Below, piece after piece: positions 1 to 64,000 of a stretch of 64,000 nucleotides of DNA. The stretch is from an uncultured virus (IMG/VR IMGVR_UViG_3300010342_000180) (taxonomy: Duplodnaviria; Heunggongvirae; Uroviricota; Caudoviricetes). The notes beneath the pieces were generated by a model. The model did no database searches. It saw only the letters and a program-made list of their open reading frames with translations, and was not told where the DNA came from. The first letter of the stretch is position 1. Each line of letters opens with the position of its first letter. The stretch is taken from the IMG/VR virus record IMGVR_UViG_3300010342_000180; one strand, 5' to 3'. A program made the translations under genes and the position numbers.

Positions 1-364
1 CTCAAGGGACACACAGTTGGAGAAAAAGTATCGGAAAATATTAAATATGATTCTGTTGTAAAAACCGACAATTATACCAGTTACTCAAGATTAAAAGAAC
101 GGGTCTGGTGTCACATACCCCGGAAAGTTAGTCCGAAGGAGGCTGGTAAAGTATTACCATGGGTCCATACAATGATTGCAAATGCAAAGAGAACATTGTT
201 GGGAATACATCATATGATATCTTCAAAGTACGCCCAGAATTATCTGGATGAGTTCTGTTACAAGGTAAACAGGAGGAATTACGGAGATCAGTTATTTGAT
301 AGACTGTTAATTGCTTGCGTTACTACAAATTATCAAAATATTGTTAAACATTACCGATAGTCAT
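1..364 (+). mobile_element. IS1595-family insertion sequence, right end (3' part of transposase, stop at 358-360, plus right terminus)
   Basis: Frame 1 is open from base 1: ...KTDNYTSY...LPWVHTMIANAKRTLLGIHH...YAQNYLDEFCYKVNRR, matching the ISXO2/IS1595 DDE C-terminus of Bacteroidota type. The terminus is probably ...CCGATAGTCAT at ~364. Confidence 0.85.
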
Positions 365-1592
365 TTAATTTAATTCCCACAACCAATATATCATCAGTTT
401 GTTCGTTATTACCTTGCCATCTTAATAATTTTTGTTCTAATAATTGTGATTGATAGGACAAATTTAGATGTTGAATTTCTGATAAGATTTTAATAAATCC
501 ACTTTTCATTAATTTTTTATCATGTTCTCCACCAAATTGATCAGTTAATCCATCAGTTAACATGTAAATAATATCACCTGACTCATAATCTATTTCTTGT
601 GTTTTAAATGTTTTTGTAATTCTTTCATTTACTCCACCAACAAGATACGGATCTCCTTTATATACAATAATCTTATTCTCTTTTTTTACAAGATATAATA
701 ATGGCCTTCTACACCCACTAAAATATATTTTTTTATTATTTTTATCAATTGTAACAAAAGACATATCTATTCCATCTTGATATCCAATAGTTGATACCTC
801 ATTTTGTTTTAATAATTTACATATGCTATTATCTAATTCAAATAAGATATCTGTTGGATTAGTTAAATAATCATCATCGCCAACAATTTCATTTAAAAGA
901 TTATATCCTATCATTGCTAATAATGCTCCAGAAACACCATGACCAGTAGAATCACCTATTGCGGCCAAAAACTTTCCATTCCCATTCACACTTTTAAACC
1001 AATAAAAATCGCCACTAACAATATTTTTTGGTTTATATATTATAAATGCTTCATCAAAATTTTTTAATAATAAATCCATTTTTGGGAGAGTTAATAATTG
1101 AATTCTTTGAGCAAAAGAAATATCTTGAATCATAGATTTATTTTTTAATTCTATTTCGGTATATGCGTCCTCTAATTTTTTATTTAGAATTTCTAATTCA
1201 TGTAGTTTTTCTTGAATATGACGCCCATCATATAATTTTTCTATAACTGGAGTTAATTTATATAATCTTTTTTTTAAGAAATAAATATCAATCCCCTCTT
1301 TTATAAGTTCAAGGCCAAATTCATCACTAATATCATCAGAAACTAATATAAAAATAATATTACCACATTTTTGTCTTGATATGTTTAATATTTGAAGAGA
1401 ATTTAAATTACCAATCTTTTGTTCAGAAATTATAACATCAAAACCTTCATCTTTTGTACATATAGCATCAAATTCGAGTTCATTTGTTGCAATTATTGGT
1501 TGCGGATAACCATTTGATATTAAATGATCTGACAGTTTTTCAGCATCTTTTTTATTTTCATCAATGATTAATATTTTAATATTTTCTTTCAA
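351..1592 (-). CDS. Receiver-domain plus PP2C/SpoIIE serine phosphatase (RsbU-like)
   Basis: N-terminal REC-like domain (KILIIDE...FDVIISE), a coiled coil, then PP2C motifs SGDFY, GDSTGHGVSGA, TDGLTDQFGG, QTDDILVVG. Confidence 0.85.
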   Translation of the reverse strand: MKENIKILIIDENKKDAEKLSDHLISNGYPQPIIATNELEFDAICTKDEGFDVIISEQKIGNLNSLQILNISRQKCGNIIFILVSDDISDEFGLELIKEGIDIYFLKKRLYKLTPVIEKLYDGRHIQEKLHELEILNKKLEDAYTEIELKNKSMIQDISFAQRIQLLTLPKMDLLLKNFDEAFIIYKPKNIVSGDFYWFKSVNGNGKFLAAIGDSTGHGVSGALLAMIGYNLLNEIVGDDDYLTNPTDILFELDNSICKLLKQNEVSTIGYQDGIDMSFVTIDKNNKKIYFSGCRRPLLYLVKKENKIIVYKGDPYLVGGVNERITKTFKTQEIDYESGDIIYMLTDGLTDQFGGEHDKKLMKSGFIKILSEIQHLNLSYQSQLLEQKLLRWQGNNEQTDDILVVGIKLNDYR

Positions 1593-1693
1593 TCCTAATA
1601 TTTTTAAAAATAATTATTATTATTTTAGCAAATAATTTAATACATATAAATACATAAAATTAAATAAAATGATAATGATTTCCATTTAAACCC

Positions 1694-2905
1694 CTATCTT
1701 CTTCTACTACCAGAATTAATTGAATTTCCACCTGAATATGTACTTCTAGTATTACTTCTATTCATATTAGATATTCCACTATATGAGCTAGGATTCCTCA
1801 TAGCCGGGCCATTATTATAACTAGAAATACTTCTTCTTGTTGTAGAATAATTACCTTGAGATGGTATTGAATATGAACTTCTTGGTTGTGTGACTGTTCT
1901 TGATTGTGTAACTGTTCTTGATTGTGTAGATTGATATCTTCGCACATTTGTATTATTATACATTGGCCGAGTAGTTATTTTTGGCTGTGTATAATTTGGA
2001 GTATATGAACGTCTGCTTTGTTCATATGTTGGACGTTGAGTAGTAGTTATATTTTGCTGTGCCTGATTTTGAACTATATTCCTTCTTTCTTGTGATTGAG
2101 TAGCCATTGTTTTATTATTGGGTTGTATTGTAAGCCGTCTTTCAGATTGAGATGTACTTGTTATACCTCTTCGATTATTCATTTGTGAATTTATTATTGC
2201 GCCGGTTCTTTTATCAACTTCAATAGTTTTATTTAAAGTTACTGGTTGAACTCTTCTAGTTGATGTTAATGTATAATTACTTGGTCTTTCTCTTCTATCA
2301 TATATAAAATTTTGATTTATATATGTAGAACCATGATTATAAGTATTATATGTATAATAATTATGATAACGATATCTTGGATAATACCAGTATTTCCAAT
2401 ACCAATAATCATGTCTATACCAATAATTGTATTTATATGGGTAATAACCATAATAATATGGATAATAACCATAATAATATGGTGAACCCCACCCCCAATA
2501 CCATGAATCTAAAAACCATGGATCATAAACAGGATCCCAATATAAAAATGGATATGGACGATGAAATCTATATATCATCGCTGTATAAGAAAGATCATTA
2601 TAAACTTCTTGTTTAGCATCATAATATGCTGCTGATTGCTCAAGCCTTAATTTTTTCTTTTCAAGACGAAGTTCTTTCGATTTAATTTTTAATTCATCTT
2701 TTTTAGCCTGGAAATAAAGATCGTCATATTCGGGTTTTTCTTGTTCCACATAAACAGTATCATATTTAATAATTGTATCGGGAATCATTGCATTTTCTTT
2801 AGCAAGAAGATACTTTTCATAGTTGGACATTTTAGTTGTATCTGTTTGACCTACCGCTATTAATCCATTGATTAATAATGCGATTAAAAATATTAATTTT
2901 TTCAT
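1694..2905 (-). CDS. Secreted hypothetical protein with Tyr/Trp-rich segment and Arg/Ser/Thr-rich disordered tail
   Basis: Signal peptide MKKLIFLIALL..., YYPYY/WYW tract and QSRTVT repeats; resembles Bacteroidota low-complexity exported proteins. Confidence 0.6.
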   Translation of the reverse strand: MKKLIFLIALLINGLIAVGQTDTTKMSNYEKYLLAKENAMIPDTIIKYDTVYVEQEKPEYDDLYFQAKKDELKIKSKELRLEKKKLRLEQSAAYYDAKQEVYNDLSYTAMIYRFHRPYPFLYWDPVYDPWFLDSWYWGWGSPYYYGYYPYYYGYYPYKYNYWYRHDYWYWKYWYYPRYRYHNYYTYNTYNHGSTYINQNFIYDRRERPSNYTLTSTRRVQPVTLNKTIEVDKRTGAIINSQMNNRRGITSTSQSERRLTIQPNNKTMATQSQERRNIVQNQAQQNITTTQRPTYEQSRRSYTPNYTQPKITTRPMYNNTNVRRYQSTQSRTVTQSRTVTQPRSSYSIPSQGNYSTTRRSISSYNNGPAMRNPSSYSGISNMNRSNTRSTYSGGNSINSGSRRR

Positions 2906-3073
2906 AGCTCAACATTAATTTATAAAATAAATAACAACTTTTATACCAAATGGTCAACAAAAAGAGTATAGATAACGTTAACATTTATATGCTTTTATTT
3001 TTTTTCATAAATGATTTTTCAAAATATTTTTATATGAAAAAATTTTATGATATTTATATGTAAATCACAGGTT

Positions 3074-3670
3074 ATGAAAAAAACATTAATAGATGAGACA
3101 AAGAGGATTTTCGAAATAATGTCAAAATTAGATAAAAAGATTATTTTAACCGAATTAAATGAAAAATATTTAAATAAATTACTTGATAAAATAAATCAAC
3201 AAGGATTTAATTCGCTCACAAATTATGAAAAATTAGCATTAGAAAAAATGTCAAATAATGAAGATGTTGATGATTTGGATGATTTTAATGATTTTGAAGA
3301 TGATATGGGTGACCTTACTCCAAAAAAATATTCACTTGGCACATCTCCAAATACTTTAAGATTTACAACTTCTAGAAATAATGATGAAAAACCGCTAGTT
3401 GATCCTATAAATAAAGGTAAATTATTTGGAAAATCTAATTATAAATATGCATATATTCATGGAGAAGCGGAAAGATTAGCAGGATTTGATATACCAATTT
3501 TTATTGATGGTAATTTATCTCAATTAGATGAATCAATAAATAAACAAGATATCAGAATGTTATTACCAAATGGTGAGTATGAATGTATTGCGACTACAGT
3601 TATGGAAGAAGATGATATATTTCAAGAGCCGGTTTATTACATAACTCTTAAAAATGAAAATGTTTCATAA
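3074..3670 (+). CDS. Phage hypothetical protein with I/L-x-E leader motif
   Basis: ORF; the start MKKTLIDETKRIFEIM lies downstream of ATATTTAT. Confidence 0.65.
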   Translation: MKKTLIDETKRIFEIMSKLDKKIILTELNEKYLNKLLDKINQQGFNSLTNYEKLALEKMSNNEDVDDLDDFNDFEDDMGDLTPKKYSLGTSPNTLRFTTSRNNDEKPLVDPINKGKLFGKSNYKYAYIHGEAERLAGFDIPIFIDGNLSQLDESINKQDIRMLLPNGEYECIATTVMEEDDIFQEPVYYITLKNENVS

Positions 3671-3703
3671 ATATCATAATATTTATATATAAATTAAAAA
3701 AAT

Positions 3704-4015
3704 ATGAAAAAAACATTAAATGAAGAAAAAGAAAGAATTCTTACACTAATAAGAGAATTTCATGGAACTGGATATCCAAGAGGAGAAAGTGAATATATAC
3801 CAAAAACGCTTAGTTATGAAGAACAATTAGAAGATATTTTACGTAAGTGTGTCGATTCGGGTAAGTCTCTGAAAGAAGTAAGGCGCATGGTTGAGGATAT
3901 ACTTGATATAATTAATAGTGAATTACCGCCAGAAGAAAAAAAAGAAATACCGATGGATAATGACACATCAGTAACAAAAACAGGAGCAATAATGACGGGC
4001 ATTGGGGCAATGTAA
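3704..4015 (+). CDS. Phage hypothetical protein (MKKTLNEEKERI leader)
   Basis: 103-aa ORF whose N-terminus resembles that of the upstream gene. Confidence 0.65.
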   Translation: MKKTLNEEKERILTLIREFHGTGYPRGESEYIPKTLSYEEQLEDILRKCVDSGKSLKEVRRMVEDILDIINSELPPEEKKEIPMDNDTSVTKTGAIMTGIGAM

Positions 4016-4029
4016 TTTTTTTTAAAATA

Positions 4030-4061
4030 TTTGGTAATTATAAAAATAAAACTTATATTTG
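4030..4061 (+). promoter_or_regulatory. Bacteroidota sigmaA-type promoter for tRNA cluster 1
   Basis: TTTG (4030-4033), 20 nt, TATATTTG (4054-4061); matches the -33/-7 consensus. Confidence 0.8.
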
Positions 4062-4083
4062 TATTATATTAAAATATAGTAAA

Positions 4084-4167
4084 ATGAAAATATTACTCGA
4101 CATATTATCAATTTTTGAGGATAATCATCTATGGGATGATGAGGATAAATTATGTTTAGTCAGGTAA
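4084..4167 (+). CDS. Putative attenuator leader peptide, Asp/Glu-rich (MKILLDILSIFEDNHLWDDEDKLCLVR)
   Basis: 27-codon ORF between promoter and terminator with 5 Asp and 2 Glu codons, including GAT GAT GAG GAT. Its 3' part is complementary to the terminator's 5' arm. Confidence 0.75.
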   Translation: MKILLDILSIFEDNHLWDDEDKLCLVR

Positions 4168-4195
4168 ATTAATCTATTATATTCTTTTTTACACT

Positions 4196-4231
4196 AAAAA
4201 AACCCGACTACATAAATTAGTTGGGTTTTTT
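4196..4231 (+). terminator. Intrinsic terminator (attenuator) upstream of tRNA-Asp/Glu
   Basis: AACCCGACTA-cataaat-TAGTTGGGTT followed by a T tract. Confidence 0.8.
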
Positions 4232-4238
4232 GTTCTTT

Positions 4239-4314
4239 GATATATATAGGAATTTAGTGGTTATCCTCTATGGCTGTCGACCAGAAGACTCCAGTTCGAT
4301 TCTAGAATAGACCG
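4239..4314 (+). pseudogene. Degenerate tRNA-Asp(GTC)
   Basis: Anticodon arm TATGG-ctGTCga-CCAGA, T arm TCCAG-TTCGATT-CTAGA, 3' ATAGACC plus G73. The acceptor, anticodon and T stems all carry mismatches. Confidence 0.65.
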
Positions 4315-4346
4315 CTCGACTTATTTTTTTTTTCTCATGTATTTTT

Positions 4347-4418
4347 GCTCTCATCGTCTAACGGTTAGGACGGCAGGTTTTCATCCTGTAAATAGCGGTT
4401 CAATTCCGCTTGGGAGTA
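4347..4418 (+). tRNA. tRNA-Glu(TTC)
   Basis: GCTCTCA/TGGGAGT acceptor, GCAGG-ttTTCat-CCTGT anticodon arm, GGTTCAATTCC T arm; no encoded CCA. Confidence 0.93.
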
Positions 4419-4448
4419 CAAACATTTGGGGCACACGTAACGTGCAAT

Positions 4449-4994
4449 CTATATAAAAGTGAACGATAATTGATCATCAGTATAACTCAATTTATTATTA
4501 ATAATCTTAGCAGGTTTTGTATATTGGTGATCTTCTATTTTATTGACATCCATAATATGCAAGACATTCCATCCAATTGATTTTAAATAATCAGATATCA
4601 AAGAACGATGACAACGCCACCACACAGCTTCAGAACACACATATACCGTATTTTGAGTTAATGCAATTTTTTCTAATTCAGTTATTCCATTTTGAAAAGA
4701 TTCGGTTTCCATATAATCGGCATATGCACGAAACGATAAATTACGCCAAGATGTGTTTGTGGAATATGGATTAGATTTTCGTCTGCCGCCCAAATTTTTC
4801 ATATGAACATATTGAATATTATGTTTAGGTAAGATAATTTCTAGATTTTCTTTATTAAAATGTGGAAATTTCCTCGAACCTGGGAAACTTCTCACATCAG
4901 CTACACACTTCATTTGAAACAATTTTAAAATAGAAATGAATTCTTCGATGTTACGAGTAGAATGTCCAATTGTCCATATTTGAGAATGTTTCAT
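4449..4994 (-). CDS. DUF488 family protein
   Basis: Motifs IWTIGHSTR, DVRSFPGSRKFPHFN, LGGRR, CSEAVWWRCHRSLI. Confidence 0.85.
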   Translation of the reverse strand: MKHSQIWTIGHSTRNIEEFISILKLFQMKCVADVRSFPGSRKFPHFNKENLEIILPKHNIQYVHMKNLGGRRKSNPYSTNTSWRNLSFRAYADYMETESFQNGITELEKIALTQNTVYVCSEAVWWRCHRSLISDYLKSIGWNVLHIMDVNKIEDHQYTKPAKIINNKLSYTDDQLSFTFI

Positions 4995-5070
4995 AATATA
5001 TAATTGTATTAATCATTTTACAAATATAATATAAAAAAAATGCAAAAACCTAATTATTTTAATAAAATTA

Positions 5071-5964
5071 TTAATCTAATCCCACTCTAAGAGTTTCCTG
5101 AACTCTTAACATCATTTGATATTCATCTGCAGTTATATCATCAGCAAAATAATTAATGGGATTAACTGTTTTACCACGATAAATAACTTCATAATGAAGA
5201 TGATCTCCTGTAGATATACCGGTATTTCCAACAGTACCAATAATTTGACCTCGCACTACTTTTTGACCTTTACGAACTCCAATACTATTTAAATGTCCAT
5301 ATGCTGTTTCATAATCATATCCATGATTTATTTTAACATAATTTCCATATCCTAAATTTTTACCCGCCATTTCAACTATACCATCAGCGGTAGCATATAC
5401 TGGTGTTCCTACTGGAGCAACAAAGTCCATACCGTAATGAAATTTATTAATTTTATATATTGGATGAATTCTATAACTATATCCGGATGATATTCTCTTA
5501 AAATCTTTTTTTGCTACGGGTTGAATTGCAGGATAATGCCTCATTTTATCATCACTCGATATTATTTTATTAATCATATTTTTAAACCTATTAGCATTAT
5601 ATTCGATTGTACGACCAATGTTATCAAGTTTATCATTAACAGTTTCAGGTGTAATTATTGTTAATTCACTTTCATGACTATCAAATGCATCAATAATTAT
5701 ACTATCTTTTTGTTGTAATGTTTGTAATAAATAATATATTCCATCGGCTTTTTTATCTATAATATATAAATCATATTCTAATTTATTAATTTCTTTTTTT
5801 AATTTAATTTCTTTCGGGGTATTAAAAAAAACAGAAAGTAAAAAAATTAACCCAATTGTAATGATAAGTTGAATAAGAATATAAATCAAAATAGTCTTAA
5901 AATTTAAAACTATTTTATCATATTGTAATTTAATTTTATTAAATTTATATATTGGTAGTTTCAT
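5071..5964 (-). CDS. M23 family peptidoglycan peptidase with N-terminal membrane anchor
   Basis: HYGMDF, GYGNYVKINHG, YGHL and STGDHLHYEV motifs; TM segment near the N-terminus. Confidence 0.9.
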   Translation of the reverse strand: MKLPIYKFNKIKLQYDKIVLNFKTILIYILIQLIITIGLIFLLSVFFNTPKEIKLKKEINKLEYDLYIIDKKADGIYYLLQTLQQKDSIIIDAFDSHESELTIITPETVNDKLDNIGRTIEYNANRFKNMINKIISSDDKMRHYPAIQPVAKKDFKRISSGYSYRIHPIYKINKFHYGMDFVAPVGTPVYATADGIVEMAGKNLGYGNYVKINHGYDYETAYGHLNSIGVRKGQKVVRGQIIGTVGNTGISTGDHLHYEVIYRGKTVNPINYFADDITADEYQMMLRVQETLRVGLD

Positions 5965-6107
5965 ATATTAATAAGTATTTTCAAAAATTTTCCAGTAAAT
6001 ATAATTTTTTAGTGTATAAATGAAAATTTTTTCCATAGAGAACCATTTATAAGAAAATTTTTTCCATTAAAGACCACAACAATAAAAATAAAATTTTTTT
6101 CAAAACA

Positions 6108-6139
6108 TTTGGTATTTATAAAAACATTACTTATATTTG
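6108..6139 (+). promoter_or_regulatory. Bacteroidota sigmaA-type promoter for tRNA cluster 2
   Basis: TTTG (6108-6111), 20 nt, TATATTTG (6132-6139). Confidence 0.8.
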
Positions 6140-6164
6140 TATCGGATTTTAATTGGTTAATACG

Positions 6165-6239
6165 ATGAAAACTTTAATGACATTACAACTCCGTCCATTA
6201 CAACATCCAGAATTGGGTGAGTGGGAGAGCCGTATCTAA
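6165..6239 (+). CDS. Putative attenuator leader peptide (MKTLMTLQLRPLQHPELGEWESRI)
   Basis: 24-codon ORF; the run TTA CAA CTC CGT CCA TTA CAA CAT CCA matches the downstream tRNA-Leu(TAA), Gln(TTG), Pro(TGG) and His(GTG). Confidence 0.8.
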   Translation: MKTLMTLQLRPLQHPELGEWESRI

Positions 6240-6273
6240 AGGTTTTTGTCAAGTAGATGGTTTTAGACTGAAC

Positions 6274-6303
6274 AACCCCACTCCAATTAAAAGTGGGGTT
6301 TTT
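6274..6303 (+). terminator. Intrinsic terminator (attenuator) upstream of tRNA cluster 2
   Basis: AACCCCACT-ccaattaaa-AGTGGGGTT plus T tract. Confidence 0.8.
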
Positions 6304-6318
6304 CGTTCTTTGAAATAT

Positions 6319-6366
6319 TGTCCTTATTGTAATTCGCAATTATTAACAACTTGTCGAAATAAGAAA
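6319..6366 (+). pseudogene. HNH endonuclease C-terminal relic
   Basis: Translates CPYCNSQLLTTCRNKK, like the CPNCHSQT..RN tail of phage HNH proteins. Confidence 0.4.
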
Positions 6367-6396
6367 ACACACTTGTAGCTCATTCAAAAAAACTAT

Positions 6397-6469
6397 CGGG
6401 TATTAGTTCAGTTAGTAGAATGCTAGTTTTGGGAACTAGTGGTCGCTGGGGCAGGACCAGCATACCCGA
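6397..6469 (+). tRNA. tRNA-Pro(TGG), non-canonical T loop
   Basis: CGGGTAT/ATACCCG acceptor, CTAGT-ttTGGga-ACTAG anticodon arm, T arm GCTGG-GGCAGGA-CCAGC. Confidence 0.85.
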
Positions 6470-6475
6470 CTATAT

Positions 6476-6550
6476 GGTGCTTGTAGCTCAGCCTGGTAGA
6501 GCGCTTGTCTGTGGAACAAGAGGTAGTGAGATCGAAGCTCACCTAGCACC
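6476..6550 (+). tRNA. tRNA-His(GTG)
   Basis: G-1 and C73 present; CTTGT-ctGTGga-ACAAG anticodon arm; T arm GTGAG-ATCGAAG-CTCAC. Confidence 0.88.
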
Positions 6551-6556
6551 CAAAAC

Positions 6557-6610
6557 TGTCTTATGGTGTAACTAGTAATACGCTTGACTATGGATCAAGA
6601 AAGTAGAGGT
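6557..6610 (+). pseudogene. Truncated tRNA (Gln-like 5' half, anticodon ATG)
   Basis: TGTCTTA-TGGTGTAA D arm and CTTGA-ctATGga-TCAAG anticodon arm; no T arm or 3' acceptor strand. Confidence 0.55.
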
Positions 6611-6669
6611 TTCTTAACTGTTTAAGAAAACTCACAAAAAAAAAACAAATTTTAGTTCTTTGAAATTAT

Positions 6670-6971
6670 GCCGAAGTGGTGGAATTGGTAGACACGCAGG
6701 ACTTAGTTCGAAATGAGGAAAAAACAAATTGAGTGCTCTTTCTGAAAAGAGAGAAGTAGAATTCCGTAAATTCGGTGAAGGCTTAACTGCTAATACCGAG
6801 CCAATCCTGGATGTTCAGGAAGGTGTAGAGACTAGACACGGAATACCTAAGTCAAAAGATATGGTAAAGGTATAGTCCAGACCACAAACAATTAATGGTA
6901 ACGAAAGTTATAGTGGTACGAAAATCCTGTGGCCAGTAATGACCGTGTGGGTTCAAGTCCCATCTTCGGTA
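6670..6971 (+). tRNA. tRNA-Leu(TAA), intron-containing (exons 6670-6704 and 6921-6971)
   Basis: GCCGAAG/CTTCGGT acceptor. Splicing restores CAGGA-ctTAAaa-TCCTG; long variable arm; GGGTTCAAGTCCC T arm. Confidence 0.92.
6705..6920 (+). ncRNA. Group I self-splicing intron (IC3-like, 216 nt) in the tRNA-Leu anticodon
   Basis: Inserted after U34 and ends in omega-G. Core elements AAATTCGGTGAA (P), AATACCGAGC (Q), GTAGAGACTAGA (R), AAGGTATAGTCC (S). Confidence 0.9.
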
Positions 6972-6978
6972 CAAATTT

Positions 6979-7050
6979 ACCCTTGTAGTGTAACGGCTAA
7001 CACACCAGGTTTTGGTCCTGGAAATCTTGGTTCGAGTCCAGGCGAGGGTT
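6979..7050 (+). tRNA. tRNA-Gln(TTG)
   Basis: ACCCTTG/CGAGGGT acceptor, CCAGG-ttTTGgt-CCTGG anticodon arm, GGTTCGAGTCC T arm. Confidence 0.92.
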
Positions 7051-7073
7051 TCTTAACTGTACTGTAAAAATGA

Positions 7074-7219
7074 TGGCATGGAGAAAAAATATCTCTAATA
7101 TTAGATCATAAAAATGGTATTCATAATGATAATAGAATTGAAAACCTAAGAATATTTGTCCTAATTGTAAGGCTACACCTCCAACACATTGCGGTAAAAA
7201 TAATAAAAACAAAAAATAA
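7074..7219 (+). pseudogene. Frameshifted HNH endonuclease remnant
   Basis: ISLILDHKNGIHNDNRIENLR, then a frameshift, then CPNCKATPPTHCGKN. Confidence 0.75.
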
Positions 7220-7254
7220 ATTTGGAAAATTCATAATTTCTTTTTATCTTTGTT

Positions 7255-7527
7255 TTGTTTAATTTAAAAATGATATGTGGGATGGGTCAGAAATTTTATT
7301 CGGAAATAGGAGAACGAGATGTTCTCAGTCCAAAAATTTTAAAGATTTCGAAAGAATGTATAAAAGATCGAAGAAGAATTTATATTCCTGAACTTCGTCT
7401 TATTGCGTATAGTAAAGCAAATGAAACAATTGAAGAAACAAGGCGAAGATATTTCAGGAATACTCTTACTTTTCGTAATTTGGCAAATTCAGATAAAAAT
7501 AATGATAAAAATAAAACTGGAAAATAA
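7255..7527 (+). CDS. Hypothetical protein
   Basis: ORF follows a TTTG...TATCTTTG promoter; the true start may be ATG 7270. Confidence 0.5.
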   Translation: MFNLKMICGMGQKFYSEIGERDVLSPKILKISKECIKDRRRIYIPELRLIAYSKANETIEETRRRYFRNTLTFRNLANSDKNNDKNKTGK

Positions 7528-7629
7528 ATTATTTTACACCAAAATGTTTTTATCTTGATTATCTGATATTTATTTTTAATTATTATTTTATAATAGCGAA
7601 ATTATATATAAATAAAATTTAATGTAACT

Positions 7630-8253
7630 ATGAAAAAAATAATTAGTCTAATTTTTTTATTATTTTTTTATAAAACTTTATCAGCACCTTTAACGTCATC
7701 CGAAAATTATGTAAATTTAATTAATAATATATTAATATATTATAATAAAACTATTTATGAGAAACAATTAGATATGTTTATTAATTATCTTGGATATAGA
7801 GAATCGGGAAATAATTGGAAAATTGTAAATAATGCAAATTGTCTTGGTGAATGGCAATTTAGCGAATTGACTTTAAGATATCTAGGATATAAACATATTA
7901 CTGCGGAAAAATTTAAATCTGATAGTTCAATATTTCCTAGAAAATTACAACTTGAAATATTAAAAACTTATATGGAAATAAATGAAATTTCTTTAAAACC
8001 TTATGAAATATATATTGGTTCTGAAATTAATGGTATTTTAATAACTAAATCGGGTTTACTTGCAGGAGCACATCTTGGCGGAGTTGGTAGTGTAAAACTT
8101 TTTATTGAGTCTAATGGTAATATAGATAAAGAAGATTCGAATGGATCTAAAATATCAACTTATCTTAAAGAATTTTCCATATATAACTTGTCTGGAACAT
8201 ATTATCATAATTTTTTAGAATATAATAAAGACAACGATAAATTATACCAATAA
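7630..8253 (+). CDS. Secreted lysozyme-like/lytic transglycosylase-like protein
   Basis: Signal peptide; YRESGNNW, LGEWQF and SGLLAGAHLGGVG motifs. Confidence 0.65.
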   Translation: MKKIISLIFLLFFYKTLSAPLTSSENYVNLINNILIYYNKTIYEKQLDMFINYLGYRESGNNWKIVNNANCLGEWQFSELTLRYLGYKHITAEKFKSDSSIFPRKLQLEILKTYMEINEISLKPYEIYIGSEINGILITKSGLLAGAHLGGVGSVKLFIESNGNIDKEDSNGSKISTYLKEFSIYNLSGTYYHNFLEYNKDNDKLYQ

Positions 8254-8295
8254 TAACGTTTCCTTATTTAGTTTAAAATAAGGTGGTGGAGTTGG

Positions 8296-8330
8296 AAAAA
8301 AAAGTCGAAGTAAATTTCGACTTTTTTTTT
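8296..8330 (+). terminator. Intrinsic terminator (possibly bidirectional)
   Basis: A-tract, GTCGAAG-taaa-TTTCGAC, T-tract. Confidence 0.75.
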
Positions 8331-8350
8331 ATTGTTAGTATTTATTATTA

Positions 8351-9775
8351 ATGAAATATATTATTAGTGAATCGGAAAAAGCTAGTATATTAGATTTGTA
8401 TGGTATCAAATATAATGAGCCAATGCCATTAGAAAAATTATCAACATGTAAGTATACTGCTAACGGGAAATACGTTTTATATGAAAATGTATTATACTCT
8501 TGTGAAACAGGTGAAGAAGTTGTATTAAATGAAGCATGGACATTAAGTGATATTCTTCATGCTGGCGCTGATTTAGTTTCAGCCGGATTAGATTTTGTGA
8601 TTCCCGGAACTGGTATGGTTGTAGATACATTAAATGGTTTAAGTTATTTAATCGAAGCCCAATTTAAAAAACCAGAAGAACAATCAGCATTATATATAAT
8701 GGCCGCAATAACTTTTGGATTTGCAATAATACCTGGAGCATTTCAAACTATAGCAATTCCATTAAAAAGAGCAATTAAAACCGGTGTAAAATTTACATCA
8801 CCTATATTAATTGAAGGAATAAAAACTGTTGCTAAATTTATGGATAAAATATTATTAGGATTACCAAGTACAGTTACAAGAGCATTAAAAAGCCCATTAG
8901 CGAAAAGAATATTAGGAAAATGGGGACCAAAAATAAAGGGTATTGTTGATAATTTTGTAAAAACAGCAAAACAATATTTTGATAATATATTAATTACATA
9001 TAATTTAAAAACTGATACAAAAGTAGTATCTAAAACCGCTACAAAAGTAGGTGCTAAAACCGCCACAAAAGCAACATTAACAAGAACAGGAAGAAGATCA
9101 TTATTTAATTTCTTTAAAAGAACACCTAAAATAAAAAACGGTAGAATAGTTTTAAAAAAAGCAGGATTCGTTCCAGGTAGGGTATATAGATATATGGGCC
9201 CAAAAGGCATGACTACGGGTACAATAAGAAATGTAACAGATGATTTAGTTACGATTGTTTTTAAAAATGGGGCAACAACTACTTTTCCAATAAATACTTT
9301 CATTAGAAATGCAATAGGAGCTCCATGGGTAAGAAGAGGGCGTGGTGTACTAGTACCATTATTTGTTAAAAGATTTTCTGATATGTTATTACCTGATGGA
9401 TCTGATATAAATTACAATCTATTAGATCATTTTGATGATTTAGATCCTGATATGGTTTCTCAAGAAACATTAGATTATATGCAAGAAGAATTATCTCAAT
9501 ATGAGGGTGATATTGGACATTATAATGTAAATCAAAATGTACAATTATTCCAAACATCATTAGTATTATTGGGTTATCCATTACCAAGATTTGGAATTGA
9601 TGGAAAATTTGGGCCAGAAACCATGGGACAATTAAGACAATTTCAAATTGATAATAATCTAACATCTTCATTGGGTAAATTTGATAGAATTACTGCAAGA
9701 AAAATGGCTGAAATACTTGATATTAATAATGTACAAAATTCAGAAAAATTACAACATTCACTAAATTCAATATAG
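8351..9775 (+). CDS. Phage protein with pre-toxin-like hydrophobic segment and C-terminal peptidoglycan-binding domain
   Basis: DLVSAGLDFVIPGTG...DTLNG hydrophobic helices; C-terminal VQLFQ..L..LGY...IDGKFGPET...FQ. Confidence 0.65.
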   Translation: MKYIISESEKASILDLYGIKYNEPMPLEKLSTCKYTANGKYVLYENVLYSCETGEEVVLNEAWTLSDILHAGADLVSAGLDFVIPGTGMVVDTLNGLSYLIEAQFKKPEEQSALYIMAAITFGFAIIPGAFQTIAIPLKRAIKTGVKFTSPILIEGIKTVAKFMDKILLGLPSTVTRALKSPLAKRILGKWGPKIKGIVDNFVKTAKQYFDNILITYNLKTDTKVVSKTATKVGAKTATKATLTRTGRRSLFNFFKRTPKIKNGRIVLKKAGFVPGRVYRYMGPKGMTTGTIRNVTDDLVTIVFKNGATTTFPINTFIRNAIGAPWVRRGRGVLVPLFVKRFSDMLLPDGSDINYNLLDHFDDLDPDMVSQETLDYMQEELSQYEGDIGHYNVNQNVQLFQTSLVLLGYPLPRFGIDGKFGPETMGQLRQFQIDNNLTSSLGKFDRITARKMAEILDINNVQNSEKLQHSLNSI

Positions 9776-10201
9776 ATGGCAAATATATCACTAATGCTTA
9801 TTATTAATAATGGTAAAATTCTCGTATGTAAAAGAGAGAAAAAAGACGATGATAAATTTTCTGAAATGTATGGACTTCCCGGAGGACATGTTAGAAAAAA
9901 TGAATCATATAAAGATGGTGCCATTAGAGAAACTAAAGAAGAAACAAACTTGATTATTAATAATCCTAAATTCATTAAAACATATGAGTTTGATAATAAT
10001 CAAATTCATTTATTTGTTAAAGAAGTTAAAGATATTAATAATATTAAATTAAATCATGAACACACAGAATATAAACTTATCTCACCAAATAGTCTTAAAA
10101 ATCCTGAAATTATACCTACAACAAAAGATATGTATGATGATTATAAAAAGAAATGTTTAAAAGAAGAAATAGATAGAATGAAACACCTTTTTTTATTTTA
10201 A
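9776..10201 (+). CDS. Nudix hydrolase
   Basis: Nudix box GGHVRKNESYKDGAIRETKEETNL. Confidence 0.9.
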   Translation: MANISLMLIINNGKILVCKREKKDDDKFSEMYGLPGGHVRKNESYKDGAIRETKEETNLIINNPKFIKTYEFDNNQIHLFVKEVKDINNIKLNHEHTEYKLISPNSLKNPEIIPTTKDMYDDYKKKCLKEEIDRMKHLFLF

Positions 10202-10215
10202 TTAAATAATTAAAA

Positions 10216-11141
10216 TTATATAATAATTTTCATTAAATACTTTATTTCTGTAATTTGATTTTCTAATCCAATTTTTTTAATAATTTCTATAGCCTGATCT
10301 TTTGTTAAATTTGGATTTTCATACCAAGCATCTTGAACAGCATTTTTTATTTTACCAATTAATGGTCCATTATTAATATTTAATATTTTTTTAATATTAT
10401 TCCCATCAATTGGTAATTTCACTTCAAAATTTCCTGTATTTAAATTTTCGATACGATTTTTAATATTTTTAATTTGATTTGGCATTGACGCAGCATCTGA
10501 ATGTGATACATTATCTGCATGAATAAGATCTAATATATCATTCATATTTGAATATTTTTTAATATTTGGTAATATATTATCATCAAAATTAAAATTATAT
10601 TTAACAGCAAATCTAATTGCTCTTAGCATTCTTAAAGGATCATCTTGATAAATAATTTTAGGGTCTGATGGCGTTCGAATTATACCTAATTTTAAGTCAG
10701 AAATTCCATTTCCGTAAGATCTAATATTTCATTAGTAGAAACATTACGCATAAGAGTATTTATCGTTAAATCTCTTCTTAATACGTCATCCATTAAAACA
10801 CCACTTGTGACTTCAGGTTTTTTAGATCCACTTTTATATTTTTCTTTTCTTGGTGCGACAAATTCTATATCAATATTATCATACAAAAGTTTAGCTGTAC
10901 CATAATCTGGAAATATCACAGGATTACTTCCATCTTTAAAAATGTTCCATTTTTTTGATAACCAAATAGAAAAGTCAATTCCGGATGAAATATCACCATC
11001 AACAATAAAATCCAAATCTTTTGGCGGTTTACCCATTACTTGATCTCTCACAGCACCACCAACAAGAAAAACCTTATTTTCCCATTCAGTATTTTTTATA
11101 GTTTGTTTTATAAACTCTAAAACCTGTTCTTCATATGTCAT
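10216..11141 (-). pseudogene. cca: CCA-adding tRNA nucleotidyltransferase, frameshifted and internally shortened
   Basis: VGGAVRD, DLDF, RRDLTIN, then a 1-nt deletion near 10712. The other frame continues GISDLKLGIIRTP...DDPLRMLRAIRFA. The ERI/HD region appears absent. Confidence 0.8.
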
Positions 11142-11215
11142 ATGGATTTTATTATATAAATATTGTTTTTTTAAATTAAAAGTATTACATTTGCTATTAC
11201 ATATAATATTGGTAA

Positions 11216-12754
11216 ATGAGTAACACAATTAGCGTAGTTATTTCTACACGAAAAAAAGATGATAATTTTTATCAACACATAAAAAAGGCACTTTCACATC
11301 CTAAAAGTGAAATATTACTATACGAAAATGATGGTCAATTTTCGTTGGCCGAAGTTTATAATAAAGGACTGGAAGAAAGTAAAAATGAAATTGTGCTTTT
11401 TATGCACGATGATATTATTATTAAAACAACTAATTTAACACATAAAATAATTAAATTATTTGAAAAATTTCCTGATTATGGGATTATTGGGGTCGCTGGT
11501 ACAACTGATTTAGTAAATGGAAAATGGTGGGAAATTAAAAAATCTATGCATGGTAAGGTTTCGCACACTAAAGATGGTAAAACATGGACTAATAAATATT
11601 CAAAAGAATCATATATTGATATTTTAAAAGATGTTGTTACTATTGATGGGTTGTTTTTTATAGTAAATAAATCTAAAATTAAAAAACAATTTGATACAGA
11701 TTTTGAAGGGTTTCATTTCTACGATATTCCATTCTGTGTTTCTAACTATATTGAGGGTGTTAGAATTGGTGTAACGACTAAATTCGATATTATACATAAA
11801 TCTATTGGTGAAACAAATGAACAATGGGAAATAAATAAAAAACAATTTGAAGAAAAATTTAAAGATATTCTTCCTATTAAAATGACCAATAATAAAAGTC
11901 TGGCAGAAAAAATGAATTATTCGAAAAATAGTATTGGCGTTGGTATGGTAACATATAATAATCCATATAGAATAAAAGAATCATCATTTACAATTCCCAG
12001 TTGGATAGAACACTTTGTTATTGTTAATGATGGAACACCATACGATCCCTCAGTTTATCCTAAACATGCTCATATTATACAACATCCATACAATAAATCT
12101 GTTGGACAAGCCAAAAATTCTGCAATGAAATATCTTCTGGAAAAAGGTTGTGAGCACATTTTTATAATTGAAGATGATATATTAATACAATCAGATGAGG
12201 TTTTCGACAAATATATAAAAGCATCTCTTTATTCTGGTATTAAACATTTAAATTATGCCTTGCATGGACCGGCAAATAAAAAGGGTGCTAAAGGGTTTGA
12301 AAATCTTGACGAAAGGGGACAACAAGATTATCTTACTGAGCCAAATCCAAAACAAATTATTAAATATACAGACGATATTCAAATTGCATTATATCCAAAC
12401 TGTGTTGGGGCATTTTCATATTATCAAAGAGAAGTATTAGAAACAATCGGATTATTTGATGAATTTTATAAAAATGCGTGGGAGCATGTTGATCATACAA
12501 TGAAAGCATATCAAAAAGGATTTACCACACCATATTGGTGGTTTGCAGATATCGGTGAATCATGGAAATATATAAAAGATATTGAAGGTTCAATACAAAA
12601 TTCAACTATTAGTCATGATGATAAATGGTCGGAAAATTTTAAACGAGGAATGAGACATTTTTATAATAAATTTGGTGCTGCACCAACACGGGTTCCTGAT
12701 GTAAATCCAGAATTAGTGAAACAAAATTTAAATTATTTATTTCATAATAGATAA
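11216..12754 (+). CDS. Two-domain GT-A glycosyltransferase (GT2-like)
   Basis: YNKGL..SKNEIVLFMHDD; FHFYD; second domain VNDG...HIFIIEDDI...GLFDEFY..AWEHVD. Confidence 0.8.
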   Translation: MSNTISVVISTRKKDDNFYQHIKKALSHPKSEILLYENDGQFSLAEVYNKGLEESKNEIVLFMHDDIIIKTTNLTHKIIKLFEKFPDYGIIGVAGTTDLVNGKWWEIKKSMHGKVSHTKDGKTWTNKYSKESYIDILKDVVTIDGLFFIVNKSKIKKQFDTDFEGFHFYDIPFCVSNYIEGVRIGVTTKFDIIHKSIGETNEQWEINKKQFEEKFKDILPIKMTNNKSLAEKMNYSKNSIGVGMVTYNNPYRIKESSFTIPSWIEHFVIVNDGTPYDPSVYPKHAHIIQHPYNKSVGQAKNSAMKYLLEKGCEHIFIIEDDILIQSDEVFDKYIKASLYSGIKHLNYALHGPANKKGAKGFENLDERGQQDYLTEPNPKQIIKYTDDIQIALYPNCVGAFSYYQREVLETIGLFDEFYKNAWEHVDHTMKAYQKGFTTPYWWFADIGESWKYIKDIEGSIQNSTISHDDKWSENFKRGMRHFYNKFGAAPTRVPDVNPELVKQNLNYLFHNR

Positions 12755-12759
12755 AAAAT

Positions 12760-12790
12760 TTTGAAAATTAAAAAAATATTTATATATTTG
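12760..12790 (+). promoter_or_regulatory. Bacteroidota sigmaA-type promoter for tmRNA
   Basis: TTTG, 19 nt, TATATTTG. Confidence 0.75.
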
Positions 12791-12810
12791 CACAAGTTCA
12801 TTTACATTAT

Positions 12811-13199
12811 GGGGGTGACATGGTATTGATTGGCGTACAACGGATCAATGGGCAAGTGGTCAGATATCTTCTATGACTTAAAACTATGAAGGTAACATTT
12901 AAATGGCAACATTTATAAAAACATGGAAATTGCAGGTTTACTTGCAAAATCTAGCGTAGTAGCCTAATCTCAGAAAGGGCTCTACAAGGGGTCGGAAGAA
13001 CCTATCAACAGAATCTCCGAAGCTGATACTGCTTATAGTATCAAAAGTTGTTTGTGGCCCGTCTTAAACGAACCATCGAAAGTTGCGGATAACAATAGAG
13101 GCTGGAATCCGATATTTGTCGATTATGAATAATCGAATAAACTTGTAGTCCATTTATTCTTTGACGAGCAAGACTCGCGTTCGATTCGCGACACCTCCA
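12811..13199 (+). ncRNA. ssrA: tmRNA
   Basis: GGGGGTG/CACCTCC-A acceptor with G3-U70; T arm TCGCG-TTCGATT-CGCGA; tag frame 12905-12967 GNIYKNMEIAGLLAKSSVVA*. Confidence 0.9.
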
Positions 13200-13222
13200 C
13201 TAATTAATTTAAAGTCATTATG

Positions 13223-13257
13223 CACGAACAAAGGGACCTTGTGTCCCTTTGTTCGTG
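13223..13257. terminator. Perfect 15-bp hairpin between tmRNA and a convergent gene
   Basis: CACGAACAAAGGGAC-cttgt-GTCCCTTTGTTCGTG. Confidence 0.6.
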
Positions 13258-13343
13258 ATTAATTGAACAACCTCCTTTTCGTTTTATATGATTTTATTGA
13301 TTATAGTGATTAAACCATAATCTTGTTATAAATATAAATTATC

Positions 13344-14480
13344 TTATTTTTCCACTTCTTTTTTTGCTAAATTATCTTCTTTTTTTACTAATCTATATTT
13401 TTTTAATGCATCGGCTTTTGTTACGGTGCTTGGTTTCATAGGTATAAGATTTGATTTATCTGGCGATTGAGCTAGAGTGGGTGGTTTTAAATGTCCAATT
13501 TCGGGTTTCACAATATTTTGAGATTTTAAACAAATATCAGCAATATCACTATGTGTAAAGCTTTTACTATATGAGCCGTCAATTTTTGCTAATGCTGCTT
13601 CAGTTTTAGGTCCGAATTTTCCATCTTGAATAAGACCTAAACATCTTTGAACTATAGATACACCATCTCCAGATGTCCCACGAACATAAGGATCATCTAT
13701 TGTTCCTTTAACTGGTTTATATCCACTCATTACCGGTACAGGCGCATTAACTGGCGGTGCTATATGCGTATTAGATTCAGGTGGCGTAATTTTAGAAGAT
13801 TTATCAGATTTTTGTTCTTTACCCATTAATTCAGCTTGTTTTGCGAATCTTAAAACAAGATTTCTTATTGGCCTATATATTCTCATCCATTCTTTAGTTT
13901 GATCAAAATCTCTATTAAGTTGTTTTAAAAGATGAATTGTATTATCTTGATTATATCGATCTATTAATGCGGCAAAATCCGATATTGTTTGTAAAGATTC
14001 GAATACCTTATAAACATCTTTTTCTCTTGTACCAAGTCTTTTCATAGCACTATATAATATATCTGCAGCATCCCATATTTCTTCATCAGACATACCTCTT
14101 GGTATTTTATCTATCTTTTCTTTATTATCTTCGACATATTTAAATATTTTAACAACTTTTGGATACATTTTATCTTTATCATTTAGCCAAAGAACAAGAG
14201 GAACCAAACCCAAAGCAGCCGCACCGGCTAAAGTAGCTCCAACTGTCGCTGCAGCTCCCGTGCTTATTGCCGCCCCAGTATATCCAGCAACTGCCGGACC
14301 TGCTAGATATCCACCTAGACCCGCAAGACCCGCACCTTTTGCGGTTTTTAATGCTAATTCACCCGGAACTGTTTGTTCATTTAGTGAGATAGTATCTCTA
14401 TTTTCTATTAATGTTTTAGTTGAATCATAATTCATTAAAAATTTAATTTTATTTAAAGATTCATCAATATTTTGATTCAT
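13344..14480 (-). CDS. Phage protein with Ala/Gly-rich membrane segment, annexin-like repeat and peptidoglycan-binding motif
   Basis: ADILYSAMKRLGTREKDV; VQRCLGLIQDGKFGPKTE. Confidence 0.6.
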   Translation of the reverse strand: MNQNIDESLNKIKFLMNYDSTKTLIENRDTISLNEQTVPGELALKTAKGAGLAGLGGYLAGPAVAGYTGAAISTGAAATVGATLAGAAALGLVPLVLWLNDKDKMYPKVVKIFKYVEDNKEKIDKIPRGMSDEEIWDAADILYSAMKRLGTREKDVYKVFESLQTISDFAALIDRYNQDNTIHLLKQLNRDFDQTKEWMRIYRPIRNLVLRFAKQAELMGKEQKSDKSSKITPPESNTHIAPPVNAPVPVMSGYKPVKGTIDDPYVRGTSGDGVSIVQRCLGLIQDGKFGPKTEAALAKIDGSYSKSFTHSDIADICLKSQNIVKPEIGHLKPPTLAQSPDKSNLIPMKPSTVTKADALKKYRLVKKEDNLAKKEVEK

Positions 14481-14518
14481 TTTTTTTATATTATTTAGTT
14501 TATTTTATTATAAATATT

Positions 14519-14800
14519 TTATTTTAGTGGATTTGCCTTACCTCTCGATATTTTACTTCCAACAACACCAGACCAATTAGATTTTGTATCTATTTGATTA
14601 GCCGGGCCTCTAGTAACGCCACTTTCCCAATGTCCAACATCAGGATATGAAGGATAATCTTCTGCAGACATACTTGATCCAATATCTCCATATGATGCGA
14701 ATCCCGTTGTTTGATTACTTGTTGATGAAGCGGCTTCTTCAACATCTTGTTTATGTTGAAGTATTGAAGAAAGTTGCTTTTCAGTAATTATCATTTTCAT
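14519..14800 (-). CDS. Phage hypothetical protein (MKMIITEKQL leader; WESGVTRGPAN repeat motif)
   Basis: 93-aa ORF with a duplicated W...RG.AN motif. Confidence 0.6.
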   Translation of the reverse strand: MKMIITEKQLSSILQHKQDVEEAASSTSNQTTGFASYGDIGSSMSAEDYPSYPDVGHWESGVTRGPANQIDTKSNWSGVVGSKISRGKANPLK

Positions 14801-14881
14801 ATCATATAAATATTAAAAAAAAAACATTTGAAACTTTTGTGTATCATAAAAATAATTATATTTGTATAAATTTTTATTAAA

Positions 14882-15445
14882 ATGAATATAAAAAAAATAT
14901 TATTTTTCTTATTATTAATTCCACTTTTATTTGGATGTGAGATTTATACTGAAAAAACCAATCCACAACACACAATAAATGGAAACTGGACAATAGTAGA
15001 TATAATACCTGAATATTCTAAAGATTTAAAAGTTATTAATGATAACTATTATGCAATTGCTCCTTTTGATATAATATCAATTAATAATAATCAATGGTTA
15101 ATTAAAAATGACACAACCGGTATATTACCGTGTTATTTTTATAAAAAGGGATATATTTGGGAATTTGATTATAATAACCTCATAATTAAAAATGATAGAA
15201 ATAAAATACTTGGCCACTATTATATTAATTTTTGGTATGGATATCGTATAAGTTTAATTGATAAATTAACAATGGCCAACATTTCAGGAGAATTTATATT
15301 ATTTTTTCCTCAAGTTCCATATGGTGCAACACCAGGAAATGTTATGTATGTAAGAGTTCCTGAATTTAATTTTAATCTTGATGGCCCCGAAAGAAGATAT
15401 GATAGATTAATAAAACAAAATATAACATTAACATTTATGAGATAA
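14882..15445 (+). CDS. Putative lipoprotein
   Basis: Signal peptide ending in the lipobox LLFG-C. Confidence 0.6.
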   Translation: MNIKKILFFLLLIPLLFGCEIYTEKTNPQHTINGNWTIVDIIPEYSKDLKVINDNYYAIAPFDIISINNNQWLIKNDTTGILPCYFYKKGYIWEFDYNNLIIKNDRNKILGHYYINFWYGYRISLIDKLTMANISGEFILFFPQVPYGATPGNVMYVRVPEFNFNLDGPERRYDRLIKQNITLTFMR

Positions 15446-16432
15446 TTATTCATCATAAATTGTTGAGTCAATTAAAGCAAATTTTTTAATAAGTTGTCCT
15501 GCGATAGCATTAGCATCATCTTCAATTGGTCCTCCTATATCTGGCGGTGGTGTTTTTAATTTCCCATCTTCCCATTGTTTATGATGAACCAATTCATGCG
15601 CAACACTTCTCATAACATCTACAGACATCCTATTTTTACAATAAATTTTCATTATTTTTTCATCTTTACTATAATCATAATTAGCTGTGGTTTTTATTCC
15701 ATCTTTATTATGAGTAATAATAATAGTTGGAGGATGTTTAATTTTTAATTCTTTTATTACGTATTTAATAAAATTTTTAATTTTATTTGTTGACTTTTTT
15801 TTTAATCCTTCAGTTAAATTAGATTGTATTATAACAGGATTAAGAGCAATATGATTTTTATTAAGAATTTCATAATGTAAATGTGGACCAGTTGATGTTC
15901 CATGCATTGGATCATTTATTCCTCCCCCAGATAAACCAATCATATCACCCTTTTTTACTATTTCTCCTGGTCTAACATTTATTTGTCTTAAATGACAAAA
16001 TTTAGTATAAATTTCGCCATGATTTAACTTAATAAATCCGCCACATCCGTTTGGATAAGTATCCCTTGCATCAATAACCATACCATCTAATGGAGCATAT
16101 ACAGGAGATCCGGATGGCGTTGCAATATCAATTCCTTTATGATAACGACTACCTTTTATTGAATGTCTAAATCCAAATTCACTACTTATTGGTCGTTTAT
16201 GGCCTAATGGATGCATCATTTCATTTGGATGATTATTATTCATGTCCAGATTATTAATATTTGATCCAAATTTAAGAAGTTTTGACTTTAATTCTGGTGA
16301 TAAATTAGATCTTTCTATATTAGAATAAAGTTTAGTTATGAAATTAGAAAATGTATCAGATTTAAGTAAATTATTTAAATCTAATTTTTTGATTAAATTT
16401 TCAATTTGTTGTTCTGTTATTTTAACTTTCAT
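15446..16432 (-). CDS. M23 peptidase fused to a HExxH metallopeptidase-like domain
   Basis: HKGIDIA...STGPHLHYE; C-terminal SVAHELVHHKQ...EDDANA.AG. Confidence 0.85.
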   Translation of the reverse strand: MKVKITEQQIENLIKKLDLNNLLKSDTFSNFITKLYSNIERSNLSPELKSKLLKFGSNINNLDMNNNHPNEMMHPLGHKRPISSEFGFRHSIKGSRYHKGIDIATPSGSPVYAPLDGMVIDARDTYPNGCGGFIKLNHGEIYTKFCHLRQINVRPGEIVKKGDMIGLSGGGINDPMHGTSTGPHLHYEILNKNHIALNPVIIQSNLTEGLKKKSTNKIKNFIKYVIKELKIKHPPTIIITHNKDGIKTTANYDYSKDEKIMKIYCKNRMSVDVMRSVAHELVHHKQWEDGKLKTPPPDIGGPIEDDANAIAGQLIKKFALIDSTIYDE

Positions 16433-16481
16433 AATATATATAAATATATTAGTTATATTATTTATTATATTTATATATGAA

Positions 16482-16787
16482 ATGTCGATAAATTTTTTGC
16501 TTCAAGCTGTTAGAATTATTCATGTTGGAAATTATACTGATACTGAAATAACAACGATATATGATTTTTTACGAAATCTTGATAATATCACATTAAATAG
16601 TTATTTTAATTCACATCAAGTCTTACAATATCAAAATGATTTGGAATTTTGCGTTGAAGTAATTGATGCCATGATAAAAATATTTGAGGATAAAGAAGAA
16701 TATGAAAATTGTCAGATATTATTAAATATAAAAAAAGATGCGCAATCAATAATGTTAATAAATATTAATGAATATGAACATACTTGA
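16482..16787 (+). CDS. Hypothetical protein
   Basis: Probable start MSINFLL after ATATTTAT; FEDKEEYENC motif. Confidence 0.55.
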   Translation: MSINFLLQAVRIIHVGNYTDTEITTIYDFLRNLDNITLNSYFNSHQVLQYQNDLEFCVEVIDAMIKIFEDKEEYENCQILLNIKKDAQSIMLININEYEHT

Positions 16788-16914
16788 ATTATCTGAAGAA
16801 GAAAAAAAGATTATTCGTAAACAACATGAAGACGCAATAAAAAATATTCGTCAAAAAATAAAAGACAAAGAAGATGGGCTAAAAGTTCCACAAAAATCTA
16901 ATGAAAAAAAATGA
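16774..16914 (+). CDS. Small hypothetical protein (MNILELSEEEKKIIRKQH)
   Basis: 46-aa ORF read by eye; carries the L-x-E leader motif. Confidence 0.5.
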   Translation: MNILELSEEEKKIIRKQHEDAIKNIRQKIKDKEDGLKVPQKSNEKK

Positions 16915-16932
16915 TTTTAACCTAACTTCGTA

Positions 16933-16965
16933 AAAACCCCCTTCCTTTAGGGAGGGGTGGTTCAC
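16933..16965 (+). mobile_element. Isolated IS200/IS605-family right-end hairpin
   Basis: ACCCCCTTCC-TTTA-GGGAGGGG-TGG-TTCAC resembles the CCCC.CCCTTTAGGG.GGGG..GTTCAC right ends of TnpB elements. Confidence 0.5.
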
Positions 16966-18164
16966 ATTTTTTCATCATTAATAATAGTGGGTCCTTCAAA
17001 ACTTCTATCGCCTAACGTCTTTGGTTCAAAAAATCTTTCGCCAAGCGGATGTGAACATAAATTTGGATTGTGACAACCTGTTTTAGCTACAGTAACACTA
17101 TGCCGTATGACAGGAAAAGTTGTAACACCGCAATTTTTATCCCACAATTCTTTAGTTTCAAAAAGATGATTTTCAGGTTCATATGGGACACAATACATTC
17201 TAATTTTTTTATCTCTAAAATATTTAGAAACTAATGCATCATCAGAATATGTTCTACCAAAATAATATTTAAAAAAATCATCATCAAATACGTATTTTCT
17301 ATATGATACCGATTTATAATGTTGAAGAGCATGTGTTTCTCTAATTTGCGTTACACATACTACCCAATCATCTCGTAAATCATCATACAATATAATTTCT
17401 GATCCTCTTCCTTCATAACAAATAACTCCATGAGTGGATATTTTACTATGATATTTTCTATGTTCAGAAATCATATCCGGATGATATACTAAGTCATCAT
17501 CAACAACAAGTATAATTGTATTATCATTTAACTCTTTTCTTTTTATTGTAGGTACAAATTTAGTTGGTGGTCCATAATCTTCCGTTCTAAAAATTTTTAA
17601 ATGTGGATATTTTATTTTGAATTCATATAACCATTTAGGTATAACATAAGGAAATTCGCTAAAAAGGCTATATTCTGGAATATTAAAATGTATTTGATAG
17701 TCATTGTCATTTTGTGTGCATAATGATTCTATAACAGATATTATTCCATCTTTATTTGAATCTGCCAGCCTTTCTGGCACCGTTGTTAATGTAATTACTA
17801 AACTAGGTTGTTTTTCTATACTTATATGATTTATTTTTTTTTCCGGAAAACCTTCATGATATCTTGAATTAATTTCATTTTTGATATTTATTCGTAAAAT
17901 ATTCAAAGTTCTAACTTGTAACGCTCGTTGGCCCACCTCACTTAATCCTAAAATATCTTCATTACCATTTCTAATATCGGCCTCAATATCCCATATTTCC
18001 TCATGTAGTTTATAAAGAGCATCTATATATAAATCGATATGTTCATATTTTTTTATTTCGGATAAATAAATTTCTTGTTCGGCAAAATTATTAATTTTCA
18101 TCCTTTCAGATTTTAATTTGCCTATCGTATATTTATCGACAATATCACCAATTGATAATTTCAT
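16962..18164 (-). CDS. DUF6165-like helical domain fused to a GT-A glycosyltransferase
   Basis: SIGDIVDKYTI; VITLTTVPERL...DYGPPTK...VDDDLVY...SDD. Confidence 0.7.
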   Translation of the reverse strand: MKLSIGDIVDKYTIGKLKSERMKINNFAEQEIYLSEIKKYEHIDLYIDALYKLHEEIWDIEADIRNGNEDILGLSEVGQRALQVRTLNILRINIKNEINSRYHEGFPEKKINHISIEKQPSLVITLTTVPERLADSNKDGIISVIESLCTQNDNDYQIHFNIPEYSLFSEFPYVIPKWLYEFKIKYPHLKIFRTEDYGPPTKFVPTIKRKELNDNTIILVVDDDLVYHPDMISEHRKYHSKISTHGVICYEGRGSEIILYDDLRDDWVVCVTQIRETHALQHYKSVSYRKYVFDDDFFKYYFGRTYSDDALVSKYFRDKKIRMYCVPYEPENHLFETKELWDKNCGVTTFPVIRHSVTVAKTGCHNPNLCSHPLGERFFEPKTLGDRSFEGPTIINDEKM

Positions 18165-18194
18165 GTTATTTATTTTATATTAATTATTTTATAT

Positions 18195-21100
18195 TTAATT
18201 TTCTCGTCTTTCTTCTGGTTCATACCAAATAATTCTATCATGCCAGATTGGTGATGCTAAAAGAATACCAGCGCTTAATGTCCCGTCTTTCATTAAATTA
18301 TAAACATGAGAACTCCATGTTTGTTCATATGGATGTGCCCATTTTGTATCTATAAATATTTTTTTATTTCCATTTTTTGATACTATCATAGGCCAATTTG
18401 CATAATTAACATCCCCAATCAAATAAGATAATCCTTCATAATTTTTAATATATTGATATTTTGCTAGCGGTGAATTAGGATCCAAACCGCTTATAGGCAA
18501 TTGATTGTAATCGGGCCAGTCCCTATCGCGTACAGATTGTGGAACATTATACCACGGAAGCGATTTATCATTATCAAAATAAACTTCAGTAAATGATAAT
18601 TTCAAAAAATCAAATTTTTCTTTTATAATTATTTTATGAACAAGAGTATATAAATTTGGTACATATTTTCTAAAACCATTTCTACAAAACTCGCCAGTAA
18701 ATTCAGGTGGATTAATAGTCATATCATCTTCAAAGAAAAACATAAAATCAGCATCAGAATCATGAAAATGTTCTGCCGCTTTTTGTCTACCACCACATAT
18801 TCCTGTATTATCTCCCATTGGAATATATTCCATTTTATATTTTTCTGCAATTATTTTATTACCTTCAATAGCTTCACTTTTTGTTGAATTATCAATTAAT
18901 ACTAGATGTGGTTTATTTAACCATTCTGGAATTTTTTCCATAGTATTAATAGTATGTTGAAGTTGTTGTGGAAAATTAAAAGTCAAAATATAAAGATTAG
19001 TTTTATATTTATTAAGTTCATTGTTACTAATAATTAATTTCCTTTGTTTTGGTACTGGTTCTAAATTAACATTATCATTAATTAAATCATCAATAAATTT
19101 TCCTATTAAACCATTTTCATCCAATGAATATCTTCTATATATATCTGGTTCTCGGTAAGCCATAATAGCAAATATACTTTCTTCAGTACCCATATATCCA
19201 TCATTAAGTGTTTGATGTAACATTGCATAATATGTACTATTTGCCATATGAATTATATCCTTTTTACCGCCAAATAATCCACCTCTACAAACATATTTTA
19301 CAGTATTTCCGGCATATCTATTTATTGTTTCAAAATCGAAACCATGAATTTCATTAGTTGCTTCATATGGATATGATAAGAATAAAAAGTCATCTAAATA
19401 TGGATTTATTTTATCTAATGCTCTTTTATCGGTAAATAATTTTTCATATACTGTACTAGTAATTCCTGCATCTAGCCATATAAAATATTCTGTATTAAAT
19501 GGGTTCCATATTGTAGCGTCATTAAGCAAAAACATTTTTGATTGAACAATTGGATTATAATATTCTAATGTCGCTTGAGGACTAGAAGCTAACCACCCAT
19601 TTTCTCCTGTTTGATTAAACCACATAGGATCTGTACGAATATTTTGAGTTTTATCCCAAAATGGTGAATACATTTTATTAATATAATCAAGATTAGCTAT
19701 TTTAACATATGTATTTTCTTCTGATCTTATTTCCCAAATTAAATATTCATATTCTTCAGGTATGTAAATAAACATATTAACAGGGATTTCTAGAAATCTT
19801 TTAAAATGATCAATATAATGACTAAAATCTCTGCCAGGTCTATTAATATTCCATAATCCAGTAACAACAGTAAGTGACTTATTACTAACATTAATTTCCG
19901 TCTTCATTGATCCTGATTTAACAAAATCTTCAAAATTTTTAAGATCTCCTTGTTTATTGCCACTTTTTCTAATAAAAATTATATCACCTTTATAATAATA
20001 TTCATGTTCAGATATAATTTCCATTAATTCTTCATGATACTTAAGAAATATATGAGAATCACTATCACCAATACAATTTTCAATAATATATAATCCGTTA
20101 TTAGATAAATAAGGAAATAAATTTTTTAATGTCTGTAATTGGGCTTCTCCAGTATGATTACCATCATCAATTATTATATCAAAAGATAATGGAGTAAAAT
20201 GTTCATTACATTTATCAATATCCCTCGAATCAAAAATATATGTTGTTATTCTATCTTCATGAAAATAACATGACGGATCAATATCAACACCATATACATG
20301 AGCATTTTCAAAATAATCTCTCCACGCTCTCAATGATCCACCTGGTTTATATTGAGGATAATATTCAAATATATCTGGTATAGAAAATTCATATTTACTA
20401 TCAGTTGATCCGATTCCTATTTCTAATATTGTAGTTACTTTAGATTTAAGATTTTCAAAAAGTTGATCATATAATTTACAATAATTAGCAATTTTTTTAT
20501 TTGAACCATATTTTTCAATATAATATGTAATATTTTCTATTATTTGATCTTCTTCTTGTGTTTTAAAATTATCTATTGATTCTGTTTTAGATAACGCATT
20601 ATCATTTTTCTTGTTTTTAACATTACCAAATAAATTGTTTTTTTCTGGTTTAATAATTGGTTGCGGTATAATTTGTTCAACATTTATCTTATTCCATATT
20701 GATTGAAGTACGCCATCAATATTATCTCCAATTTCAACAACATATCCATTTTGTTCCAATTTAGTTTTAATCAAATCTTTTTCACTATTTGTCAAATTAA
20801 TATATTCTAATCTTATAAAATATGGATGATATTTAATAAAATCAAAATTTTTAAAAATTTCCCAATCATATCCTTCTGCATCGCATATGAATATATCAAC
20901 TTTAGATAAATTATGTTTTTTAAATAATGTATCAAGTGTTAAACATGGAACAAGAACTGTTACGCCAAATTTATTTTTGACATCAATATCATTTTGAAAA
21001 TCACTTCCGAATCCATTTCTAGGTGGATATTGAGTACTAACACCTTTAAAACCTGGATGTAAACCTTCTTTTTCTATAACATCTAATGGTACGGTTAGCA

Positions 21101-21350
21101 TTTCTATTTGTCCATCATGATTACCAATAGCAGATTGTTCAAATATATAATTTTCTCTATCTTTAAAATTATTTTTAAGTTCATTAAATATTTCTGGTAT
21201 TGGTTCTACAAGTAATGCGTCCCATTGATACTTATCAAGATATTCTCTTGTTTCATCAAAATTAATACCATCCATTGCGCCAATTTGAATAGTAAAAACA
21301 TTTTTTATATTATTACCAATATAGTGTAATGATTTAGATATTAAATTCAT
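18195..21350 (-). CDS. Multidomain protein: FkbM methyltransferase, SAM methyltransferase, HtrL/WlaTC-like GT and GT-A
   Basis: QIGAMDG/LVEP/DAEGYD; LEIGIG/GVDI/DIIIDDGNH; TVVTGLWNI/FIWLDAGI/GTEE; FFFEDDM. Confidence 0.8.
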   Translation of the reverse strand: MNLISKSLHYIGNNIKNVFTIQIGAMDGINFDETREYLDKYQWDALLVEPIPEIFNELKNNFKDRENYIFEQSAIGNHDGQIEMLTVPLDVIEKEGLHPGFKGVSTQYPPRNGFGSDFQNDIDVKNKFGVTVLVPCLTLDTLFKKHNLSKVDIFICDAEGYDWEIFKNFDFIKYHPYFIRLEYINLTNSEKDLIKTKLEQNGYVVEIGDNIDGVLQSIWNKINVEQIIPQPIIKPEKNNLFGNVKNKKNDNALSKTESIDNFKTQEEDQIIENITYYIEKYGSNKKIANYCKLYDQLFENLKSKVTTILEIGIGSTDSKYEFSIPDIFEYYPQYKPGGSLRAWRDYFENAHVYGVDIDPSCYFHEDRITTYIFDSRDIDKCNEHFTPLSFDIIIDDGNHTGEAQLQTLKNLFPYLSNNGLYIIENCIGDSDSHIFLKYHEELMEIISEHEYYYKGDIIFIRKSGNKQGDLKNFEDFVKSGSMKTEINVSNKSLTVVTGLWNINRPGRDFSHYIDHFKRFLEIPVNMFIYIPEEYEYLIWEIRSEENTYVKIANLDYINKMYSPFWDKTQNIRTDPMWFNQTGENGWLASSPQATLEYYNPIVQSKMFLLNDATIWNPFNTEYFIWLDAGITSTVYEKLFTDKRALDKINPYLDDFLFLSYPYEATNEIHGFDFETINRYAGNTVKYVCRGGLFGGKKDIIHMANSTYYAMLHQTLNDGYMGTEESIFAIMAYREPDIYRRYSLDENGLIGKFIDDLINDNVNLEPVPKQRKLIISNNELNKYKTNLYILTFNFPQQLQHTINTMEKIPEWLNKPHLVLIDNSTKSEAIEGNKIIAEKYKMEYIPMGDNTGICGGRQKAAEHFHDSDADFMFFFEDDMTINPPEFTGEFCRNGFRKYVPNLYTLVHKIIIKEKFDFLKLSFTEVYFDNDKSLPWYNVPQSVRDRDWPDYNQLPISGLDPNSPLAKYQYIKNYEGLSYLIGDVNYANWPMIVSKNGNKKIFIDTKWAHPYEQTWSSHVYNLMKDGTLSAGILLASPIWHDRIIWYEPEERREN

Positions 21351-21370
21351 AATATAATATTTTTATTATT

Positions 21371-22714
21371 TTATTGTTTTATTGTTTTATTATTAAAAAT
21401 TTTTAAAAATGGATATTTTAGTTGATATTCCATTAACCAATTTGGTATTCTGTATTCATCATTATTTTTAGAAATATTAATATGAATTTCATAATTATTC
21501 GTATATTCCATGCATAATAATTTAATTATTTTATGTATACCCACTTCTGATTCATCATTTAAATTTTCTGGTGTTACCATTAATGAAATTATTATCAAAT
21601 CATCTTTTTTAAATCCTTCGTTATATTTTAAATTTATTTCATTTATAAGATCAGTTCTTAAATTGTTCATATCTCTAATTTTTATAGCACATTTTCCAAT
21701 TTCTTTTAATCCGCCGAATGGTGTTTTTTTATCGTTGATATCAATCTCAGTTTCCAAATTCCATATTTTTTTATTTATATCATATAATTTTTCAACATAA
21801 GGTGAAATATCTTGATATTCATTCATTGCATTATATAATTCATACATTTCGCCCGAAACATTAATATCACCATTTTCAGATTTTAATTTACATATAGTAT
21901 ATCTATCTACAATATCACCAATCAACATTTGTAAAGGTGTGTTTTGAATTACTTGTGACATATTATTTTTTAGAAAAGTTAACTTATAATCGGGTTTTTC
22001 TTTATTATTTGGTAAATCTAAATTAGCTATTGGATAATCTTGATAATCGGGTTCATATTTATCCACAAATTTTTTATTAATAAATGATAATTCAAGTGTT
22101 ACTGGCATTTCATAATCATCTATTTTTTTTATTTCACTCCAATTATTCCCATGTATGTGATATAATATAAAATATTTATTAATTTCATTCAATATTTTAA
22201 TAGCTTCATTTTTATAACCATCTATCCAATGAATTTCTAAAATTATACCCATTACTATATTGGATAATTCTGTTATATTAGTATTTTGAAAATACGGATA
22301 TTCATTTCCTTCAATATCTATTTTTAAAAGAACATAACCATTAATGTTATGTTCGTTATAATGTTGAATGAAATCTTTACAATTTTCTTTATGTCCTAAT
22401 CCTTCTGGAAAAAAATAACATTGAATACTTTTTAAATATGCTAACACATTTGTATATCGCTCTATTTCTTCTTCACCTACTCTTAATGCCAGTCCTTCCG
22501 AAGTATGATCAAACATGTAACTTGGTTTTTTATATTGAATACTAAAATCTTCTTCAAAACGTGTATCATTTCCAATCCCATATGAAAATAGAGCTGAGCA
22601 ATTTTCACAAATATATTCTGCAACCACATATCCACCATCGTTAGAAGGTCCTAATCTTTTTTTTGTTTTAAAAATATTTTGTGGTCTTAATAATTCAATT
22701 ATATTATTTGTCAT
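21371..22714 (-). CDS. FkbM-like methyltransferase fused to DUF6165-like and partial GT domains
   Basis: RLGPSNDGGY, SYGIG, LLKIDIEGNE, HIHGNN; later IGDIVDRYTI. Confidence 0.7.
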   Translation of the reverse strand: MTNNIIELLRPQNIFKTKKRLGPSNDGGYVVAEYICENCSALFSYGIGNDTRFEEDFSIQYKKPSYMFDHTSEGLALRVGEEEIERYTNVLAYLKSIQCYFFPEGLGHKENCKDFIQHYNEHNINGYVLLKIDIEGNEYPYFQNTNITELSNIVMGIILEIHWIDGYKNEAIKILNEINKYFILYHIHGNNWSEIKKIDDYEMPVTLELSFINKKFVDKYEPDYQDYPIANLDLPNNKEKPDYKLTFLKNNMSQVIQNTPLQMLIGDIVDRYTICKLKSENGDINVSGEMYELYNAMNEYQDISPYVEKLYDINKKIWNLETEIDINDKKTPFGGLKEIGKCAIKIRDMNNLRTDLINEINLKYNEGFKKDDLIIISLMVTPENLNDESEVGIHKIIKLLCMEYTNNYEIHINISKNNDEYRIPNWLMEYQLKYPFLKIFNNKTIKQ

Positions 22715-22717
22715 TTT

Positions 22718-23557
22718 TTATATTTTTATTAATTTATTTATTTGTATTCTTTCAGTATAAAAAACACTAGCTTTACCTTCAGGTGTAGTATAATCTAAAA
22801 GTAGATCATTTACTAATTTTTCTTTTTCTATATTTTGATGTTTCATAATATTATGTTCAATTTGAAATGGTAATTTTTTAATTATTGGAAAAATTAAACG
22901 ATCTGAATGTCTAAAATCTGTTTCATTATCCCATGTTGAACATAATACAAAAATTTCATGTTTTTTTAAATAGTATGCCATTATTAAATCATCATTATTT
23001 ATTAGTCCCCACACATTTTCATCAAAATCATTTTCAAAATATGATCTTTTATATGATACAGAATAATGGTGATATGGAATAAGTAAATATCGATCATGAT
23101 TAAGTGGAAAAGGCGCATCTAAACGACGCATGACAAACTTATTTAATCCATTTTCTATATATTTTCGTTTATCTAACCCAACTTCACCTTTAAAACATAT
23201 GACATGATATGGATATTCATTCATTTTTTTAATATGATATTCTAGCATGTTAGGATCGTAAACATAATTATCACTACAAACAATTATAATATCATCATTA
23301 TCTGCAGCAACACGATTTATAGTGCCAATAATATTAGTAATATGACCATAATCATTAACCCTGTTATTAATTACTAAATTGGGTATATTTTTAACAAATT
23401 CAAATAATCTAGTTGGTATTAAACAATTATTAGGAATTGACAATATAACACAATAATTTTTTTTAGTGTTTTGATATACTAATGAAATTAAATTTTCTTT
23501 TAGTAATTCTAATTGATTAAATCTATCTGGTGTTGTTGTTAATGAAATATATATCAT
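22718..23557 (-). CDS. GT-A glycosyltransferase-like protein (degenerate DxD)
   Basis: YISLTTTPDRF...DYG; paralog of neighbouring genes. Confidence 0.65.
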   Translation of the reverse strand: MIYISLTTTPDRFNQLELLKENLISLVYQNTKKNYCVILSIPNNCLIPTRLFEFVKNIPNLVINNRVNDYGHITNIIGTINRVAADNDDIIIVCSDNYVYDPNMLEYHIKKMNEYPYHVICFKGEVGLDKRKYIENGLNKFVMRRLDAPFPLNHDRYLLIPYHHYSVSYKRSYFENDFDENVWGLINNDDLIMAYYLKKHEIFVLCSTWDNETDFRHSDRLIFPIIKKLPFQIEHNIMKHQNIEKEKLVNDLLLDYTTPEGKASVFYTERIQINKLIKI

Positions 23558-24423
23558 GGTTCTTTTTCTATATAAACAAAACTATTATCATAAAGAAAGT
23601 TCATTAATTCATCACTTTGATATCCGTGAATAGTTTGTAGATGTTTTTTCCTGATTAAATCTCCGGCTGTTTTTTCTGGATATGTTAATGGCATAACTGA
23701 TGGAAAATGCCAAAATGGATTTGGACTTCCTTCATCTCGTATGGGTCTAAAATCTTCTTGTTTGTCCCACATTACACATAATGCCCAAATTTGATGCTTT
23801 TTTAAATAATAACCCATTAATGGATCATCGCCATCAGCTAATGCGAAAAGCTTTTCATTAAAATCGTCTTTAAAATAATATCTTCTATAACTTACAGATA
23901 ATACATGACCCGGTGATACAGCATACGTATCTTGTTGTAACGGAAAATATACAGTGGTGTCATAAAATTTAAATTTTTTTATACCATCTATATCAATAAA
24001 TGTTCTTTTTTCTATTGCTCTATCGGTAGTAAAACAAATTACATGTTCAGGATGCTCATTCAATTTTTTTACATGATATTCAATCATATCCGGATGATAA
24101 ATTTGATCATCATCTAATGCGATTATAATATCATTTGGATTTTCTGCAAAATTTAATGCCCCATATATCTTAATAATTGGGCCGTAATCATATATTTTTC
24201 TATTAATAATTAATTTTGGATATGCCTTTGCAAAATCCATTAATTTATCAGGAATTATATATTCAGCATTATCATCCATAACATAACGATCTGGTATATT
24301 GAGAATAACATAATATTCTTTATTTGTATTTTGATTTACTAATGATTCTAAATTTTTACTAAATATTTCCCAATATTTAAGCCGTTTTGGAACTGATGTT
24401 AATGAAATATATATCATAACCAA
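23554..24423 (-). CDS. GT-A glycosyltransferase
   Basis: YISLTSVPKRL...DYGPIIK...IALDDDQIY...GDD. Confidence 0.7.
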   Translation of the reverse strand: MVMIYISLTSVPKRLKYWEIFSKNLESLVNQNTNKEYYVILNIPDRYVMDDNAEYIIPDKLMDFAKAYPKLIINRKIYDYGPIIKIYGALNFAENPNDIIIALDDDQIYHPDMIEYHVKKLNEHPEHVICFTTDRAIEKRTFIDIDGIKKFKFYDTTVYFPLQQDTYAVSPGHVLSVSYRRYYFKDDFNEKLFALADGDDPLMGYYLKKHQIWALCVMWDKQEDFRPIRDEGSPNPFWHFPSVMPLTYPEKTAGDLIRKKHLQTIHGYQSDELMNFLYDNSFVYIEKEP

Positions 24424-26381
24424 TTATTTAACTCTAATAATTCATAAGTATTCTTTATTATTTGATTCATAGTACAATTTTTTTCATAATACGATCTGGC
24501 ATTTTGTGCTATAAATTTTAAAAATTCATCATCATTTAAAACTTCTTGATACCTCTTTACAATTAATTTTGCGTGTTCTTCAATACCTTGACTATAACTC
24601 ACCATATCGTCTGGTCTAGGTATAGATATATAATGATAATTCGGAATTAATGGATCATGCATTTTGGAAACATATTCAAATCTTAAGATTGGAATTCCCA
24701 CGCCAAAACATTCAATATCTCTATAGCAAAATTCACCTCTACCATCAATGGATATTGATATTTTATATTTTATAATCTCATCAAAATAATCATCTCTTGA
24801 TATTATATTAAAATTTGTTATAAGATTTTTATCAATGTAACTAAGAATATTCCTATTAGTTAATTCCCCTCTAAAATATAACTTATTTTCTGTTGGTTGT
24901 GTAACTAATCTTTTTTTATAATATTTTTCTAAATCAATATTATTATTAAATATAAAATATGTCCAGGGATTATATTTATAACGAAACTCAGGAATAATAT
25001 GATAATCAATTTCTGACTGAAGATATTGAGATATCAACACTTTTTTTAATTTTGGATTCATTTGTTCATTTATTACTCCTCTTGTTATCAAATCTGCAAC
25101 CGACATAATTACAAACTCTCCATTATGCAAATTTTCAATAAGATATTCACATTCTAATAATCCATAATCATTATTATTATATGTACCATGTACTAAATTA
25201 ATTTTGCTATAACTAATATGTGCATTTTCAGATTCTCTATTTTCAAACACAATAAAATATTTTTTTAAATATTCAGTAAATTCATCCCAAAAATCATTAT
25301 AAAATCTATTGTGTTTAGTATATTTATTTTGGGGATTATGGACTAATATCTTAATTTTGGGTTTAGTTTGTTTAGTATTTATAATTAAATTTGAAGGTTT
25401 CCAGTACTCATATAAATTATTATCTATTTCGAAACTTTTCCATTCATATCTTTTTCTATTAGGTTGTTTTTTGGCCCATTCCCACATATTTTTCAATCCA
25501 GTTTCAAGAGAGGTCTTATCTAAATATCCAAGTAATTCGACAGATTTTTGCCATGTGGAATAAGCTTCATATACTTCAAATCTATTTTCTTTATATATAA
25601 CATTATTGTTTTCAATTATATTACATAAAATTCGATTAGCTTCATTTATTGTATAAAATTTTGTTCCGCCTAAATTAATTATCTCTTTTGAACAACTATC
25701 TGATTGCGACGCAATCCATAAAGGTTCTAAACAATCATCAATATAACTAAATGATCTTTTTTGCTCGCCATCACCAAAAATTGTTATTGGCATACCATTT
25801 AAATGTTGATACATCCATATTCCAAGAACATTTCTATATTTATCCCATATGTTTTGTTTTATTCCATATACATTATGTGGGCGAATTATACACCAATCTA
25901 GCCCATGTTGGTTACCGGCGGTCATAATATCCATTTCACAAGCATATTTTGCTATACCATATGGATCAATTGGTGATGGGATATAGGTTTCATCAAAAGG
26001 AAGTTTATTTTTACCATAAACAGCCATACTTGATGTAAAAATTAATCTTTTTACATTATATTTAATACAATTATTTATAATATTAGCTGTCGAAATTAAA
26101 TTATTCGCATAATTAAATTTTCTTATAAATGGTGATAATCCTTCAGCAGCATATGCGGCAAAATGATATACATAATCAATATTATGTCTTATGAAACATT
26201 TTTCTATTGAATTTTGTGATAAATCTAGCATATAAAAAATAATATTATCATTTATATTATCTTTCCATCCGCTAGATAGATTATCAATACCAATAATTTG
26301 TACTTCTGGATAATTTTCAATTATCCAATCAGATAATCTAGATCCCAATAAACCAGCAACTCCGGTTATTAATATTGTCAT
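24414..26381 (-). CDS. NAD-dependent nucleotide-sugar epimerase/dehydratase fused to a GT-like C-terminal domain
   Basis: ILITGVAGLLG, YGIAK, RPHNVYG; C-terminal LYFRG...ISIDGRGEFCYRDIE. Confidence 0.8.
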   Translation of the reverse strand: MTILITGVAGLLGSRLSDWIIENYPEVQIIGIDNLSSGWKDNINDNIIFYMLDLSQNSIEKCFIRHNIDYVYHFAAYAAEGLSPFIRKFNYANNLISTANIINNCIKYNVKRLIFTSSMAVYGKNKLPFDETYIPSPIDPYGIAKYACEMDIMTAGNQHGLDWCIIRPHNVYGIKQNIWDKYRNVLGIWMYQHLNGMPITIFGDGEQKRSFSYIDDCLEPLWIASQSDSCSKEIINLGGTKFYTINEANRILCNIIENNNVIYKENRFEVYEAYSTWQKSVELLGYLDKTSLETGLKNMWEWAKKQPNRKRYEWKSFEIDNNLYEYWKPSNLIINTKQTKPKIKILVHNPQNKYTKHNRFYNDFWDEFTEYLKKYFIVFENRESENAHISYSKINLVHGTYNNNDYGLLECEYLIENLHNGEFVIMSVADLITRGVINEQMNPKLKKVLISQYLQSEIDYHIIPEFRYKYNPWTYFIFNNNIDLEKYYKKRLVTQPTENKLYFRGELTNRNILSYIDKNLITNFNIISRDDYFDEIIKYKISISIDGRGEFCYRDIECFGVGIPILRFEYVSKMHDPLIPNYHYISIPRPDDMVSYSQGIEEHAKLIVKRYQEVLNDDEFLKFIAQNARSYYEKNCTMNQIIKNTYELLELNNWL

Positions 26382-27700
26382 TTTATTGGTAATTCAAATC
26401 TGTCTGACCACCCAGTTGTATTATTATATGCCCAAAAAACAATTCGAACCGGATCTTTATCTGTTAAAAACATTTCTTCATAATGTATCGGCTCACCTTT
26501 TTCCATAAAATTTTTTAATTGAATTCCATCTATCGATTTTTGATGCATTCCGATACCATTTTCATCATCAAATGCAACTAATATACTATCATAATTATTA
26601 CCGGGTAAATTGTACCTTTCAAGATTAACTAAATGATAAAAAGAATGCATGAACGAATCTTCCCACTCTTTTTCAGATTTATATGGGTATGGATTAGGTG
26701 GAAATCCGTGTTCAATAGTATATTTTTGAAATGCTCTTTTTTTGAAATGTATACCAGCGTATTTTTCGTAATCACGCAAAGTTCTAACAGTTCCTAGATC
26801 ATATCCTGTTAAGTCAAAACCATTATCTTCAACTCTTAATAATTGTCTTATTTTAGCTCGAGCTCTATCTTGTGCCGGTCCAAATGAATAATCACCTCTT
26901 TTATATTGATCATCCCAAAATAATATTCCGTCTCTTTCTGTCCTCATTGTAGCATGCCATATAATATTTCTATGGGGATGAAACAAATCATAACCACTTG
27001 TAAATGATCTAACAGTTAAATTAATTTCTTCGCCGCTAAAATATAATTCAGGATCATGTCTTACCTCCCTAGCCCATTTATTTGGTCCAAAAGCAAAATG
27101 GCCAGATAAAAATCTTGCTGGAAATGGCCTATGTAAACTTTGCCAATTAGATATTCCACAAGGTCTAATAAATATTGTTCCAAATGGATAAAAACATGCC
27201 GCTTCCGATAACCATGGTTCCATTGTTCTCCTTGCAGGATCATCAAATGGATCATAATATGGTAAATATCCACAAATTAGTGGATTATATCCATCATTTT
27301 TTAAATCATAATACCAGTCTAATAATGTCGTATCCCAATTTTTAATAAATCTATGATGAGAATCAAGCTGACACACAAATTCTTCATCTTCTAGTAATGT
27401 ATCGTTAATAATTGCTCTAGCATATGGTAATCCTTTAGCTTCAGTATATAACATATTGTGAACTTTGATACGCTTATCATTTTTAAATTCGTCAAGATTA
27501 TCAAAGCCATCATCAGGATTATATTGCCTACATATACCAAAAGTTAATCTTTCGGGATGTGTTGCATTTTCTAAAGCGCTTTTTATTGTTGGAATTAATT
27601 CTGGCTCTCTATATGCTGGAAGATGTAACATTATTCTTTCTTTATCATGATTTTTTAATACTGCCATATATTCCAAACTATTTATAGATATTTTTTTCAT
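26378..27700 (-). CDS. GT60-like GlcNAc transferase (Skp1-hydroxyproline GlcNAcT family)
   Basis: AYREPEL, QLDSHHRF, YFSGEE, GYDLFHP. Confidence 0.8.
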   Translation of the reverse strand: MKKISINSLEYMAVLKNHDKERIMLHLPAYREPELIPTIKSALENATHPERLTFGICRQYNPDDGFDNLDEFKNDKRIKVHNMLYTEAKGLPYARAIINDTLLEDEEFVCQLDSHHRFIKNWDTTLLDWYYDLKNDGYNPLICGYLPYYDPFDDPARRTMEPWLSEAACFYPFGTIFIRPCGISNWQSLHRPFPARFLSGHFAFGPNKWAREVRHDPELYFSGEEINLTVRSFTSGYDLFHPHRNIIWHATMRTERDGILFWDDQYKRGDYSFGPAQDRARAKIRQLLRVEDNGFDLTGYDLGTVRTLRDYEKYAGIHFKKRAFQKYTIEHGFPPNPYPYKSEKEWEDSFMHSFYHLVNLERYNLPGNNYDSILVAFDDENGIGMHQKSIDGIQLKNFMEKGEPIHYEEMFLTDKDPVRIVFWAYNNTTGWSDRFELPIK

Positions 27701-27701
27701 A

Positions 27702-28976
27702 TTATTGTATATTCAATTCACCAGTTAATCTTTGGCACCAACCTTTTGATATACTATGTGGCCAAACAACCCAATATTTTGGTGGTATTGCTGTTTCGAA
27801 ATCTCTCCATATTTTACAATAATGATCAGGATCTCTAAAATACGACTCAATTTCAGCCTTATCCGCATCTTTTCTATATAATGTTGTATCTTCATTTGGA
27901 TCATCAGTATATGGTTCTCTATGAAATGCCACACACCAAAAATCATAATCTTTTTCAGGTACTTGATCATATCCAATATCAATACAATGCTTAAATCTTT
28001 TAACAAACGAATTTTCATATTCTTCCTCAGAAAGTGGTGGATTTGGCGGTAATTTTTTATCTAATGTATATTGTTGAACCGATCTTCTTTTAAATGATAT
28101 ACCTGTATATTTTTCATATTGTTCCAATGTTCTAACTGGTCCAAAATCAAATATCCCAAATTCTTCGGTTCTCGGTTCCATATAAAATAATTGTCTAACT
28201 CTTCTATATGCACCATCATTTTTTTGCGGCCAAGTTGTCACATCATCCCATTGTCTTCTTTTATTTCTACGAGTATATTCATGCCAAACAAGAGTTTCTA
28301 CAGGATGAAATAAATCATATCCCCAAGTATATGCACGTGCCGATATAGAATGTTCTTCACCATGAAAATAAAGATTTGGATCATGAGGAACTTCTTTAGT
28401 AAATTGACCTAGAGTAAAGCAAAAATGAGCAGAATAAAACCTAGCTCGTATTGGTAAATCTCTTTCTTTATAATCATCAATAGTTTCGGGCATTGTATGA
28501 ATAATACCTTCTGGACTAAATCTATCGAATTGCATTACCCATGGTTCCATTACTCTACCATCAGGATCTGTAGATGGTTCATAAGATGGAATATAACTTG
28601 ACAACAATGGTTTTGGATATCCCGCATTTTGTAATTTTTTAATTGTGGCAATTAATTTTTCATCCCAATCTTGAGCAAATCTATGATGAGAATCCAATTG
28701 AAGAGTATATTCTTCATTATTATAATTTTGCTGCAACTTATGTCTTGCCCAACATACGCCTTCAGATTCAAGATGCGGAATATCGATTATTTTAAAACGC
28801 TTATCTTTTGTATATGCGCTTAAAGTATCCCACGTATCTTCCGGCGAATGTTGCCAGGCAATAGAAAACACTAAATTTTTTGGGAATTTTGCTTTTTCAA
28901 TACAATCTTTTAATGTTGGAAGTAATTCCGGATCACGATATGACGCAATCTGCACAAAAATTTTATTCTTTTTCAT
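27702..28976 (-). CDS. GT60-like GlcNAc transferase
   Basis: IFVQIASYRDPEL, GVCWAR, QLDSHHRF, FHGEE. Confidence 0.85.
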   Translation of the reverse strand: MKKNKIFVQIASYRDPELLPTLKDCIEKAKFPKNLVFSIAWQHSPEDTWDTLSAYTKDKRFKIIDIPHLESEGVCWARHKLQQNYNNEEYTLQLDSHHRFAQDWDEKLIATIKKLQNAGYPKPLLSSYIPSYEPSTDPDGRVMEPWVMQFDRFSPEGIIHTMPETIDDYKERDLPIRARFYSAHFCFTLGQFTKEVPHDPNLYFHGEEHSISARAYTWGYDLFHPVETLVWHEYTRRNKRRQWDDVTTWPQKNDGAYRRVRQLFYMEPRTEEFGIFDFGPVRTLEQYEKYTGISFKRRSVQQYTLDKKLPPNPPLSEEEYENSFVKRFKHCIDIGYDQVPEKDYDFWCVAFHREPYTDDPNEDTTLYRKDADKAEIESYFRDPDHYCKIWRDFETAIPPKYWVVWPHSISKGWCQRLTGELNIQ

Positions 28977-29109
28977 ATCTTTAATTTATCTCGTGATGTA
29001 ATAATAATTAATAAAAATATATTATTCAAGGGCATATTTTTTATATTTCAATAAAATTTTTTTATTTCAAATATTTTATTTATTTTTGTGTATATAAATA
29101 TATTAAAAT

Positions 29110-30171
29110 ATGAATCAAATAAAATTCGATCTAAATGATATTGTTATTGTTCCGGCTGAAAAAAGTGAAATAAATAGTAGGAAATCTTGTAATGTTTATC
29201 GTCCCATAGAAAAAAAATTAAACACATTACCATTAATGGCATCTCCAATGGATACAGTTGTTTCCATACACAATTTTGAAAAATACATTCAAAATGGCAT
29301 TATACCATGTTTACCGAGAGGACAATTTATTAAAGAAGATAAGAGTACAATTAAACCATATTTTCAATCATTTGGATTATGTGAAATTGAAACCCAACTA
29401 CAAAATTATAAAATAGGATACCACTTACCACACAAAGAAATTTTTTATAATCACAAATATGTGTTAATTGATATTGCCAATGGTCATATGGAAAAACTAT
29501 TAAAATTTGTAGAAGAAATTAAATATTATTGTCCAGATATGAAATTAATGGTTGGTAATATTGCTAATCCAGAAACATTTGTCAATTTTGGTCTTGCTGG
29601 GGCTGACTATGTAAGATGTTCAATAGGGACTGGTGCTGGCTGTACAACCGCTGCAAATGTTTCAATCAATTATCCTATGGGCTCGCTTATTAGAGAATGT
29701 CACAAATTAAAAAAAGATTATAAACTTAATACAAAAATAATTGCCGATGGTGGTATGAAAAATTATTCAGACATTATTAAAGCCCTTGCTCTTGGTGCTG
29801 ATTATGTAATGATTGGCTCGATATTTAATAAAACAATTGAATCTGCGGGATATAACTATCTATGGAAAATTAGATTAAATAATAAATGGGCCGAAAAATT
29901 GTGGAAATATAATTTCCCAATTAAAAAGAAATATCGAGGTATGAGTACTAAAGCTGTACAAAGAAGTTGGGGAAAATCTGAATTAGTAACGGCAGAAGGA
30001 ATAACTAAATATCAAAATGTTGAATATACTTTGGAACAATGGACCGAAAATTTTAAAGATTATTTAAAATCGGCCATGAGCTATTGTAATGCAAAAAATT
30101 TGGACGATTTTATAGGTGTCGCCCAATATGTATTTATAACAGATGCGGCTAGACGAAGATTTGATAAATAA
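29110..30171 (+). CDS. guaC: GMP reductase/IMPDH-family protein lacking CBS domains
   Basis: SPMDTV, DIANGH, IGTGAGCTT, IIADGG, ALGADYVMIGS, YRGMS. Confidence 0.75.
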   Translation: MNQIKFDLNDIVIVPAEKSEINSRKSCNVYRPIEKKLNTLPLMASPMDTVVSIHNFEKYIQNGIIPCLPRGQFIKEDKSTIKPYFQSFGLCEIETQLQNYKIGYHLPHKEIFYNHKYVLIDIANGHMEKLLKFVEEIKYYCPDMKLMVGNIANPETFVNFGLAGADYVRCSIGTGAGCTTAANVSINYPMGSLIRECHKLKKDYKLNTKIIADGGMKNYSDIIKALALGADYVMIGSIFNKTIESAGYNYLWKIRLNNKWAEKLWKYNFPIKKKYRGMSTKAVQRSWGKSELVTAEGITKYQNVEYTLEQWTENFKDYLKSAMSYCNAKNLDDFIGVAQYVFITDAARRRFDK

Positions 30172-30411
30172 TTACTCAATTCTAAAATTAGTGTCTCCAC
30201 TTTTCAACTCAAGATCTTTCATCATACCTTCTTTAATGTATCTTCTAATAAGAGCAGAAACTGTTGTTTTTTGACTATCAGCAACATTCTCTATTTTTTT
30301 ATAATACATTGGTACTATTCTAAAAGATAGCATTCTAACTAATTGCCTATATTTCGGTTCATCAGATTTACCTGGATGAGATTCTTTTGTTTTTGATTTT
30401 TTGGTAGCCAT
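30172..30411 (-). CDS. Putative ribbon-helix-helix DNA-binding protein
   Basis: MLSFRI....KKIENVA.....TVSALIRRYI pattern. Confidence 0.55.
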   Translation of the reverse strand: MATKKSKTKESHPGKSDEPKYRQLVRMLSFRIVPMYYKKIENVADSQKTTVSALIRRYIKEGMMKDLELKSGDTNFRIE

Positions 30412-30502
30412 TACAATATTTTTTTTTATAAATATTTGGTATTATGAATTATTTTATCTATATTTACATAAATATGTATAATAATATTAAAAATAAAATA
30501 TT

Positions 30503-30871
30503 ATGGAAGGTAATGTACAATCAAGACCCGAAAAATCGGCAGTAATTAAAGAATGTGAAGAAAAATATCCAGAAACCACTAAAGAATTTAAAAAAATTCT
30601 TAATGAGCAATATGAACTATTTTGTAAAAAACAATTAAATTATGGCCCATCAAATATTTCCCTTGGGACATTATTACAAACTGAAGATGATGTTAAATTT
30701 TCATTAAGTGGTTTGTTTTTTCGAATGAATGATAAAATTCAAAGAATTAAGCAACTAGTTGTTTTAGGTAAACCAGATACTGTTGGTGAAACGGTTGATG
30801 ACACATTTCAAGATTTAAGTGTTTATGGAATTATTGCTCAAATAGTAAAAAGAAAAAAATGGGGCAAATAA
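30503..30871 (+). CDS. DUF1599/nucleotide-modification-associated domain protein
   Basis: KKQLNYG, RMNDKIQRI, ETVDDTFQDLSVYGII. Confidence 0.75.
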   Translation: MEGNVQSRPEKSAVIKECEEKYPETTKEFKKILNEQYELFCKKQLNYGPSNISLGTLLQTEDDVKFSLSGLFFRMNDKIQRIKQLVVLGKPDTVGETVDDTFQDLSVYGIIAQIVKRKKWGK

Positions 30872-30954
30872 GTTTTTATACATATAAAATAATTCGAAAT
30901 ATTCCAAGTTTCGATAATCTATATTGCAAAATATTTATTTAAAAATATAACAAT

Positions 30955-31344
30955 ATGAAAGTCCCTATAAATCATCCCTCATTTATTTCATTTTTAGAAT
31001 CAATATCAAATAATATTTTAGCTAGCGTTGATATAGAATCACATTTCAGATTAAATAAAGAGAAACAACTTGCTTTATCATTTACCATTTTTAATCTTTT
31101 AAAAAATAGTGCTAAAATTAAAGCTAATCTTACTGATACCGAATTAAAAAATTTTATAACTGTATTTTGTAAAAAAAATGAAGAAATTGAAAATTATGAA
31201 TTTGCTGCGGTTTTAAACAATATTTTAGTTAATTTTGATTCTATAATTAATTTATCAAACACATCTAAGAAATTATCTAAACCACCTAAAAAAGCTGATA
31301 GAATCACACCTTCACAGACTTTACAGAGTCCTCCACAATTATAG
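30955..31344 (+). CDS. Hypothetical protein
   Basis: 129-aa ORF with an ENYEFAA motif. Confidence 0.55.
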   Translation: MKVPINHPSFISFLESISNNILASVDIESHFRLNKEKQLALSFTIFNLLKNSAKIKANLTDTELKNFITVFCKKNEEIENYEFAAVLNNILVNFDSIINLSNTSKKLSKPPKKADRITPSQTLQSPPQL

Positions 31345-31537
31345 CATCTGGTATTTCAACTAAAAAAATTAGTGTTTCATCATCATCATTTCTTTTTTTA
31401 AGTACCATATCACAATGCCATAATTCTTTTACTTCATTAATAAATCCTTCACGAATTCTATTTTTAGGAAATTTACGATAAACATAATATAATTTATCTT
31501 GATAGGTTACTATTTCAAGACCATTTAAATTAAGCAT
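31304..31537 (-). CDS. Hypothetical protein
   Basis: 77-aa ORF with plausible composition. Confidence 0.55.
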   Translation of the reverse strand: MLNLNGLEIVTYQDKLYYVYRKFPKNRIREGFINEVKELWHCDMVLKKRNDDDETLIFLVEIPDAIIVEDSVKSVKV

Positions 31538-31623
31538 ATTTTCACTTTTTCATAAATATATATATATATAATAATAGACATAGTAATCATAATATTTCAA
31601 AATTCGTTAATATTTATTACTGT

Positions 31624-31761
31624 ATGAAAAAAATTATTTTAACAGAAAATCAAATAAAACGATTAGTGGATAATATTATTCTCAAAGAACTCGTAATGAG
31701 AAAATCAGGAAAAATATTAAATTCACAATTGATGAATAAAAAGTATTTTAAAAATAAATAG
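31624..31761 (+). CDS. Small protein made mostly of the MKKIILTENQIKRL leader
   Basis: 45-aa ORF read by eye, after ATATTTAT. Confidence 0.5.
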   Translation: MKKIILTENQIKRLVDNIILKELVMRKSGKILNSQLMNKKYFKNK

Positions 31762-31770
31762 TAATATAAT

Positions 31771-33501
31771 ATGACACTTGAACAATTATATTTAAAATTA
31801 CTTAAGGAACAGCCGGAACTAGAAGATCCGGATCCGGATCTGCCGGACGATAAGACTAATAATGAAGTTCCTCCACAGCCCAAAAATGAACCTGAAGCCG
31901 AACCTGAAATGGTTTCAGGATCAACATTATCACAAGATATAAAACCCCAAAAAGTAAAACCACTTTCTGAAATTCAAAGATTAAAATTGAAATGGAAAGA
32001 AGAAAATCCTGGATTGACTGAACAGAGAATGGATGAGGCTATTGCTTTTTTTAATAGAAGAAAAAATGGAATGATAGAATATATGCCACCAGGAACAATA
32101 AATCCATATACTAATCGAAGACACGTAAATCTACCCGAAATTTCTGCAATGGTAAATAAATTTCCAGAATTACGTAGTGTTCTATCAGATCATTCAAAAA
32201 TTAGGGATATACAAAATTATACATGGGAACAAATCGAATTTTATATAGATAGAGTTAGTACTCAAAATTCTAATCTTGAAATTGGTATTAAAATTGAAGG
32301 TGATACACTTGAATTACAAAAAGAAAGTGCATATAAAATATGGGAAAATTCTAGTCATAAAATTATCGATGAAAACGGACTTATTGTTATTAAGGTACAA
32401 TCAAAGCCCGAAGCAATATCACTGGGATATTTACAACATATTATAAATAGTCAAGCTAGTAAAGAACATAATCTTCCTTCCAATAACTGGTGTATTACTC
32501 ACGGAGCAAATGAAGGCACTAATTTATATTATGATTATCGCCCAAGAAGAGCATATTATTTTGTAATGGATAAAAATAGAAATGAATATGATGCATATTT
32601 TTTATCTGTATTACAACCAATTAAAGATGAGACTTATTATGGCTATCCATATGTTGTCACATTAAGAACTAATATGGGCGATAGAAGTCAATTAGAATGG
32701 AAAGAAATTCTTGAAATATGGCCAGCATTGAATGGAAAAGAACATTTAATTAAATATTTTGAATTAACTCCATATGAAACTGATGATCTTAAAATAGATC
32801 GTATAAATTTTAGAGAACATACTACAAAACAACCTAATCCATATGATTTTGCAATACAAAGTAGAAGAATACAATTAAGATATATTGATAGCAATAGATA
32901 CATCAATACTAAAAGATGTTTTGAAGTATTATCCATTCCTGATAGGAAAACATATATAGGTAAAACAACATTAACTGGCGGTGATTATAAAAAAAGATTT
33001 AGATGTCATGATCCTGGTGATCCGCTTGGAATAATAAAACTTATTCAAGATTCACCTGGAGCTCTTGATGTATATCTTGATCGAGTTATTTTACAAAATA
33101 AATTGGGTATACGTGGTGGATTAAATTCACTTATAGTAGCTATTCTTAGTATAGAAACAAGACCATTATATGCCACAATAGATAAAAATTATAGATTATT
33201 TCAAAGTAGGGGGACTAATTTGGTTGGATTAATAGATATGACAACATTTGATACAATTAAACATACAAAGTATACGCATACTAGTACTAAAATGGGTATA
33301 GATAGTCAATTAAAAAAACCTTATTTCATTTATACATATGTATATACCAATTATGACTATTTTTATTTCATAATACCTGCAGAAAATCTTACGGGTTCAA
33401 AAACATCGGAACACTATATGAAAGGATATTATTATGACAAGGATGAGGGAGATGAATTATTTAATTCGGGGAAAATTAAATTATTAACAAAATATATTTA
33501 A
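31771..33501 (+). CDS. Phage hypothetical protein (WCI...YYFVMDK family)
   Basis: 576 aa; shares motifs with 53523-54671. Confidence 0.7.
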   Translation: MTLEQLYLKLLKEQPELEDPDPDLPDDKTNNEVPPQPKNEPEAEPEMVSGSTLSQDIKPQKVKPLSEIQRLKLKWKEENPGLTEQRMDEAIAFFNRRKNGMIEYMPPGTINPYTNRRHVNLPEISAMVNKFPELRSVLSDHSKIRDIQNYTWEQIEFYIDRVSTQNSNLEIGIKIEGDTLELQKESAYKIWENSSHKIIDENGLIVIKVQSKPEAISLGYLQHIINSQASKEHNLPSNNWCITHGANEGTNLYYDYRPRRAYYFVMDKNRNEYDAYFLSVLQPIKDETYYGYPYVVTLRTNMGDRSQLEWKEILEIWPALNGKEHLIKYFELTPYETDDLKIDRINFREHTTKQPNPYDFAIQSRRIQLRYIDSNRYINTKRCFEVLSIPDRKTYIGKTTLTGGDYKKRFRCHDPGDPLGIIKLIQDSPGALDVYLDRVILQNKLGIRGGLNSLIVAILSIETRPLYATIDKNYRLFQSRGTNLVGLIDMTTFDTIKHTKYTHTSTKMGIDSQLKKPYFIYTYVYTNYDYFYFIIPAENLTGSKTSEHYMKGYYYDKDEGDELFNSGKIKLLTKYI

Positions 33502-33551
33502 TCTATTGATTATTTAAAAATTTTATAATATATTTATGTTTAACTTTGTGA

Positions 33552-33618
33552 TTGAGGTTCTAGTGTCTGTTAAATGACATTTGAGTTGGAATTGATACCA
33601 GCAAATAGAAACTCAAAT
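33552..33618 (+). ncRNA. Candidate structured leader RNA (three-way junction)
   Basis: Stems TTGAGGTTCTA/TAGAAACTCAA, GTGTC/GACAT and GTTGG/CCAGC. Confidence 0.4.
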
Positions 33619-33634
33619 ATAAAAAAATAAGGAA

Positions 33635-34408
33635 ATGATAAAATTAATTCACAATGGGCCAATTCAGCCCGAAGCATTTGTCACTAAACGTAGACAACGA
33701 ATAAAACAATTTAAATCTAATGATTCATACGAAAATATTGTTTATTTAAACAATGGTGATGAATTCGAAATCGAACTATTTAATCCAAGATCAACAAAAG
33801 TTTTCGCTGAAATCGAATTAAATGGTGTTTCTCTTAAAAATGGAATGGTCTTACGTCCAGGCGAAAGAGTATTTCTAGAAAGATATTTTGATGAACCCAA
33901 AAAATTTTTATTTGAAACCTATGAAGTTGATGAAAATGATTCAAATGTTCAACAAGCAATAAAAAATAATGGAAAAATTGTTGTTAAATTTTATAATGAA
34001 TATATTCCATTAAACTTTTATTCTACAACATATCCCACCAGTGCAATAAATCATTGGGATGATTTTAAAAAAATCTCAACGTCTGATACCACCAACTATT
34101 ATGGTCAATCCTCATTTAATTGTTCATATTATACAAATCCCATTGCAAATAATAGAGTTAAATCATTTGAAATTAAAAATAGTATCGAGACAGGACGAGT
34201 AGAAAAGGGATCAATATCCAAACAGTCTTTTTTATATGATTATACATCATTTAATAATTGGTGGAGCTGGGTATCTACGTGGAAAATACTTCCAATGTCT
34301 CGTAAACCTTTTCAACAAGAAGATTTAAAGATCTATTGCACAAATTGTGGTATGAGAAGAAGAAGAAAATCATTTTTATTTTGTCCTAATTGTGGTCAAA
34401 AATACTAA
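33635..34408 (+). CDS. Phage protein with C-terminal zinc ribbon
   Basis: EFEIELFNP, LRPGERVFLER, IETGRVEKGS, CTNCG...FCPNCG. Confidence 0.7.
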   Translation: MIKLIHNGPIQPEAFVTKRRQRIKQFKSNDSYENIVYLNNGDEFEIELFNPRSTKVFAEIELNGVSLKNGMVLRPGERVFLERYFDEPKKFLFETYEVDENDSNVQQAIKNNGKIVVKFYNEYIPLNFYSTTYPTSAINHWDDFKKISTSDTTNYYGQSSFNCSYYTNPIANNRVKSFEIKNSIETGRVEKGSISKQSFLYDYTSFNNWWSWVSTWKILPMSRKPFQQEDLKIYCTNCGMRRRRKSFLFCPNCGQKY

Positions 34409-34442
34409 ATAATAATAATTAATCTCAAGGTTAAAAAAAATT

Positions 34443-34874
34443 ATGCTTACATATAAATATTTATTAAAGATGTATAAGATAAAAAAACATATAAACTTAA
34501 TAACAACTATTTTTGTATTATTTTTTCTTTTACCTAATATAATACATAGTCAAATTATTAATTACAATAAATTTGATAATAAAAAAATGTGTAATATTAT
34601 GTTTAAAGAATTACAAAATCATTCAAAACAATTATCACTAATTAAATTATACACAAATGAATATTTTGAAATTAAAGATACTATTTCATGTAATAATATC
34701 ACCACATATCAAGAAATATCAAAAAAATATATAAATAAATGGCTAGATAAAAATGATATAAATTATATATCAATGACACTATTAAAAGATTTTGATTGTA
34801 AAATTAAAATTAAATCTAAGTATAACCTTAAAAATAATATTCACATTATTACTTGCTTATTTACATATAATTAA
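34443..34874 (+). CDS. Hypothetical secreted protein
   Basis: Hydrophobic N-terminal segment. Confidence 0.45.
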   Translation: MLTYKYLLKMYKIKKHINLITTIFVLFFLLPNIIHSQIINYNKFDNKKMCNIMFKELQNHSKQLSLIKLYTNEYFEIKDTISCNNITTYQEISKKYINKWLDKNDINYISMTLLKDFDCKIKIKSKYNLKNNIHIITCLFTYN

Positions 34875-36016
34875 GCTTGACCAGTAAATGGTTTAATTCC
34901 ACTCAAAAAATATCTTCTATTAGGTGCTGTTTGTTCGGGTATAGTTGGATTTTGAGGTGTCCATCCTGGGCCCCATTTTGTTGTTTCACCTAATCCTTTA
35001 AATTTGATAGCTCCACCCAGTTCTGGTAAATATTGATTTAACATATCGGCAATTACTCTTGATCTTTCTCGTGATAAACACATATCATAATTCCGTCTTG
35101 TACCTGAACCACTACATGGTTTATATCCGCCAGATATATTTTGATCAGGATCACCATCTACACTTGAGTATCCAAATACTGTTGGATTTTGAGATTTAAC
35201 ATGATCTATAAATTGTTGTCCATATTGTTGGATCCCCATTTTAATGTCTCGAACAAATGAAGAAATCTGCTTTTCAACCGATGCAGGATCCTTAAATTCA
35301 ACACTATCAAAATTAAAAACATCGCCAATCGCAACCGTATTGATAGTAATAGGTTGTGTTACAGTTTTTGTTGCTGGTGAGTTTATTCTTAAATCTATAC
35401 TTTTTAAATTCATAAAAAGTGCCCCAGATTCTAGTGTACCAAATGTTCCGTTTTTAAATTTATAAATAAGTTTATTTCTATTTAAAAATTCACCCAATGG
35501 ATATTCTCTACCAAATTCAATAGCATATTTCATGTCTTCCATTGCCATCGGCTTTCTAGAAACGGTAAATTTGAACATACCCTGGTTTTGATCATCCGTA
35601 TAAAGAGTACCTTGAATACCGTTTTGTTGAATTTGATCCTTTAATTCTGGGTGAACATTTACCAATGATTTATATTCTGGAATTTTTTCTATTTCTGGTA
35701 ATATTGAATCCATTAATATCTTACCAAAAGATAATGCATTATTCGGTGGTATTATTAATGCATATATTCCCTTAACCATTGGTTTCATCAGAAAATCCTT
35801 CTTACCAATTTCAAGATTTACCCCATTTTCATTAACAAGAACTTTTATACCTGTTTGATCTAAAATCTCTTTTTGTTTTTTATCAATAATATCATTGATA
35901 CGATTTTGCAAAACAATTAATGATTTTTCATCATTACTTGTTTGAACTTGCTCGCTAATAATATTAGAATTATCTAATATCTGATTAAGGTGTTTTTTTG
36001 ATATAATAATTTTCAT
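34871..36016 (-). CDS. Phage protein with C-terminal OmpA-like peptidoglycan-binding domain
   Basis: FNFDS, GYSS, LSRERSRVI, KGLGET, NRR. Confidence 0.65.
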   Translation of the reverse strand: MKIIISKKHLNQILDNSNIISEQVQTSNDEKSLIVLQNRINDIIDKKQKEILDQTGIKVLVNENGVNLEIGKKDFLMKPMVKGIYALIIPPNNALSFGKILMDSILPEIEKIPEYKSLVNVHPELKDQIQQNGIQGTLYTDDQNQGMFKFTVSRKPMAMEDMKYAIEFGREYPLGEFLNRNKLIYKFKNGTFGTLESGALFMNLKSIDLRINSPATKTVTQPITINTVAIGDVFNFDSVEFKDPASVEKQISSFVRDIKMGIQQYGQQFIDHVKSQNPTVFGYSSVDGDPDQNISGGYKPCSGSGTRRNYDMCLSRERSRVIADMLNQYLPELGGAIKFKGLGETTKWGPGWTPQNPTIPEQTAPNRRYFLSGIKPFTGQA

Positions 36017-36106
36017 ATAAAATAAATATTTAAATAATTGGACTTTTTATTAAATAACTTTGTTATTAATAAAAAAATATGTATATTTTCTTAAAATATA
36101 TATTTT

Positions 36107-36385
36107 ATGAAAAAATATTTCGATACCAAGCTCAAAAAAATTAGAGGGTTGTTTGATAATTTAAATCCAGTTTTTCAAGTAAGATACGAAAACCCCGATT
36201 CTGTAATTCGTATAACACTTGTAGCTGAAACTGAAGAAGAAGCAAAAAGTAAAGCACTTCAAAATGAAGAATTTACTAAACATATAATTAAAGACAAATA
36301 TGATGAAAAATATTTGTATGCTTATAAACCTAATGGTTTATATGTTATAAATAAAGTAGAATATTTAACGAATGGTAAATGGTAA
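36107..36385 (+). CDS. Hypothetical protein
   Basis: 92-aa ORF with a VAETEEEAK motif. Confidence 0.55.
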   Translation: MKKYFDTKLKKIRGLFDNLNPVFQVRYENPDSVIRITLVAETEEEAKSKALQNEEFTKHIIKDKYDEKYLYAYKPNGLYVINKVEYLTNGKW

Positions 36386-36578
36386 TGATATAACTAAAGA
36401 AACACGAAAAGAAAAATTATTGAGATTATCACTAAGAAGGCCATGAGCTAGATAATATATTACAGCTCACAAAATATAAAATCAATCACATTCTTAATGA
36501 AATAAAATTAATGAATCTTAATAAAAAAGAAATTGAAAAATATAATCATCAATCTTTATATGAATACTATTATTTATA

Positions 36579-37382
36579 ATGATTTCAATAATAACAGGAT
36601 ATTACAACAGAAAAAATCTATTTTATCAAACATTAAAATCGTTAACTAAATCAAAATTCAAAGATTTTGAAGTTATTGCAGTTGATGATGCAAGCTCTCC
36701 CGAGCATAGAATTGAAGACTTTATAGATGAATTTTCATTTTTAAATGTTATACGAATAAATGAAAATCAAAAATGGTATATTAATCCATGTGTTGCATTT
36801 AATATTGGATTAAAAGAAGCACAAGGAGATATAATTGTTCTTCAAAATCCCGAATGTTTACATGTTCATGATGTTTTATCATATATTAATGAAACCGTTG
36901 ATAAATATAATTATATCACAATTTCAACTTATGGCATTAATAATGAAATAAATAAAATTATACCAGAGCATTTAGAAAATGACACACTTGTAGATTATTT
37001 AAGTACATTACCTCAACAACCATATATTGGAGATAATTCAATAGGATGGTATAATCATTCAAAATATCGACCAGTTGCATATCATTTTTGTTCTGCAATG
37101 TTAAGAAAAAATATGCGTGAATTAAATGGATTTGATGAAAGATATGCTAAAGGTATTGGATATGATGATGATGAACTTCTTTTAAGAATCAATAGATTAG
37201 GTTTGAAGGTTATAGTCGAAGATAATATTTCAGTTATTCATCAATATCACGATACTGTTATGTGGAATAGACCAAATGTTAAAGAATTAACAGAAAAAAA
37301 CAAAAGATTATTTTATGAAACAACATTAAAAGAAAAATTTAAACATAAAGCAAATAATTTTAAATTATGGATTGGAATTTAA
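36579..37382 (+). CDS. GT2 glycosyltransferase
   Basis: VIAVDDAS, FNIGL, GFDERY..GIGYDD, IHQYH. Confidence 0.85.
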   Translation: MISIITGYYNRKNLFYQTLKSLTKSKFKDFEVIAVDDASSPEHRIEDFIDEFSFLNVIRINENQKWYINPCVAFNIGLKEAQGDIIVLQNPECLHVHDVLSYINETVDKYNYITISTYGINNEINKIIPEHLENDTLVDYLSTLPQQPYIGDNSIGWYNHSKYRPVAYHFCSAMLRKNMRELNGFDERYAKGIGYDDDELLLRINRLGLKVIVEDNISVIHQYHDTVMWNRPNVKELTEKNKRLFYETTLKEKFKHKANNFKLWIGI

Positions 37383-38197
37383 ATATACCAAAAATTATTC
37401 ATTTATATTGGGGCGGAGGTATATTATATTATCTCCGGTTTCTTACAGTCAAATCATTTATGAGATTAAATCCAGATTGGGAAGTTAGACTTTACTATCC
37501 TAAATATCCAACAACACATATTTCATGGTGGTCTCAAGAGCAAAAGTACGAAATAAACTGTAAAAATTTTATAGACGAATTAATGAATTTACCCATAACT
37601 AAAATATCCGTTGATTTTGAGGATTATGGATTTAATAATAATATATCAGAAGTACACAAATCAGACTTTATTAGATTAGCATATTTAAGTACCGCCGGTG
37701 GTTTATGGTCTGATATGGATATTATTTATTTTAAGCCAATGAATAGTTTATATTTTAATACAATTGAAAATAGAAATATAGAAACATTTTATTGTGATCA
37801 TAATTATGGGCATTCCACGGGATTTCTTTTAGCTTCACAAGGAAATAGATTTTTTAATAAGCTTGTTGGTATAGCTATGAAAGAATATCATCCACAGTTA
37901 TACCAATCGATAGGAGCGATTATTTTTAAAAAATATTTTTCTACTCCTGAATCTATTAATACACTTACGACAGGATTTAATATATCAATGGATGTTATTT
38001 ATGCTCATGATGCTAGCTTTATTAATGAAATAATAGATAAAAATAACCCAAAATTTACAGAAAACTCTATAGGACTTCATTGGTATGCAGGATCAACTTT
38101 ATGGCATAATTTCATAAAAGAAACAAATGGCGGATTAATAAATTTACCAAATACGATAATTGGGAATTTAATAAAAAATGAAAATAAATGGAATTAG
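37367..38197 (+). CDS. GT32-like (DxD) glycosyltransferase
   Basis: IPKIIHLYW, KSDFIRL, GGLWSDMD. Confidence 0.8.
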   Translation: MDWNLNIPKIIHLYWGGGILYYLRFLTVKSFMRLNPDWEVRLYYPKYPTTHISWWSQEQKYEINCKNFIDELMNLPITKISVDFEDYGFNNNISEVHKSDFIRLAYLSTAGGLWSDMDIIYFKPMNSLYFNTIENRNIETFYCDHNYGHSTGFLLASQGNRFFNKLVGIAMKEYHPQLYQSIGAIIFKKYFSTPESINTLTTGFNISMDVIYAHDASFINEIIDKNNPKFTENSIGLHWYAGSTLWHNFIKETNGGLINLPNTIIGNLIKNENKWN

Positions 38198-38550
38198 AAA
38201 AGTTAAAAACAATATTTCTTGATATTGATGGTACTTTAATATACCATTATGGATTTCCTCGCAAACAATCATTTTATGAACCAGTACTTTTACCTGGCGT
38301 TGAAGAAAAATTAAATGAATGGGAAGAAAAAGGATATAGAATTATATTAACTACGGCCCGAAAAGAAAGTGAAAGAGAATTAACAATAAAACAACTATCA
38401 CGATTATCTATTCATTATGATTTGTTAATAATGGGTCTCAACAGGGGAGAACGAATAATTATTAACGATATGAGCCCAAATTCTAACGAATTAAGGGCAA
38501 GGGCAATAAATGTAAAAAGAAATAAAGGATTAAATAATATAGAACTTTGA
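38188..38550 (+). CDS. HAD-family phosphatase (capsule-biosynthesis type)
   Basis: FLDIDGTL, LTTAR. Confidence 0.8.
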   Translation: MELEKLKTIFLDIDGTLIYHYGFPRKQSFYEPVLLPGVEEKLNEWEEKGYRIILTTARKESERELTIKQLSRLSIHYDLLIMGLNRGERIIINDMSPNSNELRARAINVKRNKGLNNIEL

Positions 38551-38563
38551 AAATACATGAAAT

Positions 38564-39514
38564 ATGAGAAATAAAAATGTCTTAGTTACTGGCGGCGCAG
38601 GATTTATTGGATCAAATCTTGTTAAATATTTAGTCGAAAATGATAATAATGTTAAAGTTTTAGATAACTTTTCAAGCGGATTTCGTATTAATCTTGAGCC
38701 GTTTAAAAACATAAGTATAATTGTTGGTGATATTAGAAACAGAACAGATGTGGAACACGCTATTCGTGATACTGAAGTTATTTTTCATTTAGCAGCATCT
38801 GTTGGAAATAAACGATCTATTGAAAATCCAATAATGGATGCGGAAATTAATGTGCTTGGAACCATACAAATATTAGAAGCTGCACGAAAACAAGGGATAA
38901 AAAAAATAGTTACATCGTCTTCAGCATCAATATATGGTGAACCAAAAGTCCTTCCAATTAAAGAAGATACACCACCCGAACCCGATTCTCAATATGGATC
39001 CACAAAACTTTGTGAAGAAAAATTATCTTTAGTTTATTCTAAATTATATGATATGGAAGTTATTTGTCTTAGATATTTTAATGTATATGGAATAAATCAT
39101 AGATTTGATGCATATGGATCGGTTTTTCCCATATTTTTATATCATATATTACAAAATGAACCGATATCAATTTATGGCGATGGCGAACAAACTCGTGATT
39201 TTGTTAATGTAAAAGACATAGTTCAAGCAAATATAAAAGCAGCCGAGGCAAATGGAGTTTGTGGGGCATTTAATGTTGGAAGTGGAAAACAAACATCAGT
39301 TAATCAAGTTGTTAAAATATTATCAAATATTTTTGATAATATTAAAATTAATCACGTGCCAAAAAGATTAGGTGACGTTAAAAATAGTTTGGCAGATATA
39401 TCATTAATAAAAGAAAAAATTAATTATATTCCGGAAATTGATTTAGAAAACGGACTCAAAGAGTTTGTAACATGGTCAATAAGACAAAAATTTAATAATC
39501 AAATCATAAACTAA
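38564..39514 (+). CDS. NAD-dependent UDP-sugar 4-epimerase
   Basis: TGGAGFIGS, YGSTK, RYFNVYG, GDGEQTRDF. Confidence 0.9.
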   Translation: MRNKNVLVTGGAGFIGSNLVKYLVENDNNVKVLDNFSSGFRINLEPFKNISIIVGDIRNRTDVEHAIRDTEVIFHLAASVGNKRSIENPIMDAEINVLGTIQILEAARKQGIKKIVTSSSASIYGEPKVLPIKEDTPPEPDSQYGSTKLCEEKLSLVYSKLYDMEVICLRYFNVYGINHRFDAYGSVFPIFLYHILQNEPISIYGDGEQTRDFVNVKDIVQANIKAAEANGVCGAFNVGSGKQTSVNQVVKILSNIFDNIKINHVPKRLGDVKNSLADISLIKEKINYIPEIDLENGLKEFVTWSIRQKFNNQIIN

Positions 39515-39529
39515 AAACAATTAAATAAT

Positions 39530-40330
39530 ATGAGAATATCAGTAGTAGCGGCATATGTCAATCGGAAAAATCTTTTTTATCAAACTTTAAAATCAATCAC
39601 AAAAACAAAACATGATGATTTTGAAGTAATTGCTGTGGATGATGGTAGTTCACCAGAACATAGAATTGAAGATTTAAAACTCGAATTTCCTTTTTTAAAA
39701 ATAATTAGAATCGAACCTGAAAATAGATGGTATGTGAATACATGTATTCCTTATAATGTTGGAATACAGGCTGCAGTGGGAGATATTATTATTATACAAA
39801 ACGCAGAATGTCTTCATGTTCATGATATTATCACTTATTTATCAGAAAGAGTTGATAATAATAATTATATTTCTATTTCAACATATGCATTAACTCAACA
39901 ATTAACAGAACAATTACCCCAAATTATTGATAATCCTGATTTTATGGATTTTTTTAAAAAATTACCTCAAATAACATTCTCTGGTATTGGATGGTATAAT
40001 CATTCAAAATATCGACCACTTGCATACCATTTTTGTTCAGGTATAACTAGAAAAAACATACATAAACTTGGTGGATTTGATGAAAGATATGCATTAGGCA
40101 CTTCTTATGAAGATAACGAATTAGTTGAAAGAATAAAAAGAATGGGATTAAAAATGATAATTGCTGATGAAGTATCTGTAATACATCAATGGCATCACAC
40201 ATTTCAATATTCATTATCAAATACTAATGCGCTTCAAGAAAGAAATAGATTATTATTTCTTAATACCACAATGAAGGAAACCACATATACAGTTAATAAT
40301 AAACAACAAATCGATGAAAATAATACTTAA
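39530..40330 (+). CDS. GT2 glycosyltransferase (paralog of 36579-37382)
   Basis: VDDGS, GWYNHSKYRP, GGFDERY. Confidence 0.85.
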   Translation: MRISVVAAYVNRKNLFYQTLKSITKTKHDDFEVIAVDDGSSPEHRIEDLKLEFPFLKIIRIEPENRWYVNTCIPYNVGIQAAVGDIIIIQNAECLHVHDIITYLSERVDNNNYISISTYALTQQLTEQLPQIIDNPDFMDFFKKLPQITFSGIGWYNHSKYRPLAYHFCSGITRKNIHKLGGFDERYALGTSYEDNELVERIKRMGLKMIIADEVSVIHQWHHTFQYSLSNTNALQERNRLLFLNTTMKETTYTVNNKQQIDENNT

Positions 40331-40348
40331 AAATATGTCTATATTAAT

Positions 40349-41023
40349 ATGAATACATTATATTTATGTACGCATTACGGTTTTGGTGATTATGTGATAT
40401 GTTATGGATTAGTTAAAGAATTATCTAAAAAATATGATAAAATATTTTTATTTGGTAAAAGACATCAAACTGATTGGGATCTCGATAACATTAGAAGATT
40501 ATATAGTAGTATAAAAAATGTTGAAGTAATCGTAGATGATCCAAATTTATATAAAAATGTTACATATTTGGGTTGGCATCACTTTATACGAGCACAAGCA
40601 ATAAACCAATCCACACAATTTCAACAATTTTTTTATGAATATATGGGAATACCATTCAATTTAATGTGGGATAACTTCTATTTTGAAAGAGATATGATTA
40701 AAGAAAAAGAAATATATTATGATAAACTTGGATTAAAAGATAACGAAGAATATATTTTTTTACATGATGATAATAAAAGAGGTTTTATAATTAATAAACA
40801 ATATATATCACCAAATATTAAAATTATTAATACTGGAATAATAGATATAAGTTTATTGGATTCTCTTTATTTAGTTGAAAAATCAAAAGAAATACACATA
40901 ATACCGACAGGATTAGTATCGTTTATTGATCAAATGAACATTCGTCATAATCATTTAAATATACATCAATATACTCGCCCCGAAAATCAAATTATTGTAA
41001 GATTAAAATGGAATAAAATTTAA
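40349..41023 (+). CDS. Putative GT-B glycosyltransferase-like protein
   Basis: HYGFGDYVI motif; lies within the glycosylation cluster. Confidence 0.55.
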   Translation: MNTLYLCTHYGFGDYVICYGLVKELSKKYDKIFLFGKRHQTDWDLDNIRRLYSSIKNVEVIVDDPNLYKNVTYLGWHHFIRAQAINQSTQFQQFFYEYMGIPFNLMWDNFYFERDMIKEKEIYYDKLGLKDNEEYIFLHDDNKRGFIINKQYISPNIKIINTGIIDISLLDSLYLVEKSKEIHIIPTGLVSFIDQMNIRHNHLNIHQYTRPENQIIVRLKWNKI

Positions 41024-41034
41024 AATAAAGTTAT

Positions 41035-41826
41035 ATGGATATAGGAATATTAGGATTAGGTGTTGTCGGATCTGCTTGTAAATATGGCTTCGAAAAATTA
41101 AGTCATAATGTACTTATTTATGATCCTAAATTAGATACGAAAATCGAAAATTTATTAGGATCGAAGATTATTTATGTATGCGTTCCAACGCTATCATTAC
41201 CTGACGGATCGTGTGATATTAGTATCGTTGAAAGATGCGTGAAAGAATTACAAGAATTAAAATACGATGGAATTATTGCAATTAAATCAACTGTTAAACC
41301 CACAACTACAGAATATCTAATTAACAAAACAGGAATGAAAATTTGCTTTGTTCCTGAATTTTTAAGAGAAAGATGCGCAATTGTAGATTTTGTTGAAAAT
41401 CATGATCTATTAGCCATAGGAACAAATTCAAATGACATATACGATAAAATAGTTGAATGTCATGGAAAATATCCAAAAGCATATGCTAAATTAACTCCAA
41501 CAGAGGCCGAATTATTAAAATATTATTCAAATGTGTTTAATGCCATGAAAGTAATATTCGCAAATGAAATGTACGAAATATCAAATATCATCAATGCTGA
41601 TTATTCAAAAATCAAAGAAGCATTTATTAAAAGAGGAACTACTAAAGACATATATCTTGATGTAAATGATAATTTTAGAGGTTATGGAGGCCCATGTTTA
41701 CCAAAAGATACTCGTGCATTAGCCGCCTTTGTTAAAGAATTAAAATTAGATCTTAAGCTTTTTGAAACAATAGATACTGAAAATAAAAAATTTAAAACAA
41801 CCGTTTTTGATGGTATGAGGAAATAA
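41035..41826 (+). CDS. UDP-glucose/GDP-mannose dehydrogenase family (short form)
   Basis: GLGVVG, KSTV, PEFLRE, AELLKY, GYGGPCLPKD. Confidence 0.85.
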   Translation: MDIGILGLGVVGSACKYGFEKLSHNVLIYDPKLDTKIENLLGSKIIYVCVPTLSLPDGSCDISIVERCVKELQELKYDGIIAIKSTVKPTTTEYLINKTGMKICFVPEFLRERCAIVDFVENHDLLAIGTNSNDIYDKIVECHGKYPKAYAKLTPTEAELLKYYSNVFNAMKVIFANEMYEISNIINADYSKIKEAFIKRGTTKDIYLDVNDNFRGYGGPCLPKDTRALAAFVKELKLDLKLFETIDTENKKFKTTVFDGMRK

Positions 41827-41827
41827 A

Positions 41828-42829
41828 ATGAAAATACTAATTACTGGAAGTCAAGGATTTATTGGATCTTATGTTTGTCTAGATCTTTTAAAATATGGGT
41901 ATCAAGTCATTGGAATTGATAACTATTCAAAATATGGTTATTTACATAGACCACAAGACACTTATAAAAACTTTACATTTTATAAATGTGATATGACTAC
42001 TAATGATTATTTCGAAATCGTGGATAAAGAACAGCCAGAAATAATAATCGCCGGAGCAGCAATGATTGGCGGAATTTCATATTTTCACAAATATGCATAT
42101 GATTTGCTTGCTAAGAATGAAAGAATAATCGCAAACACATTTGATGGAGCGATTAAAGGATTTAAATCCAAATATTTAAAACGAATTATTGTTATATCAA
42201 GCTCAATGGTTTTTGAAGAAACAACAACATTTCCATCAAAAGAAGAAGATGTTAGAAAATCTTTTCCACCAAGATCCACATATGGATTTCAAAAATTGGC
42301 TTGTGAATATTTTTGTCAAGGAGCATATGAACAATACGGTTTACCCTATACGATTGTTAGGCCATTTAATTGTGTTGGCGTTGGAGAGGATAGTGCGTTG
42401 AATGAAGATGAAATAACATCGGGCAATATAAAACTAATGTTATCTCATGTTTTACCAGATCTAGTTAATAAAGTATTAAAAGGTCAATATCCATTACATA
42501 TTTTAGGTAATGGCAACCAAGTTCGTTGTTATACCAATGGTAAGGATATTGCAAGAGCCATAAGAATGATTATTGAATCTACACATGCTATAAATAATGA
42601 TTTCAATATTTCAACTTCAGTAGCAACTACAGTATTAGAATTAGCAGAACTAGTGTGGAAAATTATAAATCCCGAAAAACCTTTTGTATATATTTGCGAT
42701 GAACCATTTGAATATGATGTACAGATGAGAATTCCTTCAGTTGAAAAAGCTAAAAATATTTTAGGATTTAGAGCAAATATATCATTAGAAGAATCGGTCA
42801 AAGAGGTGATAAATTATATGAAACAATGA
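41828..42829 (+). CDS. NAD-dependent nucleotide-sugar epimerase/decarboxylase
   Basis: TGSQGFIG, SSSMVF, YGFQK, RPFNCVG. Confidence 0.85.
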   Translation: MKILITGSQGFIGSYVCLDLLKYGYQVIGIDNYSKYGYLHRPQDTYKNFTFYKCDMTTNDYFEIVDKEQPEIIIAGAAMIGGISYFHKYAYDLLAKNERIIANTFDGAIKGFKSKYLKRIIVISSSMVFEETTTFPSKEEDVRKSFPPRSTYGFQKLACEYFCQGAYEQYGLPYTIVRPFNCVGVGEDSALNEDEITSGNIKLMLSHVLPDLVNKVLKGQYPLHILGNGNQVRCYTNGKDIARAIRMIIESTHAINNDFNISTSVATTVLELAELVWKIINPEKPFVYICDEPFEYDVQMRIPSVEKAKNILGFRANISLEESVKEVINYMKQ

Positions 42830-43101
42830 TAAACGATATTGAATTAATAACATTTTCTGAATTACTCGATAAATTGATGACAATTAACATCAAATTATAT
42901 AATCTTCTTTCAAGAACCGCAATTCTTGATGCTAAAATCGATAAAACAGATGAAGATATCAAAGAAATTGTACAATTAAGTGGTGAAAATATAAGATTAG
43001 TTAAACAAAGAAGCATGTTAAAATCTGCAATAGATAAAAAGCTAAATATCGCAATTAAAAATGGTGGCACCGAAATTTTAGATGAAGTTAAAAAATACTA
43101 A
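42826..43101 (+). CDS. DUF6165/DUF4254-like small helical protein
   Basis: SELLDKLMTINIK...RSMLKSAID...EVKKY. Confidence 0.55.
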   Translation: MINDIELITFSELLDKLMTINIKLYNLLSRTAILDAKIDKTDEDIKEIVQLSGENIRLVKQRSMLKSAIDKKLNIAIKNGGTEILDEVKKY

Positions 43102-43105
43102 TTGA

Positions 43106-44188
43106 ATGAAAATATTAACAATTACAGGAACTAGACCAGAATTAATCAGATTGTCATTAATTATTAAAAAATTAGATAATCTGGTTGATCATATTTTAAT
43201 ATATACAAACCAAAATTATGATTATAATTTAAGTGGTAGGTTTTTTGATGAAATGAAAATACGTAATCCAAATTATTATTTTAATGAAACATCATCAATT
43301 GGCGAATTTCTTGGCAATTCAATCATAGAGTTTGAAAAAATATTAAAAAATGAAAAACCAGATAAAATATTAATACTAGGTGATACTAATTCAGGATTGT
43401 TATCAATAATTGCAGAAAAATATAATATACCAGTATTTCATATGGAAGCCGGTAATAGATGTTATGATAATAGATTACCTGAAGAAACAAATCGAAAAAT
43501 AATAGATGCTGTTTCAAAATACAATCTTCCTTATACTGAAAATAGTAAACAAAATTTATTAAACGAAGGATTTCATAAAAATTTTGTATTTAAAACTGGT
43601 AATCCTATATTTGAAGTTTTAAATAACTATGATACCGAAATAGAATCGAGTATGATTAAATATGACTGGGATTTACAAAACGCATATACAAAAAAAATTA
43701 AAGATTATATTTTAGTTACAGCACATCGCAGCGAAAATGTAGATAATATTGATTCGTTAAAAAATATAATTGATGCAATTAATATTATAAGTAAAAATAT
43801 TAAAACAATAATTTCATTACATCCTAGAACTAAAAATAAATTAGAAAAATTTGATATAAAATTAAATGATAATATATTAGTTTCACCACCACTCGGTTTT
43901 TTTGATTTCGTTAATCTCGAAAAATCTGCAAAATGTGTCATAACAGATAGTGGAACAGTACAAGAAGAAGCATGTATTTTTGGAGTACCTACATTAACAA
44001 TCAGAGAAACAACTGAAAGACAAGAAACAATAGAATGCGGGTCAAATATATTATGCGGAACAAAAACCCAAAATATTGTTAATGCGTTTAATATAATAAT
44101 AAAAAGAAAAAGTAAATGGTACATTCCTAATGAATATCTTATTCAAAATGTATCAGATACCGTAATTAATATTTTAATTGGAAAATGA
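43106..44188 (+). CDS. wecB: Non-hydrolysing UDP-HexNAc 2-epimerase (FnlC/WbjD/WbvD-like)
   Basis: GTRPELIR, LGDTNS, HMEAGNR, PEETNR, TDSGTVQEE. Confidence 0.9.
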   Translation: MKILTITGTRPELIRLSLIIKKLDNLVDHILIYTNQNYDYNLSGRFFDEMKIRNPNYYFNETSSIGEFLGNSIIEFEKILKNEKPDKILILGDTNSGLLSIIAEKYNIPVFHMEAGNRCYDNRLPEETNRKIIDAVSKYNLPYTENSKQNLLNEGFHKNFVFKTGNPIFEVLNNYDTEIESSMIKYDWDLQNAYTKKIKDYILVTAHRSENVDNIDSLKNIIDAINIISKNIKTIISLHPRTKNKLEKFDIKLNDNILVSPPLGFFDFVNLEKSAKCVITDSGTVQEEACIFGVPTLTIRETTERQETIECGSNILCGTKTQNIVNAFNIIIKRKSKWYIPNEYLIQNVSDTVINILIGK

Positions 44189-44744
44189 TATATAAAAATA
44201 TTAATTTAACACAATGGATAAATGAAAACACATTTGATTCAATATGTGTTGTTGAATTGGGTGCGGGTTTTTTTGATAAACTAAGTATGGTACATGGTAA
44301 TGTAATGATTAAAATTGGTATTGAAATATATAAACCATATATTGATAATGCAAAATATCATAATTGTATTAAAATTCATGGAGATGCATTAAATATCCTG
44401 AATTATTAAAAGGATATACATTAGACACAGCATTAATTGTTGATGTACTTGAACATTTTGAAAAAGATGTCGGATTTAAATGGATTAATAATTTAAAAGA
44501 AGATTTTAATAAAATATTATTAATGTTACCTGTAGGTAAGTACGAACAAAATGAGGATCTCACTGGTTATGACAATCACGAATATCAAACGCATAGAAGT
44601 TATTGGTATATAAATGATATACTAAAATTACAATTTACAAAAAATATAATAGATCTTAAATTTCATCCAAAACATTGTGGAGAAAAAATAAATAATGTAG
44701 ATACCGCTTGTTATTTTGGAACATGGGAAAAATATAAAATATAA
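44185..44744 (+). pseudogene. Class I SAM methyltransferase-like gene split by a 1-nt frameshift near 44391
   Basis: VVELGAG...GIEIY...GDAL, then the alternate frame continues PELLKG...IVDVLEHFEK...HRSYW. Confidence 0.65.
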
Positions 44745-44747
44745 AAT

Positions 44748-45752
44748 ATGTTTGAAAATAAAATTATATTAATAGATGGTGGGTCTGGTTCATGGGGAAA
44801 CGAACTAACAACACAACTTTTAGAAAAAAACCCCCAAAAAATTATAATATTTTCTAGAGGTGAACTAGCTCAAGTAACGATGGAAAGAAAATTTAATAAC
44901 AATAAACTCGAATTTATTATTGGCGATGTTCGTGATGCTGATGCTGTGGATAGATTGTTTAATAACAAAAATATAGATTATGTGTTTCATTTAGCAGCAT
45001 TAAAACATGTACCAGTATGTGAAAACATGCCACAAGAAGCAATTAAAACAAACATTAACGGCACTATTAATTTGGTTAATTCCGCTATAAAATATGGTGT
45101 TAAAAAATTCGTTGATGTTTCGACTGATAAAGCAGTATCACCAATTAACTTATATGGTATGACAAAATCCGTTGGGGAAAAAATAACGATTCAAGCTAAT
45201 AATTTAACAGATAAAACAGACTTTGTTTGTATTAGAGGCGGTAATGTATTGGGATCAAATGGAAGTGTTGTGCCACATTTTATTAATCAAATTAAAACTC
45301 AAAACAAAATTACCATAACAAGCCGAGCAATGACAAGATTCTTTTTAACATTATCTGAAGCAATTGGATTATTATTTCAGGCTTCCGAATATAGTGTTGG
45401 CGGAGAAACTTATGTAATGAATATGCCGTCTTTTTTTATAAAAGATCTGGCCGAAATACTAGTTGAATATTATGGTAATAAAAACACTAAAATAGAAGAA
45501 ATCGGGATACGAGAAGGAGAAAAATTAAATGAGATTTTAATGTCCGAACATGAATCCCCAAGATCCTACGTTTTTAATGAGAACTATTATGTGATTTTAC
45601 CGAGCATAAAGATAAATAAAGATTATTCTCATATAAAAAATAAAGAAAAAGTGGGATTTAATGTTTTTTCCTCTGTTAATATTATGTGTCTTAAAGATAA
45701 AAAATATCTTCATAAATTACTTATGAAAGGAGGTTTTTTAAATAAGTTATGA
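44748..45752 (+). CDS. UDP-GlcNAc 4,6-dehydratase/5-epimerase (FnlA/CapE/PseB-like)
   Basis: GGSGSWG, FHLAALKHVP, STDKAVSPINLYGMTK, GNVLGSNGSV, MTRF. Confidence 0.9.
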   Translation: MFENKIILIDGGSGSWGNELTTQLLEKNPQKIIIFSRGELAQVTMERKFNNNKLEFIIGDVRDADAVDRLFNNKNIDYVFHLAALKHVPVCENMPQEAIKTNINGTINLVNSAIKYGVKKFVDVSTDKAVSPINLYGMTKSVGEKITIQANNLTDKTDFVCIRGGNVLGSNGSVVPHFINQIKTQNKITITSRAMTRFFLTLSEAIGLLFQASEYSVGGETYVMNMPSFFIKDLAEILVEYYGNKNTKIEEIGIREGEKLNEILMSEHESPRSYVFNENYYVILPSIKINKDYSHIKNKEKVGFNVFSSVNIMCLKDKKYLHKLLMKGGFLNKL

Positions 45753-46228
45753 AAAAAATAATTATTTTACTTATTCTGTGCTTCATATGTACATTTACAA
45801 TAATGGCACAAAATTATAGAAAACCTAATACGGTTTATCTTGTCTTTCAACCTGTTAATCATGGCATTGGATTAAGATATGATAGAATGATTAAATCATC
45901 AAATTATGGCATTTACGGATCATTAATGCATAAAGATATGAAATTGGTAAACGGTTTAATTATTAAACATCATTATAAATTAGTAAGTGGCGTGTTATTA
46001 TATGGAGATCCAATGTTTAATATATTTCATCCATATGTAGGAGTTGGTGTAAGTTATAATGCTTACGATGGTCTTTATAATATTCCGCCAGCAATACCTG
46101 AAAATGAATTAAGTCATTGGTCATTTGATGTGTCATTAAATACAAGAATATATAATATAATTAATGCAGGAATAATAATGGATCCGATGTTAGAAACGAT
46201 ATCTTTTAATGTTGGATTCACATTTTGA
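45749..46228 (+). CDS. Putative small outer-membrane beta-barrel protein
   Basis: Signal peptide, alternating beta strands, terminal FNVGFTF. Confidence 0.55.
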   Translation: MKKIIILLILCFICTFTIMAQNYRKPNTVYLVFQPVNHGIGLRYDRMIKSSNYGIYGSLMHKDMKLVNGLIIKHHYKLVSGVLLYGDPMFNIFHPYVGVGVSYNAYDGLYNIPPAIPENELSHWSFDVSLNTRIYNIINAGIIMDPMLETISFNVGFTF

Positions 46229-46240
46229 AAAATAAAAAAA

Positions 46241-47077
46241 ATGAAAATATATGTTTTTGGATATAAGGGAATGTTAGGTAGATATGTTTATACATATCTT
46301 AAATCTAAAGATTTTAATGTTGTTGGATTATCTAGAAAAAATATTGATATTAGCGACATATATTGTGAAGATGATTTAAATTCCATATTACATTATGAAG
46401 GCGTGGAAAAAAATGATGTTATTATTAATTGTGCTGGTATTATTAAATCAGTAATAAATGATAACGATATTCAATCAATAATTATTGTAAATTCATTATT
46501 TCCGCATTATTTAAATAACGTATCAAAGAAAGAAGGATATAAATTAATCCATGTTACAACCGACTGCGTTTTTTCGGGTAAAGACGGGTTATATTTAGAA
46601 CATTCTCCACATGATTGTACAGATGTTTATGGCAAAACTAAATCACTTGGCGAACCCAACAATTGTACAGTTATACGAACATCTATAATTGGTGAAGAAA
46701 TCAATCGAACCAGATCACTAATGGAATGGGTTAAATCAATGAAAGATAAAACTGTTGATGGTTATACTAACCACATCTGGAACGGTTTAACATGTTTACA
46801 ATTAGCAAAAATATTTGAAGATATAATTGTAAATAAAAAATACTGGTATGGCGTAAGACATCTTTTTTCACCAAAAATCATTAGTAAATATGATTTAATT
46901 AAATCTATATCAAATATATACAATTTAAATATAACAATAAACCCAATAGAGTTATCATTAAAATGTGATAGATCTTTAGCAACAAATTATCCTGATACGT
47001 CGTTTATCATTCCAGATATAAATGATCAAATTAAAGAACAACACGATTTTATTAATTTATTAAATTCCGAGATATGA
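46241..47077 (+). CDS. RmlD-like nucleotide-sugar 4-reductase
   Basis: GYKGMLG, INCAG, TTDCVFSG, YGKTKSLGE, RTSIIG. Confidence 0.85.
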   Translation: MKIYVFGYKGMLGRYVYTYLKSKDFNVVGLSRKNIDISDIYCEDDLNSILHYEGVEKNDVIINCAGIIKSVINDNDIQSIIIVNSLFPHYLNNVSKKEGYKLIHVTTDCVFSGKDGLYLEHSPHDCTDVYGKTKSLGEPNNCTVIRTSIIGEEINRTRSLMEWVKSMKDKTVDGYTNHIWNGLTCLQLAKIFEDIIVNKKYWYGVRHLFSPKIISKYDLIKSISNIYNLNITINPIELSLKCDRSLATNYPDTSFIIPDINDQIKEQHDFINLLNSEI

Positions 47078-47247
47078 GAAATCAAAAAAAAGAATTAGAT
47101 GAAATCGAAAAATGTGTTATTTGCAAAAAAGAAACAAAATATTCGAAAAACACGCATATAAATGAGAGAGAATTTTATGTGAAAGGTATTGGTCAACTTT
47201 GTGAAAATTGTGCATACAAATTGTTTACGGAAAGATTATATATATAA
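47074..47247 (+). CDS. Small zinc-finger protein
   Basis: 57-aa ORF read by eye, CVIC...GQLCENC. Confidence 0.6.
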   Translation: MRNQKKELDEIEKCVICKKETKYSKNTHINEREFYVKGIGQLCENCAYKLFTERLYI

Positions 47248-47301
47248 AATATTTTGTTTTCTGAAAAAAATATCGTATATTTTATTTAATAAAGATTTTA
47301 C

Positions 47302-47430
47302 GTTTAGGTTCTATTGAAAAATAGATTGGTGGTTCAATTAAATAGCACGCTTAATAAACCCGAAGGTATTGGGATCTGGTTCTAACATAGAAAGCATAAT
47401 ATACCGATTTATCCCAATACCTTCCTAAAC
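47302..47430 (+). ncRNA. Candidate multi-branched structured RNA
   Basis: Closing stem GTTTAG/CTAAAC, TCTATT-GAAA-AATAGA hairpin and a 14-bp perfect stem GAAGGTATTGGGAT/ATCCCAATACCTTC. Confidence 0.45.
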
Positions 47431-47442
47431 TTTTAAAAACAT

Positions 47443-47853
47443 ATGAAAAAAAAGAAAAAATATCCTGTAATTAAAGTACCATCAAATGGTATTCTTAATT
47501 GGGGCGATGGGGCTCGCACAATGTGCTTTGTATATTCTAAAAATCACGGTAATTTTATTCTTGAAGGATATCGTGGTGAAGTCGATGCGTATTTAAAGAA
47601 AAATTATACACATTATTTTTGCTATTTTTCTATGTGGCGCAATGGCCGAAGTAGAGGTTATTGGAAATTCTGGCGGGATATAACTGTTAAAATTTATGAA
47701 CCTTCTAAAATTTCTAAAGCATGGAAATATAAAGTAATAAAATATCGACCTTCTGATGGTTACGGATATTCCATTTCAACAAAAAAAGAAACCAAAAAAC
47801 TAGAATTTAAAAGAATGCCAAAACGATGGATTCCTGAATTTGATGAATTATAA
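47443..47853 (+). CDS. Hypothetical protein
   Basis: 136-aa basic, aromatic ORF. Confidence 0.6.
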   Translation: MKKKKKYPVIKVPSNGILNWGDGARTMCFVYSKNHGNFILEGYRGEVDAYLKKNYTHYFCYFSMWRNGRSRGYWKFWRDITVKIYEPSKISKAWKYKVIKYRPSDGYGYSISTKKETKKLEFKRMPKRWIPEFDEL

Positions 47854-47886
47854 TATGAATAGAAATAAAATATACATATAAAACTA

Positions 47887-48942
47887 ATGAAACAATATCA
47901 CGAATTATTAAGAAATGTTCTCGAAAACGGAATTGAAAAAGAAAGTGGAAGAGCAAATATGCCAAATGTTATTGGCATTTCTGGGGCCGAAATGAGATTT
48001 AATCTAGAAGATGGATTTCCGTTATTAACTACGAAAAAAATGTTCTGGAAAGGCGTTATCCATGAATTGTTATGGATTTTACGTGGTGAAACAAATATTA
48101 AATATCTTGTTGATAATGACGTAAATATATGGAATGGTGATGCATATCGTTGGTATTTAAAAACATTTAAAGAAGTATATAACAAAGAATCAAATCTATC
48201 TATTGAAGATTTTGTTATTGGTGTAAAAAATAACGAATCTTTTCCCACATCTAATGCCACATATACATATGGTGATTTAGGAAAAGTATACGGTCATCAA
48301 TGGCGTAACCAGAATGGCGTAGATCAATTAAAAGATATTATTAAAGGATTACAAACAAACCCATATAGTCGATATCATATTCTTGATGCCTGGAACAAAG
48401 CCGATTTTTCTGAAATGGCATTACCACCATGTCATCTATTATATCAATTTATTGTTCGGCCATTAACTAAACAAGAAAAACTTAATTGGCTTAATAAACA
48501 TTATATGACTTATGAACAAGTTCCTTGGACCATGGAACTACTTGATAAATCCGGTACTGATGATCAACTTAAAGATATGTATGGCATGCCCAGATTTTAT
48601 CTTGATATGACCATGTATCAACGTTCATGTGACACGTTTTTGGGCGTACCATTTAATATCGCATCAACGTCAGCATTCCTTATGATAATTGCTAAAATTG
48701 TTGGTATGATTCCTGGTGAAGTTAGATGGATTGGTGGTGATGTTCATTTATATAAAGCACACATAGCCGCAGCTGAAGAACAATTAACGAGAACACCATA
48801 TGAATTACCGAGATTAGAAATACATAAACTTTTGAAAACCATTGATGATATAACATCATTAACAATTAATGATTTTCAATTAAATGGGTATCATTATTAT
48901 CCTAGAATAAAACAAGAACTATTTACTGGATATAAAAGATAA
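47887..48942 (+). CDS. thyA: Thymidylate synthase
   Basis: GFPLLTTKK, ELLW, VYGHQWR, MALPPCH, YQRSCD.FLGVPFNIAS, GDVHLY. Confidence 0.95.
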   Translation: MKQYHELLRNVLENGIEKESGRANMPNVIGISGAEMRFNLEDGFPLLTTKKMFWKGVIHELLWILRGETNIKYLVDNDVNIWNGDAYRWYLKTFKEVYNKESNLSIEDFVIGVKNNESFPTSNATYTYGDLGKVYGHQWRNQNGVDQLKDIIKGLQTNPYSRYHILDAWNKADFSEMALPPCHLLYQFIVRPLTKQEKLNWLNKHYMTYEQVPWTMELLDKSGTDDQLKDMYGMPRFYLDMTMYQRSCDTFLGVPFNIASTSAFLMIIAKIVGMIPGEVRWIGGDVHLYKAHIAAAEEQLTRTPYELPRLEIHKLLKTIDDITSLTINDFQLNGYHYYPRIKQELFTGYKR

Positions 48943-48968
48943 TTATAATAAAATAAATAGCAAGTTTC

Positions 48969-49700
48969 ATGAAAAAAACAATTTTAGTTTTGTTATCTAC
49001 ATTTATATATGTGGGTGCAAGTTGTCAGGACAAAGATTTTTATAAAAAAACAAATCACTATCAGGGTCTTTTTACAACTAGTATAGTATTTCCCGATAGT
49101 TCTAAAATGACATCAGCAAATATTGGAAGTATTAACTGGTCTTCAATAAATGGTAAACCCTCAGTATACCCTTCCGAATGGTCCATTGTTAGTAATAAAC
49201 CAACATTTGCTACAGTTGCTAATACTGGAAAATATTCAGATTTACTCGATATTCCAACAACATTTCCACCAGCAACACATAACCATGATGCGTTATATAA
49301 ATCCATTGACTATATTCCTACATGGGCAGATGTGGCAGGAAAACCAACAACATTTCCACCCGTAGCACACAATCATTCATGGAATGACATAACAGGAAAA
49401 CCAAATTTTGCAACAGTCGCCACAACAGGTAGTTATACAGATCTGTTAAACGTTCCACAAACATTTACACCTACACCACATACTCACACATATGATGAAA
49501 TTACTGATAAACCTATTGAACAAGAATTATTTGAAGCAATAGAATATCTAGATTATTTACCTTTACCACAAAAAACCACAACTGAAATAAATGCGTTACT
49601 AATTCCTACAGGAAAATTTGCACTAGTTTTCGATAAAACATTAGGTGTATTAAAACTATGGAATGGAACTACTTGGACAATAATAATTACAAGTAACTAA
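48969..49700 (+). CDS. Tail-fibre-repeat protein with apparent signal peptide
   Basis: Repeats W..I.GKP, FATVA.TG.Y.DL and FPP..H.H. Confidence 0.65.
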   Translation: MKKTILVLLSTFIYVGASCQDKDFYKKTNHYQGLFTTSIVFPDSSKMTSANIGSINWSSINGKPSVYPSEWSIVSNKPTFATVANTGKYSDLLDIPTTFPPATHNHDALYKSIDYIPTWADVAGKPTTFPPVAHNHSWNDITGKPNFATVATTGSYTDLLNVPQTFTPTPHTHTYDEITDKPIEQELFEAIEYLDYLPLPQKTTTEINALLIPTGKFALVFDKTLGVLKLWNGTTWTIIITSN

Positions 49701-49711
49701 TAAAACATGTA

Positions 49712-52700
49712 ATGAAAAAAATATTTTTAAATTTTATATTGTTTTTTATAATGTGCTTCTTTACACAAGCACAAACTGTCTTAACATACCAAGGCCAAAC
49801 GTATAATTATAGCCAAGGACAATGGTTGACCGTCCCACATAATGTACGAACGACATTTTCATTTTTGAATAATTCAATAACATCATCTGCAACATCAATG
49901 TATATATTAAGCGCTGGTGATGAGGGTATTATGTCAACCAATAATAACTTAGACGGTGAAATAATATCTGGAAATAAATTTGTGTGGAATGATCCAAACC
50001 CCGGACAAAATTGGAATAGTATAACACATGGCGTATTCACCGGATGTATGATAAACGTTCAAATAAAGTATAACTATTTACAGAGAATTCCTATGGGAAT
50101 TATTCGCAAATCTGGAAGTAGTATGACAAATACGTCTGGAGGAGTCTCATATAATATCATAAACAGTTTTAACGTTGGGGGTGTTGTCAAAGGAATGAAT
50201 CATGTATATTGGTATAATAATACATTTTATCAAGATCGAACCACAGCCCAAACATGGCGAGCATGTATAGATATTTATGAAAATGACGATTCAGACGCAA
50301 ATCCTAATCCATCACCTGCTAGATATACCAAAATAAAAAATAATATTTTTTATACTAAATATAAAACTCGAGCAATAAGCATTACTGCAGATAGTAGAAA
50401 CGGTTTTGAATGCGATTATAATGTTTATTGGTGCGAAGAAGGCGATCATACTCCTGTTTTTCAGGTCGCAGGATCATTATTAACATGGAATCAATGGAGA
50501 GCACTTGGATATGATCAGCATTCAGTAGTAATGAATCCCGATTTTATTGATTTTGTTAATTTTGTTCCTAGAAATCGACTAGATTATGGAACAAATCTAG
50601 GAACAGAATGGCAAACAGGTTTATCAACTTCAGCAACTTGGGTTGTGGGAACTGCACCCACAACAACTAATCAAAACGGTACATGGCAAGTAGGCGCAAG
50701 AATACATGCCGCCCAAACACCACCAACACCACCATCAGGAGGAAATACTTATTTTCTCGCACCAAATGGTAATGATGCAACAGGTAATGGTACAATTAAT
50801 AATCCATGGTTCTCGTTAACAAGGGCATGGCAAAGTGTTAGTGCTGGCGATATTATTTACATGAGAGGCGGCACATATCAATATACTAAACAAATATTAC
50901 AAGGAAAATCTGGCACCGATGGAAATACAATTAAAGTATTTGCATATAATAATGAAAAACCAAATATAACTAAAAGTCCTTCGTATGGATCTGGAACCTG
51001 GCCAATCGCATTAATTCTTATACAAAATGGTAATTATTTACATTTTAAAGGATTAGAAATTTCGGGTTTTACACAACAAAATGAATATATATGGTCAGGT
51101 TTCTGGGTGTTTAATTCACAAAATAGTATATTTGAAGCAATTGATTATCACCATAATGGTTCACCAATGGCACTCGAAAATACAAATAATTGCACCGTAT
51201 TAAATTGTGACTTTCACCATAATCAAGATCCACTTACTTCACATGATCCTTATGGAAATTCTGATGGATTTGGAATGAATAGTTCACCTGATAGAGTTAA
51301 TGATGTTAATTATATTATTGGCTGTAGATCTTGGTGGAATACCGACGATGGATATGATGTATATGGATATTATGGCATATTATATATTGAAAATTGTTGG
51401 GCATGGCATAATGGATATATTCCCGATACATTTACAACAGCCGGCGAAGGAATGGGATTTAAATTAGGCGGAAATAATGGAACATCATCAAACTCAATTA
51501 AAAGATTTGTAAGTAATTGTGTTTCATTTAGAAACAGAAATTGGGGATATACAGAAAATACCGACGCATATAATATGAAAATCGTCAATAATGTTTCATA
51601 TCAAAATAAATATATTGGCGGAACATGGGGCGGTGGCTTTCATTTTAATACACCTGGCGTTGCATATGAAATCAGAAATAATATAAGTTATAATGATGGC
51701 GGTACTGACGCTGATTTGAATGTGACAACAAATGTTAGTCATAATACATGGAATTCTGGTTTTACCGTATCGGGCTCCGATTTTATAAGCCTTAATTTAA
51801 ATGAAATTATGGCCCCAAGAAAACCTGATGGATCATTACCAGATGTGAATCTATTCCATCTCGCTCAAGGATCAAATCTAATAGATAAAGGTATAAATGT
51901 CGGTCTTCCTTATAATGGAAATGCACCTGATTTAGGAGCATTTGAAACAAATTATTCTTTATCAGCATCATTACCAACAGTTACAACAACATCGATTACC
52001 AATATAGGTACAACAACTGCAACTGGCGGTGGTAATGTAACATCAGATGGCGGCACAACAGTTACCGCAAGAGGTGTTTGTTGGTCAACATCACAAAATC
52101 CAACAATATCTAATTCTAGAACCACAAATGGCACTGGCACGGGTTCTTTCACAAGTTCATTAACAAGTTTATCAAGTAATACTACGTATTATGTGAGAGC
52201 TTATGCAACTAATAGTGTTGGCACCGCATATGGTAATCAAATTTCATTTAGAACCACAACCGGTACTAATACTTTACCAACTGTAACAACAACAATTGTA
52301 AGTTCAATTACCGGAACAAACGCGGTTTCTGGCGGTAATGTAACTAGTGATGGAGGTTCTCCCGTTACAGCAAGAGGCGTATGTTGGGATCAAAGTGGCG
52401 CCCCAGCATTAGATAATCCACATACAACAGATGGTACTGGCACAGGATCATTTACAAGTAATATTACTGGATTAATATCAGGACGAACATATTATGTTAA
52501 AGCATATGCCACCAATGCTGTTGGCACAAGTTATGGTAATATGGTTTCTTTTACAACAGGAAATCCACCAACAGTTACCACAACATCTGTTACAAATATA
52601 ACATCATCAACAGCAACTTCAGGCGGTAACGTAACATCAAGCGGCGGATCAACGGTTACCGCACGCGGCGTTTGTTGGGCAACAACTCAAAATCCAACTA

Positions 52701-52933
52701 TAAATAATTCTATAACCACAAATGGATCCGGTACCGGAACCTTTACAAGTTCATTAACCGGATTATTAAGTAATACAACATATTATGTTAGAGCTTATGC
52801 AACAAATAGCGCCGGCACAACATACGGTAATGTAATTCAATTTACAACCGCAAATAAGCCTAATACATATATTATAAAAAGTAATCAATATAAAATTAAA
52901 CATGGAAAATATGTAATTGTTAACACAAAATAA
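49712..52933 (+). CDS. Secreted right-handed beta-helix (PL9 pectate-lyase-like) protein with three FN3-like repeats
   Basis: Signal peptide; GNSDG, NTDDGYD, GFKLGG, APDLGAFE; three PTVTT...GGNVT...VTARGVCW...YYVRAYATN repeats. Confidence 0.8.
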   Translation: MKKIFLNFILFFIMCFFTQAQTVLTYQGQTYNYSQGQWLTVPHNVRTTFSFLNNSITSSATSMYILSAGDEGIMSTNNNLDGEIISGNKFVWNDPNPGQNWNSITHGVFTGCMINVQIKYNYLQRIPMGIIRKSGSSMTNTSGGVSYNIINSFNVGGVVKGMNHVYWYNNTFYQDRTTAQTWRACIDIYENDDSDANPNPSPARYTKIKNNIFYTKYKTRAISITADSRNGFECDYNVYWCEEGDHTPVFQVAGSLLTWNQWRALGYDQHSVVMNPDFIDFVNFVPRNRLDYGTNLGTEWQTGLSTSATWVVGTAPTTTNQNGTWQVGARIHAAQTPPTPPSGGNTYFLAPNGNDATGNGTINNPWFSLTRAWQSVSAGDIIYMRGGTYQYTKQILQGKSGTDGNTIKVFAYNNEKPNITKSPSYGSGTWPIALILIQNGNYLHFKGLEISGFTQQNEYIWSGFWVFNSQNSIFEAIDYHHNGSPMALENTNNCTVLNCDFHHNQDPLTSHDPYGNSDGFGMNSSPDRVNDVNYIIGCRSWWNTDDGYDVYGYYGILYIENCWAWHNGYIPDTFTTAGEGMGFKLGGNNGTSSNSIKRFVSNCVSFRNRNWGYTENTDAYNMKIVNNVSYQNKYIGGTWGGGFHFNTPGVAYEIRNNISYNDGGTDADLNVTTNVSHNTWNSGFTVSGSDFISLNLNEIMAPRKPDGSLPDVNLFHLAQGSNLIDKGINVGLPYNGNAPDLGAFETNYSLSASLPTVTTTSITNIGTTTATGGGNVTSDGGTTVTARGVCWSTSQNPTISNSRTTNGTGTGSFTSSLTSLSSNTTYYVRAYATNSVGTAYGNQISFRTTTGTNTLPTVTTTIVSSITGTNAVSGGNVTSDGGSPVTARGVCWDQSGAPALDNPHTTDGTGTGSFTSNITGLISGRTYYVKAYATNAVGTSYGNMVSFTTGNPPTVTTTSVTNITSSTATSGGNVTSSGGSTVTARGVCWATTQNPTINNSITTNGSGTGTFTSSLTGLLSNTTYYVRAYATNSAGTTYGNVIQFTTANKPNTYIIKSNQYKIKHGKYVIVNTK

Positions 52934-53118
52934 TTAAATATGAAATGTAACACTTCTAAACATAAGAAATATTATACCGGAGATTTTTACGATTCTATTG
53001 ATGAACCTTATATCTATGAATATTGTTCAAAATTTTACTGACGTGGCAATCCAATAAATTATGATAATGCCGAACTAGATAATGATACATATATAAATTA
53101 TAAAGATTACGAAAATTT

Positions 53119-53526
53119 ATGATAGATACCGACTTTTTAACGTATGTTAAAAATTATTTTAAACAGTCTCCAAGTATAATTAAATCTGAATTGTTTTCTG
53201 AAAAACTGATACAGTCACAAAAAATAATTGACACATTATTAGAAAAAAAATTATCAGATGAAACAGAAAATGAAGCAATAGAATACATATTTTCTACAAA
53301 TTTTATATCTGAAAAAAATTTTATCGAAACCATTAATTTAGTTGAGAAATCCCAAAACTTTAAAGATGAATGTAATAAATGTAATGCCCCAAAAAATCGC
53401 CAATCTAATGAATATAAAACATTTCTTTGGCATTACCTTAATAATGAGGTGTTCCCATTTAGATATGATGATTTATATGATTTAGTTTACGTCTTATGGT
53501 ATTTTTATCATAATAAAAGGAATTAA
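53119..53526 (+). CDS. Hypothetical protein
   Basis: 135-aa ORF. Confidence 0.55.
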   Translation: MIDTDFLTYVKNYFKQSPSIIKSELFSEKLIQSQKIIDTLLEKKLSDETENEAIEYIFSTNFISEKNFIETINLVEKSQNFKDECNKCNAPKNRQSNEYKTFLWHYLNNEVFPFRYDDLYDLVYVLWYFYHNKRN

Positions 53527-54671
53527 TCCGTTTCACCTTCACCAGTTTCTGATGTTAAAAGATTAAATTGATCTTCAGATAATGGTTCACCCATATTCAA
53601 ATATTGTTTAAGTAAATGGAATCCACCTGGGGTTTTTCTATGATCCCATAAATATTTAAATTGTTCATAGGTTAATATATGACCTCGACCAATATATTTC
53701 GTTTTATCAACAAAACTTAAGTTTTTAAACCATATTAAATTACTATTTGGACTTCCTAATTTTTTAAACTCTTCCTCTTCACTTTGAGTTTTTGGCTTAT
53801 TAATAAATATTTCTTCAGTCGGAACACCCCGTTTTTGAAGATATTCAATATATTTTAAAATATCATCACCAAACTCAGCAATATTATTTGGATGATTATT
53901 TGCATCTACAATTTCATATCCATCATTAAAAGATGAATTTGTACGATTAACAACCATCAAATGTAATGGATCATCAAAATCTCTGGTTTTATCAAAAACA
54001 AAATAAAATGTGCTACCTTTCTCATCACGATATGTTTGCCAGTAGGTATTACGGGGTCTTGAAATACAAAATTTATAATGTTGACCAGTTATACCACCCA
54101 TCCCATATTTAATACATTTCCCAACATCATTACCATCATAAATTACAATACCAGTTTTTTCTTCTTCAGGTGTTCTTGGAAATATCTGCGTAGCATCGTT
54201 TTCTATATCAACATTACTTTTCCATTGACCATATCCTGTTGCTAAATCTACCATATTATTAATATAATCGGAAAATGCCTCATATTCTTTAAATGTTTTA
54301 TTTCCAATATGATATTCACCACTTATATATGGCTTATCAATTATTGGCATTGGAATCTTGTTTGCATTTATTAATTCTGATATTTTTTTAAATGTATTTA
54401 AAACGTGGGCTAAATTACCAGATCTAACATATGATATCGCCATTGGTAATGTTAAAACTTTATTTTTTGTTTGATCTGCTATTCTAAATCGTTCAATGAA
54501 TTTTATTGCTCCTTCTTTATCTACTCCAGAATTTTTGAAAAAATTTATGGCTGCCATCTCTGTTTGTCTAGATTCAAATAAATTATCAACAGATTCTGCA
54601 ATAACAGATAATGGCTTATCTGACTCAAAATACATTAAAAATAATGATCTTTTTATATTATTATTCATCAA
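53523..54671 (-). CDS. Phage hypothetical protein (FCIS...FYFVFDK family)
   Basis: Shares motifs with 31771-33501. Confidence 0.65.
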   Translation of the reverse strand: MMNNNIKRSLFLMYFESDKPLSVIAESVDNLFESRQTEMAAINFFKNSGVDKEGAIKFIERFRIADQTKNKVLTLPMAISYVRSGNLAHVLNTFKKISELINANKIPMPIIDKPYISGEYHIGNKTFKEYEAFSDYINNMVDLATGYGQWKSNVDIENDATQIFPRTPEEEKTGIVIYDGNDVGKCIKYGMGGITGQHYKFCISRPRNTYWQTYRDEKGSTFYFVFDKTRDFDDPLHLMVVNRTNSSFNDGYEIVDANNHPNNIAEFGDDILKYIEYLQKRGVPTEEIFINKPKTQSEEEEFKKLGSPNSNLIWFKNLSFVDKTKYIGRGHILTYEQFKYLWDHRKTPGGFHLLKQYLNMGEPLSEDQFNLLTSETGEGETD

Positions 54672-54725
54672 ATTATAAATATATTATAATATAAACCCCA
54701 TAATTTTTATTATACAAATAAATAT

Positions 54726-55835
54726 TTATAATTTTTTAATATGGGGCATTAATTTAGGACCTAATAATGGCTGTTTTCCTATCATATTATATAATGTTTT
54801 TAAAGTAAACTTATTAAATAGATTATCTCCTACCTTATCATATATATAATCAAATAATTCTGGATGGATTATTAATATGTCTTCTATGTCAAATGAATAT
54901 AAATTAGAAAAATTATATTTTAAATCATAAATAATTTTAGGATGTTTAATAATTAATTCTTTAACTGCTTCAGTAAACATATTCGACGCGTCAATTTCTT
55001 TTGCTAATTCAGGTTGACTCATGAATAATCTATATTTAATTATGGAATGAAGATTATTTACTAAATCCTTATCAATATATTTCACTATATCAGGATGCTC
55101 TATAATTAAATTTCCAATCGTATAATCTGCAACTAATGATAATTTTGATTTTAATTTATTTCCGGGATTAGTTACAACGTAATATAATATCGATAAATCT
55201 GATAGCATAAATGCTATATCGTCATCAGGTATATGATCAAAATTAAGATAATTACTTAATTCAGGGTTTTGCTGCAATAATGTAAACATATCATACCAAC
55301 GTAAATGAGTAAGATTTAACTTATTTGCTAATGAAGGTGATTTTATTATTATTTGTTTTAGTATTTCAGGTTCATTAATTGATTTTAAATTAAAAAAATA
55401 TCCTAGTTTCGGGTGATGTAATATGAGATTTTCAAGATCTGTACTTTTTTCAATATCTTTCTTTTTATCTTCTGGTATTATTTTAATCAATTCCGGCCGA
55501 AAATATAATGCATCGATAAATTCACTTGTATGAACATTTTCCAAATTTAAGTAAGGTATTAATTTCGGAATATATTTTAGTATCTCTTCTTTATGTGATA
55601 TAAGCCTATAATCATCTTTTTTAAAATTATAATTTTCTATGGATTCTGGATGTTTAATTATTTCATCTATTATAGAAGAATATGAAAAGCTCATATTTTC
55701 TATATTAAAAAATTCTGGGTGAGATGTTATAAAATCAAATTCTAAACAAGACCATTTATTATATGGTTGTTTATTATTAATTATATCTCTTTTACGAAAA
55801 TAAGTAGATATTAATTCTTTTTGATTTTTATCCAT
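54726..55835 (-). CDS. Helical repeat protein
   Basis: Recurrent LII.HP.L repeats of about 23 aa. Confidence 0.6.
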   Translation of the reverse strand: MDKNQKELISTYFRKRDIINNKQPYNKWSCLEFDFITSHPEFFNIENMSFSYSSIIDEIIKHPESIENYNFKKDDYRLISHKEEILKYIPKLIPYLNLENVHTSEFIDALYFRPELIKIIPEDKKKDIEKSTDLENLILHHPKLGYFFNLKSINEPEILKQIIIKSPSLANKLNLTHLRWYDMFTLLQQNPELSNYLNFDHIPDDDIAFMLSDLSILYYVVTNPGNKLKSKLSLVADYTIGNLIIEHPDIVKYIDKDLVNNLHSIIKYRLFMSQPELAKEIDASNMFTEAVKELIIKHPKIIYDLKYNFSNLYSFDIEDILIIHPELFDYIYDKVGDNLFNKFTLKTLYNMIGKQPLLGPKLMPHIKKL

Positions 55836-56096
55836 ATCTAATATACATTTTAAATAAATATTTAATTATTATACATTTTATCATTTATTGTCCATGAATA
55901 ATTTGTTATTATCGATGAATGTCGCATTTCTCCCACATCTGAATATTTACTTCCTTCAATATCTAATGTTAATTCACTAACAAACATTTTTTCTGATATT
56001 TTTATTGTAAATACTTTTATTCTTGAGTTATAATTTTATATATTAAATAATAGTTATGGAAAATACTTATAATAATTTAAAAAATCTTTATTGATA

Positions 56097-56372
56097 ATGT
56101 CACAAGATAATATGAATGTAATTGAACAACTGAGAAAACAAATTGATAAATGCGATGATGAAATTTTTACCGCACTTAGAAATAGATGCAATATATCTTA
56201 TCTCATCGGTGTACATAAAAAAAATTATAATATGCCTGTTGTAGATAATGACCGATTTATTAAAATGGTAAATGATAAAGTTGATGTATATAAAAGTAGA
56301 TTTATGGATGAAGATTTTATAAAAGAAATATATAATGTTATTCATAAACATTCTTGTAAATTACAGGCATAA
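56097..56372 (+). CDS. Chorismate mutase type II (AroQ-like)
   Basis: LRKQIDKCDDEI...R..I...IG.HK....PVVDNDR...IH.HS..LQ. Confidence 0.8.
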   Translation: MSQDNMNVIEQLRKQIDKCDDEIFTALRNRCNISYLIGVHKKNYNMPVVDNDRFIKMVNDKVDVYKSRFMDEDFIKEIYNVIHKHSCKLQA

Positions 56373-56389
56373 TTAATAGGTTATAATTT

Positions 56390-56603
56390 CTAATTTTTTC
56401 CGGAAATTTTTTTTGATTTGGATGTTTCCTGATTTTATGAAATTTTTGGCAAAAATTTTTTTTGAAAAAGGGGGGTCTGAATTTTTACTAATTTTTTCCG
56501 GAAATTTTTTTTGATTTGGATGTTTCCTGATTTTATGAAATTTTTGGCAAAAATTTTTTTTGAAAAAGGGGGGTCTGAATTTTTACTAATTTTTTCCGGA
56601 AAA
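56390..56603. repeat. Tandem 98-bp direct repeat (2 copies plus partial)
   Basis: Units start at 56390, 56488 and 56586 (CTAATTTTTTCCGGAAA...). Confidence 0.9.
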
Positions 56604-56657
56604 ATTTTATACGGGCTATTGAGCCCACTTTTAAGTACCTAAAAATGACTATATTAA

Positions 56658-56719
56658 GGGGGGATACGGAGAAGGGGGGGGGGAGGGGGGAGGGGGTATA
56701 GGACTAAATAGGAGGGGGG
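56658..56719 (+). other. Poly-G tract cluster (potential G-quadruplex)
   Basis: Five runs of 5-10 G in an otherwise AT-rich genome. Confidence 0.7.
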
Positions 56720-56922
56720 TTGTTACTTGATTTTTTCTGCAACCCAACATTACGGTCGGATCTCGACGATCCACTGGTAATAAATCAAGGAGCAAAATCA
56801 TCGTAATCAATTTTTATTTTTTAAAAAATGAAATTTGCTTCTTGAGTTTAAAACTGTACCAACCATCATCCGACTCAAGTTAATTTTTTAAATTTACTCC
56901 TTGATTTTTATTTTAACCTCAC

Positions 56923-56954
56923 AAAAAAAGGGGCTCGTATTTGAACCCCTTTTT
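56923..56954 (-). terminator. Intrinsic terminator
   Basis: A-tract, GGGG...CCCC, T-tract downstream of 56972-57571. Confidence 0.65.
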
Positions 56955-56971
56955 AGACATTTTAAGACACT

Positions 56972-57571
56972 TTATACATTTACCATATCCACACTTACAT
57001 CTACACTACTTTCAACGGGAGAATTCTTAATAATATATTGATTACCCATAAAATGTATTCTCTTAATATTATCTATCGCAATACTTGGATATATTACCTT
57101 TAATGGATTAGGATTACTCTTAATAAGATAAGATTCTAATAATTTTTTTTCGATAACGTTACCAAAATGACGGTATTTTATCTTTAATTTATCATTTTTG
57201 TATACTTCATATTGTAGGTAGTATTTTTTAGTATTATCATTATATAACACACACTTTGATATGTGGTTACCAACTTTACAGACTTGAGGTTCAAATTCAT
57301 CTAAATTATTCACCACCTTAACCCTGTCCGAATAATTATTACCCATCAGATAATTACCTTCTGCAATTTTTATAATATCCACTTTTCTTGAAGTTGACAT
57401 ACGACCACTTTTAGTAACAGATATATCTTCACGTGTATATGGATTTTCCGTAACTCTCATTTTGGGACGAGTTTCGTATCTCATCCAAAAAAATGTGCCC
57501 CTTTCCTGTGTGGAGAGTAATTTTACTAATTCATCTGTCGTTATTTCGATAATTTTTCTTTCCTTTTTCAT
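56972..57571 (-). CDS. Phage hypothetical protein
   Basis: Probable start MKKERK, downstream of a host-type promoter. Confidence 0.65.
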   Translation of the reverse strand: MKKERKIIEITTDELVKLLSTQERGTFFWMRYETRPKMRVTENPYTREDISVTKSGRMSTSRKVDIIKIAEGNYLMGNNYSDRVKVVNNLDEFEPQVCKVGNHISKCVLYNDNTKKYYLQYEVYKNDKLKIKYRHFGNVIEKKLLESYLIKSNPNPLKVIYPSIAIDNIKRIHFMGNQYIIKNSPVESSVDVSVDMVNV

Positions 57572-58068
57572 TTTAATAATTCTAATGGTTACACTCCACA
57601 AAGTAAAAAAAATAATTGACATTTACAAATTATTTTGTAACAAAATTTAATCAATATAAAAAATCAAGCAACAAAAAATTCAAGTACCAAAAACCGTATT
57701 ATATTTTGTTTCTCCAGATCTTGAAATCTAGACCCTCATCTTGGAATCTATGCTCTTAAAATTCAAGTAGCAAAAACCATAAACGTGTAGACTTGTCAAG
57801 TAACAAGTTTAATGTTATTTGCTACTTGATTATTTATTAACCAAGAAAACATATCCTGTTATGATGTCAAATACCGAGTTTAATATTATTTGCTACTTGA
57901 TTATTTATTAACCAGGAATTTCGGAAGGAGAAACTGTCATTTAACAACCGAATAGTATAATTATTTATCCAATATATGGGATAATATTTAAGAAAATGAT
58001 AATATTATTTTGTAAATTCAAAAACTTTACATATTTTTGATTCAATGTTTAACTTAATACTTTGAATT

Positions 58069-58353
58069 ATGGAAATGATTTGTGATTTTTCAATCGGAAT
58101 TGACAATGGTATTGAAAAAAATGTTTTTTTATATGATAACAGATTTACTGAGGATGAAATTATGGAGTTTTTAGAAAACGTTATCCATGATAAGTTAATT
58201 ACTATTGGTGAGTGGTGTGAAGGTACAATATCCGATAGTTCTGATACAATTATTATTCAATCCCGTTGGTGTTCAAACTATCAAAAGAGTTGGAGTGATA
58301 GTGTATGGACAAACGAGGAAATATCTATTCCGAGGAAAGTATATAATATTTAA
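58069..58353 (+). CDS. Hypothetical protein
   Basis: ORF flanked by a promoter and a terminator. Confidence 0.6.
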   Translation: MEMICDFSIGIDNGIEKNVFLYDNRFTEDEIMEFLENVIHDKLITIGEWCEGTISDSSDTIIIQSRWCSNYQKSWSDSVWTNEEISIPRKVYNI

Positions 58354-58374
58354 TTTACCATAAGTTTTGAGATT

Positions 58375-58402
58375 AAGGGTGGATAACGTCTACCCTTTTT
58401 TT
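58375..58402 (+). terminator. Intrinsic terminator
   Basis: AAGGGTGGA...TCTACCCTT plus T tract. Confidence 0.7.
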
Positions 58403-58424
58403 ATTTATAAAGGAGTAAACATGG

Positions 58425-58677
58425 TATCAACACCATAAGAAATGATGTGGCGCATAAAAAATTAAGTAGCAAAAATAGTATTACACAATGTTTATTTGCT
58501 CCATGACTTATTGTCAAAACCGTCGAAATCTAAGTTTATTTGCTCCATGACTTATTGTCAAAACCGTCGAAATCTAACTCAAGAAAAAAAAAATAATTTT
58601 GTAGTAAAATAATTTAAAAAATCCATTGTCATATCAAAAATTTTACATATATTTGTATAGTATTAAATCAATAAAAC
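58425..58677 (+). repeat. Promoter cassette copy 1 (second copy at 61164-61593)
   Basis: Near-identical blocks TATCAACACCATAAG...CCATGACTT and AAAACC.TCGAAAT...ATAAAAC. Confidence 0.85.
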
Positions 58678-58685
58678 ATGACATT

Positions 58686-58985
58686 ATGGAAAGAATAACC
58701 GTTAAATTTCATAGAATCTATAGGTATTCTGACCCGACAAACAGGTTTAAATCTGAAATTAAATTTTATATAATAGATGATAAAATTATGGGAACAATGA
58801 TTTTGATCGGTAGTAAATTAGTGTCAATGGAGGTAATAATTGGTCCATTTGATTTTGAAGTTATTCCATGTTTTGAAAATAATTTAAGAGAGTGTGAAAA
58901 AGATGGTATAATTTCAAATTTGAGTTTTGAGGATGAGATTGAGATGATTAAAATTGAAATGCCAATAAGTCCGATGATGAATTGA
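58686..58985 (+). CDS. Hypothetical protein
   Basis: Probable start MERITVK after the cassette promoter. Confidence 0.6.
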   Translation: MERITVKFHRIYRYSDPTNRFKSEIKFYIIDDKIMGTMILIGSKLVSMEVIIGPFDFEVIPCFENNLRECEKDGIISNLSFEDEIEMIKIEMPISPMMN

Positions 58986-59134
58986 TTTTAATTAAACATT
59001 ATGAAAAAAGGTTAATAATTTGTCCACATATTTATAATTTCGATGAAATGATCATTTTTTTGATGAATAATTTGGAAATATCAAAAATTGTTTTTAAAAT
59101 TACATCATTAAATTAATTTATTTAATAATATGTT

Positions 59135-59425
59135 ATGGTAACCAAAAAACGTATGACAGGACAAGATTATCTTAAAAAATATAATGATTTGAAGTTAAGT
59201 TTATCGTCATTAGATTCACACATAACCGAGAGATTAATGTTCTTATCAAAACAATTTCCTGAGGCGATTATAATTAATTATCGAGATGATCCAATTAAAG
59301 CGAAATGTCTTACAAAAGGATGGGTAGAAAGAGAATCAATTGAAAATCGAATATTATATATTCAAAATATTGAAAAGTGGAATAGAGAACAAGAAAATAT
59401 TATACAATTAAAAATAGTAGAATAG
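59135..59425 (+). CDS. Hypothetical protein
   Basis: 96-aa ORF with its own promoter and terminator. Confidence 0.6.
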   Translation: MVTKKRMTGQDYLKKYNDLKLSLSSLDSHITERLMFLSKQFPEAIIINYRDDPIKAKCLTKGWVERESIENRILYIQNIEKWNREQENIIQLKIVE

Positions 59426-59472
59426 GTAGGTTGTCTGTTTAGTTTCATCACGTTGATTTTAAGTTGGCTAAG

Positions 59473-59505
59473 AAACCTTGTGAAGAAATTCACAAGGTTT
59501 TTTTT
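59473..59505 (+). terminator. Intrinsic terminator
   Basis: AAACCTTGTGAA-GAAA-TTCACAAGGTTT plus T tract. Confidence 0.8.
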
Positions 59506-59571
59506 ATTATTAATATAGAATATTCGATCTAAGACAAGATTTATTAAAATATCAAGTACCAAGTTTAATAT

Positions 59572-59882
59572 TATTTGCTACTTGATTATTTATTAACCAG
59601 GAAGAGATGTCCTGTTATGATGTCAAATACTATTTGCTACTTGATTATTTATTAACCAGGAAGAGATGTCCTGTTATGATGTCAAATACTATTTGCTACT
59701 TGATTATTTATTAACCAGGAAGAGATGCCCTGTTCTAATGTCAAATACCATTTGCTACTTGATTATTTATTAACCAGGAAGAGATGCCCTGTTCTAATGT
59801 CAAATACCATTTGCTACTTGATTATTTATTAACCAGGAAGAGATGCCCTGTTATGATGTCAAATACTATTTGCTACTTGATT
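59572..59882. repeat. Tandem 59-bp repeat, 5 copies plus partial
   Basis: Units at 59572, 59631, 59690, 59749, 59808, partial 59867; related copies at 57816-57918. Confidence 0.92.
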
Positions 59883-60130
59883 TCTTTTGCCCTGGCGCAG
59901 ATATGTACCGGCAATAAAAAAGTGGTGTATTTTTAAAAATAACTATTAAAAAATTTGGAAATTTGGGAATTATCATCTGAATAAATACAATTAGATGAAT
60001 TTCGGTTCATCTTTTTATTTTAAAATAATTGCTGATTGATTTTCAATTTTTTGACCACAATAAATTTTTGACAAATAATTTGGAAATCTCAAATATTTTA
60101 CTTAATATTACGGTTTTATATTTTATAATT

Positions 60131-60586
60131 ATGTTAAATTTGGAAGAAGTTTCATATGATTTATCTAAAGAGGTTAATACCAATTTCTCTAGTTATTTAA
60201 ATATGATGAAAATTAATAATAAAGATATATTGGTTTTGTCACCGATTAATCATTATTATTATAACTTTAATGAATTAGGTAATGTGAAAATATTGGTCCA
60301 AACTAAGGAATTTAATAGAATACATAATATTAATAAATTTCTTTCCGATGTTTCAAAAGTATTATCAAACAAATCAACATTTATCGGTTGTTTTGAAGAT
60401 AATAAGATTCGTAAAACCGTAACACATATTGATAAAATATTATTTTACTTATTAAACTTATCAGAAATAGGTGACAGAAAATATTTGTCAAGAAAATTTA
60501 TGTTAAACTTATTTGTAAAATATGGATTTAAGGTTGTTGATATAACAGAAATAGGTAGATATACATATTTTTGTATAAAAAAATAA
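60131..60586 (+). CDS. Hypothetical protein
   Basis: Probable start MLNLEE; contains NRIHNINKFL...FIGCFE. Confidence 0.55.
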   Translation: MLNLEEVSYDLSKEVNTNFSSYLNMMKINNKDILVLSPINHYYYNFNELGNVKILVQTKEFNRIHNINKFLSDVSKVLSNKSTFIGCFEDNKIRKTVTHIDKILFYLLNLSEIGDRKYLSRKFMLNLFVKYGFKVVDITEIGRYTYFCIKK

Positions 60587-60672
60587 CAAAAAAAATTGGA
60601 AATATCATATAAAGTTTTTATTTTTACATTGTAGGAGAAAATGATTTATCGGTATAATTAAAATTTAAAACG

Positions 60673-60888
60673 ATGGAATATAAAATTCTTGCTTCAAAAT
60701 ATCATCATAGATTAGCAGAACTAGTTAACAATCATATTAAAGATGATTGGATACCTCTTGGGAGTCATGTAATCACAGAAGTATGTAGACATAATCGTTA
60801 TAATAATGATAGCCGACATATTGAAACAATAATTGATGTTGAATATAGTCAAACGATGATTAAAAATGAAACCAAAAATCGACATTGA
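60673..60888 (+). CDS. DUF1737-like small protein
   Basis: YKIL...L...VN..IKDDW.PLG...YSQTMIK. Confidence 0.6.
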   Translation: MEYKILASKYHHRLAELVNNHIKDDWIPLGSHVITEVCRHNRYNNDSRHIETIIDVEYSQTMIKNETKNRH

Positions 60889-61069
60889 AAAATTAAGGGA
60901 AACTTATCTCGGTAAAAGGATTAAGTGTATTTGGATGAATAATCTACATCCAATACTTCCACAAACGAAAGGTACGGTTGAACATATTGATGATATGGGT
61001 ACATTACACATAAAATGGGATAATGGTAGAATACTTGGAATAAGATATTTTCATTCTCTGTTAGGTTAG
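60866..61069 (+). CDS. DUF4314-like protein
   Basis: GKRIKCIWM...GTVEHIDDMGTLHIKWDNG. Confidence 0.75.
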   Translation: MKPKIDIEKLRETYLGKRIKCIWMNNLHPILPQTKGTVEHIDDMGTLHIKWDNGRILGIRYFHSLLG

Positions 61070-61086
61070 GTTGTTTTTCATATTTG

Positions 61087-61117
61087 ACCCCCGATGTCGT
61101 GACATTGGGGGTTTTTT
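61087..61117 (+). terminator. Intrinsic terminator
   Basis: ACCCCCGATGTC...GACATTGGGGGT plus T tract. Confidence 0.8.
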
Positions 61118-61233
61118 ATTTTTAAAAATATTGGGAATTTTATTGTTTCCTCAGATCAGATTTTATCAACACCATAAGAAATGATGTGGCGCATAAAAAA
61201 TTAAGTAGCAAAAATAGTATTACACAATGTTTA

Positions 61234-61467
61234 TTTGCTCCATGACTTATTTACCAGAACCGTCGTAGAGAGTGTCGAGTAAAGAATATAGAACTCTATC
61301 TTAACTTAACTTTTGCTCCATGACTTATTTACCAGAACCGTCGTAGAGAGTGTCGAGTAAAGAATATAGAACTCTATCTTAACTTAACTTTTGCTCCATG
61401 ACTTATTTACCAGAACCGTCGTAGAGAGTGTCGAGTAAAGAATATAGAACTCTATCTTAACTTAACT
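61234..61467. repeat. Tandem 78-bp repeat, 3 copies, inside promoter cassette copy 2
   Basis: Units at 61234, 61312 and 61390 beginning TTTGCTCCATGACTT. Confidence 0.92.
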
Positions 61468-61601
61468 TTCTATTACCAAAACCATCGAAATTTAACTCAA
61501 GAAAAAAAATAATTTTGTAGTAAAATAATTTAAAAAATCCATTGTCATATCAAAAATTTTACATATATTTGTATAGTGTTAAATCAATAAAACTTAAAGT
61601 T

Positions 61602-61712
61602 ATGAAAACAAAGAAAATTGACGTACCAGAATGGAAATTATGGGTTATTTATTTCTTTCTTATGGGCACAATTATCTTAGTCAGGCATCTCATAATTTTT
61701 CATATCATTTAA
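61602..61712 (+). CDS. Small membrane protein (36 aa)
   Basis: MKTKKIDVPEWKLWVIYFFLMGTIILV..., directly after the cassette promoter. Confidence 0.5.
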   Translation: MKTKKIDVPEWKLWVIYFFLMGTIILVRHLIIFHII

Positions 61713-61778
61713 AATTAAAATAGTTGGAAATGTCATATAAAGTTTATATCTTTACACTATAAATCAAAATATGATATT

Positions 61779-62102
61779 ATGAAAACCCAAATCACCACAG
61801 TAACAAAGTATACGGTATTCAAATATCGTCCGAGTTCAACCCAATCAACAAGAATTGTAAATTTTGTAACATCCAATGGTTCAAAAACAGTTGTTAAATT
61901 TTCATATGAAACGGGTAATTCATATGAACGATTTAGGGGTGATATTTTTAACGGTGAACAACTCAATCTTGTTATGACATTTGATGATATTGATATACAA
62001 AGAAACGAATCTATGTATATGAATACAGAAACCGAAATAAAAGAACGGGTTGGACTTTTAATGACAAAAGGAATCGAATTTGTTAAACACTTAATTCAAT
62101 AA
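61779..62102 (+). CDS. Hypothetical protein
   Basis: 107-aa ORF. Confidence 0.6.
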   Translation: MKTQITTVTKYTVFKYRPSSTQSTRIVNFVTSNGSKTVVKFSYETGNSYERFRGDIFNGEQLNLVMTFDDIDIQRNESMYMNTETEIKERVGLLMTKGIEFVKHLIQ

Positions 62103-62104
62103 TT

Positions 62105-62719
62105 ATGGGATACACTACACAATTTGACGGAGTTTTTCACTTGAGTAGACGTCTTACTGAAGATGAAAAAAAATATATCAATTCATTTTCCAAAACAAGG
62201 AGAATGAAACGTGATGTTAAAAAACTTATGGAACTTCATCAGGGAAAATATGGATATCCGTTCCCTATGAATAACACCCCCGAAGCCATTTATGGTAAGG
62301 ATGGTGAATATTTCGTAGGTATTGGTCAAGAAAAAGATGGTTCAATCATTGATTACAATACCCCTCCCGGTCAGGTTGATTTCGCCGACAAAAATTTCGA
62401 CTTTAACGAAAGATTGGAAGAAAATGAAAAACGAATCTCAAGAGGAGAATGTCAACCAGGTTTATGGTGTGACTGGATAGTAACATCTTATGAATATGAA
62501 AACGAAGATGTCGTGGAATGGGATGGTGGAGAAAAATTCTACCGTTATTGTGAGTGGATAAAATATCTTATTAATCACTTCTTCTCAAAATGGGGTGTAT
62601 TACTCAATGGTAATGTTGTGTGGAGTGGTGAGGAAATAGATGATAGAGGAAGAATAACCATTGCCGACAATGTTGTTGATGTTCAGGATGCGGTAATAAC
62701 ATATGTTTCACGAAGTTAG
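62105..62719 (+). CDS. Phage hypothetical protein (MGYTT.F.G...PGLWCDW...WDGGEKFY motifs)
   Basis: 204-aa ORF with conserved-looking motifs. Confidence 0.7.
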   Translation: MGYTTQFDGVFHLSRRLTEDEKKYINSFSKTRRMKRDVKKLMELHQGKYGYPFPMNNTPEAIYGKDGEYFVGIGQEKDGSIIDYNTPPGQVDFADKNFDFNERLEENEKRISRGECQPGLWCDWIVTSYEYENEDVVEWDGGEKFYRYCEWIKYLINHFFSKWGVLLNGNVVWSGEEIDDRGRITIADNVVDVQDAVITYVSRS

Positions 62720-62738
62720 GTTTGTATTACAATTAATT

Positions 62739-62772
62739 AAAAAAGGGTACCAGATTCTGGTACCCCTTTTTT
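62739..62772 (+). terminator. Intrinsic terminator
   Basis: GGGTACCAGA/TCTGGTACCC inverted repeat flanked by A and T tracts. Confidence 0.8.
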
Positions 62773-62896
62773 ATTTATATTATTAAAAAACCTGAAATAA
62801 TTACACTTCCTAAGAGGATAGATATTGAAAACTCAAGCAGCAGAAAAAAAATTATAAAAATTAACTTATTAATTAAAAATAAATAATAAAAATTGA

Positions 62897-63366
62897 CGTA
62901 TTTTTGCTACTTGACTTTATTTAATCCAGAATAAGCCCTGGGCGCAGAAATGAATCTGGATCATCAATAAAAAACTGGCGTATTTTTGCTACTTGACTTT
63001 ATTTAATCCAGAATAAGTCCTGGGTGCAGATCTGGATCGGCAATAAAAAAAAATTATATAATAATTAAAAATAACTGTTAAAAAATTTGGAAATCTCATA
63101 TAAAATTTTTATTTTTACACCGATAATATAATATTAATAATAAAAAACTGGCGTATTTTTGCTACTTGACTTTATTTAATCCAGAATAAGCCCTGGGCGC
63201 AGAAATGAATCTGGATCATCAATAAAAAACTGGCGTATTTTTGCTACTTGACTTTATTTAATCCAGAATAAGTCCTGGGTGCAGATCTGGATCGGCAATA
63301 AAAAAAAATTATATAATAATTAAAAATAACTGTTAAAAAATTTGGAAATCTCATATAAAATTTTTA
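62897..63366. repeat. Direct repeat with 255-bp period, each copy with two internal motif units and a promoter
   Basis: Copies begin CGTATTTTTGCTACTTGAC at 62897 and 63152. Confidence 0.88.
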
Positions 63367-63403
63367 TCTTTATATGATTAAATAGTACTTTAATATATAA
63401 ACA

Positions 63404-63526
63404 ATGATTGAAACAATTTTAATATTAACATCAATTTGGGTCTCTTTTATTGTTATTAGTTCACGTATTGCAATATTAATTTATAAAATAAACAAAAATG
63501 AAAACATTAGTCATTCATCCAGATGA
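63404..63526 (+). CDS. Small membrane protein (40 aa)
   Basis: MIETILILTSIWVSFIVISSRIAILIY... Confidence 0.45.
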   Translation: MIETILILTSIWVSFIVISSRIAILIYKINKNENISHSSR

Positions 63527-64000
63527 TAGAACAACAGATTTTTTAAAAACCATATATGAAGGTAAGGATTATACTGTTATAACTGATAGAAATATTCCAA
63601 TTGTGTATGTTTTAAAGCAAATGAAACTACATGACAGAATGATTATGATGGGACATGGTGGTCCAACTGGATTAATTGGATATTTCTATTTATTTAGAAC
63701 CCCTGAATTTATTGGATTATTAAGAAAGATGTTATGTATTTGCATATGGTGCAATGCCGATCAATATGTTGAAAGATTTGGTATTACAGGATTTTACACG
63801 GGTATGTTTATAAGTGAAGTATCTGAAGCCGCATATCTTGGTATAAAAACAACACAAAAAGAAATAGATTATTCAAATATTCTTTTTGTTAATCATTTCC
63901 GTAATGTGATAGATTCTCCAACAATTTATTCTGATATTAAACGATTATATATGGATGAAAACTCCGATATTGTTAAGTTTAATAATGAAAGATTGTTTTA
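63498..64000 (+). CDS. Phage hypothetical protein, runs off the window
   Basis: MKTLVIHPDDRTTDFL...MGHG...IWCNAD...FYTGMFISE, open to the end. Confidence 0.7.
   Translation, partial: MKTLVIHPDDRTTDFLKTIYEGKDYTVITDRNIPIVYVLKQMKLHDRMIMMGHGGPTGLIGYFYLFRTPEFIGLLRKMLCICIWCNADQYVERFGITGFYTGMFISEVSEAAYLGIKTTQKEIDYSNILFVNHFRNVIDSPTIYSDIKRLYMDENSDIVKFNNERLF

Follow-up and report, generated by a model that had tools for sequence, protein, structure and literature searches.

How are the tRNA genes of a virus switched on, and could their expression follow the supply of the very tRNAs that they encode? This question is raised by the window, that is, the whole stretch of 64,000 nucleotides analysed here (IMG/VR record IMGVR_UViG_3300010342_000180), whose source is probably a phage and which carries two clusters of tRNA genes. 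An earlier note on this DNA had claimed that both clusters share a common architecture, and all its parts, with their order and spacing, were located by computation in the sequence. In each cluster, a Bacteroidota-type promoter is followed by a short ORF, an intrinsic terminator, the sequence GTTCTTTGA and the tRNA genes. We consider it likely that the tRNA genes of each cluster form an operon controlled by ribosome-mediated (leader-peptide) transcription attenuation, a mechanism described in general terms in PMC1183508, in which slow reading of the leader codons by the ribosome probably leads to more phage tRNA.

Organisation of the two tRNA clusters

The heads of the two clusters contain:
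4030..4064, + strand: promoter 1, Bacteroidota sigmaA type (-33 TTTG at 4030-4033, -7 box at 4054-4061)
4084..4167, + strand: leader ORF 1, 27 codons plus stop
4157..4164, + strand: antiterminator strand 1, in the last codons of leader 1, pairing with 4203-4210
4197..4231, + strand: intrinsic terminator 1, 14 pairs plus T run
4232..4240, + strand: boxA 1 (motif match), abutting the T run of terminator 1
6108..6142, + strand: promoter 2, Bacteroidota sigmaA type (-33 at 6108-6111, -7 box at 6132-6139)
6165..6239, + strand: leader ORF 2, 24 codons plus stop, counted from the ATG
6219..6225, + strand: antiterminator strand 2, within leader 2, 14 nt before the stop, pairing with 6277-6283
6274..6304, + strand: intrinsic terminator 2, hairpin at about 6274-6300 and then a T run
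6305..6313, + strand: boxA 2 (motif match)

The 35-nt stretches 4030-4064 and 6108-6142 are near-identical (two matches in the motif search versus 0.00 expected), and both promoters fit the Bacteroidota sigmaA consensus given in PMC9723704, with -33 TTTG and -7 TAnnTTTG at -12 to -5. Transcription is predicted to start near 4066 and 6144. The frame of leader 2 is given from a TTG at 6153 in the list of ORFs. Contigs from RNA libraries extend over 6166-6398 at low depth and may be DNA.

The genes that follow are:
about 4245..4320, + strand: decayed remnant of tRNA-Asp(GTC), from alignment to the tRNA-Asp of relatives
4347..4419, + strand: tRNA-Glu(UUC) (ARAGORN; Rfam, 60 bits)
6397..6469, + strand: tRNA-Pro(UGG) with an unusual T loop (Rfam only, 50 bits; missed by ARAGORN)
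6477..6551, + strand: tRNA-His(GUG) (ARAGORN and Rfam)
6557..6630, + strand: tRNA-like stretch, probably a pseudogene (Rfam 23.5 bits, below the gathering score of 29)
6655..6663, + strand: boxA 3 (motif match), within the array, 6 nt before tRNA-Leu and without a preceding terminator
6670..6971, + strand: intron-bearing tRNA-Leu(UAA), exon ends set by eye
6979..7050, + strand: tRNA-Gln(UUG) (ARAGORN and Rfam)

The tRNA-Asp remnant aligns in its anticodon region and 3′ part but lacks the 5′ acceptor and D arm, and neither ARAGORN at default settings nor Rfam found it. The anticodon of tRNA-Pro was taken from the printed Rfam alignment, and the tRNA-like stretch has a 14-mer in common with the 3′ end of tRNA-Gln. 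A group I intron, about 216 nt long (about 6705-6920), interrupts the tRNA-Leu after U34; its match to Intron_gpI at 6716-6898 scores 41.1 bits, short of the gathering score of 50 (E 2.6e-9 in a search of 351 nt). An Rfam scan of 3900-7300 gave no family besides tRNA at E <= 0.1; at E <= 1 it gave only tRNAs and one weak plastid UTR match on tRNA-Glu, with no T-box match and no His, Leu, Thr, Trp or similar leader family.

Leader ORFs and their codons

Units of this kind were gathered from uncultured viral contigs using motifs derived from the window, so that the collection samples boxA-bearing Bacteroidota-type phages only. It comprises 62 non-redundant units of terminator plus boxA. A leader is present in 49 of these units, and the leaders fall into 20 clusters; two of these clusters, L007 and L064, hold mis-called leaders, and 47 usable units of about 18 families remain. 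Short ORFs upstream of tRNA arrays, which the earlier note had expected in other phages, recur as a conserved feature of viral contigs, both related and unrelated. The ORF is present in 48 of 50 units and absent from two, compared with 8.1 in shuffles (maximum 15), and its stop codon lies 16-36 nt from the hairpin. In the largest family, codons 1-16 have 4, 7 and 10 variable sites at codon positions 1, 2 and 3, respectively, and the pairwise codon differences are 172 synonymous versus 599 non-synonymous. This weak synonymous bias indicates that conservation extends to the open frame but not to the peptide.

The poor conservation of the leader peptide sequences would agree with a switch made of RNA only or dependent on a factor (T-box-like binding of tRNA, or an antiterminator protein of phage or host), in which the ORF is incidental, and the terminator/antiterminator pair would suit any effector able to hold or free the strand. 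Such a switch is nevertheless very unlikely: an ORF found in 48 of 50 units, where shuffles yield 8, at a fixed distance from stop to hairpin, argues against it, as does the restriction of the Rfam matches in 3900-7300 to tRNA families at E <= 0.1, and the concordance of many codons described below would have no role in a T-box-like design.

Turning back to the two leaders of the window, homologues of leader 1 were found in L465, L042 and L007 (the last without an ATG), and those of leader 2 in L465, L422, L430, L433 and L444. The two leaders had been described as unrelated, with the same logic arising twice independently. They do belong to separate families, but both have relatives elsewhere, and the designs are therefore inherited and not inventions of this genome. 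L465 is a syntenic relative (its peptidase is 75% identical) in which both leaders are kept. Between this relative and the window, Ala codons appear in leader 1 only together with a tRNA-Ala in the array, and leader 2 is rich in Leu only in the window, which has the tRNA-Leu. Two such units are also present in a cultured phage, Cellulophaga phage phi4:1, with 11/21 and 23/26 codons matching; unit B of this phage has only a GTG start. Signs of leader-peptide attenuation have been described at amino-acid operons of Bacteroidota (PMC9723704).

The earlier note had further held that each leader is enriched in codons for the amino acids of its own cluster. This was borne out for leader 2, which contains 5 Leu (4 of them TTA/TTG), 2 Gln (CAA), 2 Pro (CCA), 1 His and 2 Arg (CGT) codons: Pro, His, Leu and Gln account for 10/23 codons against a background of 0.175 (P 0.003), and 9/23 match at the codon level (P 0.002). 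It failed for leader 1, with 6 Leu, 5 Asp, 2 Glu, 1 Trp and 1 Val codons, where Glu, the amino acid of the only working tRNA, accounts for 2/26 (P 0.46). This leader reaches 7/26 (P 0.03) only when the decayed tRNA-Asp is included, and it fits its own array (2/26) no better than that of cluster 2 (7/26). Cluster 1 of the window is an eroded copy: its tRNA-Asp is a remnant, and only 2/26 leader codons match the working tRNA.

Across the viral contigs, codon-anticodon concordance exceeds that of permuted controls. With the window left out, one representative per leader cluster and a permutation null, 274 of 562 leader codons match the downstream tRNAs versus 168.9 in the null (sd 15.7; z 6.7; 0/100,000 permutations). 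At the codon level the figures are 224 versus 130.6 (z 6.8), and two other definitions of the array gave z values of 5.7-7.0. The match rate of the leaders is 0.49, whereas long ORFs that flank them on the same contigs reach 0.27 (13/14, Wilcoxon p 3e-4). Further, in genomes with two units, all of the 8 non-window leaders fit their own array better than the other one, and the match rate is 0.54 upstream of the antiterminator versus 0.30 within and after it.

These comparisons bear on a second possibility, in which the same hardware responds to a generic signal, the leader sensing overall translation capacity (ribosome availability, host shut-off) and the codon match being secondary. In its favour, as many as 8-10 amino acids are represented in a leader, in place of runs of a single codon, and a two-state design reads through whenever the ribosome fails to arrive. 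However, a generic sensor would need neither leaders that differ within one genome, each fitting its own array (8/8), nor a match that holds at the codon level, nor its confinement upstream of the antiterminator, and we regard this explanation as rather improbable.

The terminators and the boxA behind them

Both terminators fold well in prediction: terminator 1 reaches -16.4 kcal/mol (z -4.2; 0/200 shuffles as good) and the hairpin of terminator 2 reaches -16.3 kcal/mol (z -3.5). It had been claimed that the distal codons of each leader are complementary to both the 5′ arm and the loop of the terminator. Complementarity to the 5′ arm was confirmed in both clusters, with 7 bp each, whereas in the terminator loops of the window nothing notable was seen that could pair with the leaders. 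Antiterminator 1 has one internal mismatch and its fold is weak (-8.2 kcal/mol, z +0.87). Across units, pairing of the distal leader is specific for the 5′ arm of the terminator in the same unit: the cognate antiterminator duplex has -14.1 kcal/mol versus -9.5 kcal/mol for permuted pairs (z -8.6, 0/100,000), and the strand ends 1-28 nt ahead of the stop in most units.

Covariation of antiterminator and terminator, the other evidence on this pairing that the earlier note had pointed to, was detected. In a family of 22 sequences, the antiterminator pairing is kept in 96.6% of the cells (43-67% in slid controls), as well as the terminator helix itself (96.0%), and compensatory changes occur at 2 of its 8 pairs. 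In the alignment of the leader 2 family (A3), 97.9% of 48 cells pair and the single compensatory change is G-C in the window versus A-U in five relatives; in that of the leader 1 family (A4), one pair is A-T in the window versus T-A in L007, judged by eye. The covariation inside families may represent few events. An anti-antiterminator (segment 1:2) is not conserved across units (cognate versus permuted pairing, z -0.11), and the switch thus has two states. As a consequence, untranslated leaders should read through, unlike that of trp; the anti-antiterminator defines the trp type and not ribosome-mediated attenuation in general.

The element behind the terminators, for which the earlier note gave no explanation, is present in 5 copies in the window versus 0.71 expected, and three + strand copies lie just upstream of tRNA genes (4232, 6305 and 6655). 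Judged by its sequence, it is the rRNA-type boxA of the host phylum, a putative NusB/NusE antitermination site. It lies one position off the boxA consensus GYTCTTTAANA, a gamma-proteobacterial consensus given in PMC5725501. An extended boxA 17-mer occurs at more than 122 bacterial loci (among 80 titles listed, 73 are Bacteroidota by name) and lies within the 16S-23S spacer in 15 of 20 tested loci, 3′ of the spacer tRNAs and 61-198 nt before the 23S gene. That the element might be a promoter was considered and rejected, in view of its match to the Bacteroidota rRNA-type boxA. In viral contigs, boxA is also found a few nt after -7 boxes or after the 3′ ends of tRNAs, which indicates that it is transcribed RNA, situated between a promoter and RNA genes that are not translated. 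Internal copies after tRNA 3′ ends also occur in viral contigs and in L465. Since boxA acts as transcribed RNA, its identity strengthens the read-through route into the tRNA genes.

Promoters downstream of the terminators are almost absent. Of 47 units, 43 carry a -7 box upstream of the ATG; the gap between the terminator and the first tRNA holds one in a single unit of 30. The least probable explanation that we weighed is that the short ORF and its terminator are a mini-gene in their own right, or a small RNA, with the tRNAs transcribed from other starts and a coincidental likeness to an attenuator. It would account for those units in which the first detectable tRNA is far downstream; several members of the largest family have no detected tRNA within 600-1400 nt past boxA. 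Against it, the T run adjoins boxA, the first tRNA follows at a median of 17 nt further on, the gap is nearly devoid of -7 boxes, and boxA, which works as RNA, requires an upstream start. The statistics of concordance and covariation would also be left unexplained.

A proposed mechanism and its relation to known systems

The attenuation reading of the earlier note is supported by the conservation of the ORF, codon-anticodon concordance, antiterminator/terminator covariation and the near-absence of internal promoters. According to this reading, the host RNA polymerase would initiate at the Bacteroidota sigmaA promoter and transcribe the short ORF, whose last codons lie on an RNA strand able to pair with the 5′ arm of a terminator located about 23 nt beyond the stop codon. 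A fast ribosome, having reached the stop codon, would cover this strand, allowing the terminator to fold and to stop transcription at a length of about 160 nt. A ribosome lagging at upstream codons, largely those read by the tRNAs encoded downstream, would leave the strand free, the antiterminator would form and the polymerase would read through. We infer this shift of fold with ribosome position, like the translation of the leader and the stalling itself, from the arrangement of the parts. The transcribed boxA, if bound by Nus factors here, would presumably recruit NusB/NusE and the other Nus factors, so that transcription extends through the whole untranslated array. Taken together, these steps would make a negative feedback loop in which slow decoding of its own codons leads to the production of phage tRNAs.

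As a more tentative proposal, which we hold possible but doubtful, the tRNA arrays would be codon-resolved homeostats, the leader being a census of their own anticodons and loss of host tRNA eliciting the exact replacement set. Starvation, decay of host tRNA induced by the phage, or a defence based on anticodon nucleases might then trigger read-through, and boxA would ensure that the transcript is complete. If this proposal were true, the units would be the sensing arm of a phage counter-defence widespread in Bacteroidota phages, and the first case in which tRNA genes are governed by how their own codons are translated. If the attenuation reading is true, the supply of phage tRNA is regulated by demand and not constitutive, which bears on the reason for which phages have tRNA genes and on when they use them. 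It would extend leader-peptide attenuation from metabolic genes to tRNA genes, for which the literature searches turned up no published case, and would join attenuation and Nus/boxA antitermination in one operon head. From the composition of a leader, such units could be recognised by a simple rule at the sequence level, and the tRNAs of importance to a phage could be predicted. The idea can be directly tested in a cultured pair with such units, Cellulophaga baltica and phi4:1.

Leader-peptide attenuators are known at trp, his, leu, thr, ilv and pheA of E. coli and Salmonella. The phage units resemble them in having a short, presumably translated leader with regulatory codons and a terminator and antiterminator that exclude each other, the position of the ribosome presumably deciding between them. 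In contrast, they are carried by phages and would regulate tRNAs instead of enzymes, their leaders mix the codons of many amino acids, mirroring the array, and they have two states, no conserved 1:2 anti-antiterminator and a boxA after the terminator. The attenuator of the E. coli pheST operon, which encodes phenylalanyl-tRNA synthetase, controls a component of the translation apparatus through translation of its own cognate codons, as the phage units would, but it concerns a synthetase gene, a single amino acid and a cellular genome. T-box leaders of Firmicutes sense the state of a particular tRNA through the choice between terminator and antiterminator, which the phage units would also do; they differ in binding uncharged tRNA directly and in having no ORF, and 3900-7300 holds no T-box match. 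With the boxA/Nus antitermination of rRNA operons and the nut sites of lambda (PMC2800207, PMC4807359, PMC5725501), the likeness to the rRNA boxA lies in the sequence and in the position, within a transcribed leader that precedes genes of untranslated RNA. The boxA of the window is identical to the element of Bacteroidota 16S-23S spacers, and differs in standing, as a putative Nus site, directly behind a probably conditional terminator in a phage tRNA operon. Finally, the upstream-ORF attenuator of whiB7 in actinobacteria, which senses translation stress (PMC7157823), also combines an upstream ORF and a terminator to turn on a translation-related response as ribosomes slow; it is cellular and controls a transcription factor, with no match of codons to downstream tRNAs, whereas in the phage units the leader codons mirror the array that follows.

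The two tRNA clusters of the window

Each of the two tRNA clusters of the window opens with a 35-nt promoter stretch, and the two stretches are nearly identical to each other (2 matches in the window, none in 100 shuffles). Both fit the sigmaA promoter of Bacteroidota, which according to an excerpt of PMC9723704 has TTTG near -33 and TAnnTTTG between -12 and -5. In both clusters the promoter is followed by a short ORF with an ATG start, by a terminator hairpin with a T run and then by the 9-mer GTTCTTTGA, ahead of the tRNA genes. An earlier note on this DNA had claimed that the two clusters share this layout, and all of its parts are present at both.

Features of the tRNA clusters and the tmRNA gene (positions in the window)
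4030-4064: promoter stretch opening cluster 1
4084-4167: leader ORF 1, ATG start, 27 codons
4197-4231: terminator hairpin 1 and T run (-16.4 kcal/mol, z -4.2)
4245-4320: decayed tRNA-Asp(GTC); 3' part and anticodon region align to the tRNA-Asp of relatives
4347-4419: tRNA-Glu(UUC) (ARAGORN)
6108-6142: promoter stretch opening cluster 2
6165-6239: leader ORF 2, ATG start, 24 codons
about 6274-6300: terminator hairpin 2 and T run (-16.3 kcal/mol, z -3.5)
6397-6469: tRNA-Pro, anticodon loop with UGG (Rfam, 50 bits)
6477-6551: tRNA-His(GUG) (ARAGORN)
6557-6630: tRNA-like stretch (Rfam, 23.5 bits, under the gathering score of 29)
6670-6971: tRNA-Leu(UAA), group I intron after U34, exon ends judged by eye
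6979-7050: tRNA-Gln(UUG) (ARAGORN)
12811-13200: tmRNA gene with a 20-residue tag (ARAGORN)

The intron of tRNA-Leu(UAA), of about 216 nt, matches RF00028 with 41.1 bits (gathering score 50; E 2.6e-9 in a 351-nt search) and is covered by RNA-library contigs, and the entire gene shares 72.5% identity over 320 nt with LR756501, a 735-kb uncultured phage record. The tRNA-like stretch is probably a decayed tRNA duplicate; an exact 14-mer within it (6608-6621) is also found at 7047-7060, in the 3' end and trailer of tRNA-Gln (2 matches, 0.03 expected). Rfam detected no known RNA family other than tRNA at 3900-7300. Comparison of 24 window ORFs with PHROGs returned an M23 peptidase/endolysin-like protein, thymidylate synthase, glycosyltransferases and a weak minor-tail match, with no structural hallmark genes among them, and the assignment of the window to a phage therefore rests on its relatives in viral collections.

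The boxA element and the recurrence of the layout

The 9-mer GTTCTTTGA is found five times in the window, where 0.71 copies are expected. Three copies are on the plus strand, just upstream of tRNA genes, and two are on the minus strand, inside or beside coding sequence. A single position separates it from GYTCTTTAANA, the gamma-proteobacterial boxA consensus quoted in an excerpt of PMC5725501. The conserved 17-mer that extends the motif in viral contigs has at least 117 exact matches there and at least 122 in bacterial genomes. Among the matches listed, 73 of 80 bacterial record titles are Bacteroidota by name, a phylum that we presume from the genus names. When Rfam was run on 20 of the bacterial loci, the motif was found in 15 of them inside the 16S-23S spacer, the classical site of spacer boxA, 3' of the tRNA genes there and 61-198 nt ahead of the 23S rRNA. 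The other five loci (L315, L318, L334, L357 and L300, all Bacteroidales or Prevotellaceae MAG contigs) gave no rRNA or tRNA match near the 17-mer at Rfam gathering scores within 1.2 kb. Judged from its sequence and these locations, GTTCTTTGA is boxA, the rRNA-spacer element. The possibility that it is a promoter was rejected, because in viral contigs the motif sits a few nucleotides 3' of -7 boxes or 3' of tRNA ends and is hence part of the transcript. A terminator ahead of the bacterial 17-mer was found at none of 125 cores among the matches listed, most of which are rRNA operons. In many viral contigs, two further recurrent and strongly folded elements (-18 to -23 kcal/mol) stand directly before boxA, for example in L177, L179 and L204 (some 55 nt ahead of the boxA at 3001) and in L002 (about 1900-1953). 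In L465, the syntenic relative of the window, the T run and boxA of cluster 1 are 12 nt apart, and the boxA core of cluster 2 (reverse strand, about 5085-5125) has T at the only C of the consensus.

A loose motif scan gave mostly chance matches within genes, and stricter patterns were used instead. Scans for a terminator end plus boxA, pooled with boxA scans, yielded 62 non-redundant units, 49 of them with a candidate leader, in 20 leader clusters; two clusters, L007 and L064, were mis-called leaders, leaving 47 usable units. The leaders have a median of 24 codons (range 16-49), the hairpin follows the leader stop codon at a median of 23 nt (16-36) and the first tRNA begins a median of 17 nt beyond the boxA core. 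Short ORFs upstream of tRNA arrays, which the earlier note proposed to look for elsewhere, are retained: of 50 tRNA-bearing units, 48 have an ORF that starts with ATG, spans 12 codons or more and stops 15-40 nt ahead of the hairpin, compared with 8.1 units in dinucleotide shuffles (sd 2.6, maximum 15). Conservation at the level of the leader peptide and synonymous bias are weak. A -7 box lies within 60 nt upstream of the leader ATG in 43 of 47 units. Transcription of the tRNAs from a promoter downstream of the terminator was regarded by that note as an argument against attenuation; the interval from terminator to first tRNA contains a -7 box in just 1 of 30 units.

Leader codons, downstream tRNAs and the terminator switch

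The correspondence between leaders and arrays was measured with the window left out and with one representative per leader cluster. Counted by amino acid, 274 of the 562 leader codons specify residues served by the downstream array, whereas 168.9 (sd 15.7) are expected when the arrays are permuted among leaders (z 6.7; none of 100,000 permutations gives so high a count). The result is similar at the codon level under wobble rules (224 versus 130.6, z 6.8) and under two stricter definitions of the array (z 5.7-7.0), and thus the codon-anticodon concordance anticipated in the earlier note is borne out against permuted controls. Phage-wide amino-acid usage does not by itself account for the match: the matching fraction is 0.49 in leaders versus 0.27 in long ORFs of the same contigs, with 13 of 14 leaders above these ORFs (Wilcoxon p 3e-4). 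In four genomes other than the window that carry two units each, each of the eight leaders has more matches to its own array than to the second one (24/3, 10/5, 8/7, 20/2, 8/7, 14/2, 14/1 and 9/4). Matches concentrate ahead of the antiterminator strand, the stretch of the leader able to pair with the 5' arm of the terminator: the fraction is 0.54 at a distance upstream, 0.53 immediately upstream, and 0.30 inside the strand and beyond.

The same arrangement is found in a cultured phage of Cellulophaga baltica, Cellulophaga phage phi4:1 (NC_021788.1), whose tRNA array contains two leader-plus-terminator units (about 87065-87195 and 88025-88170 of the record; 7066-7196 and 8026-8170 of its locus L467), both ending in a terminator directly ahead of the first tRNA and both without boxA. 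Unit A has an ATG leader of 22 codons, in which 11 of 21 codons, all consecutive, match the tRNAs that follow (Pro, Glu, Gln, His, Leu, Leu, Arg). In unit B, an open frame annotated as hypothetical protein gp075 with GTG as its only start, 23 of 26 codons match the tRNAs that follow (Ala, Lys, Ile, Gly, Met, Asp, Thr, Val, Arg, Met, Tyr) and 4 of 26 match the array of unit A. The gp076 region of this phage contains no recognisable unit.

The claim that each leader of the window is enriched in codons for the amino acids of its own tRNAs held for leader 2 and failed for leader 1. In leader 2, 10 of 23 codons are for Pro, His, Leu or Gln (background 0.175 in long ORFs of the window, P 0.003), and the four anticodons of the array can directly read 9 of 23 (P 0.002). 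Leader 2 has five relatives, with leaders rich in Gln, Pro and His and arrays of Pro, His and Gln, joined by Arg in L465; within this family, the window is the only member whose array includes a tRNA-Leu(UAA) and whose leader has five Leu codons. Two tRNA-Arg genes of L465 take the place of window positions 6314-6396, and leader 2 of the window retains two CGT Arg codons. This 84-nt gap between boxA and tRNA-Pro contains what by eye resembles the 5' part of a tRNA. In a further relative, L466, no leader could be read, the array head being at the contig end, and the second cluster is absent.

Leader 1 has homologues in L465 and in two other loci, L042 and L007, with arrays of Asp-Glu-Leu-Leu-Ala-Leu, Asp-Glu-Val-Leu-Trp and Asp followed by Val-Leu-Leu, respectively. 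Relative to those of L465 and L042, the array of cluster 1 is truncated: opposite-strand genes follow it directly, and its tRNA-Asp remnant has lost the 5' acceptor and the D arm. On this comparison the array is eroded, with tRNA-Glu as its only predicted working tRNA, and with such erosion only 2 of 26 leader 1 codons match a working tRNA (7 of 26 with Asp counted). Codons for the Asp/Glu/Val/Leu/Trp set of L042 account for 15 of 26. The antiterminator of cluster 1 is weak, and the cluster may be losing its function.

Across units, the 80 nt before the hairpin pair with the 5' arm of their own terminator at -14.1 kcal/mol, compared with -9.5 (sd 0.53) in permuted leader/terminator pairs (z -8.6; 0 of 100,000 as low), and the pairing strand has its end 1-28 nt ahead of the stop codon in most units. 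In an alignment of 22 related units, 96.6% of 176 cells of the antiterminator helix pair, on par with the terminator helix (96.0%), whereas slid controls give 43-67%; the covariation that the earlier note had asked about appears as compensatory change at two of the eight pairs. In leader 2, positions 6219-6225 pair with 6277-6283, and 97.9% of cells pair in its family, with a compensatory G-C in the window only and A-U in the other members, a covariation that is not significant alone (6 sequences; 85 of 500 shuffles). No conserved upstream partner for the antiterminator strand, that is, no anti-antiterminator, was found (z -0.11), and the design is therefore a two-state one. The terminator would be favoured by a ribosome that has reached the end of the ORF, and read-through by one that is absent or delayed.

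Occurrence, attenuation and known systems

The window is near-complete (at least 93% of sampled words) in 15 DNA runs, which come from metagenomes of anaerobic digesters, wastewater, activated sludge, biogas and soil. Small shares of it are present in four RNA libraries (X16-X19) available as contigs only, in which uncovered parts are uninformative and DNA carry-over is possible. In X16, three exact low-depth contigs (6166-6258, 6248-6326 and 6297-6398) jointly span leader 2, terminator 2, its boxA and the spacer as far as tRNA-Pro. This tiling is compatible with read-through of terminator 2 and is no proof of it, because neither ends nor strand can be read from contigs and the library may include DNA; no single piece from the four libraries extends 31 nt beyond the T run in both directions. 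One X16 contig (depth 3) skips 38 nt at 6258-6297, across the 5' half of terminator 2; the skip may stem from an artefact of assembly or reverse transcription at the hairpin, or from a variant.

The units have those features of leader-peptide attenuators that are open to computation. What the earlier note observed holds, with a reservation for cluster 1, and leader-peptide attenuation of phage tRNA operons, the mechanism that it proposed, is the explanation with the best support. We consider it likely, inferring both the translation of the leaders and the regulation. Full-text searches, covering journals outside subscription, turned up no paper on such attenuation acting on tRNA genes. Leader-peptide attenuators of the trp type have an anti-antiterminator, whereas units of the window type are without one. 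Units of the window type differ further from known leader-peptide attenuators in that the genes regulated would be tRNAs and in that the attenuator is coupled to boxA.

Follow-up and report, generated by a model that had tools for sequence, protein, structure and literature searches.

Positions 6108 to 6303 of the window, the whole 64,000-nt stretch of uncultured-virus DNA analysed here, are likely to form a leader-peptide attenuator through which ribosomes control the transcription of a phage tRNA operon, and the phage probably makes the tRNAs of this operon mainly when ribosomes read the codons of the leader slowly. The locus has the sequence anatomy of an attenuator, its RNA can adopt alternative pairings that are conserved and covary among relatives, and leader codons match the tRNAs of the cluster behind them across many loci. 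An attenuator interpretation had already been offered in a preliminary description of this DNA, and it is supported by the anatomy (ORF, codons in region 1, antiterminator, terminator and stop placement) together with the comparative result for tRNA-Arg(ACG) given below.

Anatomy of the leader locus

The window is AT-rich, and the locus runs, in order, from a promoter through an ORF and a terminator to tRNA genes, with the following parts:

6108..6139, plus strand: promoter-like site, with TTTG at 6108-6111, 20 nt, and TATATTTG at 6132-6139, recognized from the sequence
6165..6239, plus strand: predicted leader ORF, with ATG at 6165, 24 codons and TAA at 6237-6239, peptide MKTLMTLQLRPLQHPELGEWESRI, kept in four relatives
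6164..6175 and 6238..6249, plus strand: 5' strand (start-codon region) and 3' strand of the long-range helix P1, from the minimum-free-energy fold
6183..6209, plus strand: regulatory codons TTA CAA CTC CGT CCA TTA CAA CAT CCA, encoding L Q L R P L Q H P, assigned by comparing codons with the downstream tRNAs
6189..6209, plus strand: region 1, which pairs with region 2 in the region 1:2 hairpin of the minimum-free-energy fold
6211..6229, plus strand: region 2, whose partner is either region 1 or the terminator 5' arm (antiterminator), from duplex energy and covariation
6274..6303, plus strand: intrinsic terminator, stem 6274-6282/6292-6300 (AACCCCACU/AGUGGGGUU), loop 6283-6291 and T run, -12.7 kcal/mol
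6305..6316, plus strand: motif GTTCTTTGAAAT downstream of the terminator, with copies at 6655-6666 and 4232-4243
6317..6396, plus strand: spacer with probable remnants of lost tRNA genes, from weak local alignments to the tRNAs of relatives, which carry Arg(TCG) and Arg(ACG) here

The leader, the codon run and the complementary segments had all been placed correctly in the preliminary description. TTTG, 20 nt and TATATTTG make up what we take to be the Bacteroidota -33/-7 promoter consensus, and the same motif with the same spacing also stands upstream of the second leader of the window, of the tmRNA and of all related leaders. The ATG lies 25 bases downstream of the TATATTTG box, and no Shine-Dalgarno-like sequence is found upstream of the leader ORF. 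The GTTCTTTGAAAT motif occurs seven times in the window against 3.6 expected; G(T/C)TCTTTGA is kept 3' of the terminator in all 10 sequences of a related leader type (type B, below), and a close variant follows the terminator of the Leu leader of LR756501.

An Rfam scan of the leader returned no family, either at the gathering score or at E up to 10 (5900-7300). T-box riboswitch identity was considered as a candidate and rejected, there being no match to stem I, specifier loop or T-box in Rfam at the gathering score or at E up to 10 on 5900-7300.

tRNA genes behind the leader

Behind the terminator and spacer lie five intact or decayed tRNA genes:

6397..6469, plus strand: tRNA-Pro(TGG) with an unusual T loop, Rfam RF00005 at 50 bits, anticodon read from the alignment
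6477..6551, plus strand: tRNA-His(GTG), ARAGORN and Rfam
6554..6632, plus strand: decayed tRNA-Gln(CTG), anticodon now ATG and 3' part lost, Rfam at 23.5 bits, below cut-off
6670..6972, plus strand: tRNA-Leu(TAA), with a group I-like intron of 216 nt (6705-6920) separating anticodon positions 34 and 35, ARAGORN -i
6979..7050, plus strand: tRNA-Gln(TTG), ARAGORN and Rfam

ARAGORN with default settings does not call the tRNA-Pro(TGG) at 6397-6469. The intron in tRNA-Leu(TAA) reaches 41.1 bits against RF00028, below its gathering score of 50, and the decayed tRNA-Gln(CTG) is identical at 47 of 55 positions to the tRNA-Gln(CTG) of the related locus L299. All four tRNAs that had been expected to serve TTA, CAA, CCA and CAT, namely Leu(TAA), Gln(TTG), Pro(TGG) and His(GTG), are thus present, and Arg is indeed the only amino acid of the codon run that lacks one: CGT is there, with no Arg tRNA in the cluster. 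CTC likewise stands in the leader with no tRNA-Leu(GAG) behind it. Both Arg tRNAs and Gln(CTG) have been lost from this cluster, with CGT still in the leader. The preliminary description had suggested that 6369-6382 is a tRNA 5'-end stub left by a lost tRNA-Arg. The stub is real, and its stretch CTTGTAGCTCA (6372-6382) agrees at 11 of 11 positions with the 5' ends of Arg(ACG) and His alike, so that Arg is favoured by position only. The instance in the window is a partly decayed attenuator-tRNA locus.

Alternative RNA structures

As had been pointed out, AATTG (6211-6215) and GAGTGGG (6219-6225) are complementary to CAATT (6284-6288) and CCCACTC (6277-6283) of the terminator. In the window, the duplex of region 2 with 6274-6291 is worth -15.6 kcal/mol (RNAduplex) against -12.7 for the terminator hairpin, and in a narrower test none of 200 shuffled ORF 3' ends reached the observed -13.6. 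In the five leaders of the window's own type (type A), antiterminator/terminator energies are -15.6/-12.7 (window), -21.0/-21.7, -14.9/-18.8, -18.9/-18.8 and -26.1/-18.2 kcal/mol. Left to fold freely, the window leader forms the P1 helix, which encloses the 1:2 hairpin (6189-6209 with 6214-6229), plus the terminator, a fold seen in all five type-A leaders. Since the regulatory codons and the terminator 5' arm compete for the same segment, region 2, the layout is that of a classical four-region attenuator.

Compensatory changes accompany these pairings. A C-G pair of P1 in the window is G-C in the relative G002, and between regions 2 and 3 GAG/CTC (window and L299) becomes GAA/TTC (L256, L311 and G002), with the 3' arm of the terminator staying GAG. 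Type-A pairs were compared sequence by sequence; a MAFFT alignment of this type misaligns the terminator arms. For type B, RNAalifold pairs region 1, TTACTCGAC (codons 4-6), with region 2, GTCGGGTAA, which includes the stop codon, and adds a 14-pair terminator; region 2 of this type is approximately a duplicate of the terminator 3' arm. Pairing with region 2 also constrains certain regulatory codons, namely CCN and, in type B, TTA CTC GAC, so part of the amino-acid bias could be structural.

When a ribosome was modelled on the regulatory codons and the RNA was cut before the 3' arm, 2:3 pairing appeared in all five type-A leaders, and with the modelled ribosome at the stop codon it was absent. 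For full-length RNA with a modelled stalled ribosome, the terminator was still the optimum in four of the five, only G002 flipping, and the switch therefore needs a kinetic, co-transcriptional argument.

The competing segment recurs well beyond type A. In each of the 20 short ORFs with terminator among the matches listed from a metagenome scan (described below), a segment of the ORF pairs with the terminator 5' arm, the observed energy being reached by at most two of 200 shuffles in 12 of the 20. In the 18 listed leaders with tRNAs downstream, this segment either overlaps the stop codon or stops 0-10 nt short of it. The position of the stop would thereby let a terminating ribosome mask region 2, and would do so partly in the window, because its pairing segment ends 10-12 nt upstream of the stop.

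Related leaders and a predicted second attenuator

A metagenome scan with the shared promoter pattern gave at least 122 stretches, which a script filtered for a short ORF plus terminator. Among the matches listed there were 20 distinct cases, 18 of them with same-strand tRNAs behind. Two, L273 and L317, were dropped from the statistics: no tRNA was found in the 2,487 nt downstream of the 45-aa lipoprotein-like ORF and terminator of L273, and the sequence of L317 extends only 168 nt downstream. More such leaders surely exist beyond the matches listed, which contain five leader types in the clade of the window:

Type A (window, G002, L256, L299, L311): leader MKTLMTLQLRPLQHPELGEWESRI; tRNAs Arg, Pro, His, Gln, Leu(TAA)
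Type B (10 sequences, including window 4084-4231): leader MKKLLDILHNLLAADLLWADEDILRKVG; tRNAs Asp, Glu, several Leu, Ala, Trp
Type C: leader MKTMSIHMNSINWRRSSATMVGHAHIFS; tRNAs His, Trp, Ser(GCT), Ser(TGA), Asn, a Met-like CAT tRNA, Arg(ACG), Arg(TCT)
Type D: leader MKNISVAYYYEEEYRSQLVI; tRNAs Glu, Tyr
Type E: leader of 34 codons; tRNAs Pro, Asn, Lys, Ile, Ile, Cys, Trp, Val

At both leaders the sequence of L296 is the same as that of the window, and it does not count as an independent sample. Such a leader precedes both tRNA clusters of the window, both of G002, and the single ones of G001 and G003. In viral contigs, the pattern ATGAAAANTTTAATGACA gave at least 114 stretches; among the matches listed only the contig of L001 (contig G002) carries a true leader, MKSLMTQQPRHLQPQVEWGRYA, followed by a terminator and by Arg(TCG), Arg(ACG), Pro(TGG), His(GTG), Gln(CTG) and Gln(TTG). 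An exact search of viral contigs for the window terminator, the codon run and the type-A consensus gave no match.

The relatives bear directly on two expectations voiced for them beforehand, namely that they would retain tRNA-Arg(ACG) and a Leu tRNA reading CTC. The Arg(ACG) gene lies directly 3' of the terminator in all four type-A relatives (G002/L262, L256, L299 and L311), and Arg(TCG) is also present in three of them. The expectation of a Leu tRNA failed: none of the four type-A clusters has one that reads CTC, and since the corresponding codon is CCC (Pro) in all four relatives, CTC at 6189 is a local change of the window. CAG codons are missing in two of the four leaders whose cluster has Gln(CTG). 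The type-A leader ORF is conserved in the four relatives with an in-frame 6-nt indel and its stop position kept; the indels inside the aligned ORFs of types A and B are both multiples of three, and in type B the stop is fixed in position and varies in identity among TAA, TGA and TAG.

The type-B leader of the window belongs to a predicted second attenuator upstream of the first:

4084..4231, plus strand: second attenuator, with leader MKILLDILSIFEDNHLWDDEDKLCLVR at 4084-4167 and terminator at 4198-4231, from folding and relatives
about 4250..4315, plus strand: decayed Asp-like remnant
4347..4419, plus strand: tRNA-Glu(TTC)

The Asp-like remnant (4250-4315) gave no tRNA score at E up to 10. Ala codons occur together with tRNA-Ala in five of five relatives, and both are absent in the window, where the type-B leader keeps six Leu codons with no Leu tRNA in its cluster.

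Unrelated leaders in LR756501

LR756501 is a 735-kb uncultured phage, which we take to be the 735-kb record of the phage collection of Al-Shayeb et al. 2020, and it holds 66 tRNA matches in a few clusters. In the regions examined, four clusters have leaders that are unrelated in sequence to types A-E and share a promoter-like motif of their own:

M1: leader MNFRIINMIQEQMQQIQNLIGGTISY; tRNAs Met, Met, Gln(TTG), Gln(CTG)
M2: leader MNNILHINLLNSLCLLGIKLIG; tRNAs Leu(TAG), Leu(GAG), Leu(CAA), Leu(TAA), Leu(TAG)
M3: leader of 31 codons, rich in Ser, Lys, His and Phe; tRNAs Trp, Arg, His, His, Phe, Lys, Ser
M4: leader of 42 codons; 16 tRNAs for Arg, Thr, Val, Ala, Gly, Phe and Pro

The seven Leu codons of M2, ahead of five Leu tRNAs, cover all six synonymous ones, and in M4 22 of 23 consecutive codons are served by its own 16-tRNA cluster, with synonymous codons that differ by isoacceptor (GGC, GGA and GGG; ACA, ACG and ACC; GCC, GCA and GCG).

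Codon match between leaders and tRNA clusters

From codon 3 on, nine of the 22 codons of the window leader are read by the four downstream tRNAs, against 13.4% in long ORFs (binomial P 0.0013). With codon 2 as the starting point, the match is 9/23 in the ORF frame versus 3/22 and 2/22 in the other two. Over 17 leaders, which include related ones and are not independent samples, the match is 184/441 (0.42) in frame versus 61/424 (0.14) and 48/424 (0.11) out of frame, the ORF frame being the best in every leader. The clusters come mostly from ARAGORN calls, which miss odd tRNAs. When the share of codons served by the own cluster is set against long-ORF codon usage, binomial P lies between 7.6e-8 and about 0.01 in 14 of the 17, and the match is not significant in the other three: the type-B leader of the window (P 0.5), the type-E leader L315 (P 0.11-0.15) and M3 (P 0.28).

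Scoring one representative of each leader type against all nine clusters gave a 9 x 9 matrix in which the diagonal is the row maximum in nine of nine rows, and the true pairing is the best of all 362,880 permutations. The preliminary description had held that independent variation of leaders and tRNA content would speak against it; the first rank of the true pairing shows the opposite. As a control, the promoter-plus-ATGAAAA pattern has 13 matches in cellular genomes, none with tRNAs downstream.

Proposed mechanism and alternative explanations

Transcription would start a few bases 3' of the TATATTTG box, and a ribosome would translate the 24-codon leader while RNA polymerase advances, coupling of the two processes being assumed for the presumed Bacteroidota host. 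Fast decoding of 6183-6209 would bring the ribosome to the stop codon, where it would partly cover region 2, and the terminator would form and end the transcript at about 6303. If no ribosome were loaded, region 1 would pair with region 2 and the terminator would form as well. If a cognate charged tRNA were scarce, the stalled ribosome would mask region 1, regions 2 and 3 would pair, and the polymerase would read through into the tRNA genes. The codons so monitored, Leu TTA, Gln CAA, Arg CGT, Pro CCA and His CAT, would be of the kinds read by the tRNAs of the operon and its intact relatives, and a build-up of phage tRNAs would speed leader translation and shut the operon in a negative feedback. 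That the ORF is translated, that its translation is coupled to transcription, that stalling is the signal and that a feedback loop exists are all inferences of ours. The leader may act as an OR gate over several tRNA pools, as had been proposed, which agrees with the M2 and M4 leaders sampling one codon per isoacceptor.

An attenuator of this build could instead sense general translation status (ribosome availability, host shut-off, starvation or ribosome-targeting inhibitors), with the codon match secondary. The architecture would respond to any slowing of ribosomes in the leader, 58% of leader codons overall are unserved by their own cluster, and three of the 17 leaders are without a significant match; yet the leader of every cluster is a distinct one, enriched in the codons that this cluster serves, as the nine row maxima and the best of 362,880 permutations attest, down to all six Leu codons before the five Leu tRNAs of M2 and the 22 of 23 served codons of M4. 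A general sensor would have no need of codons so specific to each cluster, which makes this explanation unlikely. It is very unlikely that the reading frame and its terminator form an ordinary small-protein gene or an unrelated small transcript and that the tRNAs have independent expression (for example from a signal within GTTCTTTGAnAT), even though the peptide is rather well conserved inside each type, a conserved motif lies 3' of the terminators and also between tRNAs, and L273 has a short ORF and terminator with no tRNA behind. Against this stand the ORF segment near the stop, which duplicates the terminator 3' arm in every type with the stop 0-10 nt away, leader codons that track the downstream tRNAs across unrelated sequences, and the same-strand tRNAs behind 18 of the 20 such ORFs among the matches listed; besides, no TAnnTTTG box is found 3' of the motif.

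An RNA-only switch, in which the leader RNA binds tRNAs in a T-box-like manner or binds a protein and the reading frame is incidental, would draw on the fact that the terminator/antiterminator alternatives exist irrespective of translation. It is extremely improbable, however, as the codon match is confined to the ORF frame (0.42 versus 0.14 and 0.11), ORF indels are in frame with the stop position kept, no T-box or other Rfam family appears at E up to 10, and a T-box uses a single specifier codon, whereas the match here extends over as many as 23 in a row. The lack of an Rfam match and the frame-dependent signal together mean that the leader is not a T-box, and a ribosome-mediated attenuator is the reading that we retain.

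Genome context and RNA data

On its sequence features, we take the window to belong to a large phage whose host is of the Bacteroidota type. The 13 matches of the promoter-plus-ATGAAAA pattern in cellular genomes include nine in Bacteroidota, one in Chloroherpeton and one in Ignavibacteriales. The tRNA-Leu of the window with its intron matches LR756501 at 72.5% identity, and the neighbouring M23 peptidase matches two IMG/VR contigs at 75% and 69% identity, contigs of 34 and 22 kb that CheckV rates as 11% and 7% complete. PHROGs matches in the window comprise endolysin/peptidase, glycosyltransferases, tail-like proteins and thymidylate synthase, with no PHROGs match for about half of the 40 window ORFs scanned. 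DNA almost identical to the window is present in 11 runs of 10 studies, apart from three possible source runs, and anaerobic-digester or activated-sludge samples are among the settings of this phage.

In the metatranscriptome X15, the window is matched without a difference by low-depth contigs over 6166-6258, 6248-6326 and 6297-6398, of which the third stops where tRNA-Pro begins; libraries of this kind may contain DNA, and the contigs are a weak hint for the attenuator reading. One RNA-library contig lacks 6259-6296, a gap that may be artefactual, introduced at the hairpin by assembly or by reverse transcription. In four runs of low-depth contigs, no RNA record crosses the T run with 31 nt to either side of it. 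Libraries X16, X17 and X19 hold mostly tRNA parts of other organisms, and the flanking protein genes at 4470-6065 are without cover in the RNA libraries, an absence that is uninformative at such low depth.

Comparison with known attenuators

The thrL, ilvL/ivbL, leuL, hisL and trpL leaders have regulatory codons in region 1, mutually exclusive 1:2, 2:3 and 3:4 pairings, a terminator and a stop codon that lets the ribosome block region 2, and the thr and ilv leaders each sense several amino acids. To our knowledge, all leader-peptide attenuators described so far regulate amino-acid biosynthesis or aminoacyl-tRNA synthetase genes. The locus in the window has the leader ORF, the cognate codons, the terminator, the exclusive choice of 2:3 versus 3:4 plus 1:2, and the stop placement of such attenuators. 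It would regulate tRNA genes, not genes for amino-acid biosynthesis or an aminoacyl-tRNA synthetase, and we class it for this reason as a variant of leader-peptide attenuation rather than an ordinary member. With the enterobacterial attenuators of amino-acid operons it shares the four-region layout and the use of several amino acids per leader. Ribosome-mediated attenuation as such is treated in the abstract of PMC1183508. Whereas the enterobacterial leaders control biosynthetic enzymes, the phage leaders would control tRNA genes, so that slow decoding would be answered by more decoder and not by more amino acid. The phage leaders also differ in sampling up to about seven amino acids, often with one codon per isoacceptor, and in having a phage as carrier, a Bacteroidota-type promoter and no Shine-Dalgarno-like sequence.

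In pheM-pheST of E. coli, a leader-peptide attenuator stands before aminoacyl-tRNA synthetase genes. The likeness to the attenuators of synthetase genes (pheM-pheST and hisS) lies in the control of a component of the translation apparatus via stalling at cognate codons; theirs, however, govern one charging protein for one amino acid, whereas here the tRNAs themselves would be governed, and for many amino acids at once. A His leader upstream of hisS paralogues in bacilli appears in the available part of the attenuator survey PMC2965389, where neither "tRNA gene" nor "tRNA operon" occurs. Like a T-box, the phage leader would make read-through of an intrinsic terminator depend, via an antiterminator, on the status of tRNA; unlike the phage leader with its frame-dependent signal, a T-box binds uncharged tRNA by one specifier codon plus conserved sequence, without translation.

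The tRNA clusters of huge phages (Al-Shayeb et al. 2020, PMC7162821) represent the same setting, with many tRNAs, tmRNA and other translation genes. The available main text of that paper contains no occurrence of "attenuat", "leader" or "terminator" and leaves regulation of tRNA genes unaddressed. Full-text searches of the freely accessible literature gave no report of leader-peptide attenuation of tRNA genes.

Implications for phage tRNA genes

Why phages have tRNA genes at all has long been asked. Phage tRNA genes are usually explained by compensation for codon usage, replacement of degraded host tRNAs or escape from tRNA-cleaving defences, and we know of hardly any work on their regulation. 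Each leader would name the codons that the phage monitors, which would make the question of what phage tRNAs are for directly testable. With these leaders, leader-peptide attenuation comes to include non-coding RNA genes among its outputs, sensors that respond to many amino acids at once, and phages of Bacteroidota-type hosts among its carriers, and the leaders are compact natural parts for sensors of tRNA availability.

A further and more doubtful reading is that huge phages keep their tRNA operons under closed-loop, codon-resolved control, each leader serving as a test track with at least one codon for nearly every isoacceptor encoded, so that an operon would come on only when the host pool for any of these codons fails; the attenuators would then be sensors of host defence or of the shut-off state and not mere economy devices. 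If this were true, triggers could include cleavage of host tRNAs by anticodon-nuclease defence systems and a codon-usage mismatch in a new host. For the attenuator itself, a leader that measures the decoding speed of the very codons served by its operon would show that tRNA supply is a quantity regulated by the phage.

A motif behind the terminators

The sequence GTTCTTTGAnAT recurs three times in the window, lying directly 3' of the terminators of the attenuators and a few bases 5' of some tRNA starts:

4232-4243, GTTCTTTGAnAT
6305-6316, GTTCTTTGAnAT
6655-6666, GTTCTTTGAnAT

Copies also follow type-B terminators and precede several tRNAs of the related contigs G001, G002 and G003 and of L371, a stretch of the 735-kb uncultured phage LR756501; even this distant phage carries the motif. 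The motif might be a processing signal or a protein-binding signal.

At the terminator of the type-A attenuator, one low-depth contig of the RNA library X15 links 6258 to 6297, leaving out 6259-6296, which comprises the terminator 5' arm and loop; this skip may have arisen artificially at the hairpin, during reverse transcription or assembly.

Another short ORF, of 39 codons, precedes a terminator in L317 (2119-2314), a match left out of the leader statistics. Its antiterminator-like complementarity to the terminator is strong (-16.1 kcal/mol, reached by 0 of 200 shuffles), and the sequence covered 3' of the ORF and terminator spans only 168 nt.

An intron in tRNA-Leu(TAA) and other neighbors of the tRNA genes

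The phage tRNA-Leu(TAA) gene is split between anticodon positions 34 and 35, the classic position of the tRNA-Leu intron in cyanobacteria and plastids:

6670-6972, tRNA-Leu(TAA) gene
6705-6920, group I-like intron within it

The intron scores 41 bits against RF00028, below the gathering score of 50, and its counterpart in LR756501, within L371 6018-6308, is 205 nt long. In the intact relatives L256 and L311, which carry a type-A leader, tRNA-Leu(TAA) is uninterrupted.

Directly 3' of the tRNA cluster, at about 7080-7200, lies a short frame with NGIHNDNRIENLRI, which resembles part of an HNH homing endonuclease. A 700-nt gene insertion separates two tRNA-Glu genes of G003 (L002 ~7250-6620, minus strand). 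Farther along the window is a tmRNA gene with the promoter type of the leaders, without leader ORF or attenuator:

12811-13202, tmRNA gene (Rfam, 73 bits), tag peptide GNIYKNMEIAGLLAKSSVVA

Protein-coding genes

Two neighboring ORFs, one with a GGAVRD...DLDF motif and the other with an HD-like tail, resemble the two parts of a nucleotidyltransferase of the CCA-adding enzyme / poly(A) polymerase type, and this putative gene may be split or frameshifted:

10216-10629, minus strand, ORF
10692-11228, minus strand, ORF

A long run of nucleotide-sugar epimerase, dehydrogenase and glycosyltransferase genes, matched in PHROGs, occupies 24400-47100; its size is unusual among phages, and its products may serve in modification of the surface or of the DNA.

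Suppressor-type and decayed tRNA genes

ARAGORN called three suppressor-type tRNAs in LR756501 (L376 2086, L376 2164 and L373 5668), of which two carry the anticodon CTA and one carries TTA. They would be predicted to decode TAG and TAA, a hint that stop codons may be reassigned late in infection.

The window itself holds two decayed tRNA genes:

4250-4315, Asp-like tRNA remnant, GTC loop present, no tRNA score
6554-6632, former tRNA-Gln(CTG), anticodon now ATG, T arm gone

These two remnants and the absence of Arg, Leu and Ala tRNAs show that tRNA genes kept by relatives are being shed in this phage lineage.
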